DNA of 64,000 bases from the NCBI GenBank assembly GCA_965217775.1, contig CBDCJH010000002.1, positions 3,520,001-3,584,000 on the forward strand, read 5' to 3'. The notes beneath the pieces are model-generated. The model was not told where the DNA came from and made no database searches. It saw only the letters and a list, made by a program, of their open reading frames with translations. Positions 1 through 64,000 of this stretch are shown in pieces; within the stretch, counting starts at the first letter, position 1; each line of letters begins with the position of its first letter. Origin of the DNA: Acidobacteriota bacterium (GTDB lineage Bacteria > Acidobacteriota > UBA6911 > RPQK01 > JAJDTT01). The position numbers and the translations under genes are program-made.

Positions 1-242
1 GGGAGTTGGCACTCTGGATCCGTTCCGTCTGGGACACCGAACAGGACGCCGTCGAGTTCTTCGACGCCTACCGGAACCTCATCCGCCTCAAATACAGTCA
101 GGCCAAGCCCTTGGAAACTCCCGGCGAGCCGCCGGAGCGCCGGCTCTGGAAGACGGAGACCGACACCTTGTTCCTGGAGCGGGACGGCCGCCGGGTCGAC
201 CTGCTGGAAGCGACCTTCCAAGGCCAGGGAAGCCGGCCCTGA
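1..242 (+). CDS. Hypothetical protein, 3' end only (runs in from outside the window)
   Basis: Open frame ending TGA at 242 with host-like codon usage; no recognisable motif. Confidence 0.6.
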   Translation, partial: ELALWIRSVWDTEQDAVEFFDAYRNLIRLKYSQAKPLETPGEPPERRLWKTETDTLFLERDGRRVDLLEATFQGQGSRP

Positions 243-251
243 GGGGACGAT

Positions 252-281
252 TTGACAGCTTGGAAGCGTGGGGATTAAGAT
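252..281 (+). promoter_or_regulatory. Sigma70-type promoter upstream of tatA
   Basis: TTGACA (252-257), 18 nt spacer, TAAGAT (276-281). Confidence 0.5.
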
Positions 282-326
282 CCCGATATCAAGTCTTGAT
301 TTTGAATATCTGAGAGGTCACTGGCT

Positions 327-488
327 ATGGGTGGTTTGGGTGTTTCGGAACTGGTCATCATTCTCATTATCGTGGTCGTGATTTTCGGCGCCAGCCGCCT
401 TCCTCAACTGGGGAAAGGACTGGGTCAGGGAATTCGGAACTTCAAGGATTCCATTAGGGCCTCGCAGGAAAAAGAGCTCGAGAAGTAA
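327..488 (+). CDS. tatA: Twin-arginine translocase subunit TatA/E (53 aa; absent from the ORF track)
   Basis: Translated by hand: [42 protein letters not shown], the TatA TM-FG-amphipathic helix pattern; GAGAGG RBS upstream. Confidence 0.95.
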
Positions 489-571
489 GCGGATCAGTTC
501 CGGCTCCGGGTCATGGGCCCGGCCCCGTCCGTGTCCCCGCGTCGACTTCGAGTGCCTCTCTTCCGGAAAAT

Positions 572-889
572 CTAACCGGTTTCAGCGACGACCCAGTCCA
601 GGTAGGCCTTGCTTCCCTTCCGCACCGGCCACGAAAGGATCTCCGGAACGTCGTAGGGGTGGATTTCCGAGATCCGATCCATTAGTTCCTGCAGCCGGCT
701 GTCCTGAGTCTTGATCACCAGCAGGAACTCCGCATCCTCCTCGATCCGATCCTCCCACTTGTAAACCGAGGTCACGTTTTCGATAATGTTCACGCAGGCG
801 GCGAGACGATCCTGAACCAGCCTCCGGGCCAGTTTTCGGGCGGCGTCGGCGCTGTCGATGGTACACAAGACAATTCGAACCGGTGTCAT
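572..889 (-). CDS. cutA: Divalent-cation tolerance protein CutA
   Basis: LAACVNI..VTSVYKWE..IEEDAE..LVIKT..HPYDVPEI motifs; AGGAGG RBS before ATG at 889. Confidence 0.92.
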   Translation of the reverse strand: MTPVRIVLCTIDSADAARKLARRLVQDRLAACVNIIENVTSVYKWEDRIEEDAEFLLVIKTQDSRLQELMDRISEIHPYDVPEILSWPVRKGSKAYLDWVVAETG

Positions 890-902
890 AGGCTCCTCCT
901 CT

Positions 903-1235
903 ATGGCTATCAGTCGCAAAGCACGGCGGGAAATCTTCTGGATCCTGCTCCTGGCTGCCTACTTTTCCCTCACCTACATGCTGATCTTCGCCGAAGGGGG
1001 CTACCTGGAGTTCCGCAAGACTCGGGACGAGTTGCAGCAGCTCCTGATGGAGAACCAGGACCTGCGCCAACAGCAGCAGATCTACCGGGAAAAGATCCGG
1101 AAGCTGCGCGTCGACCCCAGCGAGGTCGAACGCATCGCCCGGGATCGTCACGGCTATGCCAAGCCGGGCGACATCATCGTCAACCTGCCCGGCCGGACCG
1201 ATTCGCCTCCAGACCGCGATCCAGGAAGTCGATGA
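903..1235 (+). CDS. Septum formation initiator (FtsB/DivIC family)
   Basis: N-terminal TM, coiled coil, ERIARDRHGYAKPGDII motif. Confidence 0.85.
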   Translation: MAISRKARREIFWILLLAAYFSLTYMLIFAEGGYLEFRKTRDELQQLLMENQDLRQQQQIYREKIRKLRVDPSEVERIARDRHGYAKPGDIIVNLPGRTDSPPDRDPGSR

Positions 1236-3144
1236 ATTGCTCCGGGTTCCGGGTCAACCCCGGAAACGTGGCCACCACCTCGTCTCCCGGCGACAGCACC
1301 ACGTAGAAGGGGAGCGCGATGGTCCCGAAGCGCTCCTGCTCGAGACGCATGTTCTCGGCATGCTCCGGTCCCGTGCCGTCGGTGTAGAGACGGATCAGAA
1401 GGTACTGGCGAAACCGCTCCTGAACCTTGGGCAGGGTAAAGACGTTCGCCTCCATCCAGCGGCAATTGGTGCAAGTGTAGCCGGTGAAGTCGATGAAAAC
1501 CGGCTTGCCCGACTCCCGGGCGCCGGCCAGACCGGCCTCGTAATCGTCGATCCACTCCAGTTCTTCCTCGGCACCGCCGGCAGTGGTGCCCACGATGGAC
1601 GCCGGATTCCCGTAGTCACGGGGAGGCAGGAACGCGTCCAATTCCCCCAGCGGGAACCCCACGAGGCCCCGAATCAGATGAATCGATATGGCGGCGAAGA
1701 AGATCGCGAAGAAGGCCCGCGGCACTCCGATTGAGTCGGACGCCTGCTCGTGCGGAAAGCGAAACCAGCCCAGGAGGTAAAAGAGGATCATCACGGAGAT
1801 AGCCAGCCAGATGGCGATCAGGCCCGGCCGGGTCAGAAGCTCCCATTGGTAGACCAGATCCACGTTGCTGAAGAACTTGAAGGCGAAAGCGACCTCCAGG
1901 AATCCCATCGTGATCTTGACCGAGTTCAGCCAGTTTCCGCTCCGGGGAAGCGATTTGAGCCAGGAGGGGAACAACGCCAACAGGAAGAAAGGCGAGGAGA
2001 AGACCACCGCAAACGAAGTCACTCCCACCAGGGACCAGAGCCAGTCCCCCTGGATGGCGGCGACCATCAGCGTCCCCACGAAGGGGACGGTGCAGGTGAA
2101 GGACACCAGCGAAAACGTCAGCGCCATGAGCAGGATCCCGGTGATCCCCCCCGTAGTCGACGCCTTCCGGTCCAACGCCGTGGTCCAATTGGCGGGGAGG
2201 CGAATCTCCAGCACTTCGAACAGGCTCAGGGCAAAAGCAATGAAGATTGCGGCGATCAGGAGATTGACGCCCGGGTTTGCCGCCAGGCGGTTGATTCCGC
2301 CCGAGCCGAAGAGGAAGGTGAGGCCGAATCCCAGGAGCGTAAAGGTCAGAATGATCCCCAGGGAATAGAGGGAGGCGTCCCGGAGCGCCTGACCACGCGT
2401 CACCGCCTGACGTTTGGTGAAGTAGGAGACGGTGATGGGGATCATGGGGAAAACGCAAGGCGTGAGTAGCGCCAGCGCTCCCATGCCCATGGCAAAGACG
2501 ATGTAGCCCAGGGTCTCCACCGGAATTCCGTCCGAGCCCCCGGCAGGAGCCGCGGCACTCGAGGCGGAATCAGGGGGCTCTTCCTGGACAACGGCCGCCG
2601 CCGTCTCCGATGCCGCTTCTGCGTCGGCGGGAGCGCCTGCAGCCGGCGACCGACCCTCCCCGACTTGCACGGAGGCTTCCAACACCTGGTTTCGGGGAGG
2701 TAGGCAGAGAGTATCGCTGCACACCATGAAGCGAACCTTGACACCGAGCGTCTCGTCGCCCGGCTCGGTGGAGGAACGCACTCGGACCGGAACGGAAAAA
2801 TCCACCTGGCCCTCGAAATACTCGGTATCGATTCCGAAGCTCGGATCGTAGGCGACGATGGGCGTCGGTTGGGTGACGGGACCAGCGGCCTCGAAGGCCG
2901 ACTCCTTCAGCACGGTCACCGTGGTCTTGACGGGCGGAGGGGGCTGATTGAGGGAGTAGAGGTGCCAACCCGGCACCAGTTCGGCACGCAGCGTCGCTTC
3001 GAAGACACTCCCGGCGGGAACCTCGCCCGAATCCACGAGCAACTCGAACCGGATCTTGTCCTGAGCCGGTAACGGAATAATCAGGAGCAACCAGACACTG
3101 CCGGCTCCACACGCTTTCACGATCTGTCGAATTGCATTTCTCAC
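1180..3144 (-). CDS. dsbD: Protein-disulfide reductase DsbD family (N-terminal Ig-like domain, TM domain, thioredoxin domain)
   Basis: GWHLYS, CSDTLCLPP, LTPCVFPMIP, SFTCTVP, FTGYTCTNC; GTG start overlapping the pyrC stop is inferred. Confidence 0.9.
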   Translation of the reverse strand: MRNAIRQIVKACGAGSVWLLLIIPLPAQDKIRFELLVDSGEVPAGSVFEATLRAELVPGWHLYSLNQPPPPVKTTVTVLKESAFEAAGPVTQPTPIVAYDPSFGIDTEYFEGQVDFSVPVRVRSSTEPGDETLGVKVRFMVCSDTLCLPPRNQVLEASVQVGEGRSPAAGAPADAEAASETAAAVVQEEPPDSASSAAAPAGGSDGIPVETLGYIVFAMGMGALALLTPCVFPMIPITVSYFTKRQAVTRGQALRDASLYSLGIILTFTLLGFGLTFLFGSGGINRLAANPGVNLLIAAIFIAFALSLFEVLEIRLPANWTTALDRKASTTGGITGILLMALTFSLVSFTCTVPFVGTLMVAAIQGDWLWSLVGVTSFAVVFSSPFFLLALFPSWLKSLPRSGNWLNSVKITMGFLEVAFAFKFFSNVDLVYQWELLTRPGLIAIWLAISVMILFYLLGWFRFPHEQASDSIGVPRAFFAIFFAAISIHLIRGLVGFPLGELDAFLPPRDYGNPASIVGTTAGGAEEELEWIDDYEAGLAGARESGKPVFIDFTGYTCTNCRWMEANVFTLPKVQERFRQYLLIRLYTDGTGPEHAENMRLEQERFGTIALPFYVVLSPGDEVVATFPGLTRNPEQFIDFLDRGLEANRSGRAG

Positions 3145-4424
3145 GCTGACTCCTGCCGGTGGACAACCCGGCCGCCCACCACGGTTAGAACCGGCATCCC
3201 GTGCAGCTCCCATCCCCGGAACGGACAGTTGCGTCCCTTGGACCTGAAGTGCGACGGATCCACCACCTGCCGGCGGTCCGGATCGATGACCGTAACGTCG
3301 GCATCCGCGCCTTCCGCCAAGGTGCCCTTCCCCAGCTTGAGAATCCGGCTGGGATTCAGGCTGAAGAGCTCCACCAGCCTGGAGACCGGGATGATTCTGG
3401 AACGGACCAGATGCTGCCAGCAGACTGGGATCGCCGTCTCCATGCCGACCACGCCACTGGCCGCTTCCTCGAACGGCTCCTCCTTGTCCAGCCGGGTGTG
3501 GGGCGCATGATCCGTGGCCAGACAGTCGATGGTCCCGTCCATCAGACCCTCCAACATGGCGTCGATATCGGGTTCTTCCCGCAGTGGAGGCATCATCTTG
3601 AAGTCGGTGTCGAAGTTCCGGATGTCTTCGTCGGTCAGGGTGAAGTGATGAGGCAACACTTCACAGGTGACTCGGATTCCCTGCGATTTGGCGACTCGCA
3701 CCTGGTCCAGCGACTCCCGCGTGGAGATGTGGAGAATATGGACTCTTGCGCCTGTGATCCGGCTCAGGATGATGTCCCGGACCACATGAAGCTCCTCGGC
3801 GGCACGGCTCATCCCCCGCAGCCCCAGACGGGTCGACGCCTTCCCTTCGTTCATGCATCCGCCGGCGGCCAGGAAGAGGTCCTCGCAGTGGTCCATCACC
3901 AGGATGTCGAAGATCCTGGCGTATTCCATCGCCCGCCGCATGACCTGACTGTTCTGCACCGGACGGCCGTCGTCGGTGACGGCGACGATCCCCGCCGCCT
4001 GCATCTCTCCGATTTCCGCCAGTTGCTCGCCCCGGGAGCCCACGGTGATGGCGCCCGTGGGAAAGACGTTCACCAACCCCGCATCGGCGGCCCGTTCCAG
4101 GATGAACCGGGTGATGGCGGCGTTGTCGTTGACCGGGGTCGTATTGGGCATGCAGACGATGCTGGTAAAGCCTCCGGCCGCCGCTGCCCGAGAGCCCGTG
4201 AGGATGGTCTCCTTGTCCTCCCGGCCCGGCTCTCGAAGATGCACGTGCATGTCGACGAAACCCGGCGTGACCACACAGCCCGCGACATCGATGACCTCGC
4301 GGCTCTTGCGGGCGGACAGCTTCCCCACAGCAACCACTTTCCCGTCTTCGAGGAGGACGTCCGCCCGCCCGTCCAGATCCTGGGACGGGTCCACGACCCG
4401 GCCTCCGCGCAGCAACAGACTCAC
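3141..4424 (-). CDS. pyrC: Dihydroorotase
   Basis: [26 protein letters not shown]. Confidence 0.95.
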
Positions 4425-5356
4425 GGTTCCTCCTCGCCGGCGCCCAACAGGAGATAGAGGACCGCCATTCTCACCGCCAGGCCGTTGGTCACCTGATTCA
4501 GTATGACCGAATGGTCGCCGTCGGCGACGTCCGGATCGATCTCGACGCCACGATTGATGGGTCCCGGATGCATGATGATGGCATCGTTACGGGCGGACCG
4601 CATCCTCTCCCGGCTCAGCCCGAAGAGGCGAAAATACTCCCGGACCGAGGGGAAGAAGACTTCGTGCTGCCGCTCCCTCTGGGCCCGGAGCATCATTACC
4701 ACGTCCGCGTCCGCCAGAGCCTCCTCCAGATGGAACGTCACCGTGGCCCCCAACTGCCCGAACTCCAGTGGTATCAGCGTCGGGGGACCGCAGATCCAGA
4801 CCCGGGCGCCCAGCTTGTTCAGGAGAAAGGTGTTGGAACGGGCGACCCGGCTATGGGAGATGTCCCCGACGATGGCGACCTTCAAGTCCCGGATGGAACC
4901 CTTACGCTCCAGGATGGTGTAGGCGTCCAGCAGCGCCTGGGTCGGATGCTCGTGCATACCGTCCCCGGCATTGACGATGGAGCACTCGCGGCAGGCTTCG
5001 GCCAGAAGCCAGGGCGCCCCGGCCGCCTGATGCCGCAGGACGATGATCTCGGGACTCATGGACTCCAGGTTGCGGGCCGTGTCGACGAGGGTCTCCCCCT
5101 TTCCCACGCTGCTCGTCGAAACGCTGAAATTAAGGATGTCGGCGCTCAGGCGCTTGGCGGCGATCTCGAAGGAAGAACGGGTGCGGGTGGACGCCTCGTA
5201 GAAGAGGTTGATGACCGACCGGCCTCGGAGAGTGGGCACCTTCTTGACCGGGCGGGTCGCGATTTCCCTGAAGCTCCGTGCCGTGTTCAGAATCAGCTCG
5301 ATGTCGGCGACCGGCATCCCTTCGATGCCCAGAAGATGCCTGCTGCTGAGCGGCAT
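4421..5356 (-). CDS. pyrB: Aspartate carbamoyltransferase catalytic subunit
   Basis: [35 protein letters not shown]. Confidence 0.97.
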
Positions 5357-5359
5357 GGT

Positions 5360-5893
5360 CTAAGAACCCTTCCGGGTGAGAAACACCCCTTCGTCCTCAT
5401 CCACAGGGGCGATGTGCACGTCGACCGTCTGGTCTTCCCGGGTATCGACCCGGCGACCCACGTAGTCGGCCTGAATGGGAAGCTCGCGGTGCCCCCGGTC
5501 GACGAGCACGATCAGCTCGACCCGCTTGGGCCGCCCGTAGTCCAGGAGACTCTCCAGGGCCGCACGCACGGTCCGGCCGGTGTAGAGCACGTCGTCCACC
5601 AGCAGCAGGGTCCGGCCGGTGACGGGAAAATCCAACTGGGACGCTCCGACGACAGGCTGCGGCCCGACCAGGGACAAATCGTCCCGATAGAAGTTGATGT
5701 CCAGGATCCCGAGCGGCAGGCTGTGCCCCGTCAGATCTTCGATATTCTGCTTCAGACGCCGTGCCAGGGGAACCCCCCGGCGGCGGATCCCCACCAGAGC
5801 CGCCTCCCGGAGATTCGGATGGGACTCGACCAGGTCCTTGGAGATCGCCAGGAGCGTGCGCTCCATCTCCCGACTCGTCATCAACAGTTGCAA
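5360..5893 (-). CDS. pyrR: Bifunctional pyr regulator / uracil phosphoribosyltransferase PyrR
   Basis: LDINFYRDD, LVDDVLYTGRT, DRGHRELPIQADYVG. Confidence 0.95.
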   Translation of the reverse strand: MQLLMTSREMERTLLAISKDLVESHPNLREAALVGIRRRGVPLARRLKQNIEDLTGHSLPLGILDINFYRDDLSLVGPQPVVGASQLDFPVTGRTLLLVDDVLYTGRTVRAALESLLDYGRPKRVELIVLVDRGHRELPIQADYVGRRVDTREDQTVDVHIAPVDEDEGVFLTRKGS

Positions 5894-6168
5894 CGGACTC
5901 CTCCGCTTCGGGGATGCCGGTCGTTCTCAAAACCGCCTCGCCACGGCGTCGCAACGATGCACCCCGCGATGACTCCGAGCACACAACGACTCCGGCAACA
6001 TGTGCCACGGGCAGACTGCGATTTGGAGATTAGCATAGCCGGAGCCCGGCGAGAATCAGTTGTGGCGAATTCGAAAAAGAAGGGCAGCGGCTGGGTCGAG
6101 TCCCTCCCGGTGAGCCCCCATTTCCCCGCTCCTCTCACTCTTGCTCTTCCCTGTGCTATCGTGAAGGG

Positions 6169-6996
6169 GTGATTCACGTGGTCCAGGCGCCGGTCGTCGG
6201 GAGCACCGGCTATCCCGGTTTCAACCACCTCTTGGCGCTTCGTTCCCCTGAGATCGCCTGCAGCTCGAAGCCCGGTCAGTTCGTCATGGCCGGTCTCATG
6301 GACTGCCCTTCCGACCCCCTTCTCAAGCGCGCCCTGGCCGTCTACTCGATCCCGCGCCCGGCCGGCGACGGCAGCATCCTCACGCTGTTGATCAAAATCG
6401 TGGGCCCGGGGACCCGCCTGCTTGCGGCACTCCGGGAAGGCGAGCGGGTCAGCCTGATCGGCCCGCTGGGAAACGGTTTCGACACCTCCCGGGCCAAGGG
6501 ACGGGTCAGCGTTCTGGTAGCGGGGGGAGTGGGCATCGCCTCCGTCTTCCTGTTGGCCAAGGAACTCAGCGAGGCCGGGGAGGAGGTCCATCTGTTGTAC
6601 GGCGCCCGCCGGGCCCGGGACCTGGTGGGACTCGAGGACTTTCAGGACCTGGGAATCCGGGTCCAGGTCGCTACGGAAGACGGCAGCCGGGGTTTCCGGG
6701 GACTGGTCACCCAGATTCTGGAACCTTACTTCCGCCGCTATCCGGCGCAGAGACTGGCCCTCTACACCTGCGGACCCAATCCCATGATGCAGGCCGTCTC
6801 CAGGCTGGCTTCCGTTCACGGAGCCGGTTGCCAAGTCTCGGTGGAGACTCCCATGGCCTGTGGCTTCGGCGTCTGCCTGGGGTGCAGTGTGAGGACCGTC
6901 CGATCCTATCGCCTGGCCTGCACCCATGGCCCCGTGTTTGACGCCCGAGAGGTGGTCTGGGACACGGCAACGGAAGGTGAAGGGGTCCATGCCTGA
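6169..6996 (+). CDS. pyrK: Dihydroorotate dehydrogenase electron transfer subunit
   Basis: PGQFVM, GPLGNGF, VAGGVGIA, MACGFGVCLGC...C 2Fe-2S motif. Confidence 0.92.
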   Translation: MIHVVQAPVVGSTGYPGFNHLLALRSPEIACSSKPGQFVMAGLMDCPSDPLLKRALAVYSIPRPAGDGSILTLLIKIVGPGTRLLAALREGERVSLIGPLGNGFDTSRAKGRVSVLVAGGVGIASVFLLAKELSEAGEEVHLLYGARRARDLVGLEDFQDLGIRVQVATEDGSRGFRGLVTQILEPYFRRYPAQRLALYTCGPNPMMQAVSRLASVHGAGCQVSVETPMACGFGVCLGCSVRTVRSYRLACTHGPVFDAREVVWDTATEGEGVHA

Positions 6997-7951
6997 TCCG
7001 GTCAGCCTTGCAGTGGAGATCTCCGGTATCCGTTTCAAGAACCCGGTGCTGACGGCGTCCGGCACCTTTGGCTACGGGTTGGAGTTCACCCGCTTCTTCG
7101 ACATCTCCCGGCTGGGCGGCTTCTGCACCAAGGGACTCTCCCTCCTGCCCCGTCCGGGCAATCCTCCCGGCCGCATCTTCGAGACGCCGTCGGGGATGCT
7201 CAACGCCATCGGACTGGAGAACGTGGGCGTGGAAGCATTCATCCGCGACAAGCTTCCGCGACTGGAACCCTACGAGACCCACGTCATCGCCAACATCTTC
7301 GGCAAGAGCATCGGCGAGTTCATAGCCATCACCGACCGGCTCAATCCCTGCCCCAAGGTGAGCGCTCTGGAGTTGAACATCTCCTGTCCCAACATCACCG
7401 AGGGAGGAATCGAGTTCGGACACGATCCGGACCTGACCTTCCAGGTGGTGGAGGCCGTGACCCGGGTCTCGGCCAAACCGGTCTGGGTGAAGCTCTCGCC
7501 CAATGTCACCGACATCCGCATCTTCGCCCGAGCCTGCCAGGAGGCGGGAGCCGATGCCATCAGCCTGGTCAACACCTTCGTGGGTATGAGCGTGGATGTT
7601 CACCGGCGCCGGCCCATGATCTCCAATGTGACCGCCGGCCTTTCCGGGCCGGCCATCCGGCCCCTGGCGGTCCGGCTGGTCCATCAGGTCGCCGCCAGCG
7701 TCGAGATTCCCGTCATCGGCATCGGAGGCATCGCCACCACCCGGGACGCGTTGGAGTTTCTCATTGCCGGCGCCCGGGCGGTCCAACTCGGGACCGCCAA
7801 CTTCTCCGATCCGTTGGCCTCGTTGAAGGTGGTCCAGGGTCTGGAAGAATATTGCCGGATTCACGGAATTCGGGACGCCAACCGGATCTCGGGTTCGTTG
7901 CGAACCCGGGAGACGTCGGTCCCTTCCGGTGCGGCCGGCGGAGGCGGGTAA
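6989..7951 (+). CDS. pyrD: Dihydroorotate dehydrogenase (class 1B) catalytic subunit
   Basis: ASGTFGYG, ELNISCPN, VKLSPNVTDI, GLSGPAIRP. Confidence 0.95.
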   Translation: MPDPVSLAVEISGIRFKNPVLTASGTFGYGLEFTRFFDISRLGGFCTKGLSLLPRPGNPPGRIFETPSGMLNAIGLENVGVEAFIRDKLPRLEPYETHVIANIFGKSIGEFIAITDRLNPCPKVSALELNISCPNITEGGIEFGHDPDLTFQVVEAVTRVSAKPVWVKLSPNVTDIRIFARACQEAGADAISLVNTFVGMSVDVHRRRPMISNVTAGLSGPAIRPLAVRLVHQVAASVEIPVIGIGGIATTRDALEFLIAGARAVQLGTANFSDPLASLKVVQGLEEYCRIHGIRDANRISGSLRTRETSVPSGAAGGGG

Positions 7952-7954
7952 GAC

Positions 7955-8572
7955 ATGCGAATCGCATTGCACAGCCTCGGGCACGGGTTGAAGGCGATCC
8001 TGATCGCATTCCACCTCCTCCCAGCGGCCCCGGCGGCTCTTGCGCAGTTGTCGCCGACCGACACGACCGAATCGGCGACGGCCTCAGCCTGCCACGCCTT
8101 CGTCGACTTCGAAAACATCTGGACCGTGGAGTTGATCCGATCCCGAGACGACAAGATCACTCCCATCCTGAACATCGTCACTTTCACCAAGGGGGAGTGG
8201 GACCTGAGACCCGATCAGATCCACATCTTCAACCGCAAGGGTAAGGAGGCCCGGATCAAGCGCTTCGCCCTGGATACGGGTGTTCCCGGAGACGCCTACA
8301 AGAGCAACTACCTGAAGGTTCTGGGAAACAGCTTCGTCGGAATCGACCTGGAAGGCAAGCTCAAGGACTTCCCTTCCTCCCCCCGTGTCACCATCGACCT
8401 GGCGCACCATCGCTTCGAGCTCCAGCCTCTGGACTGCGAAGCCTTCGACAACCTGGCCCACCGGATCAACAAGATCAATTTCAACAGCCCCGACATCCGG
8501 GAAGATTTCGATCTGATCAAGATTCCCCACCTGGGGCGGAGGCTGCCCCGGCCCAAGCCTCACGAGTGGTGA
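7955..8572 (+). CDS. Hypothetical exported protein
   Basis: Signal-peptide-like N-terminus, host codon usage, 3 nt after pyrD. Confidence 0.7.
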   Translation: MRIALHSLGHGLKAILIAFHLLPAAPAALAQLSPTDTTESATASACHAFVDFENIWTVELIRSRDDKITPILNIVTFTKGEWDLRPDQIHIFNRKGKEARIKRFALDTGVPGDAYKSNYLKVLGNSFVGIDLEGKLKDFPSSPRVTIDLAHHRFELQPLDCEAFDNLAHRINKINFNSPDIREDFDLIKIPHLGRRLPRPKPHEW

Positions 8573-8756
8573 ACGCCGGGTTTCCGTCTGTCGCTCCTCG
8601 TTCCTTGGAACGGAGGAAGGTGGAACGAAAAGGAAAGAGAAAGGCGGTAAGAACCAAGGACCAGGATCAAAGCTCCCACCGTTGCCATGGCCGGGGAATC
8701 GGCCTCACCATCGTAGCGCGCTTGGATCATGCCAGCAGTTCGGCCATAAGATCGGC

Positions 8757-8787
8757 AAAAAAACAGGGAGCCGTTTCCGGCTCCCTG
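8757..8787 (-). terminator. Rho-independent terminator
   Basis: CAGGGAGCCG-GAAA-CGGCTCCCTG followed by T7 on the minus strand. Confidence 0.8.
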
Positions 8788-8887
8788 GGGTCATAAGGCC
8801 CGGCAGCAATGCCGCCGGGGGGACGTAATGTTTTCAACGTACGCGTAAGCTTGCCACCGAGTCAACTACGAGGTAACGGGCACGTAC

Positions 8888-8917
8888 GTGGGAGGGGGGA
8901 CAGTCTTGTCCCCCTCT
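8888..8917. repeat. REP-like palindrome
   Basis: GTGGGAGGGGGGAC-AGTCTT-GTCCCCCTC; similar to the palindromes at 60004-60113. Confidence 0.45.
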
Positions 8918-9038
8918 TCATCGCCGACCCGGAACCGGCTACAGCAGAGTCTGTGCTCCCAAATTCCCCTTTTCCTGCCAGGATTGTGCCGGCCTGCGGC
9001 CGGTGGGGGAGCTTCCCTCTGTTCTCTTTCGCCGCTCT

Positions 9039-10682
9039 TCACCTCTTTCCGATCCGGTCCAGCACCGCGCTCGGTGGCGTCCAGCCGTAACTGCGGGTCA
9101 CGCCGGGCCGGTAGGCGATGGTCAGGATGAAGATCCGGAGGTTCCGCGCCTTCGAGGGCGGAACGTTGACCTGGACCTGGGTGAAACCGTTTCCGAACCA
9201 GCTCCGGTAGCCGTCGTCCGGACTCTCGGCAAGGGCGTGTCCGTTCAGACGGACGTCCGCCAGTTGAGGCCTGCGATACGGGATCCGAAAGCGAAAACCG
9301 ATGCCATGGCGGATCCGGGAAGGTCCGGCCACGTCGGCCTGGTTCCTTCTGTCCAGGGCAACCAGGACTTCCGGGCCCGCCCGGACGAAGATTTCAACGG
9401 CATCGGCATCGATTCCCGATTGGTTCCGGAGGTTCGAGAGGAAGGCCTCCGGATCCGAATCCAACATCCGGGACGCCTCTTTGTCCACCGCCACCAGATA
9501 ACTGTCGCGGCCCTCGGTCTGGGGATAGAGGATGCCCTGCAGGAATCGCTCCTGCTTCTCCCAGAGTTCGACGCGGCTCCTGCGGCGCTCGGCGGCGGTC
9601 CGGCCCCAAGCCGTGACGTAGTGCCCGGTGAACGACTTGACCCGGTTTACGGGATAGCCCGAGACGGGGTGGCCCTGCCAGGATCCGTTTCCGATCCGCA
9701 GCAGCCCCTTCAGCCGGGCGACGCCGGCTTCCTCCCAACCCACTTCCAGGACGGTCTGAAGGGTATGGTAGCGCGCGTATCCATATTGGGCCGTGTAGAA
9801 GCGGGTCCGGCCCCGCCACAAGCGGCCGGACAACGGATCCAGGGCGGGAGCCCAGAACCCCCGCTGGGCATCGGCCTCGGCCCGGTCCGATCCGTACCCT
9901 GCTTCGACACCCGCCTGGATCATGGCATCGGTGATCCGGGGATCCCAAGGACGCAGCAGGAAGTTGGAATAGGCGGATCCGGTGGACTCGAACATGGTCT
10001 GCCCACGATAGGACCGCCGGTCCCCAAGCTTGTCCAATGGATACTCCTGAAGGCCGGTGCCATGCACATCGGCATGGACCTCCGGACGGTAACGGTCCAT
10101 CACGGAAAAGACCGCCCGGATCTCCGGAACCTTCTCCAGTTGCTTGAAGGAGAGGTTCTCCAGATCCCAATTGCGGTCACCCCCTCCATAGGGATTCATG
10201 CCCTGGGACGTGCCGAAGCGATCACTCACGAAGAAGGCGTAGGGATTCACGATGGGCATCAGAAGGAGCACCTGCTCGCGGCGGGTTTCTGCGGCCTCTT
10301 CGCTATCGCCGAGGAGCCATTCGGCCAGATGCAGAATGGTAGTGGTGCCGGAACGTTCGGGTCCCCCGTGGAGTGCAGTGACGAGGCACACCTGTTTGTC
10401 TTCGTCGGGTACGGACGAATCGGTGATCTTGAGAACAAAGATGGGCATCTTCTCCACCGACTCGCCCACTCGCTCGACCTGGAGGATCCCGGGGCGACGC
10501 TCGGACCAGTATTCCACCGTCGCCTCGTACTCCTGGAGCGTGATGCGATGCATCTTCTGTTTCCAGGGCTGGGGCAGTCCGGCCAGCACCTGACCCAGAT
10601 TCGTTTCCGTGTTCTGACTCGCCGGCAGCCCGCCGGAGACATGGGGTAGTGCTACCACCAGGAATAAACAGATCTTCTTCAT
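9039..10682 (-). CDS. M14-family zinc carboxypeptidase-like secreted protein
   Basis: Signal peptide MKKICLFLVVAL; LHGGPE and MPIVNP, DVHG motifs. Confidence 0.75.
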   Translation of the reverse strand: MKKICLFLVVALPHVSGGLPASQNTETNLGQVLAGLPQPWKQKMHRITLQEYEATVEYWSERRPGILQVERVGESVEKMPIFVLKITDSSVPDEDKQVCLVTALHGGPERSGTTTILHLAEWLLGDSEEAAETRREQVLLLMPIVNPYAFFVSDRFGTSQGMNPYGGGDRNWDLENLSFKQLEKVPEIRAVFSVMDRYRPEVHADVHGTGLQEYPLDKLGDRRSYRGQTMFESTGSAYSNFLLRPWDPRITDAMIQAGVEAGYGSDRAEADAQRGFWAPALDPLSGRLWRGRTRFYTAQYGYARYHTLQTVLEVGWEEAGVARLKGLLRIGNGSWQGHPVSGYPVNRVKSFTGHYVTAWGRTAAERRRSRVELWEKQERFLQGILYPQTEGRDSYLVAVDKEASRMLDSDPEAFLSNLRNQSGIDADAVEIFVRAGPEVLVALDRRNQADVAGPSRIRHGIGFRFRIPYRRPQLADVRLNGHALAESPDDGYRSWFGNGFTQVQVNVPPSKARNLRIFILTIAYRPGVTRSYGWTPPSAVLDRIGKR

Positions 10683-10749
10683 CCCAATCCACCTCCTGAC
10701 ACGGGACCGGACTGGCCGCGCGTCCTCGCTTCCGAATAAACTTGCGCTA

Positions 10750-12891
10750 ATGCAACATTTGACGAAAATGAAACCCTTTTCCAAGCTTCTGATATCGATC
10801 TGGATACCCTGTATGTGCTCCTCCATCCCAACCGCGGCCTCCCAAACCTTGCGCGTTCTCCCCGAAAGGATCAACCGGGTGGAGACCAGGAAGCTGGTTC
10901 GCCACTATCTGCTGGACCAGGCCGAGAAGGCCTTCCTGCGCCGTGAAGCGGCGTTCGAGGAACTCAAGACGCCCGAGCGGATGCGGGAGCATCAGCGCCG
11001 CATGCGGGAATTCCTGCGGGCCCAGCTCGGGGACTTTCCCGAAAGGACGCCGCTGGAGGCTCGTGTCGTGGGCCGCCACCAACGCGACGGCTACAGCGTC
11101 GAACGAGTCCTGTATCAGAGCCGTCCCGGGCATTATGTCACGGCGCTTCTCTACCTCCCGGAGGGTCCGCCCCCCTATCCCGGGGTCCTGATCGCCTGTG
11201 GGCACGCGCCCAGCGCCAAGTCTTCGGAAATGTACCAGCGAGCCGGTGTCCTTCTGGCCAAAGGGGGCATGGCGGCGTTGTGCTACGACCCCATCGGCCA
11301 GGGGGAACGCCACCAGCTTCTCGATCCCGGCGGCCAGCCCCGTTTCGAGAACGGAATCGAGCACATGTTGGTGGCGGTGAGCTCCATTCCTCTGGGACTC
11401 AGCGCCGCCACCTACCGGATCTGGGACGGGATCAGGAGTATCGACTACCTGACCAGCCGGGAGGAGATCGATCCGGATCGGATCGGACTCACGGGCAACT
11501 CGGGAGGCGGATTGGTGACCACTCTTCTCATGGCGCTGGACGAGCGCGTCGCCTGCGCCGCGCCCTCCTGCTACATCACCCACGTGAAGGAGATGCTGCA
11601 CACGCAGGGACCGGGAGACTCGGAGCAGCAGGTCTACGGCGAAATCGCCCGGGGTCTTGGGCATGCCGACTACCTCATGATCCGGGCTCCGAAACCGACT
11701 CTCATCTGCGCCGCCACCCGCGACGACATGTTCGACATCTCCGGATCGTGGCGGTCCCTGCGGGAGGCCAAGCGTTTCTACGGACGCCTGGGTCATCCGG
11801 AACGGGTGGATCTGGTGGAAGCGGACGTGGTCCACGGTTTTTTCCGTCCCCTGCGGGAGGGAATGGCGCGCTGGATGCGGCGCTGGCTGCTGGGAGTCGA
11901 CGACGCGCTCCGGGAGGACGATTCCCCTCTGCTGAGTGAGGAAGAAGGGTCGATGCAGGAGTTCATCACGGCCCAGGGGCCGGACTACAGCGAGTTCCGC
12001 CCGGTTCGGCTTCCGGTGGTCCGCTGCAGCCCGGATGGCCAAGTGCAACTCATTCCCGGCGCCCGTTCCGTCTTCCAACTCAATCGGGAGCGGGAGCAGG
12101 AACTCGCCGTTCTGAGGCGTGCCTACTGGCAGCGGACTCCCGGAGACGAAGCGCTGGCTGAGGTCCGGCGCCTGGCGGGAATCCGGCGTCTGGACGAACT
12201 GCCCCCATTGACGGCGGAAGCTGCGGGAACCCTGCGCCGGCCCGGGTACACGATTCACAAGCTGGTCCTGCACCCGGAGCCGGGCATCCGGCTCCCCGCC
12301 CTGCGCTTCGTTCCCGACTCCGGCGGCCGTGACCTGGTCCTGTACCTTCACGGCCAGGGCAAGGAGGCCGATGCCGGGCCGGACGGTCCCATCGAGAAGC
12401 AGGTGCGGGAAGGACGTGAGGTGATGGCCGTCGATCTGCGAGGCGTGGGAGAAACCGAACCGGAAAAGGGAAAGTGGGGCTACGGTCCCCTGTTCGGTGC
12501 GGACTGGGAAGAATTCTACATGGCCTACATGCTGGGCCGATCGTACCTGGGGATGCGGGCCGAGGAGATTCTGGCCATCGCCCGCCATCTGGCCGCCGTC
12601 CCGGGGTCCGATGCCGCCCGCAGGGTTCACCTGGTGGGCATCGGCGAGGCCGGCCCCCCTGCCCTCCACGCCGCGGCCCTGGAGCCGGCGCTGTTCGCCT
12701 CACTGGAGTTGCGCCGGTCGCTGGTCTCCTGGTCCAACTTGATTCAGACCGAGGTGCCCGTCAACCAGTTGGTGAACACAGTCCACGGAGCCCTGCGGAA
12801 ATACGATCTGCCCGATCTTCTGAAGACCCTCTCCGGGATGAAGGTCACGGTCGTCGAACCAACCGGCGGCACCGGGAAAACCCTGCCCTGA
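10750..12891 (+). CDS. Acetylxylan esterase-like alpha/beta hydrolase (tandem domains)
   Basis: GNSGGG nucleophile elbow, DPIGQGER, AVDLRGVGET; exact start uncertain. Confidence 0.8.
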   Translation: MQHLTKMKPFSKLLISIWIPCMCSSIPTAASQTLRVLPERINRVETRKLVRHYLLDQAEKAFLRREAAFEELKTPERMREHQRRMREFLRAQLGDFPERTPLEARVVGRHQRDGYSVERVLYQSRPGHYVTALLYLPEGPPPYPGVLIACGHAPSAKSSEMYQRAGVLLAKGGMAALCYDPIGQGERHQLLDPGGQPRFENGIEHMLVAVSSIPLGLSAATYRIWDGIRSIDYLTSREEIDPDRIGLTGNSGGGLVTTLLMALDERVACAAPSCYITHVKEMLHTQGPGDSEQQVYGEIARGLGHADYLMIRAPKPTLICAATRDDMFDISGSWRSLREAKRFYGRLGHPERVDLVEADVVHGFFRPLREGMARWMRRWLLGVDDALREDDSPLLSEEEGSMQEFITAQGPDYSEFRPVRLPVVRCSPDGQVQLIPGARSVFQLNREREQELAVLRRAYWQRTPGDEALAEVRRLAGIRRLDELPPLTAEAAGTLRRPGYTIHKLVLHPEPGIRLPALRFVPDSGGRDLVLYLHGQGKEADAGPDGPIEKQVREGREVMAVDLRGVGETEPEKGKWGYGPLFGADWEEFYMAYMLGRSYLGMRAEEILAIARHLAAVPGSDAARRVHLVGIGEAGPPALHAAALEPALFASLELRRSLVSWSNLIQTEVPVNQLVNTVHGALRKYDLPDLLKTLSGMKVTVVEPTGGTGKTLP

Positions 12892-12904
12892 CCCGGTCTG
12901 CGGC

Positions 12905-13186
12905 TTATCCGCTCTTCGCCTTGCGGGTGAAATATTCGGCGTTGGCGGGAAATAAACTCAGACGCTGCATCAGATCGTTTCGTACGCCCTGAAAAGCGTC
13001 CAGATGCTGCGGAGCCACCGGTTTCTCGGGTGGAAACTTCAGTTTGGCGGGGTTCATATAACGTCCGCTCCGATCCTGGATCCGATAGTCCAGGTGCGGT
13101 CCCGTGGAAAGGCCGGTGGATCCGACTCTACCGACGACGTCCCCCTGCTCAACGCGCTGGCCCCGGCGAACCTGGATCCGGGACAC
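12905..13186 (-). pseudogene. 3' fragment of the M23 peptidase (diverged second copy of 22467-22747)
   Basis: 92 aa aligning to the C-terminus of the 22467-23747 protein with 9 substitutions; cut off next to the IS end at 13193. Confidence 0.9.
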
Positions 13187-13192
13187 CTTCAG

Positions 13193-15295
13193 GAGGCCTG
13201 CGCAAAAGTCGTTAGCGAGCAGGTTGGCCGGGCGGGTTGCGAGTGGATTGCGGCGGTGCTGGAGCGGATCGGGGAGTCAGGTTGTGCGTTGTGAGGAAGA
13301 GCCTGGAGCCCGAGGGAGGGATGGGGCCCGTCCCGTCAGGGATTTCGGTCGGTGACAGCCCCGAGCGACGCGAGCGGGCGCGAATCGGGGGTTCAGGACG
13401 CTGCGGAATCAGTTCGGCGTGGGCGTCAGGATCGTATCGAGGGCCGCTTGCGGTCGGGCGGCAAAGTACCGGTTCGCCTCGGGCATGAACTGGAAGGAAC
13501 TGCGACGCACGATGGAGATGGCGGCGTTGGTGAGGGAGGCGAGATTGCGTGGGAGGTGGCGGGTCCTCGCCCGGCAGCGATCTTCGTCGTAGGTGAAGTC
13601 GCGCACGTAGTGGAGCCGGTTCTCGATCTCCCAGTGCTGGCGAGTGAGGGCGAGCAGTTGCTGGGGTTCGGCCTCCTGGCGGCTCAATGAGGTGAGACAC
13701 CAGGCGGTTTCCGTGCTGCTGGTGCCGCGGCTCAAGACATGACGTTCCCGCTCCACGCGCAACGCCTGCCGGCGTCCATAGAGAGCGACATAGCCGTCCC
13801 ACTCCGGACCGCTGACGTCCACCACCGCGCACCGGCGTTGCTCGATGCGGCCATGCGCCTTCTGCCATTGTTCCTGCCAAGTGCGCGCCGTGCTCCAGTC
13901 GATGGCCTGCAGGTCCTCCAGGAGGGTTTCCTGGTTGCTCTTGACTGCGGTCACCAGATAGGCGCGCCCGGCAACGGTCGATCAGGCACCGTGCGGTCTC
14001 CTGCTGCACGTGCATGGCGTCGAGCGTCACGGTCCGGTTGCGGAGGTCGAGGATCTCGGCCAGTTCCCGCACGGCCGTGATGCGCGTTGGTGGTATCGCC
14101 GACCTGAACCTGTCCCAGCACCAGACCGCTGCCGTGCTCCACCGCAGCCACCAGCATTCGGCGCTGGCCGTCGGGGAGCGCCTTGGACGCGCCGCGGACG
14201 TCTTTGCCGTCCATCGCCACGGGGGTTCCTTCGCCCAAGTGTTGCGCGGTCCAATCGTGCAGGACGCGGTCCAACGTCTCGGGCGGCAACGACGTCAAGA
14301 TGTAGCGGAACGTCGAGATCGCCGGCGCAGTATAGCGCTTCCGGCTCGGGCTCCAGAAAGCCCCCACCGCGCGCAACTGGTCCTGGTCCAGCAGGGCCGC
14401 AAACTCGCCTATGGCGGTGACCCCGCGATAGCCGGCCAACCGTGCCGCGATCGCAATCGCCAGATAGCAGGACAACGGATAGCGTTGCCCGCGAGCCTTG
14501 CAGAAGTCCGGAATCTCGCCGAGAAACTCCGCCAGAGAGCGCAACGCCGGCGCCGCCATCGGCTCGCGTTTCTCCCCCAGCTGCCACGCCGCCGGCTCCT
14601 CCTCGCCGCGGAGCACATCGCGGGCATCCGCCCGCAACGGATACACATACACCTGTTTGGGTTTGCCGTTCCTCCGCCAGCGGGCCCGACCGCCCGGCTC
14701 CCGCGAATACCCCTGGGTCAACCCCAGCCGCTGCCAGTTCGCCGCCCGATAGCAGGTGCCCGCAAACCGCGACGGGTCGACGAAGGTCTCCGCCAGCAAC
14801 ACCGGATACCCGTGAATCGCCTCCATGTCCCCCGCCAGTCGCCGCAGACTCAAACCCAGAACCCGAGACGCCAGATTCGGGACCCGCCCCGCCTCCAGCA
14901 CCACGAATCGCGCATTGTTCGCGAGCAGATGCAGCCGCCGGAATTGTTGCTCCGCAGACCACCCGATCCACTGGTCCCGGACTCCCACCTTGAACGCGCC
15001 GGCATGCCAGCCCAGCAGCGCCAGCCACTGGTCCCCGAGCACCGCCACATGGCGGAGCAACTTCCCGAACAGCCCGCGGAAGGGAAGATAATGGTGCTCC
15101 GCCACCAGCGCGTCCCACCGCCGACGCTCCTCGACTCGGAGAACCGGTCGCACCGTCACCTCCCCCAGCGCAATCCCACCGCCAGATCTTTCTCCAGAAT
15201 TCATGCCTCCCTGCATGCCACAACGACTTTTGTTTGGCCAGCCCGAATCCCTCCGTTGCTCCCATTTTCTTTCTCACGACTTTTGCCTAGTCCTG
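13193..15295 (-). mobile_element. ISAs1-family element carrying a DUF4338-transposase fusion
   Basis: Imperfect TIRs GAGGCCTGCGCAAAAGTCGTTAG / CAGGACTAGGCAAAAGTCGTGAG (18 of 23 match); no target duplication seen. Confidence 0.8.
13409..15216 (-). pseudogene. DUF4338 (DruA-like) + ISAs1 DDE transposase with two frameshifts
   Basis: HHYL, NNARF, PNLASRVL, ETFVD..FAGTCYRAANW (DUF4338); MDGKDVRG, TLDAMH, AVKSNQ, HGRIEQR, HWEIENRLHYVRD (ISAs1); frame breaks near 14083 and 13965. Confidence 0.85.
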
Positions 15296-15360
15296 CGTCC
15301 ACCTGTAAGCTTCTTCCAGGTTTTGAGGGTAGTGTCCTAATTTGAATCCCAGGGGAGGGG

Positions 15361-15483
15361 TCATTCCTCGGTCAAGCCCTCAATGAATTTGCTGACCTCG
15401 GATTCACTCATTCCGGCCTGCTTCAAAATGATCCGCGAGAAGCAGACTAAGAGGCAACGTTGCTTTACTCCGGAGTGGGGCAC
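15361..15483 (-). pseudogene. Possible HicA toxin C-terminal remnant
   Basis: Reads VPH.../TLPLSLL/RIILKQAGMSESEVSKFIEGLTEE* across frameshifts. Confidence 0.4.
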
Positions 15484-15834
15484 ATGCTGACCGGAGTTGG
15501 CAACGGGACATTCCACGACCCTTGGTGGGCTTCTGCTGATTATACTTCGCCGTATTCATGGTCCACGTCGGATGTCTCATCGTGGACCGAACGTCCGCCA
15601 TGGCCAGGGTCCCCGGAGTCAGGGACAAAATAATTCCGGACAGCCAGGATCCCCAGAGATCATTGGGGGATGGAAGTCCCTCCGAAGGGGCGGTCCGTGT
15701 GCGGAGGTCGCCGTTCGACTTCAGTTTCAAGGAGAAGGGAGCCGTCCTAATTCCCAGCACACTTCCCACCGAACACTATAATCGGACCGGCACTGCGTCC
15801 TACCTGTGGTACTTGAAAGCCGCCGGGCGGTAGG

Positions 15835-15863
15835 AAGAAAAAGGGGTCGCCGAAGCGACCCCT
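15835..15863 (-). terminator. Rho-independent terminator of the ankyrin/peptide operon
   Basis: AGGGGTCGC-TTCG-GCGACCCCT followed by TTTTCTT, about 30 nt after the peptide stop. Confidence 0.8.
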
Positions 15864-15895
15864 CAGATACTAGACTCCAACTCGGTCGGCCGGAG

Positions 15896-16117
15896 CTACC
15901 CGTACAGGCAGCCCCAGTATTCCGCGAAACATCTCGCGATCATGTCATCGTAGACGTAGCGGCACTGGGATTCTTCATTGCGGCTCATGCCCCAGTACCA
16001 CCAATCGGCGTAGTTCGTGCACATGGCGAGAGCTTGCTCGCAGAGACCGGCGTAAGCGTTGCCGGCAAGGAGGAGAACCACTACGAAAAGGACTGTCGTG
16101 GCGATCTTCTTGTTCAT
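15896..16117 (-). CDS. Small secreted Cys/Trp/Tyr-rich peptide (23-aa signal + 50-aa mature)
   Basis: MNKK-hydrophobic-AYA signal peptide; TAATG coupling to the upstream gene; GAAAGG RBS; terminator follows. Confidence 0.8.
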   Translation of the reverse strand: MNKKIATTVLFVVVLLLAGNAYAGLCEQALAMCTNYADWWYWGMSRNEESQCRYVYDDMIARCFAEYWGCLYG

Positions 16118-16914
16118 TATTCGTACCTTTCTGGAATTTCTGGAATTGACATTGGTCTTGCGCGTTTCATCGCGTCCATCAGAGACACGATGGTTTTGCT
16201 GGCGATTTCCGGTGCCTCACGCATCCGCCTCATGGCTTCCGCAAAGTCAGGTTTGGCAGCAAACGCTTGCTCCTCCGTGATCCCATCCTCCGTGAGCCTC
16301 TGATTCAGAAAGTCCTCTCCCCGGACCTTGATCGTTCCGCTGATGTTCATTTTCTTGGCAACATCGTAGGGAAGTTGCCCGTCAACGTTCCGCATCCAGG
16401 GGTCGGCTCCGCCGTCCAGAAGCGTCTGGATCAGCGCATAGGTCTCCTCGGTGGGCCGCGTTACCGCTACGTGAAACTGCCGGTAAAGAGGCGTGTGCCC
16501 AAACTCACCATGAACGTTAGGATCTGCTCCGGCGTCCAGCAGAGACCGTACCTGCTCGGCCGTGTAGGCGTAGAACATGGGAGTCTCGTTGCAGTTCTCC
16601 AAGTGGGAGGCGTCCGGGTCAGGAATTCCATCTTCCGCCGCGTGAGTCAGCAACTCGATGCAGGCTTTTACGTTGGACGGCAGTTCCGTCCGCTTCATGA
16701 GTCCTGCTGTCTCTGGAGGGCAGCCCACGCAATCAGAGTCCCGCCGGGTACGCCGGAACGATGTGGAGTGCGGTGGGGTCGGCAAAGGAGCTTGAGACAC
16801 TTCATGCTCCGTGTGTGGAGTTGGTTCGGGTTTGCGACTCGGTCGAAACCACAGACCCACAAGCAAGATTAGGACCAATCCCCCAGCCCAAAGATGCCAT
16901 TGAGCAAATTTCAT
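16117..16914 (-). CDS. Membrane-anchored/exported ankyrin-repeat protein
   Basis: N-terminal TM; ETPMFYA..LLDAGADPNV, GHTPLY..LLDGGADPWMRNVDGQLPYDVA; GGAAGGA RBS. Confidence 0.85.
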   Translation of the reverse strand: MKFAQWHLWAGGLVLILLVGLWFRPSRKPEPTPHTEHEVSQAPLPTPPHSTSFRRTRRDSDCVGCPPETAGLMKRTELPSNVKACIELLTHAAEDGIPDPDASHLENCNETPMFYAYTAEQVRSLLDAGADPNVHGEFGHTPLYRQFHVAVTRPTEETYALIQTLLDGGADPWMRNVDGQLPYDVAKKMNISGTIKVRGEDFLNQRLTEDGITEEQAFAAKPDFAEAMRRMREAPEIASKTIVSLMDAMKRARPMSIPEIPERYE

Positions 16915-17195
16915 TCCTGTTCCTTCCGTTAGTCGTGAGTAAGAGGCGTCACGATCGGTCGGGCTCGGCGTGTCCTACCAGTTTCCTGGTCGATTCGCGT
17001 CAAGCCCTAGGTAAGATCAGGAGGAGGACTGTCCTTGGGTGCAGACGAGGTCGACTGGCAGGGTGTGGGGAATCTGATGCCCAGCCAACCATGCAACTTC
17101 TTTAGCACACACTTCACCGACTGTCAAGGAGAATCGGGGGCGATCTCACTCTGTTCAATTGTGGAGTGCTCTCCACGACGTGAGGAGAGGGGAGA

Positions 17196-17523
17196 CAGGG
17201 TCTTCGTTGTCCTTGGCCCAAGCGGACGGGGGATCAGGGGTGGCGGGCCATGGACATGGAGGTCAGTCCGGCCAGAAGGGACCGGTTTGAGGCCCCAATG
17301 GGGCCGAAACGACCGAGACCAAACCTGAGGATTCCCGGATCGAGGGCCGGTTCGTGGAGTTGGGACAGGAGACGGCGCCGACGGCTGGGTCAGCCCGGCT
17401 CGGTGAGAGCGCGGATCGCTTGGTTCCGGTCCATGGCGAAGTGCTGAACGGCGGCTTGGACCTGGGTGAAGCCCCGATGGAAAATGATCGCCAGCCCCGT
17501 CTGGTTGACGATCGCGTTGTTGG
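17196..17523 (-). mobile_element. Remnant end of a second, different ISAs1-family element
   Basis: 17523-17390 translates SNNAIVNQTGLAIIFHRGFTQVQAAVQHFAMDRNQAIRALTEPG*, resembling the C-terminus of the 13409 transposase; ISAs1-type CAGGG terminus at 17196. Confidence 0.55.
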
Positions 17524-17933
17524 ACGGTCCGTTGTTCGGAGCGGACTAGGAAGAATTCTACATGGCCTAAATGCTGTGCCGATCGTACCTGGGGATGCGG
17601 GCCGAGGGGATTCTGTCCATCGCCCGCCATCTGGCCTCCGCCCCGGGGTCCGATGCCGCAGGGAAGGTTCACTTGGTAGGCATAGGCGAGGCCGGACCCG
17701 CCGCCCTCCATGCCGCGGCCGTGGAACCGGCGCTGTTCGCTTCACTGGAGCTGCGCCGGTCGCTGGTCTCCCGGTCCAACTTGATTCAGACCGAGGTGCC
17801 CGTCAACCAGTTGGTCAACACGGTCCACGCTTCGTTGCAGAAATACGATCTGCCCGATCTTCTGAAGAGCCTCTCCGGAATGAAGGTCACGGTCGTCGAA
17901 CCGACCGGCAGCGCTGGCGAGCCCATACCGTAA
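17524..17933 (+). pseudogene. 3' fragment duplicate of the 10750-12891 esterase
   Basis: Aligns to 12482-12891; TGG>TAG and TAC>TAA nonsense changes near its 5' end. Confidence 0.9.
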
Positions 17934-18730
17934 CCCGCTTTTCCACCGGGGGCTCGGCCTACCCCGCATTTCTCACCAGGTCGCTACGCGTATGATGAAA
18001 AATAATCTGTTTTTGAGCATTTACGCGGAATTTTCCAAGGTTTCTCCGGGACCGACTGCGCGATCGTCACGCCCCCTGATGTAGAGTCGAGGAGAGGCGC
18101 GACGGCGGTAGGTCGGAGGGAGTCGCTGTTGCCGGCGGCTTTCGCCATCATGCCGGTGCCTCAATCTCCACCGTGGCCACGTTTCCTCTCCCCGCTCTCC
18201 GAACCCGCCGTGCGCTTTCCCCGCAGCGGGCTCTCCAGTGGGACCATGCCGCTCGCACACGGGTCGATTCGTCAGCGGCGGGAATGGCGCAACGGCTTCC
18301 GCCGCCCGCAGTCCCCCGCTCCCGCGCGGTCCCACGGTCGTTCCCCTTCGCTTTCGCATGCGGTGGTTCCAGCGCTTCCGAACTCAAACCGGGGTTCCAG
18401 GCCAGGCCACTCCCGGAGTCCTTCGCACTTTCCCTCACCCGTCCTCACCTGAGGCCCCTTCCCTCCACCGGCGTTAGCCGGATTCTCCGGTACTACGGCC
18501 CTCTCCGCCACCCCGACGGCCCAGGCCGGTCCTCGCGGATTCCCGGTTGACGCGTGCCACGTCACCGGCGGGGCTTCCCGTGTTGCCACTCTCTCCCTCC
18601 TATCCGCATGCCATCGCCAATACCCCGGCGGAACCGGACGGTGCTCGCGTCGCTCGCTTCCCGTCCGCTGGCAGCCTTCCCCGTATTCTCGGCGGGTCGG
18701 CTTCCGCATTACCCGTTTCGAGGCCTGCGC

Positions 18731-18822
18731 AGCGTTTTATGCGCTGTTCCACGTTATGCGCTGTTGCCACCGTATCCCCTTACGCTATCAGAGCCGCACC
18801 GCGATTCAACAGCGCATAACGG
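18731..18822. repeat. RIT left inverted repeat (pairs with 22099-22190)
   Basis: Outer 36 bp perfect (AGCGTTTTATGCGCTGTTCCACGTTATGCGCTGTTG), about 92 bp imperfect in total. Confidence 0.85.
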
Positions 18823-18877
18823 GCGATCCTCGGCGATCATGGCGGGATCTTTTTGCCTTCAGGAAGGAGATCCTGTC

Positions 18878-20141
18878 ATGTTTGAATACGAACAAATCTT
18901 CAAGCGAACCGACGCGGTTCAGCGACACCTTGCCGCTCCGCTGCTACGTTCCCGCCTCGCCTACCTCGGCCACCGAGCCGAGCAGGGTGCGAAGCCATCC
19001 ACGCTCCGAGGCATCGCCGCCTTCCAAGTCCAAGCCATCCATTATTTGGAACTGGCCGAGGAAGGCCAGATCACGCCGTCGGAGATTGCAACCGCCGCCG
19101 AGCGGTGGGTCACCCAGCATCCCGCCCGCCGGGGCGGCAATGCCAGCAATGCCCGCCGCGACTTCGTCTCGCGGGTCACCGGCTGGCTGAGCTTCGCGGG
19201 CCGCATGCAGGTTCCGTCGGTCGCGCCCCCTCCGCACTGCCCCGAACTCGTGCAATTCGAGGATTACATGCGGTGGGAACGGGGCTGGTCCGAGGTCACG
19301 ATCCGCTACCGTCTCGGACGGGCGGAGGACTTGCTGCGCCGGTGTTGCCGGGCCCACCGGACACTGGCCGATCTCTCACTCACCACCATCGACCGCGCAC
19401 TCGGCGCCCGCAACTCCAAGGACGGGCGTCCTCGTGCTCGCGCCACGATCCGCAACCACGCGGACGCTCTGCGCGCATTCCTGCGCTTCGCCGCAGTCCG
19501 CGGCTGGTGCCCGCCGGGGTTGGCCGCGGCGATCACGGCTCCCCGTGTCTACAAAGCTGTCACGCTGCCGGCAGGACCCTCCCCAGAAGACCTGCGGCGC
19601 CTGCTCGCGACCACCACGGGCGACCGGCCAGCGGATGTACGCGACCGGGCGCTCCTGCTGACGCTCTCCGTTTACGGACTGCGCGCGGGCGAGGCGCAGG
19701 CGCTGCGGCTGGATGACATCAACTGGGAAGCAGAGACGCTCCGGGTGCGCCGTCCCAAGACGGGGCGCACCACCTGGTTCCCGCTGTCCCGCCGCGTCGG
19801 AGAGGCCTTGGCGCGCTATCTCCGCGAGGCTCGCCCGCGCACCGACACCCGGCAGGTCTTCCTCACGCTCAAGGTCCCGGTCCGACCGCTCGGCGCCTCC
19901 ACGATCAGCAGCGTCGTCCGCAGCCGCATGCGCCGCTGCGGCATCGAATGCGAGCGTCGCGGAGCCCACGCCTTGCGGCATGCCTTTGCGAGAGCGCTTG
20001 CTGGACGAGGGCTTCTCCATGACAGAAATCGGGGACTGCCTCGGGCACCGCAGTCCGGACGCGACCGCGGTGTACGCAAAAGTCGACCTTGCCGGCCTGC
20101 GCCAAGTGGTGGCCGACTTCGACCTGGAGGGACTGGCATGA
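18878..20141 (+). pseudogene. RIT tyrosine recombinase A with a +1 frameshift at about 19991
   Basis: RDRA..YGLRAGE, HALRHAFA; the LGHRSPDATAVY tail lies in another frame ending TGA at 20141; span is 3n+1. Confidence 0.8.
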
Positions 20142-21091
20142 TACTACGCGAGGCGATCGACCAATACATCGTCTGGCAGCGGGCGCGGGGAGCGAGCTTC
20201 GAATCCTCAGCCTACGCGTTGCGCCGCTTCCGCCGTAGCGTCGGCAGCGCCATCGGCTCCGACGAGGTCCGCGCCGACCAGGCTCGCGCCTTCCTGGACG
20301 AGGGCGCGACCTCCGCCAGCAACCGGGCGTTTCTGCACTCCGCACTGAGGGGCTTTTACCGCTACGCCATCGCGCGCGGTCTCGCGACCCACTCGCCCTT
20401 GCCGCCGCAGCCTCCGCAGGCCTCCCCGCGCTCGACGCCCTACATTTATTCGCACGATGAGCTGCGCCGCCTGCTGGATGCGACGAAGAGCTACCGGAAA
20501 CGGGTCAACCAGCTGGAGCCGTACACCTTCCGCGCGCTGCTGCTGTTGTTGTACGGAGCCGGCTTGCGCCGTGGCGAGGCGCTCCGCCTCACGCTGGCCG
20601 ATGTCGACCTGCGCACCGCGCTGCTCACCGTTCGCCAGACGAAGTTCGACAAGACTCGCTACGTGCCCCTTGCCCCGCAACTCGCACGAGCGATGCAGCG
20701 ATACGCCGCCCAACGAAAGGCGGCGGGCGCTCCGCAAGCAGGCGAGGCGCCGTTCTTCGCCAACCGCGACGGCACGCCGCTGGCGGCCCGAACCGTCAGC
20801 AACGCCTTCGCTCGACTGCGGCAGGCGGCCGGCGTGGTCCGCGGGAACGCAGCGCGCTATCAACCGCGCCTGCACGATCTGCGCCACTCGTTCGCCGTGC
20901 ACCGACTGACCGCTTGGCACCGCCAGGGAAAGGATGCGCAACGCCTGCTGCCGCCGCTGTCCACCTACTTGGGCCACTCCAGCGTCGCCGCCACCCAAGT
21001 CTACCTCGACCTGACTCCCGAACTGCTGCGGGCGGCCGCGTCGCGGTTCCAGCGCTACGCGGCCAGCGGGAATGGAGGCCGCCATGACTGA
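20138..21091 (+). CDS. RIT tyrosine recombinase B
   Basis: PYIYS, GLRRGEAL, TKFDKTR, RLHDLRHSFAV, LSTYLGH..ATQVY; ATGA overlap and GGAGG RBS. Confidence 0.9.
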   Translation: MILREAIDQYIVWQRARGASFESSAYALRRFRRSVGSAIGSDEVRADQARAFLDEGATSASNRAFLHSALRGFYRYAIARGLATHSPLPPQPPQASPRSTPYIYSHDELRRLLDATKSYRKRVNQLEPYTFRALLLLLYGAGLRRGEALRLTLADVDLRTALLTVRQTKFDKTRYVPLAPQLARAMQRYAAQRKAAGAPQAGEAPFFANRDGTPLAARTVSNAFARLRQAAGVVRGNAARYQPRLHDLRHSFAVHRLTAWHRQGKDAQRLLPPLSTYLGHSSVAATQVYLDLTPELLRAAASRFQRYAASGNGGRHD

Positions 21092-22091
21092 CACACACGC
21101 TCTCGGCCCCTGGCTACGACGCTTTCTCGGGGAGTATCTCGTCAGCGAGCGCAACCTGGCTCGCAATACGCAGCTCAGCTACCGTGACACTTTGTTCCTG
21201 CTGCTTCGCTTCGCCGCCGCCCAGGCGCGCACCCCGGTGGACCGGCTGACTGTCCGCGACCTGGGTGCCGAGCGCGCGTGCGCGTTCTTGGCGCACCTTG
21301 AGCAGGAGCGCGGCTGTTCCCCGCGCACCCGCAACCAGCGGCTCGCCGCCATCCGCTGCTTCGCCCGCTATGTCGCCGGCCGCTGTCCCGAACACGTCGC
21401 CTGGTGTAACCAAGTCCGCGCCATTCCGCTCAAGAAGGCCGTGCCTCCGCCGGTCGGCTACCTGGAAAAGCACGAGATCGACGCCTTACTCGATGCCCCG
21501 GACACTTCCACGCCCCAGGGCCGGCGCGAGCGCGCCCTGCTCTTGTTTCTCTACCACACCGGAGCTCGAGCATCCGAGGCGGCGCAACTGACCGTCAGGA
21601 GCCTGCAACTGGCCGGCAACGGCCCGGGCCACTCGCTCGTCACCTTGCAGGGCAAGGGCGGCAAGACCCGCCTGTGTCCGCTGCTGCCCGCCTCGGCGCG
21701 AGCACTCGCGCCGCTGGTCCAAGGGCGCGCAGCCGGGGAGGCGGTCTTCCTCAGTCGGCTGCGGCGACCGATCACCCGCTCCGGCATCCGCCAACTGGTC
21801 ATCCGTTGTGCGGCGAAAGCCGCCCAGCAGTCACCGTCGCTGGTCGCCAAGAAGGTCGGACCGCACCTGCTGCGCCATACGGCGGCAACACACATGCTGC
21901 GCTCGGGAGTGGATCTCAACACCATCCGAGCTTGGCTAGGCCACGCCCGGATCGACACTACGACTGTCTACGCTGAAATCGATCTTCAGAGGAAGGCGAA
22001 AGCGATCATGCTCTTCGACTCGGACGAACCAGCGCCGGACCCGTCGTATCGCGATGACGAAGGTCTGATGGCCTTCCTGCAATCGTTGTGA
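21084..22091 (+). CDS. RIT tyrosine recombinase C
   Basis: SYRDT, TRNQRLAAI, TGARASE, GKGGK, PHLLRHT, IRAWLGH..TTTVYA. Confidence 0.92.
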   Translation: MTDTHALGPWLRRFLGEYLVSERNLARNTQLSYRDTLFLLLRFAAAQARTPVDRLTVRDLGAERACAFLAHLEQERGCSPRTRNQRLAAIRCFARYVAGRCPEHVAWCNQVRAIPLKKAVPPPVGYLEKHEIDALLDAPDTSTPQGRRERALLLFLYHTGARASEAAQLTVRSLQLAGNGPGHSLVTLQGKGGKTRLCPLLPASARALAPLVQGRAAGEAVFLSRLRRPITRSGIRQLVIRCAAKAAQQSPSLVAKKVGPHLLRHTAATHMLRSGVDLNTIRAWLGHARIDTTTVYAEIDLQRKAKAIMLFDSDEPAPDPSYRDDEGLMAFLQSL

Positions 22092-22098
22092 TCGCCAA

Positions 22099-22216
22099 CC
22101 GTTATGCGCTGTTGAATCGCGGCCCCACCCTGATAGCGCAACGGGATACGGCGGCAACAGCGCATAACGTGGAACAGCGCATAAAACGCTTTATGTGCTA
22201 CAGCGCATAAAGCGTT
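22099..22216. repeat. RIT right inverted repeat plus adjacent 32-bp palindrome
   Basis: IR 22099-22190; palindrome AACGCT-TTATGTGCTACAGCGCATAA-AGCGTT at 22185-22216. Confidence 0.8.
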
Positions 22217-22466
22217 CACAAGTTACGGCCTGCGGATTCGCTGAGTCGCCTAACGCGACCCTTTGGCATCGGAGTGCTTCAGTCCAATTCGTTACCTCCT
22301 TGAACCGCTCCGACTGCTACCGGCTGGAGCGACAGTTGCCGGGCGGGCTTCGCACCCGCTAGGAGAAAGCGCCTTTCCACGGCGCACGAGAAATGCGGGC
22401 TACAAGAACAAAAACTTTTACTACGGGCAGAGGGTTGAAGTCTTCCAGCCTTGTTCGAGCTGAGGA

Positions 22467-23747
22467 CTAACCGCTCCTGGCCTTGCGGGTGAAGTATTCG
22501 GCGTTGGCGGGAAATGAGCTCAGACGCTGTATCAGATCGTTTCGCACGCCCCGAAAAGCATCCAGATGCTGCGGAGCCACCGGTTTCTCGGGTGGAAACC
22601 GGAGCTTGGCGGGGTTCCGATACCGGCCGCTACGATCCTGGATCCGATAGTCCAGATGGGGCCCCGTGGAGAGGCCGGTGGATCCGACTCTCCCGATGAC
22701 CTGCCCCTGATCCACGCGCTGGCCACGGCGCACCTGGATTCGGGACAGATGCGCATAGCTGGTGGAATATTGTCCGTGGCGGATCCTCACCATCTTTCCA
22801 TATCCCCCGTTGCGGCCGGCGAATGAGACGGTCCCGGAAGCAACCGAGAGCACCTCGGTGCCGGTGGGAGCGCCGTAATCGACTCCCAGGTGCGGGCGCC
22901 GCCGCTTCAAAACGGGATGGTATCGAGAGTAGGAGAAGCCTGAAGTGATGCGCGGATCGAACTTGAAGGGCACCCGGAGGAAGGCCTTCCGCAGGGAGTT
23001 CCCCCCCTCGTCGAAATAATCCTCCTTCCCCGTCTTGGGATCCGCAAACAGGAATCCGAAGAAACTCCTGTCCATCCGGTCGAAGCGGACGGCCAACACA
23101 TCGCCGTACTTGACGAACCGGCCGGCCCGGTACTTCTTCTCCACCAGCAAGGTGATGGCGTCCTGGGGCTGCAGCTGAGTGAAATCGAGGTCCCAGCCAA
23201 GAATATCCAGGACCTTGATCACGAGGGCGTACTGCTCACCCTGGGAGACGAGGGCGTGGGACAGGTTGGTCCGGATCTCCCCGAAGACCCGTTCTTCCTC
23301 GAGTTGGAAGTCGTATTTGTGACGAGTCGCCACGTAACGGTCGCGCACCTGGCGGACGACCAGGTACTCCTCTTCGTCGATGTCGTAGCGGACGCTCCGA
23401 AACGATCCGTCGAGTTCCTGCTCCAGCACCAGGCGGTTCCCCGGCCGCACCCGGTCCAGGTTGTATACGGGACGGGTATCCTCCACCAGGCGGTGGATCT
23501 CCGAACCGGACACCTCGAACTCCCGCAGGACGGTCGCCAAGGTGGCGCCGTGAGGGATGCCTGTCCTGCGAACCGTCACCCGGTCGGATTCAGGAAGCTG
23601 AGGGACAGCCGCCTTCGGAGCCGTCGCCGAGGATGCCGGGTCGTCCTTCAGGTCGAATTGGGGCCACAGAGTCAGAACCGCCAAGATCGCCAGAATCGAG
23701 AAACCGGCCAAAAGGCCAAGACCGAACCTGCTCTTTATCGGACCCAC
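22467..23747 (-). CDS. M23-family peptidoglycan DD-metalloendopeptidase (MepM-like)
   Basis: N-terminal TM; HLGVDYGAPTGT, YAHLS, STGPHLDY. Confidence 0.92.
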   Translation of the reverse strand: MGPIKSRFGLGLLAGFSILAILAVLTLWPQFDLKDDPASSATAPKAAVPQLPESDRVTVRRTGIPHGATLATVLREFEVSGSEIHRLVEDTRPVYNLDRVRPGNRLVLEQELDGSFRSVRYDIDEEEYLVVRQVRDRYVATRHKYDFQLEEERVFGEIRTNLSHALVSQGEQYALVIKVLDILGWDLDFTQLQPQDAITLLVEKKYRAGRFVKYGDVLAVRFDRMDRSFFGFLFADPKTGKEDYFDEGGNSLRKAFLRVPFKFDPRITSGFSYSRYHPVLKRRRPHLGVDYGAPTGTEVLSVASGTVSFAGRNGGYGKMVRIRHGQYSTSYAHLSRIQVRRGQRVDQGQVIGRVGSTGLSTGPHLDYRIQDRSGRYRNPAKLRFPPEKPVAPQHLDAFRGVRNDLIQRLSSFPANAEYFTRKARSG

Positions 23748-23795
23748 AGGACTATCCCCTTCATTGCAAGACCCGAACTCTATCAGATGTTTCCT

Positions 23796-24281
23796 TTATC
23801 CGTCCAAACCGCGCAGACTGGACTCTACGACCTCGGGCACCAACCCCGTGATATCTCCTCCCAAGGCGTAGACCTCCTTGATCAGGCTGGAACTCAGGTA
23901 TGAGTACTCGGACGAAGGCAGCATGAATATGGTTTCGATGGACGACTCCATCCTCCGGTTCATCAGGGCCATCTGAAATTCATATTCGTAATCGGTGACG
24001 GCCCGGATGCCGCGAACGATGACCCGGGCACCCTTCTCGACCGCATAATTCACCAACAGGCTGTCGAAGGAATCGACCTTGACATTTTCCCACGAACCGG
24101 TGACTTTCCGCAGCATCCCGAGTCGTTCCTCGGCGCTGAAAAGGGGTTTCTTCTCCAGGTTTTGCAGAACCGCCACGATCACCGTGTCGAAGACGGAACG
24201 GCTCCTGCGGATGATGTCGAGATGACCGTTGGTCACGGGATCGAAGGACCCCGGATAGATGGCAATTACCGGCTCCGCCAT
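23796..24281 (-). CDS. coaD: Pantetheine-phosphate adenylyltransferase
   Basis: YPGSFDPVTNGHLDII, RGIRAVTDYEYE, SSSLIKE. Confidence 0.97.
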   Translation of the reverse strand: MAEPVIAIYPGSFDPVTNGHLDIIRRSRSVFDTVIVAVLQNLEKKPLFSAEERLGMLRKVTGSWENVKVDSFDSLLVNYAVEKGARVIVRGIRAVTDYEYEFQMALMNRRMESSIETIFMLPSSEYSYLSSSLIKEVYALGGDITGLVPEVVESSLRGLDG

Positions 24282-24548
24282 GAGATCCGCATCATGTTAC
24301 GCAGGCGATCCTCGAATGACAACCGCGCGGCAACGGCCACCGAGTGTCTCGAATCAAGGAGAAGGAGTCGGCGAGCGTTGCCCGAAGGGATCCGTGCACC
24401 GCCGACTCTTGCCGGCGGAACACGATTTGACAGCGGCGAGATCGAGTCCCTAAAATAGCGCGCCTGTTCCGCTGCAGGACTCTCCCACCCCCTGAATGGC
24501 CTGCAGCGTTTTGCTGATTTCCGTTTCTGCGAAGCGGGTGCATACCGC

Positions 24549-25115
24549 ATGCTGGAACGGGTTTGGCAAAAAAAGTACACCGCTCTTCGCTCCATTGTTC
24601 GAAGCTTCCTGTTCGATGACGCCCGCGTGGAGGACATACTCCAGGACGCTCTTTCCCAGGTGCTCGCCTCGGGACGGAGCTTTCCTGACGAGTTGGAAAC
24701 CTACCGCTACCTGCGCCGGTCCGTCTTCAACGCCAGCATCGACCACTACCGCGCCTCCCGGCGCCGCATCTACCTGCCTCTTCCGGAGGAACCAAGAGAC
24801 GCCACGCTCCCCAACCAAACGGGCCCTTCCGACCCTCTCACTCTTTTGCTGCATCAAGAGAGGCAGAGTCAAAAACGTGCCATCCTACGGGAGATCACGG
24901 TGGCCATGTCCGACCTTCCGGGCGTGCAGCAGGAGGCGATCTGGATGATCATGGGACCGCGGGACATGAAGCTGAAGGATCTCTGCCGGATCAAGGGGAT
25001 CCCCTACAGCACCCTGCGCAGCCGTATGTTGGCCGGCGTCGAACGATTGCGCCGCCGGCTCAAGATCAGGCGCCTCTATCACGAGTACGTGAACCTGGGT
25101 CGAAGGACGAGGTGA
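24549..25115 (+). CDS. ECF-type RNA polymerase sigma factor
   Basis: VEDILQD, YLRRSVFNASIDHYR (region 2); LPGVQQEAI..GIPYSTLRSR (region 4). Confidence 0.8.
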   Translation: MLERVWQKKYTALRSIVRSFLFDDARVEDILQDALSQVLASGRSFPDELETYRYLRRSVFNASIDHYRASRRRIYLPLPEEPRDATLPNQTGPSDPLTLLLHQERQSQKRAILREITVAMSDLPGVQQEAIWMIMGPRDMKLKDLCRIKGIPYSTLRSRMLAGVERLRRRLKIRRLYHEYVNLGRRTR

Positions 25116-25716
25116 CAACTTCAGGGGCGATTCCCGTTTCATCCGGCGGTCCGCTGTCCGGTTCCCCCGGCTCTCCCGGCACCGAGTAGAAGAGAAGCTT
25201 GTTGTCGCCGACCCGCACCGTACGGGTCCAGGTGACCTGGGAGGACGTTTCCGGACGCGGAGTCTTCTTGAACACCTCCAGGACGATGGTGCTCTCCGGG
25301 CGCATCCAGGGCATGGCCGAGAGCCGCTCCAGAAGCTTGGCGTGGCGTTTGAACTTGTAGGGCGGGTCCAGAAAGATGAAGTCGACGGTGGGAGGCCGGA
25401 GATTCCTCAGGAGGGTAAAGGAATCCTTCTGGTGAATCTCGAATCCCTCCTCCACGCGGCAACGGGCCAGATTCTTCCGGACCAGCTTGGTGGATTCTCG
25501 ATTCCGGTCATTGAAGATGACGTACCGGGCACCCCGGCTGATGGCCTCGATTCCCACGGCTCCCGACCCCGTGAACAGGTCGAGCCAGACGGAACCCGGG
25601 ACTCGATCCCGAACGACATTGAAGAGGGTCTCCCGGGCCCGGTCCGTGGTGGGCCGGATTTCGGCCCGAAAACTGGCCAGCTTCTTCCCACGGAATCTCC
25701 CTGCGATGATCCTCAT
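25066..25716 (-). CDS. rsmD: 16S rRNA m2G966 methyltransferase RsmD
   Basis: MRIIAGRFRG, RPTTDRARETLFN, LDLFTGSGAVGIEA, FLDPPY. Confidence 0.92.
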   Translation of the reverse strand: MRIIAGRFRGKKLASFRAEIRPTTDRARETLFNVVRDRVPGSVWLDLFTGSGAVGIEAISRGARYVIFNDRNRESTKLVRKNLARCRVEEGFEIHQKDSFTLLRNLRPPTVDFIFLDPPYKFKRHAKLLERLSAMPWMRPESTIVLEVFKKTPRPETSSQVTWTRTVRVGDNKLLFYSVPGEPGEPDSGPPDETGIAPEVVTSSFDPGSRTRDRGA

Positions 25717-25724
25717 GTCCGTAG

Positions 25725-25884
25725 CAGTCCGTGGCAAAAGTCCCGCGAGCACCGAAACCGGGGCTGCGCCCGCCGGACAAGGCGCAACGGAGGGAGCATA
25801 CCGGGAGTATGTGACCGAGTCGCAACGCAGTCCGCGCACGATGCAGACCCGGTCGAATGCCGTGACTACTCTTGCCACGGGCGG
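25725..25884 (-). repeat. MITE family 1 copy (about 160 bp)
   Basis: Reverse-orientation homolog of 33042-33199; ends degenerate. Confidence 0.85.
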
Positions 25885-25895
25885 CCAAGCCGGAA

Positions 25896-28019
25896 TCAAC
25901 CCACGTCGAAGAGACCGAATCGACTCCGCCACTGGTCCGCCAACTCGGCCAGTCGGTCCTTACCCTCTCCCTTCGGTTCCCGAGTCAAAAAGGTCAAATG
26001 ATCCAGAGCCTCCCGGGCCGCCAACTCCAGCAGGCGGCGGTCCCGGACGATGTTGCCGAACTGGAACTGGGGAACCCCCGACTGCCGGGTCCCCACGAAC
26101 TCCCCCGGGCCCCGAATCTCCAGGTCCTCCTCGGCGATGCGGAAGCCGTCGGAAGTCCGGCACATGATATCCAAGCGGCGGAAGGCATTCTCGGATCGAG
26201 CGCCGCCGGTCATGAGGACACAGGTCCCCTGGTGGCTTCCCCGCCCGATTCGGCCCCGCAACTGGTGGAGCTGGGAGAGGCCGAACCGGTCGGCATGCTC
26301 CACCACCATAACGGTCGCGTTGGAAACATCCAGACCCACCTCCACGACCGTCGTCGCGACCAGAATCCGTATCGTTCCATCCCGCAGGGCCTCCATCTGC
26401 GCAGCTTTCTCCTCACTCTTGAGACGTCCGTGGATCAGACCTACTTCATAGCCCGGGAACACTTCCCGAAGCTGTCCGGTCATCTCCTCGGCGGCGCGCA
26501 GCTCCAGCTTGTCCGATTCCTCGATCAACGGATACACCACGTACGCTTGCCGGCCCTGGGCCAGTTCCCGCTTCAGGAGATCGTAGACCCGGTTGCGGTC
26601 CCGTTCCGAATAGAGGACCGTCTCGACCGGCTGGCGGCCCGGAGGAAGCTCGTCCAGCACCGAAAGGTCCAGATCGCCGTAGACCGTCAAGGCCAGGCTC
26701 CTGGGAATTGGCGTGGCCGTCATGATCAACACGTCGGGCTGATCCCCCTTCCCCATGAGCCGGGACCTTTGCAGAACTCCGAAACGGTGTTGCTCGTCGA
26801 TCACCGCCAGACCCAGATCCTGAAACCGGACCGGGGCCTCGATCAGGGCGTGCGTCCCGATGACCAGTTGGACGCCACCCGACCGGATCTGCTCCAGGAT
26901 CTCCCGGCGCCGCTTGCCCCGGACCCGGCCCGTGAGCAGCGCCAACCCGTAGTCGGTGCTCCGCAAGTATTGCGAAAGAGTTCGGAAGTGCTGCTCGGCC
27001 AGGATCTCCGTCGGCGCCATGAGAGCGGCCTGGAATCCGTTTTCCAGCACCACCACCATGGCCTGGAGGGCAACGATGGTCTTGCCCGATCCCACGTCGC
27101 CATGGAGCAGCCGCCTCATGACGTTGTTGCTGCGCAGATCGCCGACGATCTCGCCGACCACTCTCTTCTGGGCGGAGGTGGGATGGAAGGGAAGGATCCC
27201 CTTCACCACCTCGCGAATCCGGTTGTTGATCTCGATCCGCCGGGTCTTGGGCAGGGACTCCCGGTCACGGCGCACCACCTGGAGACCCAGGTGAAACAGA
27301 AAAAACTCCTCGAAGACGAGTCTGCGCTGAGCCGGTGTCGCGCTCGACTCCAGTTCTTCCAGGAAAGCCTCTCGCTCCCGATCCTCCGGCAGGGAGGGGA
27401 AATGGAGTTCCCGCCACGCCCGGCGGCGGTCCGGGAGGCCGTGCTTCTTGAGCAATCGGTCCGGAATCGGGTCCTGCATGTCGGGCTGCAATTGGGACAG
27501 GGCGCGATAGACGATGGTGCGCAGAGACCGGGTGGTCAGTTTTCCCACCCGCCGGTAGATGGGTACGATCCGTCCGGAATGGATCGCCGGTTCCGACGAC
27601 GAGTCCATAAGCTCCCATTCCGGGTTCAGCAGCACCGGGCGGAGAGTGTAATCGTCGCGGCGAACACGACCGTAGAGAATCAGCCGCTGACCGTTGCGGA
27701 GGACCCGCTGGAGGTAGGGCTGATTGAAGAACTTGACGTTCAGGGCTCCCGAACGGTCCTCGACGACCAGCTCGAAGATCCGGACCTTCTTCATCGGGGT
27801 GGAGTAGTTCCCGCAGACGGCGATCTCACCCTCCACCAGGGCGTCTTCTCCGACCCGAAGCTGGTCCATGGGGCGGAAGCTGGACCGGTCCTCATAGCGA
27901 AACGGCTTGTAGTTGAGAAGATCCTCCACGATGCCGATCTTGGCTTTCTGCAGCATGGCGGACCGGGCCGGTCCCACGCCCTTCAGGTACTGAACCGGCA
28001 CATTCAACTGCAGCGGCAT
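25896..28019 (-). CDS. recG: ATP-dependent DNA helicase RecG
   Basis: LKGVGP, GDVGSGKT, DEQHRFGV, MTATPIPRSL, QLHQLRGRIGRG. Confidence 0.97.
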   Translation of the reverse strand: MPLQLNVPVQYLKGVGPARSAMLQKAKIGIVEDLLNYKPFRYEDRSSFRPMDQLRVGEDALVEGEIAVCGNYSTPMKKVRIFELVVEDRSGALNVKFFNQPYLQRVLRNGQRLILYGRVRRDDYTLRPVLLNPEWELMDSSSEPAIHSGRIVPIYRRVGKLTTRSLRTIVYRALSQLQPDMQDPIPDRLLKKHGLPDRRRAWRELHFPSLPEDREREAFLEELESSATPAQRRLVFEEFFLFHLGLQVVRRDRESLPKTRRIEINNRIREVVKGILPFHPTSAQKRVVGEIVGDLRSNNVMRRLLHGDVGSGKTIVALQAMVVVLENGFQAALMAPTEILAEQHFRTLSQYLRSTDYGLALLTGRVRGKRRREILEQIRSGGVQLVIGTHALIEAPVRFQDLGLAVIDEQHRFGVLQRSRLMGKGDQPDVLIMTATPIPRSLALTVYGDLDLSVLDELPPGRQPVETVLYSERDRNRVYDLLKRELAQGRQAYVVYPLIEESDKLELRAAEEMTGQLREVFPGYEVGLIHGRLKSEEKAAQMEALRDGTIRILVATTVVEVGLDVSNATVMVVEHADRFGLSQLHQLRGRIGRGSHQGTCVLMTGGARSENAFRRLDIMCRTSDGFRIAEEDLEIRGPGEFVGTRQSGVPQFQFGNIVRDRRLLELAAREALDHLTFLTREPKGEGKDRLAELADQWRSRFGLFDVG

Positions 28020-28076
28020 CCGGTCAATCTACCACTCCGGTACAGCAGGGGACGCCTTGGCGAGTGACGCGACACG

Positions 28077-28236
28077 CTGTCCGTGGTGAAAGTCCCGCGA
28101 GCACCGAGACCGTTCCTGCGCCCGCCGGACAAGGCGCGATTCGGGAGCATACCGGGAGTATGTGAGCGAATCGCAACACAGTCCGCGCACGATGCAGGGA
28201 CGGGTCGAATACCGTGACGACTTTCACCACGGGCTG
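28077..28236 (-). repeat. MITE family 1 copy
   Basis: 160-bp homolog with a central palindrome CGATTCG...CGAATCG. Confidence 0.85.
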
Positions 28237-28250
28237 TTAACATAAAAGGT

Positions 28251-28811
28251 GTGAAGCGGATCCTCGCTGCAGTGCTCTTCCTGCCTCTCTTGGCTTGCGG
28301 CAAGAGCCTTGAGAAGCAGATCGTGGACGGCTTGAGCAATCTGGATCAGGTTCGGTTCGGCAAGGGGCAGGTCCAGGTCGAGAAGGTGCGACGGACCGGG
28401 AACCACGCCGTCGCCGAGGTGACCCTCAAGACCGCCGTCAAGCTCATTCGAATAGACCGGGCATGGGTCATCGAAGAGATACGGCTGGGCGACCGGCGAT
28501 GGGAAAAAGTGGAGACCATTCTGGCGGCGCTGGACGAGGAACGGTCGCTACGGACGCGATCCGACCTGAAGCTGATCGACTCTGCCATCGGCCGTTACCT
28601 CCGGGAGCGCGGGGAACTGCCTCCGGCCGAGAGCTTCGGTGAGCTGATGGACCACTTGGCCCCGGAGTACATGCAGCCCACCACCGAGCTGGATGGATGG
28701 TTCAACCCTTATGTTTTTCGGACCCTTTCGTCCCAGGACTACGATCTCCGGTCGGCCGGGCCCGACGGGGTCGCCCGAACCTCGGATGACGTGACGTTGG
28801 AGCGACCCTGA
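28251..28811 (+). CDS. Lipoprotein with C-terminal GspG-like (T2SSG) domain
   Basis: LLAC lipobox; DGWFNPYVF..YDLRSAGPDG..DD. Confidence 0.65.
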   Translation: MKRILAAVLFLPLLACGKSLEKQIVDGLSNLDQVRFGKGQVQVEKVRRTGNHAVAEVTLKTAVKLIRIDRAWVIEEIRLGDRRWEKVETILAALDEERSLRTRSDLKLIDSAIGRYLRERGELPPAESFGELMDHLAPEYMQPTTELDGWFNPYVFRTLSSQDYDLRSAGPDGVARTSDDVTLERP

Positions 28812-29680
28812 TGCGAAGAGACACCAGTCTTCTGCTCGTGACTCTGGGCCTCTGCCTGGTTCTGCTGGTGGGGTACTCCCTCTACCGCTCCCTGCCCAAC
28901 CGGCTGCCCTGGATCCAGAGCTATGAACAGGCCCTGAAGGAAGCTCAGCTCGGAGACAAGCTCATCCTGGCGTACCTCTATACGGATTGGTGCGGCTACT
29001 GCAAGAAGATGGAGGCCGAGACCTTTACCGACAAGACCGTGATCGATGAGATGTCCGACAGTTACGTCTGGCTCAAGCTCAACGCCGAGACGGACGAGGA
29101 GGGCCGCCGGCTCCAGGAGAGGTTCAACATCACCGGCTATCCGGGTCTGCTCCTCCTGAACGGAGAGGGGCAGGAGATGGAACGGATCTCGGGTTTCGTC
29201 CCTGCGGGAGCCTTTCGGGAGCGGGTCGCGGCGGCGGCGGGCGGCCCGGGTTCCTTCGTCAGCCTCCTCCGCACGGCAGGCCGGGAACCCGAATCCGTCG
29301 ATGTCCAATATCGCCTGGCCGAGAAATACGTTGAGCGCGGGGAATTTTCCGCGGCCATCGAACGCCTGCGCCGAGTCATCGAACTGGATCCTGGCAACAG
29401 CTCGGGGAAGGCCGACCTGAGTTACTACTATCTGGCTCTGAGCCTGGCCTCCCAGGGGAACGAGGAGATGGCGCTGCTGGAACTCGATTCCCTGGATTCC
29501 AGCTTCCCCCGGAGCGACTACATCGCCGACGGCGCCTTCCTGAGGGGCCAGATCTATTACCACACCGGAAACCGGGACCAAGCCGAAGAGGTCCTCGCGG
29601 CTTACGTGCAGGACTTTCCGGAGCACGCCCACGTTCCCAAGGCCCGAGACATACTGGCGGAGAGAGAAGAAGCGGAGTAG
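28811..29680 (+). CDS. Thioredoxin-fold + TPR membrane protein
   Basis: TDWCGYCKKM, ITGYP; C-terminal TPR/YbgF-like helices. Confidence 0.8.
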   Translation: MRRDTSLLLVTLGLCLVLLVGYSLYRSLPNRLPWIQSYEQALKEAQLGDKLILAYLYTDWCGYCKKMEAETFTDKTVIDEMSDSYVWLKLNAETDEEGRRLQERFNITGYPGLLLLNGEGQEMERISGFVPAGAFRERVAAAAGGPGSFVSLLRTAGREPESVDVQYRLAEKYVERGEFSAAIERLRRVIELDPGNSSGKADLSYYYLALSLASQGNEEMALLELDSLDSSFPRSDYIADGAFLRGQIYYHTGNRDQAEEVLAAYVQDFPEHAHVPKARDILAEREEAE

Positions 29681-29731
29681 GAAACCAACCGGCGGCGGGT
29701 CCCCGATCGATGGGAGCGAGACGATCTCCCG

Positions 29732-30331
29732 CTACAGCAGGTGGCCCAGCTTTTCCTTCTTGGTCTTGAGGTACTCCTGCGACACCGGGGAGGGTTCCAC
29801 GACCAGAGGAACTCGTTCCACCACCTGCAGCCCCTCGGCCTCCATGCCGCGTATCTTGTTGGGGTTGTTGGACATGAGCCGAATCCGGGAGATCCCCAAC
29901 CTGAGCAGCGCCAACGCGCAGAAACGGTAGGAGCGCAGGTCCGCCTCGAAACCCAGCCGGGCGTTGGCCTCGACCGTGTCGACTCCCTGATCCTGGAGCT
30001 GATACGCGTGAATCTTGTTCATCAGACCGATTCCCCGGCCTTCCTGAAGCTGATAGATGAGGACGCCGCTACCGGCCTCGGCAATTTTCCGAAGGGACCG
30101 TTCCAACTGTTCGCCGCAATCGCAACGGAGTGAGTGGAAGATGTCGCCGGTCATGCACTGGGAGTGGATCCGCACCAGGGGAGGCCTCCGGTCACTCAGA
30201 GGCCGGCGGACCAGCGCTACCAACTGCTCGTCGTCCTCTTCGCTCTCGAACCCGTAGATCCGGAACGGTCCGAAACGCGTGGGCAACGCCGCATTGGGCA
30301 CCGTGTCGAGACTCGCCAGGACCTCTCTCAT
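29732..30331 (-). CDS. ribA: GTP cyclohydrolase II
   Basis: VRIHSQCMTGD..SLRCDCG, QEGRGIGL, YLKTKKEKLGH. Confidence 0.95.
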   Translation of the reverse strand: MREVLASLDTVPNAALPTRFGPFRIYGFESEEDDEQLVALVRRPLSDRRPPLVRIHSQCMTGDIFHSLRCDCGEQLERSLRKIAEAGSGVLIYQLQEGRGIGLMNKIHAYQLQDQGVDTVEANARLGFEADLRSYRFCALALLRLGISRIRLMSNNPNKIRGMEAEGLQVVERVPLVVEPSPVSQEYLKTKKEKLGHLL

Positions 30332-30346
30332 GGGCGCTGTATAGTA

Positions 30347-30943
30347 TCACTCTCGAGGGTGAGCGAGTGAACTCGCCGGCGTGGACCAGCGCTTCATTCC
30401 CTCGACCGGGATGTCGAAAACATCCAGGGCCCGCCCCAGACTGTGGTCCACCAGATCCTGAAGACTGTCGGGATGATGGTAAAAGGAGGGGATGGGCGGG
30501 GCGACGATCGCTCCCAACTCCGCGACTTCCACCAGCCGCCGGAGATGGCCCAGGTGAAGAGGAGATTCGCGCACCAGCAGCACCAGCGGCCTTCTCTCCT
30601 TCAGGGTGACGTCGGCCGCGCGGGTCAAGAGGTCCTTGGTAATGGAATTGGCCAGGCAGGAAACCGTATGGATCGAGCAGGGAGCCACGATCATGCCCCG
30701 GGTCTTGAAGGACCCGCTGGAAATCGCCGCCGCCATGTCTCCCGGTTCATGGACGACGTCGGCCAGATTCCGCACCTGGTCCAGGTCGTAGCCGGTTTCC
30801 AGCTCGACGGTCCTGGGCACGGTCCGCGTGTAGACCAGATGAGTCTCCACCCCGGAGACGCCGCGCAGGAGTTGCAGCAGCCGGATCCCGTAGATGGGCG
30901 CCGAAGCGCCGGACAACCCCACCACCAGGGGACGGGAACTCAT
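30347..30943 (-). CDS. ubiX: Flavin prenyltransferase UbiX
   Basis: GLSGASAPIYG, ISSGS, APCS, RAADVTLKERR, RESP. Confidence 0.93.
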   Translation of the reverse strand: MSSRPLVVGLSGASAPIYGIRLLQLLRGVSGVETHLVYTRTVPRTVELETGYDLDQVRNLADVVHEPGDMAAAISSGSFKTRGMIVAPCSIHTVSCLANSITKDLLTRAADVTLKERRPLVLLVRESPLHLGHLRRLVEVAELGAIVAPPIPSFYHHPDSLQDLVDHSLGRALDVFDIPVEGMKRWSTPASSLAHPRE

Positions 30944-31023
30944 GCATCCGCCTTTTCGGTTTGGGGGGTCATGGGAAGGCGTTCAACGCCGGCTCCCCGC
31001 CATGGTAACTGCAACAGCTCTGC

Positions 31024-32067
31024 TCACGCCCCCGATTCCGGGAGGTATTCGAGCCCTTGGGGAGCCCGCCACTCGTCGACCATGGAGGCTTGGTGGACGC
31101 ACGACACGGTGCAGTAGGGAGCGCAACTCTTTTCGGTCCGGTGCTCTCGCCGGATATCCGCCAGAGTGTATTCCGCCAGCGGAATCCCCGGGTACCCGCG
31201 CTGCTGGGAACAGTAGTGCACGAGTCCGTCTTCGCAGACGTACAGATACCGGGACCCGGCCCGGCAGCGCCAGTTGTTGGCCCGGCCGGCGGCCAGATTC
31301 TCCTGGAAGACCCGGTTGAGCCGCGAGTATCCCCGCTTTGCCATGCTCTTGACCTGATGGAAGATGCGCACCTCATCCGGGCTGAGGGGCTTGAGCCCGC
31401 CGTGTCCGTCATGGATGACGCCGACGGTGCAAGTGAACCCCAGCTCCACGGCTCGCCGTGCGATGATCAGGGCATCCTCGGGACGATTCACCCCGGAACC
31501 CAGGACCGTATTGATGTTGACCTGAAACTCGGCCAGTTCCGACAGGTACAGGAGTTTCTTGTCCAGCACCTTCAGACTCTTCATGGAGTTCCCGTCGGGC
31601 TTCACGTTGTCGATGCTGATCTGCAGATGCTCCAACCCGGAGCGATTCAGGGACCGGATTCTCTTGCGCGCCAGAAGGTAGCCGTTGGTGATGAGACCGG
31701 CGATCATGTTGCGGTCCCGGATCCGGGTGATGACGGACTCCAACTCCCGATGCATCAAAGGCTCTCCGCCGCTGATGGTGACGATTGAAGTCCCCAGCCG
31801 GGCCAGGTGATCGATTCGTTCCTGCATCACGCCGGTGGGGATGGGAGGTGAGAAGTCGTCGTACTCGTTGCAGTACGAACAGGAGAGATTGCAGCGCCGC
31901 ATGGGAATGATATGGGCCAGAATCGGGTGACGCTGGGAGAGCAGGGCTCGACTCACCATTTTCAACTCACGCACACGGATCCTGCAAGCTTGGAGTCTGC
32001 GCATGGGCCTCTGGCGAGCACGGCCGGAACGGATGCGGATCATAGCAGTCTGGTCAGGGGCCGTCAA
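31024..32067 (-). CDS. Radical SAM protein with Cys-rich (SPASM/twitch-like) C-terminus
   Basis: CNLSCSYC, SGGEP, ITNG; CRAG..VCEDG..YC..CAPYCTVSC; start uncertain. Confidence 0.85.
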   Translation of the reverse strand: MTAPDQTAMIRIRSGRARQRPMRRLQACRIRVRELKMVSRALLSQRHPILAHIIPMRRCNLSCSYCNEYDDFSPPIPTGVMQERIDHLARLGTSIVTISGGEPLMHRELESVITRIRDRNMIAGLITNGYLLARKRIRSLNRSGLEHLQISIDNVKPDGNSMKSLKVLDKKLLYLSELAEFQVNINTVLGSGVNRPEDALIIARRAVELGFTCTVGVIHDGHGGLKPLSPDEVRIFHQVKSMAKRGYSRLNRVFQENLAAGRANNWRCRAGSRYLYVCEDGLVHYCSQQRGYPGIPLAEYTLADIRREHRTEKSCAPYCTVSCVHQASMVDEWRAPQGLEYLPESGA

Positions 32068-33011
32068 CGGCCGGGCGTTCCGCGTCCGTCATCCTTCTGA
32101 GCTTGTCCGATCACCGTCATGGCCGAGGCGATCATGCCGGCCATGTCGGACAGGTTGGAGGGAATGATCAGGGAATTGTTGGTCCGGGCCAGATTGCCGA
32201 ACTCCTTGATGTACTGCTCAGCGACTCGCAGGTTGACGGCGTCCTGACCGCCTTTCTCATTGATGGCGGAAGCGATTTCCCGGATCCCCTTGGCCGTGGC
32301 CTCGGCCACCTTCTCGATCTCCGCCGCGCGTCCCACGGCTTCGTTGATCCGGCGCTGTTTCTCCCCCTCCGAGCGCTTGATCAACTCCTGCTTGTCCCCT
32401 TCGGCGACGTTGATCTTCGCCTGCTTCTCACCTTGCGACTGCGCCACCACGGCCCGCTTCTCCCGCTCGGCCCGCATCTGCTTCTCCATGGCGTCCTTGA
32501 TGCTCTGCGGAGGGATGATGTTCTTGACCTCGTAGCGGGTCACCTTCACGCCCCAGGGATCGGAGGCTTTGTCGACCGCATCGACGATCGCCGAGTTGAT
32601 GGTCTCCCGTTCCTCGAAGGTACGATCCAGCTCCAGCCGGCCAATGACGCTTCTCATGGTCGTTTGGGCCAACTGCGTGGACGCGAACTGGTAGTTGTTG
32701 ATCCCGTAGGAGGCTTTCCCGGCGTCGATCACCTGCAAATAGAGAATCCCGTCCACTTCCACCGAGATGTTGTCTTGCGTGATGCAGGTCTGAGGCGGGA
32801 CGTCCACCGCCTGCTCCTTGAGCGTATGCCGGTATGCGACCTTGTCCACGAACGGCGTCAGGACATGGAACCCGGCCACCAACGTCGCCCGGTACTTGCC
32901 CAGACGCTCCACGATGAAAGCGGATCTCTGGGGAACGATTCGGATGGTCTTGAAGAACGCGATCACCGCCAACAAGATCAGGCCGATCAGAACAACGGTG
33001 CTGAAGTCCAT
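32064..33011 (-). CDS. SPFH/stomatin-like (slipin/QmcA-type) protein
   Basis: IVERLGKY, ITQDN, QLAQTTMRSVIG, WGVKVTRYEVK, QMRAEREKRA. Confidence 0.92.
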   Translation of the reverse strand: MDFSTVVLIGLILLAVIAFFKTIRIVPQRSAFIVERLGKYRATLVAGFHVLTPFVDKVAYRHTLKEQAVDVPPQTCITQDNISVEVDGILYLQVIDAGKASYGINNYQFASTQLAQTTMRSVIGRLELDRTFEERETINSAIVDAVDKASDPWGVKVTRYEVKNIIPPQSIKDAMEKQMRAEREKRAVVAQSQGEKQAKINVAEGDKQELIKRSEGEKQRRINEAVGRAAEIEKVAEATAKGIREIASAINEKGGQDAVNLRVAEQYIKEFGNLARTNNSLIIPSNLSDMAGMIASAMTVIGQAQKDDGRGTPGR

Positions 33012-33041
33012 GGTCACCTCCCGGCAAACTCGATGTCTTAA

Positions 33042-33199
33042 CTGCCCGTGGCAAAAGTCGCCACGGCATTCGACCGTCCCTGCATCCCGGCGGACTGCGT
33101 TGCGATTCGGGCACATACTCCCGGTATGCACCCGAATCGCGCCTTGTCCGGCGGGCGCAGGAACGGTCTCGGTGCTCGCGGGACTTTCACCACGGACTG
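33042..33199 (+). repeat. MITE family 1 copy with TTAA target duplication
   Basis: TIRs CTGCCCGTGGCAAAAGTC / GACTTTCACCACGGACTG; TTAA at 33038-33041 and 33200-33203. Confidence 0.88.
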
Positions 33200-33206
33200 T
33201 TAAGAA

Positions 33207-33659
33207 TCAAATCCTCTTTACGATTAACGTCAGATTCTTCTTGTTCACGATTTCGACCGCCGCACCTTGGGGAATCCTCTCCCCGGCCTCGGCTTGCCAG
33301 GTGGTGCCCCGGTAATCGACGCGGCCGGCCCGGTCGGACCCGATCTCACGGGTCACCAGCGCCCGTCTGCCCACGAACTCATCGGACTCACCGCCGCCCA
33401 CCGTCGGCTGACGGCGGTCGATCCTCCCCTTGATCCTGCTCCGGAAGACCAGCAGCAGTACGACGGACAAGACGACGAACACCCCCAACTGCAGATTCAG
33501 GGAGATCTCCACCGTCATGCAGAGGAGGGCCACCAACCAGGCGCCCAGAGCGAAGAAGATGAGGACCACTCCGGGACTGGCGAACTCCAGGAGCAGCAGG
33601 ACGACCCCCAATCCGAACCAGAGGAGTTGGGGTCTGAGCCATTCCTGAAGAGAATCCAT
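33207..33659 (-). CDS. NfeD-family membrane protein (SPFH partner)
   Basis: Three TM helices plus OB-fold tail (VGRRALV..GRVDYRGTTWQA). Confidence 0.88.
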   Translation of the reverse strand: MDSLQEWLRPQLLWFGLGVVLLLLEFASPGVVLIFFALGAWLVALLCMTVEISLNLQLGVFVVLSVVLLLVFRSRIKGRIDRRQPTVGGGESDEFVGRRALVTREIGSDRAGRVDYRGTTWQAEAGERIPQGAAVEIVNKKNLTLIVKRI

Positions 33660-33877
33660 CTATCCGCCTCCGCTCCGTCCCCGTTCAACTCTACTAGCCT
33701 ATGGCATAAGGCATCATCGCATCCACCCGCCAGGTAAGCGTCTCACTTCTCTTCCCTCTTCTCTCTTTCCTCTCCGGCTGTATCATGTGGACGCCCAGAC
33801 GGAACTGCGGGGGAGCAAGTTCCGCAACGCGAGGACCCATGGTCACATCTCGCCGGACGGACCAGAAGGATCTTCAA

Positions 33878-34807
<930 letters not shown>

Positions 34808-34808
34808 G

Positions 34809-35870
34809 ATGGGGTCCGGGACCGGCGCTCCGACTCCCCGGCGACTCGGATTCTTCATGCCTCCCGAGTGGCATCCCCACGAATCCACCTGGCTGGCCTG
34901 GCCCAAGAACCGGGAGACCTGGCCCGGACGCGTGGAGCGGATCCAGTCGCTCTTCCTGGAGCTGATTCGGCTGCTGGCATCCGGCGAGAGAATCGACCTG
35001 CTGGTGGACCACGGGGAACAGGAGGAGGAGGTCCGCAGCCGACTGGACGCGGCCACCCGCCGCCGGGTCCGATTCCACCGGATCGCCACCGGCGACGCCT
35101 GGATCCGGGACTATGGTCCCAACTTCGTGATTCGGGACGGCGGAGAACAGGCCACTGCCTTCAACCACTGGCGCTTCAACGCTTGGGGAGGCCGTTATCC
35201 GGAACTGGCCGTCGACGGCGACGTCCCGAACCGCATGGCCCCGTTCCTCGACATGCCCCGTTTACGAACCGGACTGGTGCTGGAGGGCGGCGCCGTCGAC
35301 GTGGACGGGCAAGGCGGGGTCCTGGCCTCAGAATCCTGTCTTCTGAATCCCAATCGCAACCCGGGACGGAGCCGGAAAGAGGTGGAAGACTGTCTCCGGA
35401 ACCAACTGGGCGCGTGGCGGACGATCTGGCTGGGAGACGGTCTGCCGGGTGACGACACGGACGGGCATGTGGACAATCTGGCGCGGTTCACCAGTCCGGA
35501 CACCATCGTCTGTGCGGTGGAAAAGGACTTTCGTCAGCCGCATCACCGGAAACTGAAGGACAACCGGCGGCGCCTGACCCTGGCCCGGAGACCGGACGGC
35601 CGCCCCTACCGGATCGTGCCCCTGCCGCTACCCGCCCCCTTGGAAACCGGGCTCGGCGGCTTACCAGCTTCCTACCTGAACTTCTACATCGCCAACCGGT
35701 GGGTTCTCGTCCCCGCGTTCGGATGTCCCCAGGATGAAACAGCCCGGATGACGTTGCAGAATTTGTTCCCACGACGCCGGGCCATCAGCCTGAATTGCCG
35801 GGACCTGATCCGGGGACTGGGAGGCATCCATTGCATCACGCTGCAGCAGCCGCAGGTCGTCAGGTGTTGA
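34809..35870 (+). CDS. aguA: Agmatine deiminase
   Basis: MPPEWHPH, WIRDYGP, LEGG, DTDGHVD, SYLNF, GGIHCITLQQP. Confidence 0.9.
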   Translation: MGSGTGAPTPRRLGFFMPPEWHPHESTWLAWPKNRETWPGRVERIQSLFLELIRLLASGERIDLLVDHGEQEEEVRSRLDAATRRRVRFHRIATGDAWIRDYGPNFVIRDGGEQATAFNHWRFNAWGGRYPELAVDGDVPNRMAPFLDMPRLRTGLVLEGGAVDVDGQGGVLASESCLLNPNRNPGRSRKEVEDCLRNQLGAWRTIWLGDGLPGDDTDGHVDNLARFTSPDTIVCAVEKDFRQPHHRKLKDNRRRLTLARRPDGRPYRIVPLPLPAPLETGLGGLPASYLNFYIANRWVLVPAFGCPQDETARMTLQNLFPRRRAISLNCRDLIRGLGGIHCITLQQPQVVRC

Positions 35871-35918
35871 CGAAACGTCCACCAGAAACGGTGGGCACAT
35901 TTCTGCTGGACCATCGCG
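35726..35918 (+). repeat. Direct repeat copy 1 (aguA 3' end plus downstream), paired with 37446-37634
   Basis: TCCCCAGGATGAAACAGCCCG...GGACCATCGCG shared, about 190 bp, diverged. Confidence 0.85.
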
Positions 35919-35943
35919 GCGGCCCGAAAACCGTGTTTTGGCC

Positions 35944-36131
35944 GAAGAAGACCTGCGGCAGAGCGTGGCGTCATCGTCTCCTTTGAGTCGATTCGACGTT
36001 GGCGCCGCAGGTTTGGCCCCGAATATTCTCGATCTCCAGGACGAACGCAGGGACAAGCGGGCGGCATCTTGCTGGTCGACGAACTGGTCATTACAATCCG
36101 GGACCGACGGCATTATTTGCAGCGTGCCGAC
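35944..36131 (+). pseudogene. IS6-family transposase remnant
   Basis: AERGVIVSFESIRRWRRRFGPEY..LVDELVITIRDRRHYLQRA. Confidence 0.7.
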
Positions 36132-36161
36132 AACCCCCGTGCCTTGAGGAGGGATCAAGCC

Positions 36162-37064
36162 TTGCGACAATCTATCTGGCTCCTGCTGGTCTTGTTATCC
36201 GGATTCTTTGCCGGCTCAAATGACAGCGGCCTTGCCGGCGAAAACCGCAGGTGGCAGCAGCAACAGGTCGAGGGGAATCCTCATGTTGTAAGGGCGGGGG
36301 AAGCAGTAGGCGTGAGGGTCGTGCCTGGGATGTGGCGACCGCATTATCCCTTCGAGCAGATCGTCTGGATCAGTCCTCCCTGGCCCAGTGCCGATTACAT
36401 CTGGTTGGATTTCCCGGAGGCCATCTTCTCCGATCAGGGGCTCCTCTATCTGAGTCATGTCAATCCAAACTATCCCCCGCTGTTTCCCGATCTACCCAGG
36501 ATCCCATGGCGGGAGATCCCGAATGGTGTGGCCTTCGAACGACAATTGCCGAATGGAGTCCGTTTCGGAGGAAGAGTTGTCAAAACGGACAACACGACCG
36601 TCGGACTGGGACTCCACATTGAAAACGGCAGTCCCCATCCTCTGACCAATATCCGACTGCAAACCTGCGCCTATTTGCGGGCCATCCGCGAGTTCGCCGA
36701 TTTCACCAATGACAATAAATTCGTTCATCTACCGGGCCGTGGCTGGCAATCTCTTCGGAAGTCGATCGAAACCAGGGCTTCGGAGGGGAGATATTCCCTT
36801 GGATTTCGGGGTCTCGGCCTGCCTGGAGCTGACCTGCCGGTCATCGCTGCGCTCTCCAGCCGCGGTCAACGTTTCGTGACCATGACCTGGTTCAAAGACA
36901 CGTTGTCCCTGATTGGGAATTCCAAGCACCCTTGCTTTCACGCGGATCCCGGTTTTCCGGACCTCGCACCCGGATCTTCCGCTTCCATCGAGGGTACGAT
37001 CTTTTTCTTCGAAGGTGCTCTCGACCAGCTCGAAGCACGGATGAAGGCAAGTCGATCGCCTTAG
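36162..37064 (+). CDS. Hypothetical exported protein
   Basis: GAGGAGG RBS before TTG at 36162; hydrophobic signal; the ORF-track N-terminus is IS6 remnant. Confidence 0.7.
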   Translation: MRQSIWLLLVLLSGFFAGSNDSGLAGENRRWQQQQVEGNPHVVRAGEAVGVRVVPGMWRPHYPFEQIVWISPPWPSADYIWLDFPEAIFSDQGLLYLSHVNPNYPPLFPDLPRIPWREIPNGVAFERQLPNGVRFGGRVVKTDNTTVGLGLHIENGSPHPLTNIRLQTCAYLRAIREFADFTNDNKFVHLPGRGWQSLRKSIETRASEGRYSLGFRGLGLPGADLPVIAALSSRGQRFVTMTWFKDTLSLIGNSKHPCFHADPGFPDLAPGSSASIEGTIFFFEGALDQLEARMKASRSP

Positions 37065-37204
37065 ATCCTTAAGCTCAAAGTCTTCGGCAAATGGACGAAG
37101 AAATTCAGGCGTGTGTTTCGCCAAGTGACGGAAGAACAACGGATTCCCGCAGGTGCAGGACCTTCAAGGGCGCATCGGGTTCGTCGTTGGTGGTCCATTC
37201 GACG

Positions 37205-37443
37205 CGGGCCACGAGCCCCAACTTGTCGCGACTGATGCCCCCGCTGTGAAGCACCCTGTCATGAAACTCCCAGAACACTCCTTGGCGGGCCAAGTACTCT
37301 GAGAACGCCGCAGCCGCAAAGGCATTTCGATGCCACGGAATCGGGAAGTGTTTGAAGACGAGGCGTACTCTGCCTGGCCACTTCTCGACGACACCCTGCA
37401 GAATGGGCGCCGCTTGCGAACAAAAACGGCACTCGAAATCAGA
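37205..37443 (-). pseudogene. DsbA-family thioredoxin fragment
   Basis: SDFECRFC..VRLVFKHFPI..H..A..FWEFHD; no start of its own, abuts the aguA repeat. Confidence 0.7.
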
Positions 37444-37445
37444 TT

Positions 37446-37634
37446 TCCCCAGGATGAAACAGCCCGCAAGACCTTGCAGAAATTTTCTACGACTCCGGGC
37501 CGTCAGCCTGAATTGCCGCGACCTGATCCGGGAGCTGGGAGGCATCCACTGCGTCACGCTGCTGCTGCCGCAGGTCAGCAGGCGTTGACGAAACGTCCAC
37601 GAAACGGTGGGCACGTTTCTGCGGGACCATCGCG
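37446..37634 (+). repeat. Direct repeat copy 2 (degenerate aguA 3' end)
   Basis: Encodes ..LNCRDLIRELGGIHCVTLLLPQVSRR*. Confidence 0.85.
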
Positions 37635-37655
37635 CCGGCGGCGGGAAATGCGGGC

Positions 37656-38105
37656 CTACGGGTTCGCGTCCGTCCACGGATTTACCGTGATGACTCCGGT
37701 GTTGCGAAAATCCCGCTGGTTCCGTGTGACGATGGAAAGATCGTGGCGGATCGCCGTTCCCACCAGCATGGCATCGGGAAGATGACCATCGAGCGGCTCG
37801 CCCCGTCGCCGATTGAATTCCATAGTCTGAGCACAGGCCCGGGCATCGGCGGCCGTCCAATCGAACACCCGATCCTGGAAAAGGCTGTCCAGAACGCCTT
37901 CAAACCGCCGGACAAGATCCTCCCGGCGCCCGCCTGGATCGATCCGGCCGATTCCATTGAGAATCTCCCAGACGGTGATGGACGCAAGGCCTATCCCCTG
38001 ACCGGCGATCCTGTTGAGGAACCTTCCGACGCGCGGCTCCGGGTGCGGCCGCATCATTTCCGACACGACATTGGTGTCGAGAATCCAGACAATCGGTGCT
38101 TTCAC
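37656..38105 (-). CDS. PIN-domain toxin, VapC/FitB type
   Basis: ILDTNVVSE, DAMLVGTA, IVTRNQRDF, VNPW. Confidence 0.9.
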   Translation of the reverse strand: MKAPIVWILDTNVVSEMMRPHPEPRVGRFLNRIAGQGIGLASITVWEILNGIGRIDPGGRREDLVRRFEGVLDSLFQDRVFDWTAADARACAQTMEFNRRRGEPLDGHLPDAMLVGTAIRHDLSIVTRNQRDFRNTGVITVNPWTDANP

Positions 38106-38359
38106 GCTTCTTCCTCGTCGGCGAACACGAACGGCCGGTATCCATAGCGGGCGGACGGCGGCAAATCAATTCCGTGCTCCGGCCCGAAAAACCGCTTGAA
38201 CACCTCGGACGGCTTGGTGCGCCGTTCGGACCTCTCCCGTTTTTCACGGATGAGCCGGCGGACGAACTCTTCCATGGAGACGCCGGTATCCCGCGCTTCT
38301 CGTTTGAGCCAGGATTTGTCCCCGGGATCGATACCACGGACGGTGATAACGGAACTCAT
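38102..38359 (-). CDS. FitA-like ribbon-helix-helix antitoxin
   Basis: ITVRGID..LKREA..GVSMEEFVRRLI; GTGA overlap with the toxin. Confidence 0.85.
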   Translation of the reverse strand: MSSVITVRGIDPGDKSWLKREARDTGVSMEEFVRRLIREKRERSERRTKPSEVFKRFFGPEHGIDLPPSARYGYRPFVFADEEEA

Positions 38360-38408
38360 CGCGGTGTTCCCTCCTGATTGCGTTCTTGATTCCCTGAGCC
38401 AGACCATA

Positions 38409-38438
38409 TGCTAGCACAAATTGCTGTCAGTACTGCTA
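38409..38438. promoter_or_regulatory. Possible TA autoregulatory operator
   Basis: TGCTAGCA palindrome and TGCTGTCA, resembling FitAB-type TGCTATCA half-sites. Confidence 0.3.
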
Positions 38439-38496
38439 CAAGTCTGGCCCCTGTTCGTACAAACGGAGAGACGGAGACAACTGTGAAGAAAATGGG

Positions 38497-38790
38497 CTAC
38501 TCGCCGCGGATCTTGCGGATCTCCCGCTCCATCTGGCGATTCAGGCGGGCTTTGTCCCGGGAAAGCTGCTGGTTCAGTTCCTGGACCTTGTCAACGGCGC
38601 CCGTCTGGGCGGCTGCGACGATCTGGGACTGCTTGTGGATCTCGACCTCGGCGATGCGAGCCTGGTATTTGGTTCGGACCTGGGCGATGGCTTCCCTCTG
38701 CCCATCGTTCAGGCTCACGACCGTGTACTCCTCCTGAGACTCCAACTTCTCGAGAGCCAGTTCCCAAGCAGACTTCAACTCGCCCGGCAT
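38497..38790 (-). CDS. Hypothetical coiled-coil protein
   Basis: ELKSAWELALEKL N-terminus; host codon usage; GAAAGGA RBS. Confidence 0.7.
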   Translation of the reverse strand: MPGELKSAWELALEKLESQEEYTVVSLNDGQREAIAQVRTKYQARIAEVEIHKQSQIVAAAQTGAVDKVQELNQQLSRDKARLNRQMEREIRKIRGE

Positions 38791-38814
38791 CGGCGGATCC
38801 TTTCCAACTGTACG

Positions 38815-40572
38815 CTACGGTTCGTCGTAGATGGTATCGGCGAAGGTGTGTCCCGACGGAATCATGGGCAGGACGTGCTCGGTATAGGGAATCACGACGT
38901 CCAGGACGTAGGCGGTCTTGCTGGCCAGCATCTCGTCCAGGGCATCGGACACCTCGTGCCGCCGGGTGATGCGGCGGGCCGGGATTCCGAACCCCTCGGC
39001 CAGAGAGACGAAGTCGGGATAGATGTTCTCCGGATTCCTGGGATCGCCGATGAAGGTGTGGGCCCGATTGCCGGAGTAGAAGCGATCCTCCCACTGGACC
39101 ACCATGCCCAGGTGCTGATTGTTCAGGATCAAGGCCTTGACCGGGATTTCCTCGGCATAGGCGGTCGCCAGCTCCTGGATATTCATGACGAAGCTGCCGT
39201 CTCCGTCTACGTCGATGACCTGCCAGTCGGGACGCCCCAGCTTCGCACCCAGGGCCGCCGGATAGCCGAATCCCATGGCCCCCAGACCCGCCGAAGTCAG
39301 GAGCGTGCGAGGATAGATGAACTTGAAATACTGTGCCGCCCACATCTGGTGCTGCCCCACCCCGGTGGTCAGAATGGCCTTTCCGCGAGTCTTCCGGGAA
39401 AGCAGGTCCAAGACGTGCTGGGGCATGATCCGATCCCCGTCCTGACGGTAGCGGAAGGGCTTGGAACGCTTCACCTCCATCAAGTTCCAAAGCCAACCGG
39501 AGTAGTCCGACTTGTCCAGGTCCATCTGGTTGAGACGCCGCAAGAGGTCGTGAACGTCCCCGGTCACCGGAATCTGGGCCGGCTTGATCTTGTTGATCTC
39601 GGAGGAATCGATGTCCACGTGGACGATGGTGCCGTGCTTGGCGAATTCCTCGGCTTTTCCGGTGACGCGGTCATCGAAGCGAACGCCGAAGGCCAGAAGC
39701 AGATCGGCATTGTTGACCGCGTAGTTGGCGTAGAAGGCGCCATGCATGCCCAGCATGTCGAAGCAGAGAGGATGGCCGGCCGGGAAACTGCCCAGACCCA
39801 GGACCGTCATGACCGTGGGAATCCCCGTCTTCTCGACGAAGCGCCGCAGTTCCTCGGAGGCGTTGGAGCAGATGATCCCGTTGCCGGCGTAGATGATGGG
39901 CCGCTTGGACCGGCGGATGGCCCGCGCGATCTGACCCAATTCCCGGTCCCTGGCCTTGATCTGCGGACGATAGCTTCGAAGGTCCACACGAGACGGCCAC
40001 TTGGGCTTGGCACTGGACTGTTGGACGTCCTTGGGAATGTCGATCAGAACCGGACCGGGCCGTCCGCTGGAGGCCACGTAGAAGGCCTCCTTGACGACGT
40101 GGGGCAGGTCAGAGACTTTCTGGACCAGGTAGTTGTGCTTGGTGATGGGACGGGTGATGCCGACGATGTCCGTCTCCTGAAAGGCGTCCTTACCGATCAT
40201 GGTCTGCGGCACCTGTCCGGTGACGGCCACGATGGGGACCGAGTCCATCTTGGCGTCGGCGATTCCCGTCACCAGATTGGTGGCTCCGGGACCGGAGGTC
40301 GCCAGCGCCACACCCACCTTTCCCGTGGCCTTGGCGTACCCTTCCGCCATGAAGATGCCGCCCTGCTCATGCCGGGGAAGGATGACCCGGATCTTGTCCT
40401 GGACTCCGAGACGGGTCAGAGCCTGGTGAATCTCCATGGAAGCTCCGCCCGGATATCCGAAGATCACCTCGACGTTCTCCCGCACCAGAGCTTCGGCCAG
40501 GATGTCGGAGCCCTGGAGCTGTTGAACTCGGGAGGGGGCGCTAGGGGAGACACTTGAGGAAGCCATGACCAT
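38815..40572 (-). CDS. ilvB: Acetolactate synthase large subunit
   Basis: FGYPGGA, RHEQG, TSGPGATN, GVGQHQMWAAQ, GDGSFVMNIQEL. Confidence 0.95.
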   Translation of the reverse strand: MVMASSSVSPSAPSRVQQLQGSDILAEALVRENVEVIFGYPGGASMEIHQALTRLGVQDKIRVILPRHEQGGIFMAEGYAKATGKVGVALATSGPGATNLVTGIADAKMDSVPIVAVTGQVPQTMIGKDAFQETDIVGITRPITKHNYLVQKVSDLPHVVKEAFYVASSGRPGPVLIDIPKDVQQSSAKPKWPSRVDLRSYRPQIKARDRELGQIARAIRRSKRPIIYAGNGIICSNASEELRRFVEKTGIPTVMTVLGLGSFPAGHPLCFDMLGMHGAFYANYAVNNADLLLAFGVRFDDRVTGKAEEFAKHGTIVHVDIDSSEINKIKPAQIPVTGDVHDLLRRLNQMDLDKSDYSGWLWNLMEVKRSKPFRYRQDGDRIMPQHVLDLLSRKTRGKAILTTGVGQHQMWAAQYFKFIYPRTLLTSAGLGAMGFGYPAALGAKLGRPDWQVIDVDGDGSFVMNIQELATAYAEEIPVKALILNNQHLGMVVQWEDRFYSGNRAHTFIGDPRNPENIYPDFVSLAEGFGIPARRITRRHEVSDALDEMLASKTAYVLDVVIPYTEHVLPMIPSGHTFADTIYDEP

Positions 40573-40723
40573 GTAACCTGTCAGTTGTTCGGATTTCGGA
40601 AAATCCCATCGTCACCAGACGAAACTCGGATTCTATCGCCAATTTCGACGGTGGCGCAACTTGGCGGGCGCCTCCGGGCAGCTTGCGAAGCTTCGGAACC
40701 GGGTGATAAAACTGGCCTTCGAC

Positions 40724-41482
40724 ATGCGTCTCAAGGACAAGGTCGCCATCATCACGGGAGCCGCAGCCGGGATCGGAGAGGCCTCTTCCCGCCTCTTTGC
40801 CGCCGAGGGAGCTACGGTCGTGGGGCTGGACCGCGACTCGGCGGGACTGGACCGGGTGTTGGGCGAGATTCGGGATCAGGGGTTCGCCTGTCACGGCCTG
40901 TGCGTCGACGTGACCTCCTCATCCGATTGCCGGGAAGCCGTGGAGTGGACGGCTCGGGAATTGGGGCGGATCGACATCCTGTTCAACAACGCGGGCGTCG
41001 TGCACCAGGGGACGCTGCTGGAGGCTTCGGAGAAGGACTGGGACCAGGCCCTGGACATCAACGTCAAGAGCATGTTCCGGACCTGCCGCCATGCGCTCCC
41101 CGTGATGCTGCGCCAAGGTTCGGGGAACATTATCAACACCGCCTCCGTCGCCGGCTTCTCCGGAGTCGTGAAACGGGGCGTCTATTCAGTCTCCAAAGCG
41201 GCGGTGGTGGGGTTGACCAAGAGTCTGGCCATCGATTACATCGGCAACGGGATTCGCGCCAACTGCATCTGTCCGGCGACGGTGGACACTCCTTCCCTCC
41301 AGTCCCGGATCAACACGGCGGCGGACCCCGAACAGGCCAGGCGGGATTTCATCGCCCGGCAGCCCATGGGCCGCCTCTGTCAGGCGGAAGAGATCGCCGC
41401 GCTGGCCCTCTACCTGGCCTCCGACGATTCGGTCTTCATGACCGGCCAGGCGGTGGTCATTGACGGAGCCATGACCCTCTAG
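40724..41482 (+). CDS. SDR-family oxidoreductase
   Basis: TGAAAGIG, NNAG, YSVSK. Confidence 0.92.
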   Translation: MRLKDKVAIITGAAAGIGEASSRLFAAEGATVVGLDRDSAGLDRVLGEIRDQGFACHGLCVDVTSSSDCREAVEWTARELGRIDILFNNAGVVHQGTLLEASEKDWDQALDINVKSMFRTCRHALPVMLRQGSGNIINTASVAGFSGVVKRGVYSVSKAAVVGLTKSLAIDYIGNGIRANCICPATVDTPSLQSRINTAADPEQARRDFIARQPMGRLCQAEEIAALALYLASDDSVFMTGQAVVIDGAMTL

Positions 41483-41639
41483 CCCGAATTTCTCATCAGG
41501 CCGCTGAGCTGACAATGAAAAACATCTTGTTTTCAGTCAACTACGCGGTTTTTATCAATGTTTCTCCCGTACAGGCTGCGCTGGGCGCGCGCTCGCTGGT
41601 CTTTTCGCGATCATCGCGCCCCCTGATGAGAAATGCGGG
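41483..41639. mobile_element. IS1380-like MITE (family 2), intact 157 bp
   Basis: TIRs CCCGAATTTCTCATCAGG / CCTGATGAGAAATGCGGG; CTAG duplicated at 41479-41482 and 41640-41643. Confidence 0.85.
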
Positions 41640-41667
41640 CTAGGGCAACAGACAAGGAGAGTTCGGT

Positions 41668-43944
41668 ATGGGCAAAAAAGTTCTGCTGGCTGCAATCTTG
41701 GCCGCGATCCTGGCGGGGATCATCCTCTGGTCGCCGCTGTCGGATCCGGCTCCCGTCGGCATCGAGCACCGGGAAGCGTGGACCACCTCGCGGGTCCACG
41801 GCACTCCGGATCCGCCCGATCCCTACACCACGGAGGTCGTGTTCCCGGAGATCCGCTTCGAACAACCTTTGGAGGTGACGACGGTTCCCGGCACCAACCT
41901 CATCGCCGTGGCCGAGCGTTACGGCAAGATCTACGTCTTCGAGAATCGTCCCGGAGTCACCGAGAAGCATCTGCTCATGGACGCCGGGAAACCCATCTAC
42001 GGGCTGGAGTTCCATCCCGACTTCCAGGAGAACCGGTATTTCTTCGTGAGCCAGGTGGACCATCCCGTCAAGGAACTGCCGGAGGGCAGTCAACTCTCCC
42101 GTTACCAGGCGAGCCCGGGGCCACCCCTCACCGCCGATCGGGACTCGGAAACGGTCTTCCTCATTTGGCCTTCGGGCGGCCACAACGGAGGCTGCATCCG
42201 GTTCGGTCCGGACGGGTACCTCTACCTGGGCACGGGCGATGCGAGCGGTATCGCCGACAGCCTGGTGACCGGCCAGAACCCCGATGACTTCATGGGGTCG
42301 ATTCTCCGGATCGACGTGGATCGTCCCGACGCCGGAAAAAACTATGGCATCCCGCCCGACAATCCCTATGTGGGGAGAGACGGATTTCGGCCGGAAGTGT
42401 GGGCCTATGGACTCCGCCAGCCCTGGAAGTTCAGCTTCGATCCGGCCCGCCGTCTCTGGGTCGGCGAGATCGGCCAGGACCTCTGGGAGATGATCCACAT
42501 CATCGAGGAGGGAGGCAATTACGGCTGGAGCGTCATGGAGGCGACCCACCCCTTCCGGCCCGAACGCCCCCTGGGTCCCACGCCCATCCTGCCTCCCTTG
42601 GTGGAGCATTCCCACACCGATTTCCGATCCATCACCGGTGGCTACGTCTACCAGGGAACCCGCATCGATGCGCTGGCCGAATCTTATATCTACGGGGATC
42701 ACGATACCGGGAAGATCTGGTCCTTGGACTACGAAGGCGCCCGCGTCGAGAATCACCGCCAGTTGGCCGACACGCTGCTCCGAATCGTCGCCATCGGTCA
42801 GGACCAGCAGAACGAACTCCTCTTTTTGGACTTCGTCGGCGGCCAGCTCCATCGTCTGGTGCCGCGGCCCGAGTCCCCCCGGCAAGTGGCCGAATTCCCC
42901 CGGCGGCTGAGCGAGACCGGCCTGTTCACCTCCACGGAGGAGATGACGCCGGCTCCGGGTCTGATCCCCTATTCGGTGAACGCAGCGCTCTGGTCGGACC
43001 ATGCGGCCAAGGAGCGCTACATCGCGCTCCCTGCCCTGTCGCAGGTCGAGTACGACACGGTGATCTACCCTCAGCCTGCGCCGGGAGTCCCGCCAGGCTG
43101 GAAGTTCCCCGACGGGACCGTCCTGGTCAAGACCTTCTCCCTGGAAATGGAGAGGGGCAACCCCGAAAGCCTCAGGCGATTGGAGACGCGGCTCCTGCAC
43201 CACGAGCGGATTCCCGGAACCGACGAAGTGGGAGCGCAGGTCTGGAAGGGCTACGTCTATGTCTGGAACGAGGAGCAGACCGAAGCCCATCTGTTGGAAA
43301 GCGAGGGCCTGGACCGGCCGTTCACCATTCGGGAGGCGGACGGCGGGACCAGCGAGCAGACGTGGCGGTTCCCCAGCCGCGCCGAGTGCACCCTCTGCCA
43401 CACCACGGCCGCCAAGTACGTCCTGGGCATCAACACCCTGCAGATGAACAAGGACCACGACTACGGGGGAGTGGTGGCCAACCAGCTTCGGACCTTGGAC
43501 CATCTGGGCGTCTTCACCAAGCCTCTGCCAGCTCCGCCGGAAGAGTTGGGACGGCTTGTCGATTACCGGAGTTCCGATCTGGAGACCGAACGGCGGGCGC
43601 GTGCCTACCTTCACGCCAACTGCTCCCACTGTCACGTGAAGTGGGGAGGCGGCAACGCCGACTTTCAGTTGATCGGATCCATGCCGCTGGAACAGACCGG
43701 CATCGTGGACACCGTGGCTGCCCATGGCGGCTTCGAACTGGACCAGCCCCGGCTGGTGGCCCCGGGACACCCGGAACGTTCCATCATCCCCCATCGCATG
43801 GCACTGCTGGGCCTGGGCCGCATGCCCCACATCGCCTCCAACGTGGTGGATGAAGAGGGAGTCCGGCTGGTCCGGGAATGGATTCGGAGCCTGCCGGTCC
43901 AACAGAGCCGGAACCGGTCCAAGGACGGGAACGGGCCAGGTTAG
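41668..43944 (+). CDS. PQQ-dependent sugar dehydrogenase (GSDH) fused to a c-type cytochrome domain
   Basis: HNGGCIRFGPDGYLY, YGLRQPW, NYGW; heme motifs CTLCH and CSHCH. Confidence 0.85.
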   Translation: MGKKVLLAAILAAILAGIILWSPLSDPAPVGIEHREAWTTSRVHGTPDPPDPYTTEVVFPEIRFEQPLEVTTVPGTNLIAVAERYGKIYVFENRPGVTEKHLLMDAGKPIYGLEFHPDFQENRYFFVSQVDHPVKELPEGSQLSRYQASPGPPLTADRDSETVFLIWPSGGHNGGCIRFGPDGYLYLGTGDASGIADSLVTGQNPDDFMGSILRIDVDRPDAGKNYGIPPDNPYVGRDGFRPEVWAYGLRQPWKFSFDPARRLWVGEIGQDLWEMIHIIEEGGNYGWSVMEATHPFRPERPLGPTPILPPLVEHSHTDFRSITGGYVYQGTRIDALAESYIYGDHDTGKIWSLDYEGARVENHRQLADTLLRIVAIGQDQQNELLFLDFVGGQLHRLVPRPESPRQVAEFPRRLSETGLFTSTEEMTPAPGLIPYSVNAALWSDHAAKERYIALPALSQVEYDTVIYPQPAPGVPPGWKFPDGTVLVKTFSLEMERGNPESLRRLETRLLHHERIPGTDEVGAQVWKGYVYVWNEEQTEAHLLESEGLDRPFTIREADGGTSEQTWRFPSRAECTLCHTTAAKYVLGINTLQMNKDHDYGGVVANQLRTLDHLGVFTKPLPAPPEELGRLVDYRSSDLETERRARAYLHANCSHCHVKWGGGNADFQLIGSMPLEQTGIVDTVAAHGGFELDQPRLVAPGHPERSIIPHRMALLGLGRMPHIASNVVDEEGVRLVREWIRSLPVQQSRNRSKDGNGPG

Positions 43945-44630
43945 CCCGCGTTTCTCAGGTACGAGAGCAGTTCCAGCATCAGTCCGTTGACGGCCCGATA
44001 GTTGCCGGCCGGCGCCTCCAGGAGTTCGCTTTCCGACTGCACGTATCTGGACGGGGTCAGTTCCGCCCGGCAGTTCACGACCAGCTTTTCAGCCGCCTCT
44101 GGAGTCGTTTCGAGGTGGAACTGCGTGCCGATGGCCGCCCGGCCGAGCTGAAACGCTTGATTCTCACAGCCGTCGCTTCGCGCCAGATGGACCGCTCCGG
44201 GAGGCAGATCGAAGGTCTCGCCGTGCCAGTGAAACGCCTGGATGGTCTCGGGAAACCGGAAGCAGTCCACGCCTCCGCCGATCCCGCGCAGGGGAAACCA
44301 GCCGATCTCCTTCAGCTCGTTGGGGTAGACCCGGGCGCCCAGGGCGCTGGCGATGAGCTGTGCGCCGAGGCAGATCCCCAAGACCGGCTTGCCCGCCTCT
44401 AGGGCTCGGCGGATGAACCGCTTCTCCGCAACCAGCCAGGGAAGCTCCTCCTCGTCGTTGACGCTCATGGGCCCGCCCATGGCGATGAGGAAATCGACGT
44501 CGTTCAACTGCGGCAGTTCCGCCGATTCGAAGAATCTCGTACAGGTCACCTCGTACCCGGTGGCGACCAACCAGGGCCGAATGCAACCGAGACCCTCGAA
44601 GGGAACATGCTGGAAATAGTGAGCGCGCAT
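43941..44630 (-). CDS. Class I glutamine amidotransferase (GMP-synthase-like)
   Basis: QHVPFEG, MGGPMSV, LGICLGAQL, QFHLE. Confidence 0.9.
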   Translation of the reverse strand: MRAHYFQHVPFEGLGCIRPWLVATGYEVTCTRFFESAELPQLNDVDFLIAMGGPMSVNDEEELPWLVAEKRFIRRALEAGKPVLGICLGAQLIASALGARVYPNELKEIGWFPLRGIGGGVDCFRFPETIQAFHWHGETFDLPPGAVHLARSDGCENQAFQLGRAAIGTQFHLETTPEAAEKLVVNCRAELTPSRYVQSESELLEAPAGNYRAVNGLMLELLSYLRNAG

Positions 44631-45021
44631 GGGATCGGCGATTCAGTTTGTATCCGCAACGGCGAGAGAAGGCAAGTTGAGGGTCACGGCACACCGAATC
44701 GGGGCCAAGCGGACGCCTACCAACCTCCGTCTCTTTGCACCACACCCCGAAGGATGCCGACACCTCCAGCTACACGCCAGAAACACGGAAGGTCTAGTCT
44801 ACTTCTTATCCTTATCCCGCCGCTCTTGTGAGCATAACGAACCTATTGCTCGCATAGGCCTTCGATTCTTCCATCGCAGACTCCATGTATTTCGGCCTCG
44901 CCACCATCGTCTGCCAGGGATTCAGATCCATCGCCGCACAGTTACCACCGTTGCCGAAAACCGTCCCGCGGAGACTAACCCAACACCATAGGCAACGACT
45001 ATAGAAAGAAACTCGCCATGC

Positions 45022-45684
45022 CTAGACGTGTTCCGAGATCAACTCGTGCAAGAATTGGGTCAGCGGATCAAACGCCTTGGAACTGAAGTCCCACACTCCC
45101 TGCTGTGCCCCCTCGCCAACTCTCGCCACTGGATCTCGCGTCGCCGCGAGGTACGCGTGTACGAAGCTCTTGTCCTCATTCTTTGACGACAGAATTCCAT
45201 TACCGCTCAAACATGTAAGATACGCATTTACACACGTAGCTGTAGCATCACCATTTACCGATCGCCGAATAAGCGTCTCCAGCGCACCCGAACTCGACCC
45301 GTCAGGCATAATATAAATGCCAATTGCTGGCTCACCACCCGAATACTTCCCGTGACCCCCCGGTGGCCTGAGTCCAGCAGCCTTTACGTCATTTGCTACG
45401 CTTTGAAACGCACTCCGTGGGTCGTCATCTGCATCTCTGACAATACCAATCCCCTTCACCATCCCCCTTTTCTTACACAGAACGCTTATTGCCATGAGAC
45501 GCCGCCGGAATACCCGCCTGCCTCCAGCAGGAATAATTTGAATTTCCCGCCTAATCCTTGTGTCCCCAACTCGAGTGTCAATCAATTTGCACAATACACG
45601 CTCCTCATCCACGCCTTCTACAAGGAGCAGCAATCTACCTTTAATTTTTAAACTTTCTTCTGAGCCTCCGGTGCGCATTGCCAT
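45022..45684 (-). CDS. DUF3226-like TOPRIM-fold protein
   Basis: LLLVEGVDE, IVRDADD, YIMPD..GALETL, KSFVHAYLA. Confidence 0.7.
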   Translation of the reverse strand: MAMRTGGSEESLKIKGRLLLLVEGVDEERVLCKLIDTRVGDTRIRREIQIIPAGGRRVFRRRLMAISVLCKKRGMVKGIGIVRDADDDPRSAFQSVANDVKAAGLRPPGGHGKYSGGEPAIGIYIMPDGSSSGALETLIRRSVNGDATATCVNAYLTCLSGNGILSSKNEDKSFVHAYLAATRDPVARVGEGAQQGVWDFSSKAFDPLTQFLHELISEHV

Positions 45685-45687
45685 CCC

Positions 45688-46725
45688 TTATCGAACCTCC
45701 AGATTAAGCTCCTTTGCGCCGACAAGAGAATCTCCAGTATAAGTTAGCACATCAATGGTTTGGCTCGATTCCCCCAAAAAGAGGTTATGTATCGAGATAT
45801 CATCCGGCCGATCAGCGTATGAGTCAACTGCTGCATGGATAAACTCACGACTATGCGTAGTCGCAAAGAACTGAATGTTCCAACGGCCAGCCCACTCGCG
45901 AATACATTTCCATACCTTTCTGAATAGGGAATAGTGAACCCCGTTTTCGATTTCATCGAAAAACACTAGTCCATGTCGAGCCGTAAAGAAGTTAAGGTAT
46001 AGGGAAAAGAACTTCACAGCTCCTCCCCCAAGAGCTCGCAAGGGGAGCGGACGACCTTCATTTCTCGAGACCGCTATGTAGGGTTTTCCAGAATCACTAG
46101 TGAGAATTTCGACTCGCGGATAACCGTTGAACATAAATTGCATAGCTGACTCTAAATCCGATTTCCCACGGGACCGGACAAGCCTAGAGTACCGTCGCAA
46201 TACTTCCTGTGACGTATCAATTTCTTGCACGGTACTCACAAATATCGCTGCTGGCTGCCCTGCACCAACTACGGCCCGACAAGCAACAAGACCTTCTGGC
46301 GTACGCTGTAACAGTTCTGGTCCCTTAATGGGCTTGTTATTGACCTTAGTGATTAGCCTGCCAACGATTGGTGCTGCGTCTTTGGACTTCAACTGACTGT
46401 CTCTGGTCTCGCTCACAGCCTGCATTACTCGCTCAAAATAGGTTATTAAACGGAGGTGTCGTGCGCCCTCACGCCCCGAAAGCCGAATCTCATCGTCTGA
46501 CAACTCGGCAATTGGATTGACGACACTTTCCCGTGACCTTAAGACATTCGCATCCCAGAATAAGGTTCCGTTGTACTTACCGGAGAAAAGCCACAATGAT
46601 TCGAGCAATGCGGTTTTGCCAATACCATTCGTACCAGTAATCAGGTTGATCCGATTCAGAGTTGGCAAAGAGAGTCCACTAATACCGCGATAGCGATCCA
46701 CGCCAAAAGTCTTTAGATGTGCCAC
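45688..46725 (-). CDS. ABC/AAA ATPase (AAA_15/AAA_21-like)
   Basis: GTNGIGKT, LGGG, FFDEIENGVH, TTHS; GAAGGAG RBS. Confidence 0.88.
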   Translation of the reverse strand: MAHLKTFGVDRYRGISGLSLPTLNRINLITGTNGIGKTALLESLWLFSGKYNGTLFWDANVLRSRESVVNPIAELSDDEIRLSGREGARHLRLITYFERVMQAVSETRDSQLKSKDAAPIVGRLITKVNNKPIKGPELLQRTPEGLVACRAVVGAGQPAAIFVSTVQEIDTSQEVLRRYSRLVRSRGKSDLESAMQFMFNGYPRVEILTSDSGKPYIAVSRNEGRPLPLRALGGGAVKFFSLYLNFFTARHGLVFFDEIENGVHYSLFRKVWKCIREWAGRWNIQFFATTHSREFIHAAVDSYADRPDDISIHNLFLGESSQTIDVLTYTGDSLVGAKELNLEVR

Positions 46726-47217
46726 ACCGTCTCCTTCGGTTCGTTGTATTGCGATGACATCCTATTTGTGTCGTTGGCCACGGCACGACCAGTTAAAATT
46801 ACTCCCGACGGCAACTGCGGGGATCAACCCGAGATTTTACCACGAAAGGAAGTTGTTGAGTTCAGGGATTTGACCAAAAAAACCTCATCTGGTTGAAGCA
46901 ATACTGACACACCCTACATGGTTGGCGCATGTTATTGGAGTTCTGATCGGTCGCCAGACAGTGAGAGTTGGTCGTCGAAATAGGTGTCTTCAGAACAGTT
47001 CCGATATTCTTTCGGCGCGCGATTCTCGACGCGGGCATCACCGTGGATAGTCGCGACTTCTTGAGCGTGCCGCTTGGGTCGAATAAACATTGACTCTCCA
47101 CCGCGAAAACGAGTCAGTGACCGGAAGACCTCTCTCTCGCCTCCGGTAGCCGACGCGTTAGCTCCTCGGAGTACCCCTGCAATTCGAGATGCAAAGCCGA
47201 GGCGACGGTGCTTTGTG

Positions 47218-48816
47218 TTACGCGAGCGGATGCAGATTGCTCGGTGGGTCATGTTGTGGAACCGGGTTTCCCGAGAAACGGGTTCCATTAGTCTTGATCA
47301 TCGACTCCGGTGACACGTTTGGGCCTTTCGTGCTGGCCCAGCAGTTCTCTTCCCCACAAATGCGATACCTGTCGCGGCACTTACGGCAATATGTAGATAT
47401 GGGAGATGCCGCGTCCCGGTCGAGAACAGTTGCCGCACTGGGAGCCGGAAGATCCACAGTGTTTCCCGATCTCGTCTTTTCCTGCGGGTTGGGCGCACGA
47501 GAATATCCCATCTCCGGCCACTGGACGGCCTGCGGTTTCGACCAACTACCCAGGAAGGCACCGACGTAGCCACGGCGGACGACCAGCGCCAGCGCCAACC
47601 AAAGTCCCGCCAGGACGATGACCAGCACGCTGATCCAGTTGACCGGAAAGTGCAGGAAAGAGGTGAGAACCAATAGCAGCCCCCCGGCCAGGCCGCGCGA
47701 CCATCGGTCCACGAAGAGGTCGATGAACACCTTGGCCCGCTTTCTTACCTCCAAGGGAACCGGCAGGAAGAGCAGTTCCCTGCCCGTCTTGTCGACGGAG
47801 GGACGGAGGCTGCCGTCGATGCCCCTCAGGAGGACGGCACCCCAGAGCGTGGGCACTGCCAGCATGCCCAACGAAGTGAGCAACAGTCCCAACGGGAGCA
47901 ACAGAATGGCCCCGGACACGCCCCAGAACCGGATCAGCCGATAGGTCAGAAATGTCTGCAGAAGCAGAGACACCATGCTGAGGCGCCCATAGAATTTTCC
48001 CAGGAACACCGCCAGCGACTGCTGATCCGGATAGGCCTCGACCGCGACCGTCTTGAACTGAAAGTCCACCAGGGTGGCCACCAACATGGTGAGGGAGAGG
48101 AGGCCCCCGATGCCGGCGAGATAGCGGTGGTCCCGGAGCATCGAGCGCACTTCCCGCAGAGAGCTCCGCACCGGTTCCTGGAGCGGGGCCGCCGTTGCGG
48201 CAGTCGAGCCGGCCGTTCGATCGAGGCCTCCGGCCCGGTTCAGGAGCACCGTCGACAGGGCCAGGAAGCCGGCGCAGAACAGCAGGAGGTCCCGGGTCGA
48301 GACCTCCATGACCCCGACCAGAAAGCTGGCCGTCTCGCCTCCGATGATGGCTCCCAGGATGCCGCCGAGATTCACCACTCCAAAGATCCGCCTGGCTTGG
48401 GTCGAGTCCAGGACCGAATTGGCGAAGAGCCAGAACTGCGACGTGGTCAGGATTCCGTAGATGCCGACCCAGACGTAAAAGGCGTAGTAGATCCACCAGA
48501 GCTCCAACGCCAGCAGCCAACGCAAGAGCAGCAGACAGCCGATCAGAACGGCGCTGGTCCCCTTGATCAGACGGCTCAAGTCCAGAATCCGGGCCAGTCT
48601 TCCGTACAGGAGGGTGACGGGTAGAGCCACCAGAGCGATCAGGACGAAGACCACGGGAAGGTTGGCAGGACCGGGTCCGGCCAGAAACAGGCTGTCCCTC
48701 GCCGGTTTCAGGAAGAAATAGGTCAAGAGAATGAGGCCGTAGCCGGAGAAGAGAATCGCGGCGAGTCCGACCTCCTCCTTTCGTACGCCAAAGAGGAAAT
48801 CGACCAGCCGTGTCAT
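47218..48816 (-). pseudogene. Npt/TLC-family nucleotide (ATP/ADP) transporter, C-terminally truncated or chimeric
   Basis: LKPARDSLFL, SQFWLFAN, QARRIFG, VDFQFK, KTGRELLFLPV; homology appears to end after RRGYVGAF (about 47550) and the frame reads into unrelated DNA. Confidence 0.7.
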
Positions 48817-48848
48817 GGTAGAAAGACCCGCCCGCCTTCCGGATCGGG

Positions 48849-50219
48849 TTAGCGGGCTGCGGTTTCCTCGGCCGCGACCCCCGAGACCGGCCAACCCTCT
48901 CGAATCAGGGCCCGGAGCGCCTTCTCGTAGGCTTCCACCGTGAAGTCCACGTCCTCCTCGCTGTGTGCTCCGGTCAGCCGCCAGCTCATCCCTCCCTGGA
49001 TGTCTACACCTTCATTCAGGAGAGCCTTCCGAAGAACGCCGCCGCGCGTGGGATCGTTGGCCGCCTTGAGACGGGCGTCGGGAACGGTGCAACCGTTCGC
49101 TTCATCCCACTCCCCCTCGACGCCCAGAGCGACGAACAGGCCTGACGAGAGGCCGTAGGCGAGTCCCGGGATTCCCCTGCGGGCCAGAACGCCATTGAGA
49201 CCCGATTTGAGCCTTTCGGTCATCGCCTCCACTCGTTTGTTGACCGGCTCCCGATCCAGGATCTCCAGACACGTGGCCCCGGCCACCGCCGACAGAGGAT
49301 TGGCGTTGAAGGTGCCGGGATGGGCGACCCGGCGCCGGGCGTCCCATTCGGGGTCGCCCCGGTGCTGGATCATGTCCAGGATTTCCGCCTTGCCCACGAC
49401 GGCGGCGCCGGGAAGGCCGCCGGCCAGGATCTTCGCGTGAGTGCTCAAATCGGGAGTGATCCCGTAGCGTTCCTGGACTCCCCCCAGGGAGGCCCGAAAC
49501 CCGGTGATCACTTCGTCGAAGATCAGCAGCACCCCTGCTCTCCGGGTGACCTCCCTCAACTGCCGAAGGAATCCCGGCGTGATCGGGAGAAGACCTCCCA
49601 AGGCCCCCGTGGGTTCCAGGATCACGGCGGCGATGTCCCGGTCTCGGGCCAGCGCCCGCTCGACCTCGCCGATCTCGGGAGCGACCTGAACCACGGTTCC
49701 AGCGATCCCCCGAGGGACGCCGGCTGCCTCCCCCTCCGGACTCAGGACGACGTAGTCGCTCCAGCCGTGGAAATGGTGGTGAAACTTGAGGATCTTGTCC
49801 CGTCCCGTATAGGCCCGGACCAGGCGGAAGGCCATCAGGTCCGCCTCGGTCCCCGAGGAGTGGAAACGGACCTTCTCGGAACATGGCACCAGCTTGTTCA
49901 CGATCTCGGCCCAGCGAATCTCGAGTTCGGTGGCCCCGCCCAGATGAGTGCCCCGCCCCATCTGCTCGCTGACCGCCTCCACGATGGCGGGGTGAGAGTG
50001 TCCCAGCAGGATCGCCCCATGCCCCACGACGTAGTCGATGTACCGGTTCCCGTCCACGTCCCACTTGTAGGCCCCCTCGGAACGGGTCATGTAGAGGGGA
50101 AAGGGAGTGATCCAACGCGAGTCATGCGTGGCTCCGTCGGGAAAGGCGCGGCGTCCTCCGCCGGACAGGCTGAGAGACCCGGGATGGTCGTCATAGTATC
50201 GCTGGTCCACGGAATTCAT
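48849..50219 (-). CDS. Class III aminotransferase (GSA aminomutase-like)
   Basis: WDVDGNRYID, SGTEA, LIFDEVITGFR, KILAGGLP, GTFNANP. Confidence 0.88.
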   Translation of the reverse strand: MNSVDQRYYDDHPGSLSLSGGGRRAFPDGATHDSRWITPFPLYMTRSEGAYKWDVDGNRYIDYVVGHGAILLGHSHPAIVEAVSEQMGRGTHLGGATELEIRWAEIVNKLVPCSEKVRFHSSGTEADLMAFRLVRAYTGRDKILKFHHHFHGWSDYVVLSPEGEAAGVPRGIAGTVVQVAPEIGEVERALARDRDIAAVILEPTGALGGLLPITPGFLRQLREVTRRAGVLLIFDEVITGFRASLGGVQERYGITPDLSTHAKILAGGLPGAAVVGKAEILDMIQHRGDPEWDARRRVAHPGTFNANPLSAVAGATCLEILDREPVNKRVEAMTERLKSGLNGVLARRGIPGLAYGLSSGLFVALGVEGEWDEANGCTVPDARLKAANDPTRGGVLRKALLNEGVDIQGGMSWRLTGAHSEEDVDFTVEAYEKALRALIREGWPVSGVAAEETAAR

Positions 50220-50269
50220 AAACGTGCTCCTGGTTCTACTGATGCAACTCGTCGGTTCCAGTCTACTGA

Positions 50270-50305
50270 CAGGCCGCGGCAAAAGTCACCACCGGCGGCG
50301 GACTG
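50270..50305 (+). repeat. Highly reduced MITE family 1 remnant
   Basis: CAGGCCGCGGCAAAAGTC...CGGACTG. Confidence 0.4.
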
Positions 50306-50336
50306 TCTCTCCGGTCCGGAGTAAGATCCACGCCGG

Positions 50337-51518
50337 TTACGAAATTCCTTCCAGACCCTGCTTGAAATCCTCCATCAGATCTCCGGCGTCCTCGATGCCC
50401 ACCGAAACCCGTACCAGCGAGTCGGAGATTCCCATCCGAATCCGCTCCTTCGCCGGCACGCCGGCATGGGAGGTGGTCGCCGGACGGGTGATCAGGGTCT
50501 CCACGCCTCCCAGGCTGGGAGCCGATCTGGGAATTCGAAGACGACTCAGCAACGTTTCGGCCGCCTCGACCCCTCCCTGCACCTCGAAGCTCAGCATTCC
50601 GCCGAAGCCGGAGAAGAGCTTCCGGGCCCGGCCGTGTTGAGGATGGGTCTCCAGACCGGGGTAGTTGACTTCGTCGACGGCCGCGTGCGCTGCCAGGAAA
50701 CGGGCCAACGCCCAGGCGTTTTCGTTCTGTCGGCGCACCCGCAGGACCAGGGTCTTGATCCCCCGATGCAGCAGGAAGCAGGCATGAGGGTCCAGGACCC
50801 CGCCCAGATGATTCAACCTGTGGGTCACCCGGCGCACCAACTCTCGAGGCCCGATGACGGCGCCCGCCGCCAGGTCCGAATGACCGTTGAGGTACTTGGT
50901 GCCGCTGTGGACGACGAGGTCGAAGCCCGAGTCCAGGGGCCGATAGTTGACGGGCGTGGCGAAAGTACTGTCGATGATGGAGACCAGACCGTGCTTCCGG
51001 GCGAATCGAACGATCTGCTCCAGATCCGGGACCTGCATCAGGGGATTGGTGATGGTTTCCACATAGATGGTGCGGGTGGACGGTTTCAGGAGCGCGGACC
51101 AGGTCTCGGGACGGTTGCCGTCCATGAGGTCGTGAGCGATCCCGAATTCCGCCAAATCACGAGTGACGAAGGTGTGAGTCCCGCCGTAGAGCCCCTCCAG
51201 TGCCAGCAGATGGTCTCCGTGAGAGAGCAACGCCAACAGCGTGGTGGTGATGGCGGCCATGCCGCTGGCGGCGACGACCGCCGCCTCGCCGGCTTCCAGG
51301 GAAGCCAGCTTGGCATGGAGGGATTGGTGATTGGGGGTGTTGTTGAGGCGGACGTAGCGAACCGCGTCGTAGCTCTTCTCGCCCGCGGTCTCGAAGGTGG
51401 CCGACTGGAAGATGGGAATGGCTACCGCTCCCTCGATTCGAGGTTCGGGCTCGCCGGCGTGGACGGCGCGCGTGGCCAACCGGCGGGTCAGCTCTGAAAG
51501 GTCACTCGGATCCGACAT
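50337..51518 (-). CDS. PLP-dependent Cys/Met metabolism enzyme (cystathionine gamma-synthase/lyase family)
   Basis: PIFQSATF, ASGMAAI, YGGT, HSGTKYLNGHSD, SLGGVETL. Confidence 0.9.
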   Translation of the reverse strand: MSDPSDLSELTRRLATRAVHAGEPEPRIEGAVAIPIFQSATFETAGEKSYDAVRYVRLNNTPNHQSLHAKLASLEAGEAAVVAASGMAAITTTLLALLSHGDHLLALEGLYGGTHTFVTRDLAEFGIAHDLMDGNRPETWSALLKPSTRTIYVETITNPLMQVPDLEQIVRFARKHGLVSIIDSTFATPVNYRPLDSGFDLVVHSGTKYLNGHSDLAAGAVIGPRELVRRVTHRLNHLGGVLDPHACFLLHRGIKTLVLRVRRQNENAWALARFLAAHAAVDEVNYPGLETHPQHGRARKLFSGFGGMLSFEVQGGVEAAETLLSRLRIPRSAPSLGGVETLITRPATTSHAGVPAKERIRMGISDSLVRVSVGIEDAGDLMEDFKQGLEGIS

Positions 51519-51579
51519 TCGACCTCCTGGATGGTTTTCGTTTCTGACCGGAGGCGGGTTCCGGCGGCCTCGATCTTGA

Positions 51580-51737
51580 CAGCCCGTGGCAAAAGTCGTC
51601 ACGGCATTCGACCGTCCCTGCATCCCGGCGGACTGCGTTGCGACTCGGTCACATACACCCGGTATGCTCCCTCATCGCGCCTTGTCCGGCGGGCGCAGGA
51701 ACGGTCTCGGTGCTCGCGCGACTTTCACCACGGACTG
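51580..51737 (+). repeat. MITE family 1 copy with TTGA target duplication
   Basis: TTGA at 51576-51579 and 51738-51741. Confidence 0.88.
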
Positions 51738-51831
51738 TTGAAGCCGCCCGCACCCGTGGATACTCTAACAGCCCAAGTCAAAAGTCATCACGGTAGTCGA
51801 CCGGCCACCAATCCGGGCGGAACGCAAGGGA

Positions 51832-51858
51832 GGGCGGCCACACAAGGACCGCCCCTAC
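51832..51858 (-). repeat. GTAG-type REP
   Basis: Minus strand GTAGGGGCGGTCCTTGTGTGGCCGCCC. Confidence 0.55.
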
Positions 51859-51881
51859 GACCCCAGGAGTCCAGGATACCC

Positions 51882-53039
51882 ATGAAATTGAATCGACGAG
51901 AAATGATCCGAACCGCTGCCACCGTGACCTCCATCACGGCCCTCTCCACCGGCGGCCGCGCCCGGGCCGGCGCCGTCCGGGAAACTTCAGTCGTCAGCCT
52001 CCGTCCCCATCTCTATCACGGGTGGCCCACCGTGGCGTGGCGCTCCAGCGGCGAGCTGCTCCTGGTCTGCTCCGGAGGGCGGGAAGCCCACGTCTGCCCC
52101 TTCGGTTGGGTGGAGCTGATGCGCTCCCACGACCAGGGCGGGACCTGGACTTGGCCCCGGGTCCTGACGGACGGCCCCCTCGACGACCGGGACGCCGGCG
52201 TTCTGGAGACTCGCAAGGGAAGCCTGCTGGTCACCACTTTCACCTCGGTAGCTTACGAGGGCCCGTTGTCCAAGGCTCCGGCCGAGAGCCGGGGTAGCGG
52301 CGGGGCTTGGCCGGAAGAGAAGATGGCCCGCTGGCAAGCCGCCCACGCCCGGATCCCGGTCCACCGGCGGGAGGCCCTGTTGGGCGGGTGGATGCTCCGG
52401 TCCACCGACGGCGGCGACACCTGGTCGGCCCCCTACCGGGTCCCCGTCAACAGCCCCCACGGTCCCGTTCAGCTCTCCGACGGACGATTGCTCTACCCGG
52501 GAAAGCAGTTCGGGCACGGCGAGGGCCGGATCGGCGCCTGCGAATCCGCCGATGACGGCAAGAGTTGGCGCTGGGCCGGGGGGATTCCCACCCGTCCGGG
52601 AGACAGCCGGCACGACTATCACGAGCTGCACGGCATCGAAGCCGCCGACGGCACCCTCATCATCCAGATCCGGAACCACAACGACGCGAACGACCGGGAG
52701 ACCCTGCAATCGGAATCGGGCGACGGCGGCCGGACCTGGTCGGTGCCCCACCCCATCGGCGTCTGGGGCCTGCCCTCGCACCTGCTCCGGCTCCGGGACG
52801 ACCGGCTGGTCATGACCTACGGGTACCGGCGCCGGCCCTACGGCAACCAAGCCCGGGTGAGCACCGACAACGGCCGTTCCTGGTCCGAGCCCGTCACGCT
52901 CTCGGCGGACGGTCACTCGGGTGACCTGGGCTACCCCTCGACGGTCGAACTGAACGACGGGTCTCTGCTGAGCATCTGGTACGAGAAGCTGGCGAGTTCG
53001 CCCCGGGCGGTGCTGCGCCAGGCCCGCTGGTTGCTATAG
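51882..53039 (+). CDS. Tat-exported sialidase-like (BNR/Asp-box) protein
   Basis: NRREMI Tat motif; Asp boxes SHDQGGTW, STDGGDTW, SADDGKSW, SGDGGRTW, STDNGRSW; GYP. Confidence 0.85.
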   Translation: MKLNRREMIRTAATVTSITALSTGGRARAGAVRETSVVSLRPHLYHGWPTVAWRSSGELLLVCSGGREAHVCPFGWVELMRSHDQGGTWTWPRVLTDGPLDDRDAGVLETRKGSLLVTTFTSVAYEGPLSKAPAESRGSGGAWPEEKMARWQAAHARIPVHRREALLGGWMLRSTDGGDTWSAPYRVPVNSPHGPVQLSDGRLLYPGKQFGHGEGRIGACESADDGKSWRWAGGIPTRPGDSRHDYHELHGIEAADGTLIIQIRNHNDANDRETLQSESGDGGRTWSVPHPIGVWGLPSHLLRLRDDRLVMTYGYRRRPYGNQARVSTDNGRSWSEPVTLSADGHSGDLGYPSTVELNDGSLLSIWYEKLASSPRAVLRQARWLL

Positions 53040-54551
53040 CGCAACTCTCCCCCGTTGCCGCCGGTGCTGCCAGTAGCTGACGAGCGTCCCGGCGGAGAGG
53101 TCCACGGTCAGGGCGACCGGCGCCACCCACATGAAGCTGACCGGGTCCTCCCCGGTGACCGGATCCATGCCGAAGACGGGTCCCGAGAAGGCGGTCAACC
53201 CGGCGGCCAGAATGCCCAGAACCGTCCCCACCCAGACCCCCAGCGGCTGGGCGAAGGGAATGAAGAAGGCATAGACGAAGAGCCCGAAGATGGGCGCCAC
53301 CAGGAGAGACGACGTCTTGTTGCTGATCGCCCAGATGTTTCCGGGCACCTGCTCCAGGAAGGAGCTGCCCACCACGATGACGCCCCCGATGACGAAGGCC
53401 AGGACCTTGGCGATGCGGGTTCGCACCCGTTCGCTCTCGGGGAGCCTGCCGAAGCGCGCCAGGAAGTCCCTGCTGACGACCGCCGTGATGGAATTGACTC
53501 CGGAATCGATGCTGGACATGGCCGCGGCGAACATGGCGGAGACCACCAGTCCGGAAACGCCCGGCGGCAGCAGGTAGGCGATGTAGTAGGGGAAGACGTC
53601 GTCCCCGTTCCGGGTGAGCTCGATCCCTGCCGGCAGATTCCCGGGAAACTCCTGGAAGAATCCCAATAGGGCGAACCCCACCATCCAGAGAGATACGATG
53701 ATGACGACGTTCACGATCTGGTGGGTCAGGTAGGCCCGGCGGGCCGCACGGGCGTCCCGGGTCGCCATGAAGCGCTGGACCATGGTCTGGTCGCCTCCGG
53801 CGGTGCAGACGGTGAGGACGAAGACGTAGAAAATGGATCCGAGGATGCTGATCCGGACTCCGGGATCGAAGCTGAAAAGGGGTTGAACGTCCCAGTGCGG
53901 CTGCCAGCCGGTGGGAACCCAACTCAAGCCCCCCAACTTCCAGGTCACCAAACCGATGGCCAGGCAGGCGCCGCCCAACATGAGAAGCGTTTGGACGGTG
54001 TCGGTGATCACCACCGCGCGAAGACCTCCCAGAGAGGTGTAAAGAACCGCCACCAGCCCGGTCAGGAGGGTGACCAGCGGGATCCACGACTCGTCCACTC
54101 CCATCATGACGGTCATGGCCTTGGCCGACAGGTAGATCAGGAGCGACATCCAGATCAGGCGGACCAGGAGGAACAGCACCGATCCCAACAGCCGGACACC
54201 CAGACCCAGCCGCTCTTCCAGGAGCTCGTAGGCGCTGGTCACCCGGCTCCTCATGTAGACGGGAATGATGGCGTAGGCCACGATCAGGAAGGCGAAGGGA
54301 TAGGCCAGGAAGTTGAGCAGTCCCCCCGGCCCTTTGGAGATGGCTTCCCCGGGGACGGCCAGATAGGAGATCGTGCTCAGCAGCGTGGCGAACATGGAGA
54401 ACCCGATGAGAATCGGATTCATCCGGCCGCTGCCGGTAAAGTACTCCCGGGTCGTCTTCTGCCGGCGGCCGTAATAGTAGCCCAGGGCGACGGTTCCCAG
54501 GGCGTAGAGGATGATGATGGCCCAGTCGATGATCGTCAGTCCGCCCGGCAA
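53034..54551 (-). CDS. Sodium:solute symporter (SSS family)
   Basis: SMFATLLSTISYL, SAYELLEERLG, GGLRAVVITD, AAAMSSIDSGVNS. Confidence 0.9.
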   Translation of the reverse strand: MPGGLTIIDWAIIILYALGTVALGYYYGRRQKTTREYFTGSGRMNPILIGFSMFATLLSTISYLAVPGEAISKGPGGLLNFLAYPFAFLIVAYAIIPVYMRSRVTSAYELLEERLGLGVRLLGSVLFLLVRLIWMSLLIYLSAKAMTVMMGVDESWIPLVTLLTGLVAVLYTSLGGLRAVVITDTVQTLLMLGGACLAIGLVTWKLGGLSWVPTGWQPHWDVQPLFSFDPGVRISILGSIFYVFVLTVCTAGGDQTMVQRFMATRDARAARRAYLTHQIVNVVIIVSLWMVGFALLGFFQEFPGNLPAGIELTRNGDDVFPYYIAYLLPPGVSGLVVSAMFAAAMSSIDSGVNSITAVVSRDFLARFGRLPESERVRTRIAKVLAFVIGGVIVVGSSFLEQVPGNIWAISNKTSSLLVAPIFGLFVYAFFIPFAQPLGVWVGTVLGILAAGLTAFSGPVFGMDPVTGEDPVSFMWVAPVALTVDLSAGTLVSYWQHRRQRGRVAL

Positions 54552-54604
54552 GGCCTCCTCCTATCCCGCCGGACCTCGCGAGGAGCCTCCCGCGGCGCTG
54601 GAAT

Positions 54605-55192
54605 CTAGCGGTCGGAGAGCTTGCTTTCGATCAGGCTGACGACCGTGGGATCGTCGGGGCGCGTCCTGGGCTGGAATCGGGCCACGACGTTTCCGGACCG
54701 GTCCAGCACGAACTTCTCGAAGTTCCAGCTGATCTCGCCGGGCCCCTTGGGCGCGGCCGAGACGGACTTGAGGTACTTGTAGAGATCGGCCGCGCCGTCG
54801 CCGTTGACCTCGATCTTGGAGAACATGTCGAACTCGACTCCGTAGTTGGCGCTGCAGAACTTGCGGATCTCTTGGGCGCTGCCGGGTTCCTGGCCGTTGA
54901 ACTGGTTGCAGGGGAAACCCAGGATCGCCAAGCCCTGTCCGGAGTACTTCTCGTGCAGGTCCTGAAGCTGCTCGTATTGCGGCGTCAGTCCGCACTTGCT
55001 GGCCACGTTCACGATCATCACGACCTTGCCCTGGTACGAGCTCAGATCCACGTCCTTGCCGTCCAGGGATTTCAGGGTGAAGTCGAGAGCGGGCGTGGCC
55101 TTTTCGCCCCCCTCGAGGCTGACGGTTCCCGCCACCAGGAGTACCAGAACGAGACAGACAGCGGATGGAAACAGATCAGAGAGACTGGACAT
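54605..55192 (-). CDS. Glutathione peroxidase (Cys-type), exported
   Basis: VNVASKCGLTPQY, LGFPCNQF, WNFEKF. Confidence 0.93.
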   Translation of the reverse strand: MSSLSDLFPSAVCLVLVLLVAGTVSLEGGEKATPALDFTLKSLDGKDVDLSSYQGKVVMIVNVASKCGLTPQYEQLQDLHEKYSGQGLAILGFPCNQFNGQEPGSAQEIRKFCSANYGVEFDMFSKIEVNGDGAADLYKYLKSVSAAPKGPGEISWNFEKFVLDRSGNVVARFQPRTRPDDPTVVSLIESKLSDR

Positions 55193-55311
55193 GAGAGATC
55201 CTCCTCACAGCAACCCGGCGTCCACCGGAAATCTACACTTGGACCTCAGTTTAAGCTGATCAGGGGTGATAAATCCATACCAATTTTCGAGGGCAGGGAC
55301 GCCGTCCGTAT

Positions 55312-55605
55312 TCACGCAGACGCCTCAACCGGTGGTTCGATCATGCTGGTGTCTATAGAGGCGCGGGCCACGTCGAGATCGTACATCCGCTGCAGGTTCA
55401 GCCAGAATTCGGGGGTCATCCCCAAAGCCCGACCGATCCGTAGCGCCGTGTCCGCTGTAATGGACCTGCGGCAGTGGACAATGTCGTTAATGCGTATCGA
55501 GGGTATGCGCATCGCCTTCGCCAGACGGTATTGGCTGATACCGAGCTCTTCCAAAATCTCCGCCAGATGTTCTCCCGGATGGACGGGTGCGGCTGCGGTG
55601 GTCAT
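55312..55605 (-). CDS. higA: HigA-family antitoxin
   Basis: VHPGEHLAE, RINDIV..RSITADTALR, FWLNLQ..YDL. Confidence 0.9.
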   Translation of the reverse strand: MTTAAAPVHPGEHLAEILEELGISQYRLAKAMRIPSIRINDIVHCRRSITADTALRIGRALGMTPEFWLNLQRMYDLDVARASIDTSMIEPPVEASA

Positions 55606-55616
55606 CTGTTTTCTCC

Positions 55617-55745
55617 CTAACGATAGTCGACGAATTCGCTGCAACCATCCTCTGCAATCTCATATGCGCTTGACGCTGAATGTCAGGTGGCCAGACCGGA
55701 TCTGCTGCCGTTGAACAATCGCCCGGCGTCGCCGCTTGAATCGAC
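55617..55745 (-). pseudogene. HigB toxin remnant, internally deleted
   Basis: RLFNG / PPDIQRQAHMRL..AA (HigB N-terminus) joined directly to EFVDYR* (HigB C-terminal EIVDYH-like). Confidence 0.65.
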
Positions 55746-55817
55746 TCACCGCTCACTCATAATGACGACCCGGGCAAATTCCGTCACAATCGTAGACAGT
55801 GGCCTGCTCCGGTCGAC

Positions 55818-56222
55818 ATGGATGCCGCCATCGCAGCGATCGCACGGCGGGACGCCGTACGAATCCTGCCTGACGGCTTGGTGGCTGCGAACCAGCTCGG
55901 CCTTACCACCGTAGTTCCCGCCAAGGTCTGGTTCGTGACAGACGGTGCATCGCGAACCATCAAGATCGACGGCCGAACCGTGCGGTTTCGGCACGCGAGC
56001 CCGAGTGTCATGCGGTGGGCAGGAAAATCTTCGGCTCCGGTGGCTCAGGCGCTCCGGTGGCTGGGTCCTGACGCTGCCGCAGACGCTCGAGTCGTTTCAA
56101 TATTGAGACCATGTCTTCCCGACGACGTGAAGCGCAACTTGTGCCGAAACATCCGAGATTTGCCCGGCTGGGCGTTGCCACTTGTGCGTAACATCACGAG
56201 TGCCCAGGACGTTGCCCTATGA
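55818..56222 (+). pseudogene. DUF6088/AbiEi-like antitoxin, 5'-truncated
   Basis: AIARRD..AANQLGLTTVVPAK..TDGASRTI..QALRWLG; N-terminal HTH missing. Confidence 0.65.
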
Positions 56223-56598
56223 ACGGACTGAGTTCCGGGTTTCAGAGAACGTTGGATCATATCCGATCCATCGCTGATTCCGAAGCCCACAAGGGTCGCC
56301 TCTTCGAACGTCTGATGAAGACGTATTTTACCCAGGATCCCCACTACAAGGGTCGGTTCTCCCAGGTCTGGCTTTGGGTACGAGGTCAACGGCCGGACGC
56401 CGGTCGAGTGGTTCATCGACCGCTACGCAGATCAAGCGGGACAGAAGAAGCGGCCTCATCAACGATCCCAACGGTTGATTTGAGGATCCACGGGATTTGA
56501 TCTCCGCAATCCGGCGGATCGTCCAAGTCAGCGTGGAGACGGTTCGCATTGTGGCAGACTTGCCGGAGCCAATGTCCACGGAGCCGGATGTACAATGA
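56219..56598 (+). pseudogene. Type ISP restriction-modification/helicase remnant (both ends fused, middle deleted)
   Basis: KGRLFERLMKTYF..DP.Y..FSQVWLW joined to YEVNGRTPVEWFIDRY..SGLINDPN..IRRIVQVSVETVRIVADLP. Confidence 0.7.
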
Positions 56599-56620
56599 AA
56601 ACTGACTGGAGGACAAGGGC

Positions 56621-56869
56621 ATGACAAATACCGAGTTGTTGGCCCGCATTACTGCGCGCCCGGATGTCTTCGGCGGCAAACCCATCGTTCGCGACATGAG
56701 AGTCTCGGTGGAACTCGTTCTGAGCCTGTTGACACAGGGCGTCACGCCAGAGGCCATTTTGGAGGACTACCCTGGACTCGAGCCAGAAGACATTCGTGCG
56801 TGTACTGCATACGCCCACGCGGTGATATCCAAGGATTCGCTGTCCGCCGTATCCATCAGGCAGACGTGA
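56621..56869 (+). CDS. DUF433-family antitoxin
   Basis: RITARPDVFGGKPIVRDMRVSVE..ILEDYPGLEPEDIRAC. Confidence 0.9.
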   Translation: MTNTELLARITARPDVFGGKPIVRDMRVSVELVLSLLTQGVTPEAILEDYPGLEPEDIRACTAYAHAVISKDSLSAVSIRQT

Positions 56870-57222
56870 GGTTCCTTGTTGATCGTTGTGCCGGGCGCCG
56901 TCTGGCGGAATGGCTGCGCGGCCAAGGCCACGATGTTTTCGAGTCCCGTGAACTCAGCACCGATCCGGGTGATCGGGCTCTACTCGAACGTGCCGCCGCC
57001 GAACGCAGAATCCTGGTGACAATCGATACCGACTTCGGCGAACTCGTTTATGTGCATGCGGTACCGCACGCGGGACTGGTCCGACTCCCGGATGTGCCGG
57101 CGGAGCGACGCATCGCCTTGATGGCCGAGGTGCTTGAACGGCATCGGCGGGCACTGGAAATCCAGGCGGTTGTCACGATACGTGGTGATCGGATTCGGGT
57201 CTCACAGCCGCCAGCATCATAG
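56866..57222 (+). CDS. DUF5615 PIN-like toxin
   Basis: MRFLVD..LAEWLRGQGHDV..D..RILVTIDTDFGEL; GTGA overlap with DUF433. Confidence 0.85.
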   Translation: MRFLVDRCAGRRLAEWLRGQGHDVFESRELSTDPGDRALLERAAAERRILVTIDTDFGELVYVHAVPHAGLVRLPDVPAERRIALMAEVLERHRRALEIQAVVTIRGDRIRVSQPPAS

Positions 57223-57227
57223 AAACA

Positions 57228-57422
57228 TTGGAGCTTACAGGTTTAGTTGCCAAATACAGGGAACTCCTAGCCCCATTGGGTTCGGTGAGCCTCTCCGTGA
57301 TTCGGACCTTCATGCGCCTCTTGGCCCGAAAGAAGCATCCGAAGGGACATGAGCCCTGCCCTTGCAGGAGCGGAAAAAGATTACGCGACTGCCATCGGTC
57401 CTTCCTGATGGACTTGAGATAG
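57228..57422 (+). pseudogene. SEC-C motif-containing gene fragment
   Basis: KGHEPCPCRSGKRLRDCH. Confidence 0.55.
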
Positions 57423-57632
57423 ACGATTGATCCACAACACGCGAAGTGGGATAGCCAACGACTGCAGTACTGCCGACGAGGGGACGCGGCTTGATCGATG
57501 TGATTACTCCAAAGGTTTTCTGCTCTTCCTGTGGGGATCCCAGCAACTTCGACTCGATGAGGGTCCTGCAAAGTGACTCTGCATTGCAGCAGAGTCACTA
57601 CGATGAGAAATACCCCTATTCGGAGACCGCCT

Positions 57633-57875
57633 ATGAAAAAAACGCCGGATTATCAGGGTATCGCCAAGGTGTTCCGGAGCGGTCGGAGTCAGGCCGTCCG
57701 GTTACCGGCTGCCTGTCGACTCGATGTCTCCGAGGTCGAGGTGGTCAAGGAGGGGGATCGACTCACACTGCGTCCCCGAGGCAAGAATTGGAGCGCCTGT
57801 TTCGAATCGGACTCGCGGGGGTCGTTGCCAACACGCCGCGAGCCTCCACTCGATGCTCGGGATGAACTGTGCTGA
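57633..57875 (+). CDS. VapB/VagC (AbrB-fold) antitoxin, orphan
   Basis: AKVFRSGRSQAVRLP..EVEVVKEGDRLTLRP; followed only by a GTG CTG ATG TAA ATG TTG GAT stub resembling a VapC start. Confidence 0.8.
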   Translation: MKKTPDYQGIAKVFRSGRSQAVRLPAACRLDVSEVEVVKEGDRLTLRPRGKNWSACFESDSRGSLPTRREPPLDARDELC

Positions 57876-58015
57876 TGTAAATGTTGGATCCTCCTGTTTT
57901 CAATGACTTCAGGTGTCTCCGCTTCATTTCTTGTGAAGTCCCAAGCCGCTAAGACACTGATCACACTGAGCACCATCCCCTGTTTTCCCTCCGGCAACCC
58001 GGCTATCCTTGCGCC

Positions 58016-59119
58016 ATGGGCAAACCACTGATCGTCGACCTGCATCTGGACTTGGCCTGGGACGCGCTCTACTGGAATCGGGACCTGACTCTGACGGCTG
58101 AACAGGTCCGGGAGCAGGAACGGCGGGAACCTCCCCAAGTCGCTCCCGGTCACACTTGCGGGACCTGCACCACCACCTTTCCCGAACTCCGCCAGGGTGG
58201 CGTCGGCGTCATCCTCAGCACCATCATGTCCCGGGTCCAGATTCGATCGGGGCGCATGAAGGACGGCCTGCGGACCCAGGAACAGTGCATCGGCATGGGA
58301 CGGGGACACTTGGCCTACTACCAGGCCATGGCCCGCCGGGGCCAGCTCAAGCCGGTCCACCGCTGGGCCGACCTGGAAGAGGCCATTGAGGCGTGGAAGG
58401 ATCCGAAGCCGGACACGCCCCTCTACCACGTCCTTTCCATGGAGAGCGCGGACCCCATCGCCGACCCCGACGACGTGGAGTTTTGGTGGGATGCCGGACT
58501 GCGCGTGGTGGGTCCCGCCCACTTCGGCGACAACACCTATATCCACGGCACCGGCACCGAGGGGGGACTCAAGGCTCCCGCCCCGGCGCTCTACCGGGCC
58601 CTGCGTGAGGCCGGGATCATCCTGGACATCACCCACATGGCCGACCAGGCCGTCTGGGAGTCCCTGGAGATCTGGGACGGTCCCATCTGTGCCACCCATT
58701 GCTCCGCCCGGGCCCTGATCAAGGGCCAGCGTCATCTCACCGACGACATGATCCGCGAGGTGATCCGGCGGGGTGGAGTCATCGGCATGGTCTTCTGCCA
58801 GAGCTTCATCGACCCGGCCATCGAATGGGGAAGCCGGCCGGCCATCAACGGCTGCGGGGGCAAGTACGGCATGGACGGATTCATCCCCATCATCGAGCAT
58901 ATCGGCGATCTGGCCGGAGGCTCGCTGGAGAACGTCGCCGTCGGGACCGACATGGACGGCGGATTCGGAGCCGAGATGACGCCCAAGGACGTGGACACCA
59001 TGGCGGACGTCGCCAATTTCGCCAACGTCCTGTCCGATGCCGGCTATCGTGCGGAAGACGTCGACGGGATTCTCAGCGGCAACGCCCTGAGGCTCTTCCA
59101 TCGGGTCTGGAGTTCCTGA
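58016..59119 (+). CDS. Membrane dipeptidase (M19 family)
   Basis: VDLHLD, SMESAD, ILDITH, ATHC, RHLTD, GTDMDG. Confidence 0.88.
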   Translation: MGKPLIVDLHLDLAWDALYWNRDLTLTAEQVREQERREPPQVAPGHTCGTCTTTFPELRQGGVGVILSTIMSRVQIRSGRMKDGLRTQEQCIGMGRGHLAYYQAMARRGQLKPVHRWADLEEAIEAWKDPKPDTPLYHVLSMESADPIADPDDVEFWWDAGLRVVGPAHFGDNTYIHGTGTEGGLKAPAPALYRALREAGIILDITHMADQAVWESLEIWDGPICATHCSARALIKGQRHLTDDMIREVIRRGGVIGMVFCQSFIDPAIEWGSRPAINGCGGKYGMDGFIPIIEHIGDLAGGSLENVAVGTDMDGGFGAEMTPKDVDTMADVANFANVLSDAGYRAEDVDGILSGNALRLFHRVWSS

Positions 59120-59130
59120 ACCGGGTTCAA

Positions 59131-59227
59131 CAGCCCGTGGCAAAAGTCGTCACGGCATTCGACCGTCCCTGCATCCCGGCGGGCGCAGGAACGGTCTCGG
59201 TGCTCGCGCGACTTTCACCACGGACTG
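59131..59227 (+). repeat. MITE family 1 copy, internally deleted, TCAA target duplication
   Basis: TCAA at 59127-59130 and 59228-59231; 61 bp lost between CCGGCGG repeats. Confidence 0.85.
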
Positions 59228-59989
59228 TCAATATTCGATCTTCACCCAGTCGAACATGATCAGACCCTTGGGCAGGCGGTCCTGATCCACGGGGTAGTCG
59301 ACCCCCGCCCGGGGGGTGTGAAGGTCCGTCACGGTTTCCTCGAGCGGCACGATCTCCAGCGGGAACAGGACGAAGATGAGGTCGATGTTGACGTCCTCCA
59401 ACACCTTCCCGATTTCGTCGCAGCCGTAGAGCCCGGTCCGGTCGTGACGCGAACCCAGGCAGGTCCACTGGCCGGGATCCGGCGCCAAGGTCACGGTCTG
59501 CTCGCTCCATTCCCGGGTGACCCGGAAGGGCTGTCCGGTCAGGACCATGTTGGCCGTGGTCTTGTCGGTCTCGGATTGGGCCAGCAGCAGAAGCTCGGCT
59601 CCCCGGGCCTGCAACTCTCCCCGCAGGCGGACCGTCATCCGGGCGTTGGTGAGACGGGTGGAGTAGCCCCGATCCACGAACGAGTTGTTGGTGTAGGGCA
59701 GGCGTGTGGCCGCCGTCGGATGCTGGTACCACCTCCCGTCAGTGTACAACCACATCACCAGGTGGAGATATCCCGCCCCGGGCGGGGCGTGGTTGGAATC
59801 CAGAAACCAGGGTCCGTGACAATAGGCCACGCCGTCCCAGACCGGCAGCGCGTAGTGCCGGTCGGCGTACCAGCCGCCATTTCCGTGGTCGAAGTCTTCC
59901 AGGTAGACGCGGGGGTCTGCAACCTGTCCCGGGCCGCAGCCCGTCAGGACCACCACACATCCAGTCAGCAAGAGTTCTCTCATTCTCAT
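59228..59989 (-). CDS. Hypothetical lipoprotein
   Basis: LTGC lipobox; host codon usage. Confidence 0.7.
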   Translation of the reverse strand: MRMRELLLTGCVVVLTGCGPGQVADPRVYLEDFDHGNGGWYADRHYALPVWDGVAYCHGPWFLDSNHAPPGAGYLHLVMWLYTDGRWYQHPTAATRLPYTNNSFVDRGYSTRLTNARMTVRLRGELQARGAELLLLAQSETDKTTANMVLTGQPFRVTREWSEQTVTLAPDPGQWTCLGSRHDRTGLYGCDEIGKVLEDVNIDLIFVLFPLEIVPLEETVTDLHTPRAGVDYPVDQDRLPKGLIMFDWVKIEY

Positions 59990-60003
59990 TGGAAATTCCC
60001 CCA

Positions 60004-60113
60004 GGGAGGGCGACTCCTGGTCGCTCCTCCCGCGGTTGCCACGCCGGAGTGCGGAGGGGGACTACCGTCCCCCCTACGATCCCAACAGGGCGACAAGAAA
60101 GTCGCCCCTCCTA
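60004..60113. repeat. Cluster of three REP-like palindromes
   Basis: GGGAGGGCGAC..GTCGCTCCTCCC; AGGGGGAC..GTCCCCC; GGGCGAC..GTCGCCC. Confidence 0.55.
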
Positions 60114-60114
60114 T

Positions 60115-62946
60115 TCACCGGCGGCGGTAGGGATACAGATCGAGGATCCGCTCCTCCCCGGGCCTCCGGGGTGGGCGAATCAATCGCTCTTCCTCCAAGG
60201 GAAAATGGGCCATCCAGATGTCTCCCATCCTCTCTTTCAGAGTGAATACGAGTTTGTCCCGGGCGACGTTGGTCCTCAGTGAGCTGGGCGAGACACCTGC
60301 CAGTGACAGGCGGGTCTCGCGAAAATGCCAGACCAATCTGGGATCTCCCACCGGCCGTCTGTCTTTCGGGTCCAGCTCTTGCACCCAGATACCGCGGGCT
60401 CCCCCTCGGTTGGAGACGAAGTACAGGAGTTTTCCGTTCGGGGACCAGCCGGTCATCCCGTCCCGGTCCTGTCCGTCCGTGACGGCCACCCACCGCTCGG
60501 GGGCGATGCCCGAGCTTTCATGGAACTCTTCCTGGCGGAAGGGAGCCACATAGATTCTGGCCTGAAGTGGATCCTCGACCACGGTAAACGCGACCCATCG
60601 GTCAGCAGGGTCGAGCTTGGCCTGAACCACGCTGTGTTGGGGATGCTCCAACAGCTTGAGCCGCCTCCCACTGGTCACGTCCAGCAGATCGACCCGGAAC
60701 CTTTTCCCCCCCCGAATCCGGTCCAACACCAGGATTTCGTCTCCCTGAGAGGACCAGTCCAGAGGCAGGCCACAGTCCTGACAGACGGAGGTCCTGAGGG
60801 TCTGTCTGCGGGCCTCCACTCGGTAGATGCCCCGTTCCTCCGAATCGGATTCCCCGGAACTATAGGCGACCTGGATTCCATCGGTCCGGATCCGGGGACG
60901 GCGTTCTTCTCCAGGACTCTCGGTGAGGTTGGTCTTCGTGCCCGACTCCAGTTCCATGAGCCAGATGTCCCGATTCCCGGAACGGGTGGACTCGAAGGCC
61001 ATCAGACTTCCGTCCGCGGACAGGGAGGGATGGGAATCCTCTCCCGCATGTTGCGTGAGCCGCTGCAGGCGCGCCCCCTCCGGCACGCGTCCGCGATCGG
61101 CGTCGATGGCCAGACTCCAGAGATCCAGGTTCTCGATCTGTGAGGAAAAGGCGATCCGGCCCGGCAGAACCGCGTAAGGCTCCAGCTCGGGGCCGACGCC
61201 GGACGTGATCTGCCGGGGCTCGCCCTCGAGAGACATCGTCCGGGGAGAAATGGCCACGCGCCACAAGTTGACGCTGTCCCCCCGGCGGGCGGAGAAGACG
61301 ATGAAGTTGTCGATGGGCACCCAGACCCCGGGGATCACCAAGCCGGATATTCCAGCCTGTGGCAACCTGGCCGCCAGACCCAACCTCCGGATATCACCGT
61401 CTTCCAGCCGAAGAATCCACCAGTCAAAGTCTTTGTCGCGGGTGGAGGATTCCCAGCCCAGGAATACGATGTGATCCCCCCGGGGAGACCAGATGGGATG
61501 ACTCGCAATCGCGAAACTCTCCGCCAGTTGAGTCCGGGCCCGGCTTGAACTCCAGCCGATGGTAAAGAGGGAACCTCGCCTGAAGCCGCCGCCGACACGT
61601 CCCGTCCAGTAGGCGATGCGGTCGCCCTGGGGGGAGACCCGGGGGCGGCGCCCGCGCTCGACGATGAACCGGGCGCCAGCCTCGTCCGCCAGGGTCGTGG
61701 TCCAGTAGAGACCTCCTCCGCGCCGCTCCGATCGAAACACCATTCTCGTTCCGTCGGGATGAAAGGAAGGCTGGTGGTCGTCGGCCGGGTCCCGAGTCCG
61801 CCGAAAGCCGCCCCCGCCCAGTTGTTGAACCCAGATGTCCAGGTTTCCCTCGCCGCTCCGGTCCGACGCATATCCCAGCAACCGTCCCCGGCGGGATATG
61901 GCCGGATCGACCGTAAGTCCCGAAACCGACGTCACCCGGGTCAGCACGGGTGGCCGCATCAGCCTGGCAGGATCCCCGGCGGTTCCCCACCACAACCCTC
62001 CGAACAGAACCGCTGCCAGAGCCAAGCCGGCGACGGCGAGCTGCCAGAGGTTCAACGACGAAATCCGGCGTCTCCACCGCCGTGGGCTCTGCAACTCCTG
62101 GAGCACATCTTCGAGCGCAAGACGCAGGTCCCGCATGTGTTGGAAACGCCGCTCAGGATCCTTCCGCAGGCAGCGGGCCACGACCCACTCCAATTGTTGG
62201 GGGACGCCACGCAACCGCCTTCCCAGGGGTTTGGGCTCCTTCTCCAGAATCCCCGCCAGCACCCTCGCCTGAGTCTTTCCCGGAAAGGCCTTGCGGCCGG
62301 CAATCATCTCGTAGAGCAGCGAACCGAAGGAAAAAATGTCCGTTCGCGGATCCAGGGGTATCCCTTCCACCTGTTCGGGACTCATGTAGGGAGCCGTACC
62401 CAGGATCCGCCCTTCTTTGGTCTTCTCGTCAATCAAGGTGGGAGAATGAGTCAGATCCAGAGACTCGGAACTTTCGTCGATGGCCTTGGCCAGGCCGAAG
62501 TCCAGAACCTTGACCCTGTCGTCGGGCGTAATCATCACGTTGGCCGGCTTCAGGTCCCGGTGGATGACTCCTTTTTCGTGGGCGGCCTCCAACCCTCGAG
62601 CAATCTCCACCGCGTAACGCACGGCTTTCTTCGAGGGCAGAGAACCTTTTTCCAGGAGCTGCGCCAGTGTCTTTCCTTCCACCAGCTCCAGAATGAAGAA
62701 CTTCTGGTCGTTCGCCTCCTCGAACCCGTAGATGGCCGCGATGTTGGAGTGGTTGAGAGAAGCCAGGACCCGAGCCTCCCGCTGAAAACGGGAGAGGCGT
62801 TCGGAGTCCTCGGCGTAGCCCGGGGGGAGGATCTTGATGGCGACCTGGCGGTTCAAGCGCGTATCCCGGGCGCGGTAGACCTCGCCCATCCCCCCGGCTC
62901 CGAGGGGGCCGATGATCTCGTAGCTGCCGAGCAGATCGTCAGGCAT
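60115..62946 (-). CDS. Ser/Thr protein kinase with TM and TolB/PD40 beta-propeller
   Basis: LGAGGMGEVY, VAIK, HRDLKPAN, DFGLAK, YMSPEQ; repeated SxDG/PD40-like units. Confidence 0.93.
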   Translation of the reverse strand: MPDDLLGSYEIIGPLGAGGMGEVYRARDTRLNRQVAIKILPPGYAEDSERLSRFQREARVLASLNHSNIAAIYGFEEANDQKFFILELVEGKTLAQLLEKGSLPSKKAVRYAVEIARGLEAAHEKGVIHRDLKPANVMITPDDRVKVLDFGLAKAIDESSESLDLTHSPTLIDEKTKEGRILGTAPYMSPEQVEGIPLDPRTDIFSFGSLLYEMIAGRKAFPGKTQARVLAGILEKEPKPLGRRLRGVPQQLEWVVARCLRKDPERRFQHMRDLRLALEDVLQELQSPRRWRRRISSLNLWQLAVAGLALAAVLFGGLWWGTAGDPARLMRPPVLTRVTSVSGLTVDPAISRRGRLLGYASDRSGEGNLDIWVQQLGGGGFRRTRDPADDHQPSFHPDGTRMVFRSERRGGGLYWTTTLADEAGARFIVERGRRPRVSPQGDRIAYWTGRVGGGFRRGSLFTIGWSSSRARTQLAESFAIASHPIWSPRGDHIVFLGWESSTRDKDFDWWILRLEDGDIRRLGLAARLPQAGISGLVIPGVWVPIDNFIVFSARRGDSVNLWRVAISPRTMSLEGEPRQITSGVGPELEPYAVLPGRIAFSSQIENLDLWSLAIDADRGRVPEGARLQRLTQHAGEDSHPSLSADGSLMAFESTRSGNRDIWLMELESGTKTNLTESPGEERRPRIRTDGIQVAYSSGESDSEERGIYRVEARRQTLRTSVCQDCGLPLDWSSQGDEILVLDRIRGGKRFRVDLLDVTSGRRLKLLEHPQHSVVQAKLDPADRWVAFTVVEDPLQARIYVAPFRQEEFHESSGIAPERWVAVTDGQDRDGMTGWSPNGKLLYFVSNRGGARGIWVQELDPKDRRPVGDPRLVWHFRETRLSLAGVSPSSLRTNVARDKLVFTLKERMGDIWMAHFPLEEERLIRPPRRPGEERILDLYPYRRR

Positions 62947-64000
62947 TTCCGGCGTCCAGTTTCTCCACCACCAGAACCGTGAGATCGTCGTCGGCCGAGG
63001 CCTGACCCATGAAGCTCGGGACGGCCGCCAGGATGGCCTCCTGGACCGCGGCCCCTCCGGAAGCCGCCGATTCCCGGACGACGTCCATCAAATGCGCTTC
63101 TCCGAACATTTCCCCGTTCGGATCCATGGCCTCGGTCACCCCATCTGAATATACGACGAGAATGTCGCCGACGTTCAGTCGGAAGGGAACGGAGTCGTAG
63201 GTGACGTCTTCGAAGGCGCCCAGAATCATGCCGCATGGGGAAAGCTCCTCGATCCCGCCGGTCGCCACCCGATAGACGAACGCGGGGTTGTGGCCGGCGC
63301 TCACGTACTTCCCCTCACCCGAGGGTTTGACCCGGAAGAGAAAGAGGGTGACGAAACGGTTGCTCGGAGTCTTCTGGAAGAGGTGGTTGTTGGCTCCGGT
63401 GACGGCCTCCCCCAAGGATAAACTGGAGCCGAATCCAACCTCCAGGACCCCCTGGAGAAAGGAGCTCAGCAACGCGGCGGGGACGCCCTTTCCCGACACG
63501 TCCGCCAGAACGCCCGTCAGGTCCTCGCTGTCCGGATCGAGAAAGTCGTAGTAGTCGCCCCCCACGTAACGAGTGGGCGTGCTGGAGGCATGAACGCTGA
63601 AGGACCCGGAATCGGGAAGGGTCTGGGGAAGAAGAGCGCGTTGCGTCGCCTGGGCCAAGGCCAGTTCCTGTTGGACCCGCTTCCGCTCCTCCAGGCTCCG
63701 GATCAATTCCAGCTTCTCGAAAACGTTGGAGGCCTCCAGGGCCAGCCGGGTCAGGATCTTCTGATCCAGGCCGCTGAGCATGTGCATGGCCTTCCGGCTG
63801 TCCAGGTAGAGGATGCCCCGAACCGCCGGCCGGTCGCCGTCGTCGGAGATCCACTTCAGGGGCATGCAGGCCACCGCTCGAAGCCGCATGTTGACGATGC
63901 TCTCCTGGGCGGCGAACTCCTGGTCGATGCCCTCGGTCATCAAGAGCGATTCCCCTTGTCTGCCCACCTGCTCGACCACGGTACGGCTGGTGCTGAACTC
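62939..64000 (-). CDS. GAF + SpoIIE/PP2C phosphatase (5' end outside the window)
   Basis: GILYLD, VGGDYYD, ADVSGKG, SAGH, YSDGVTEA, DDLT. Confidence 0.9.
   Translation of the reverse strand, partial: EFSTSRTVVEQVGRQGESLLMTEGIDQEFAAQESIVNMRLRAVACMPLKWISDDGDRPAVRGILYLDSRKAMHMLSGLDQKILTRLALEASNVFEKLELIRSLEERKRVQQELALAQATQRALLPQTLPDSGSFSVHASSTPTRYVGGDYYDFLDPDSEDLTGVLADVSGKGVPAALLSSFLQGVLEVGFGSSLSLGEAVTGANNHLFQKTPSNRFVTLFLFRVKPSGEGKYVSAGHNPAFVYRVATGGIEELSPCGMILGAFEDVTYDSVPFRLNVGDILVVYSDGVTEAMDPNGEMFGEAHLMDVVRESAASGGAAVQEAILAAVPSFMGQASADDDLTVLVVEKLDAGNA

Follow-up and report, generated by a model that had tools for sequence, protein, structure and literature searches.

Architecture of the locus

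Between positions 17959 and 22403 of the window (the whole stretch of 64,000 nucleotides analysed, from contig CBDCJH010000002.1 of an Acidobacteriota bacterium) lies a three-level nest, in which an IS1380-family MITE contains a group II intron on the minus strand, which in turn contains a RIT (Table 1); all junctions checked hold. The unit enclosed by the CTAC duplication amounts to 4,437 bp and lies between two convergent genes. These two genes are found 15–187 nt apart, without any element between them, in five of eight sister genomes (G006, G001, G005, G002 and G007), and contigs of two public runs (X9 and X1) link position 17922 to 22460, likewise empty. Clearly, since the orthologous spacer is empty in five sister genomes and in the public-run contigs, the nest is an insertion.

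Table 1. Features of the nested locus and of the uninterrupted MITE relative; coordinates are those of the window.
Feature	Coordinates	Strand	Basis
Left target-site duplication CTAC	17959..17962	.	Read from sequence
Right target-site duplication CTAC	22400..22403	.	Read from sequence
MITE body: left TIR and internal part, ending 12 nt short of the right end	17963..18080	+	About 40 related genome copies
Outer 12 nt of MITE right TIR (GAGAAATGCGGG); intron 5' exon on the minus strand	22388..22399	+	
Same MITE family: 157-bp copy without insertion, CTAG on either side	41483..41639	+	
Intron 5' part (positions 1–171), starting GUGCGCC	22217..22387	-	RF02003, 89 bits
Intron 3' part (positions 172–827): distal domain I, domains II–IV without ORF, V, VI and one core copy	18081..18736	-	
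EBS1 loop GAGAAUA, pairing with UUCUC at the 5' exon end (TIR nt 8–12)	18684..18690	-	Hairpin loop in covariation-supported consensus fold
Candidate EBS2 AUGCGG, complementary to CCGCAU (TIR nt 2–7)	18704..18709	-	Inferred from alignment reading
Intron domain V	18202..18235	-	RF00029 alignment
Long domain VI, ending CUCUAC; bulged A 7 nt before the 3' end by eye	18081..18201	-	RF00029 alignment; pairing from our reading of the sequence
Left outer crossover core AGCGTT	18731..18736	+	
RIT left inverted repeat, repeated arms TTATGCGCTG	18731..18822	+	92-nt arms, 91% complementary
ritA, frameshifted by one extra base near 19990–19997 that affects the last 47 codons and with them the catalytic C-terminus	18878..20141	+	tblastn in two frames
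ritB, 4-bp overlap with ritA (ATGA)	20138..21091	+	PF00589, 92 bits
ritC, 8-bp overlap with ritB	21084..22091	+	PF00589, 110 bits, and N-terminal SAM-like domain
RIT right inverted repeat, ending in inverted inner core AACGCT (22185–22190)	22099..22190	+	
20-bp palindrome TTATGTGCTA|CAGCGCATAA, two adjoining recombinase-arm motifs beyond the right inverted repeat	22191..22210	+	
Right outer crossover core AGCGTT	22211..22216	+	

The outermost layer is a MITE whose TIR CCCGCATTTCTCACCAGG begins at 17963 and whose inverted partner finishes at 22399. A first-pass annotation had claimed that each junction is base-exact, that CTAC bounds the MITE, that removal of the intron (18081–22387) restores the right TIR and that an empty relative lies further along the window, and all of this is borne out: the duplication is present on both sides, and excision rebuilds ..GCCCCCTGAT|GAGAAATGCGGG, which is the right end of the uninterrupted family member at 41483–41639. 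Without the intron the MITE measures 118 + 12 = 130 bp, one of the two commonest lengths in the genome, where 10 of 47 short TIR pairs are 130 bp and another 10 are 240 bp long; identical flanking 4-mers accompany 16 of these 47 pairs, the duplications of the family being mostly CTAG/YTAR. The MITE is short and non-coding, with about 40 BLAST copies in the genome. Members of the IS1380 family (ISfinder) have ends in CC and make a 4–5 bp duplication. The same 12-nt end, extended by ACCAG, bounds a 5,232-bp IS1380-family element at C2:2805839–2811070 with fragments of PF13701 (DDE_Tnp_1_4; E 1.4e-52 and 1.7e-82), and the 12-nt word occurs in 66 exact copies in the genome, four of which are followed by the intron.

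An ORF-less group II intron homing to the IS1380-type end

The intron runs from 22387 to 18081, measures 827 nt without the RIT and is inserted 12 nt inside the right end of the MITE. It begins with GTGCGCC and finishes with CTCTAC, so that GUGCG..CUAC fits the group II boundaries 5' GUGYG and 3' AY. The Rfam model group-II-D1D4-4 (RF02003) matches at 22218–22361(-) with 89 bits, the cut-off being 49, while the domain V/VI model RF00029 gives 34.6 bits at 18081–18235(-) (E 3.6e-4), under its cut-off of 40; the helix and the AGC triad are readable, and the homologous domain V at locus L065 reaches 46.6 bits. The consensus fold of the intron family shows compensatory changes at 33 of 129 pairs. 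The further claim that taking out the RIT together with one AGCGTT gives back a continuous intron also stood, as the intron rebuilt by removal of 18737–22216 aligns without a gap over the junction to a paralog at C2:3331929–3331512 (91% over positions 1–415) and to 18 of the 19 copies fetched from relatives that have a match over positions 172–177.

The intron is 94% identical to copies in sister species over positions 1–456, and the 155–182 nt at its 3' end are 86–90% conserved in relatives; positions 457–645 stand in place of some 1,360 nt of these relatives. Neither an ORF nor a protein remnant was found within the 827 nt, whereas full-length relatives of about 1,990 nt, among them the sister-species copies, encode a 463-aa RT and maturase protein (RVT_1 and GIIM) without an endonuclease domain. 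The intron is therefore an ORF-less derivative, a known state for the family. The cognate protein was not found in the genome either, where the best match to the relatives' protein is only 32–35% identical.

As for target choice, all 26 of the 5' junctions examined lie behind an IS1380-type end (5/5 in this genome, 19/19 in relatives spanning three genera and 2/2 in an unrelated MAG), and in each of them a (Y)TAR + CCCGCATTTCTC(A)-like end precedes the intron. The EBS1 loop covaries with this end: three loop variants match their exons (UGAGAAA/UUUCUCA, UGAAUUA/UAAUUCA and UGAGAUU/AUCUCA), and with loops that do not have the leading U (GAGAAUA, GAGAAAA) insertion is found one nucleotide earlier. 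The mean contiguous pairing between EBS1 and exon is 6.05 (n = 19), as compared to 3.5 for mismatched loop and exon pairs (n = 224), the intron of the window having five contiguous EBS1/IBS1 pairs. The constancy of the 5' junctions and the covariation of the EBS1 loop strongly support true homing at the intron level, and with it the earlier claim that the intron targets the MITE/IS1380 end. The whole intron subfamily reads the IS1380-type inverted repeat through EBS1 and probably EBS2, and its target therefore spreads along with the transposon and its MITEs.

Genes and ends of the RIT

The innermost element is a RIT of 3,480 bp (18737–22216) that carries ritA-ritB-ritC and splits domain I of the intron. 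It is bounded on both sides by the 6-bp core AGCGTT, of which a third, inverted copy lies inside the right end. All three ORFs match PF00589, the Phage_integrase match in ritA covering only profile positions 5–138 of 172. Indeed, the three recombinases are not all intact, as ritA has a +1 frameshift beyond which a different frame is needed to read the last 47 codons; related contigs are one base shorter at this position. RitA, RitB and RitC are 36%, 44% and 48% identical to those of another trio with the same order.

The same end layout is found in eight other RITs with other cores, namely L001 (AGGTAG), L047 (CAGGCC), L055 and L061 (TTGCGA), L060, L062 and L139 (GGATGC), and L007. In a pair of copies from one genome (L046 and L054) the outer and inner cores are swapped and the palindrome lies on opposite sides. 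The outer cores are identical direct repeats in the RITs read, and in 8 of 11 elements their sequence is also that of the inverted inner copy, which fits a crossover that needs core identity. The 6-bp core is readable here because both empty and filled sites are at hand.

Target choice of the RIT

The RIT of the window is a single copy in its genome, no relative above 66% nucleotide identity was found among 40 related genomes, and none above 68% RitC identity could be retrieved together with its flanks, so that a site preference rests on one event and on analogy with other lineages. These facts would suit an explanation by chance and survivorship, in which the nest is real and its third level reflects a RIT that integrates at any AGCGTT and persists since dead intron DNA within a MITE is no burden to the host. 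Specificity would be low if it depended on a 6-bp core alone and, in our reading, nothing in the 10-nt flanks of the target resembles the RIT arms. In agreement with this explanation, none of 20 RIT loci sampled over the phylum has an Rfam group II match within 1.5 kb of ritC; an intron-protein match was likewise found in 0 of 26 such loci. We nevertheless consider chance rather unlikely. The genome holds 1,922 AGCGTT sites, three of them in intron-family DNA, and before the insertion only about 2 of about 1,920 would have been in intron DNA, non-coding DNA overall being far more abundant; moreover, 16 of 17 aligned members of the intron family have kept the stretch that contains the core. At least 10 of 66 loci, in different organisms, have a related RIT at one fixed position of intron domain V, these 66 having been chosen by likeness to RitC of the window and thus not being a random sample, and other related RITs split conserved parts of the IS1380 and IS21 (istA) transposase genes.

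Judging from these insertion sites, related RIT lineages are clearly site-specific for other mobile DNA, and by analogy we infer that the RIT of the window may have targeted the intron and not just persisted in it. Four RITs are present in this genome, and the flanks of two of them (L006 and L007) matched no mobile element. A broader reading, to which we give somewhat less than an even chance, is that RITs would be dedicated parasites of mobile elements, the two 6-bp cores that flank the central palindrome in the circle being matched to conserved motifs of the host element. A lineage could then change host, because either core would be usable and the core last used would be carried along. The RIT studied here would be the first member read of a domain I lineage, and the stack of IS1380 element, intron and RIT a recurrent food chain and no accident. 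Correspondences between core and motif can be listed for GGAUGC in intron domain V, for AACGCU in domain I (the window) and for the sites in the IS21 istA and IS1380 transposase genes. A second stack of the same three kinds was found complete at one locus in another organism.

Order of events and present state

The order that had been read from the junctions, with the MITE first, then the intron and last the RIT, is supported by the nesting and by the empty orthologous sites. It could have been misread if a MITE already carrying the intron, with or without the RIT, had transposed as a unit, the CTAC duplication then dating the arrival of the composite. Such a unit is conceivable in that the duplication encloses all 4,437 bp, the right TIR is intact in its outermost 12 nt and a second MITE of the genome carries a 98–99% identical intron at the same TIR position (C2:488704–489460). 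However, the MITE hosts of these two introns match at 96% over 104 nt before diverging, and hosts that differ more than their introns fit two separate homing events; neither the composite nor the RIT recurs elsewhere in the genome, and 4.3 kb separate the outer 12 nt of the TIR from its inner part, which altogether makes transposition of a composite improbable. It is hardly credible that repeats were misjoined in assembly and that the nest is not one molecule: although the public runs contain the MITE and intron segments in high copy (depth in thousands) and no junction-bridging read or contig is among the matches listed from these runs, the genome is assembled in two contigs, the junctions are base-exact with mechanism-typical footprints (4-bp duplication, GUGYG..AY, 6-bp core), the depth of the RIT in four runs is within the range of the flanking genes, and a 935-nt X1 contig matches 19706–20640, frameshift included, with one difference.

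Under the stepwise order, the 130-bp non-autonomous MITE would have transposed in once the lineage had separated from the nearest sister species sampled, duplicating CTAC. The 827-nt intron would then have entered the bottom strand of the right TIR by retrohoming, behind TIR nucleotide 12, with the site chosen by RNA-DNA pairing of EBS1 (GAGAA) with UUCUC and probably of EBS2 (AUGCGG) with CCGCAU, which together would engage 11 of the 12 nucleotides at the end of the TIR; the intron protein is likely to have been supplied in trans by a full-length copy since lost from the genome. In a third step the 3.48-kb RIT would have entered domain I by a conservative tyrosine-recombinase crossover at AGCGTT, in an unpaired strand that lies upstream of the EBS1 hairpin by about 40 nt. 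The layout of the ends points to a circular intermediate, IR_R-core-[palindrome]-core-IR_L, either core of which could cross over with an identical target 6-mer, so that the palindrome would land on the ritC or on the ritA side. The +1 frameshift in ritA would have been acquired last.

The junctions, the empty sites, the family-wide homing to the TIR with its covariation and the layout of the RIT ends are directly established. The nest is very probably a fossil stack of three selfish elements, each of which landed in and disabled the layer beneath. The first-pass reading of the locus is supported in part. All three layers are now disabled, as the genome has no cognate intron protein and ritA carries the frameshift, and the nest is inert in the biology of the host genome.

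Significance and comparison with known systems

The nest keeps an exact record of how each kind of mobile DNA picks its landing site. For RITs, target specificity and movement are given as not tested in Table 1 of PMC10214605, and the relevant parts of PMC10214605 and PMC3414803 present transposition as not reproduced so far and target specificity as untested. In the window and related loci, filled and empty RIT sites can be compared at single-base resolution, the ends recur in one arrangement (core, IR ... IR, inverted core, palindrome, core) and two copies have made use of alternate cores, which together gives a concrete and testable model of RIT movement. Each component belongs to an already known kind, and the suggestion that the combination had not been described holds in part: introns homing into insertion sequences and RITs within transposons are both published, whereas no description of a RIT inside a group II intron was found in the literature searched.

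The outer layer resembles IS1380-family insertion sequences and their MITEs in its ends starting with CC, its 4-bp duplication, the DDE_Tnp_1_4 transposase and the many short non-coding copies that share the TIR; it is ordinary as a MITE, yet its TIR is the homing site of an intron family. At the intron level the closest parallel is RmInt1 with ISRm2011-2 in Sinorhizobium meliloti, which, in the parts of PMC1802570, PMC4496777 and PMC4181065 that bear on it, has likewise an RT and maturase protein without endonuclease domain, a homing site within an insertion sequence and an accumulation of fragmented and ORF-less remnants. Unlike in RmInt1, the target here is the TIR itself (nt 2–12) of IS1380-type elements and MITEs, not an internal site, and the same target serves several genera and an unrelated MAG. 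The RIT agrees with those of Cupriavidus metallidurans CH34 and others, as described in sections of PMC3414803, in the order ritA-ritB-ritC with overlaps of 4–8 bp, the size of about 3.5 kb, and the inverted repeat with terminal palindrome. Insertion into another mobile element is also on record there, for RITs in a Tn6049-like transposase gene of Acidithiobacillus ferrooxidans, but the RIT of the window sits in group II intron DNA that codes for the ribozyme. Finally, the multi-recombinase tyrosine transposons, to the extent covered in PMC10214605, also have junctions that depend on a 6-bp sequence; these bring 6 bp of donor flank to the new site, whereas the RITs read here have identical outer direct repeats.

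A three-level insertion between two genes

The region 17959-22403 had been described in the first-pass annotation as a three-level nest, a MITE that contains a group II intron that in turn contains a RIT element, and this observation is confirmed by the presence of CTAC on both sides, by the continuity of the rebuilt intron and by the existence of empty sites in sister genomes. The insert is found in a genome of 6.43 Mb in two contigs (G000), between a small ORF and a Peptidase_M23 gene. In five out of eight sister genomes this flanking gene pair is 15-187 nt apart and nothing of the insert is in between, the closest empty site being that of sister genome G006, whose flanks are 98% and 93% identical to those of the window; the syntenic flank pair was not found in the remaining three.

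Features of the nest and of its flanking genes (window positions)
Feature	Position	Strand	Remarks
Small ORF left of insert	ends 17933	opposite to Peptidase_M23 gene	
Nest insert	17963-22399		4,437 bp; CTAC on either side
Group II intron	22387 -> 18081	minus	5' GUGCGCC, 3' CUCUAC
RIT	18737-22210		plus one AGCGTT copy
ritA	18878-20141		Phage_integrase match
ritB	20138-21091		Phage_integrase match
ritC	21084-22091		Phage_integrase match
Peptidase_M23 gene right of insert	ends 22467	opposite to small ORF	

Four public runs, all from mixed communities, were compared as contigs. Position 17922 is joined to 22460 in contigs of runs X9 and X1, with 65 or 30 other letters in between, the shorter side of the X9 contig being 238 nt. 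Among the run contigs listed no piece bridges the nest junctions. Joints from 18730 to 22211 are seen in run contigs with sides of merely 20-21 nt, and these most likely derive from RIT-free introns of other organisms.

The MITE layer

The MITE has a length of 118 + 12 = 130 bp and the terminal inverted repeat (TIR) CCCGCATTTCTCA[CT]CAGG. About 40 relatives are detected across G000 by BLAST, and a scan with the 12-nt end retrieved 47 short TIR pairs, most commonly of 130 bp (10) and 240 bp (10), of which 16 have identical flanking 4-mers, mainly CTAG. In agreement with an earlier proposal, the segment 41483-41639 is an empty relative, namely an uninterrupted 157-bp member of the MITE family with CTAG flanks. 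The same end also delimits a 5,232-bp element (C2:2805839-2811070) with a DDE_Tnp_1_4 gene (PF13701, IS1380-type) in two pieces; an IS5-type MITE, an idea that came from the YTAR-like duplications, was rejected on account of PF13701 being inside this TIR-matched element. A further member of this MITE family (G000:C2:1093000-1096000) harbors an IS110-family insertion sequence (PF01548 and PF02371). A second type of MITE, with ends CAGCCCGTGGCAAAAGTC.., is found inside two old intron fragments (G000:C2:3331300-3331512 and C2:628211-628262), the first of which is common to the orthologous locus of the related genome G007.

The intron and its homing site

The intron scores 89 bits against the Rfam model group-II-D1D4-4 (cut-off 49). 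Its domain V is readable and its domain VI is long, the match to RF00029 being 34.6 bits, below the cut-off of 40. Once the RIT is removed, 827 nt without any ORF are left. The copies in sister species have around 1,990 nt, with an identity of 90-94% across positions 1-456 and of 86-90% across the final 155-182 nt, and encode a 463-aa RVT_1 + GIIM protein that lacks an endonuclease domain; the ORF-less form is also present in the related genome G002. The cognate intron protein was not found in G000, where the best tblastn match (32-35% identical) belongs to another intron that occurs 11-13 times. This other group II intron, with a 526-aa RVT_1 ORF and near-identical copies, is seen at 13 places on C2 (for example at 5165000-5168500), and despite these the Pfam maturase model PF08388 has no match in G000. 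At G000:C2:488704-489460 a second MITE carries this ORF-less intron, inserted at the identical point of the TIR, with intron positions ~13-302 deleted and 78 nt added near position 600.

It had been suggested that the intron makes use of the MITE/IS1380 end, and homing to the TIR is now established by the positions of the 5' junctions and by covariation of EBS1, the intron loop which pairs with the 5' exon, here the end of the right TIR of the MITE. All five 5' junctions of the intron family in G000 come directly after CCCGCATTTCTC(A), intact or decayed, and the same TIR-type end precedes the intron at 19/19 junctions in relatives from three genera and at both junctions in an unrelated MAG labelled Candidatus Azophilus. 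The 12-nt TIR word has 66 exact copies in G000, and four of these are directly followed by the intron.

The consensus fold of seven members of the family comprises 129 pairs, shows compensatory changes at 33 of these, and has EBS1 as a hairpin loop of 7-9 nt at intron position ~218. The loop UGAGAAA is matched by the exon end UUUCUCA, UGAAUUA by UAAUUCA and UGAGAUU by AUAUCUCA, and loops devoid of the leading U (GAGAAUA or GAGAAAA) belong to copies inserted one nucleotide earlier, after ..UUUCUC, the window copy included. The mean contiguous pairing between loop and exon is 6.05 (n=19); for loops combined with exons from other variants it is 3.5 (n=224). Another candidate for EBS1, GGAGAAU at intron position ~430, was rejected, as it does not covary with the exons, unlike the loop near 218. 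The stretch AUGCGG, complementary to TIR nt 2-7, is a candidate for a second pairing. In more distant plasmid introns, whose protein is 53-59% identical and whose 5' end is readable in two out of three, the TIR-type 5' exon was not found: the TIR homing site is therefore a trait of the subfamily only.

The RIT and its entry point

The three RIT genes overlap, ritA and ritB by 4 bp and ritB and ritC by 8 bp, and the element is bounded by inverted repeats (IRs) of 92 nt that are 91% complementary. The frame of ritA changes at ~19996, its last 47 codons being in another frame, and the Pfam match ends at profile position 138 of 172. Compared with the window, related contigs of runs X5, X6 and X9 are one base shorter at 19990/19994; a 935-nt contig of run X1, which may be the source sample, agrees with the window in this region. 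The stack as a whole is dead DNA.

The earlier claim that removal of the RIT restores a continuous intron holds without gaps, as the rebuilt intron runs across the site as in one paralog and in 18 copies retrieved from relatives, out of 19 that span the site. The RIT has therefore entered at GUGA/ACGCU/GCGC, which in the consensus fold belongs to an unpaired strand in domain I, with the EBS1 hairpin ~40 nt further on.

At its left end the order is flank, AGCGTT (AACGCU on the intron strand) and arms TTATGCGCTG..., and at its right end ...CAGCGCATAA, AACGCT, a 20-bp palindrome of two arms, AGCGTT and flank. The same plan, with other 6-mers at the crossover core, is found in RITs at other loci, with AGGTAG (L001), CAGGCC (L047), TTGCGA (L055/L061) and GGATGC (L060, L062, L139), and with one mismatch at L007. 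The end palindrome may be next to ritC or next to ritA. In G007 one RIT is present in two reciprocal copies: at L046 the outer 6-mer is GACGTG and the inner one CCCTCC, with the palindrome by ritC, and at L054 the outer one is GGAGGG and the inner one CACGTC, with the palindrome by ritA, as though the first copy had used one of two cores and the second copy the other. Judging from these ends, the RIT may pass through a circular form with two cores flanking a central palindrome, either of which would cross over with an identical target 6-mer. One RIT of G000 does not fit this model (C2:1687000-1694500, locus positions 2033-5469): it has no end palindrome, its ends are mirror images reaching 11 nt past the core, and it is located ~740 bp upstream of a 23S rRNA gene.

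Does the RIT aim at introns?

Intron targeting by the RIT lineage of the window is plausible but unproven, and the evidence in its favor is indirect. AGCGTT has 1,922 sites in G000, only three of them in intron-family DNA, two being the present duplicates, and the core motif is conserved in 16 of the 17 family members aligned. Among RIT loci picked by their likeness to the RitC of the window, which are not a random sample, 4/9 genome loci (L058, L059, L060, L062) and 6/57 metagenome loci (L127, L128, L129, L135, L138, L139; L134 is ambiguous) have a RIT end that abuts ..AGCC/GGATGC or GTATGC, on the 5' strand of domain V. This site is used by several RIT sublineages in different organisms, and GGATGC doubles as the crossover core. 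L060, from another organism, displays the whole stack, with a full IS1380 element (PF13701), an ORF-less intron of the same family behind the TIR, and a RIT whose RitC is only 50% identical to that of the window. Its empty-site paralog L065 is 97% identical and continuous (empty site at L065:1399-1507), with domain V at 46.6 bits. An ORF at L060:812-2467 was rejected as an intron protein, being the IS1380 transposase.

Other mobile elements are also hit. A second RIT of G000 (L001, C2:2803000-2813000) splits the IS1380 transposase gene of an element (locus positions 2840-8071) that has its TIR in common with the MITE; a 125-nt 3' intron fragment is seen 465 bp outside this element. The RIT of L117 splits an IS21 istA gene between the HTH and rve domains, those of L055 and L061, from one MAG, are at the start of an IS21-family istA, and that of L111 is inside another rve transposase. 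As L055 and L061 have flanks in common, their RIT travels inside a repeated element. RitC of L055, L061 and L117 is 53-67% identical to that of the window. Five metagenome loci (L107, L118, L122, L135, L141) have perfect inverted repeats of great length that begin at the contig end, and were disregarded as probable fold-back assemblies.

Several observations stand against aiming: the non-random choice of loci, the phylum-wide sample, in which 0/20 RIT loci have a group II match near ritC and 0/26 an intron-protein match, two RITs of G000 whose flanks are not assignable to any mobile element, and the target flanks, in which no likeness to the RIT arms was seen.

The window RIT has one copy in G000 by BLAST, nothing above 66% nucleotide identity in the genomes of 40 relatives, and no match to its IR-arm pattern in the genome-contig collection. 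Scans with RitC for relatives with flanks reached 67% and 68% identity at best, and plasmid relatives are at most 56.5% identical; RitC-like proteins of 80-89% identity are present in metagenome assemblies. In a contig of run X5 (side 30) a RIT arm and AGCGTT are joined to a different sequence variant of intron domain I, which may be a second RIT hit at the same site and is taken as a lead only.

Comparison with known systems

In the literature searched, no paper covers both a group II intron and the recombinase in trio. RITs have been reported inside a Tn6049-like transposase gene and in radC of an ICE, with an overlapping palindrome at the inverted repeat and mobility regarded as unproven (PMC3414803). 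A further report gives the target specificity and the movement of RITs as untested (PMC10214605), and another describes increased coverage of the mobilome but no circular junction (PMC5737581). Homing of introns into insertion sequences is well known, an example being RmInt1 in ISRm2011-2 (PMC1802570, PMC4496777, PMC4181065). Unlike RmInt1, the intron of the window targets the inverted repeat itself.
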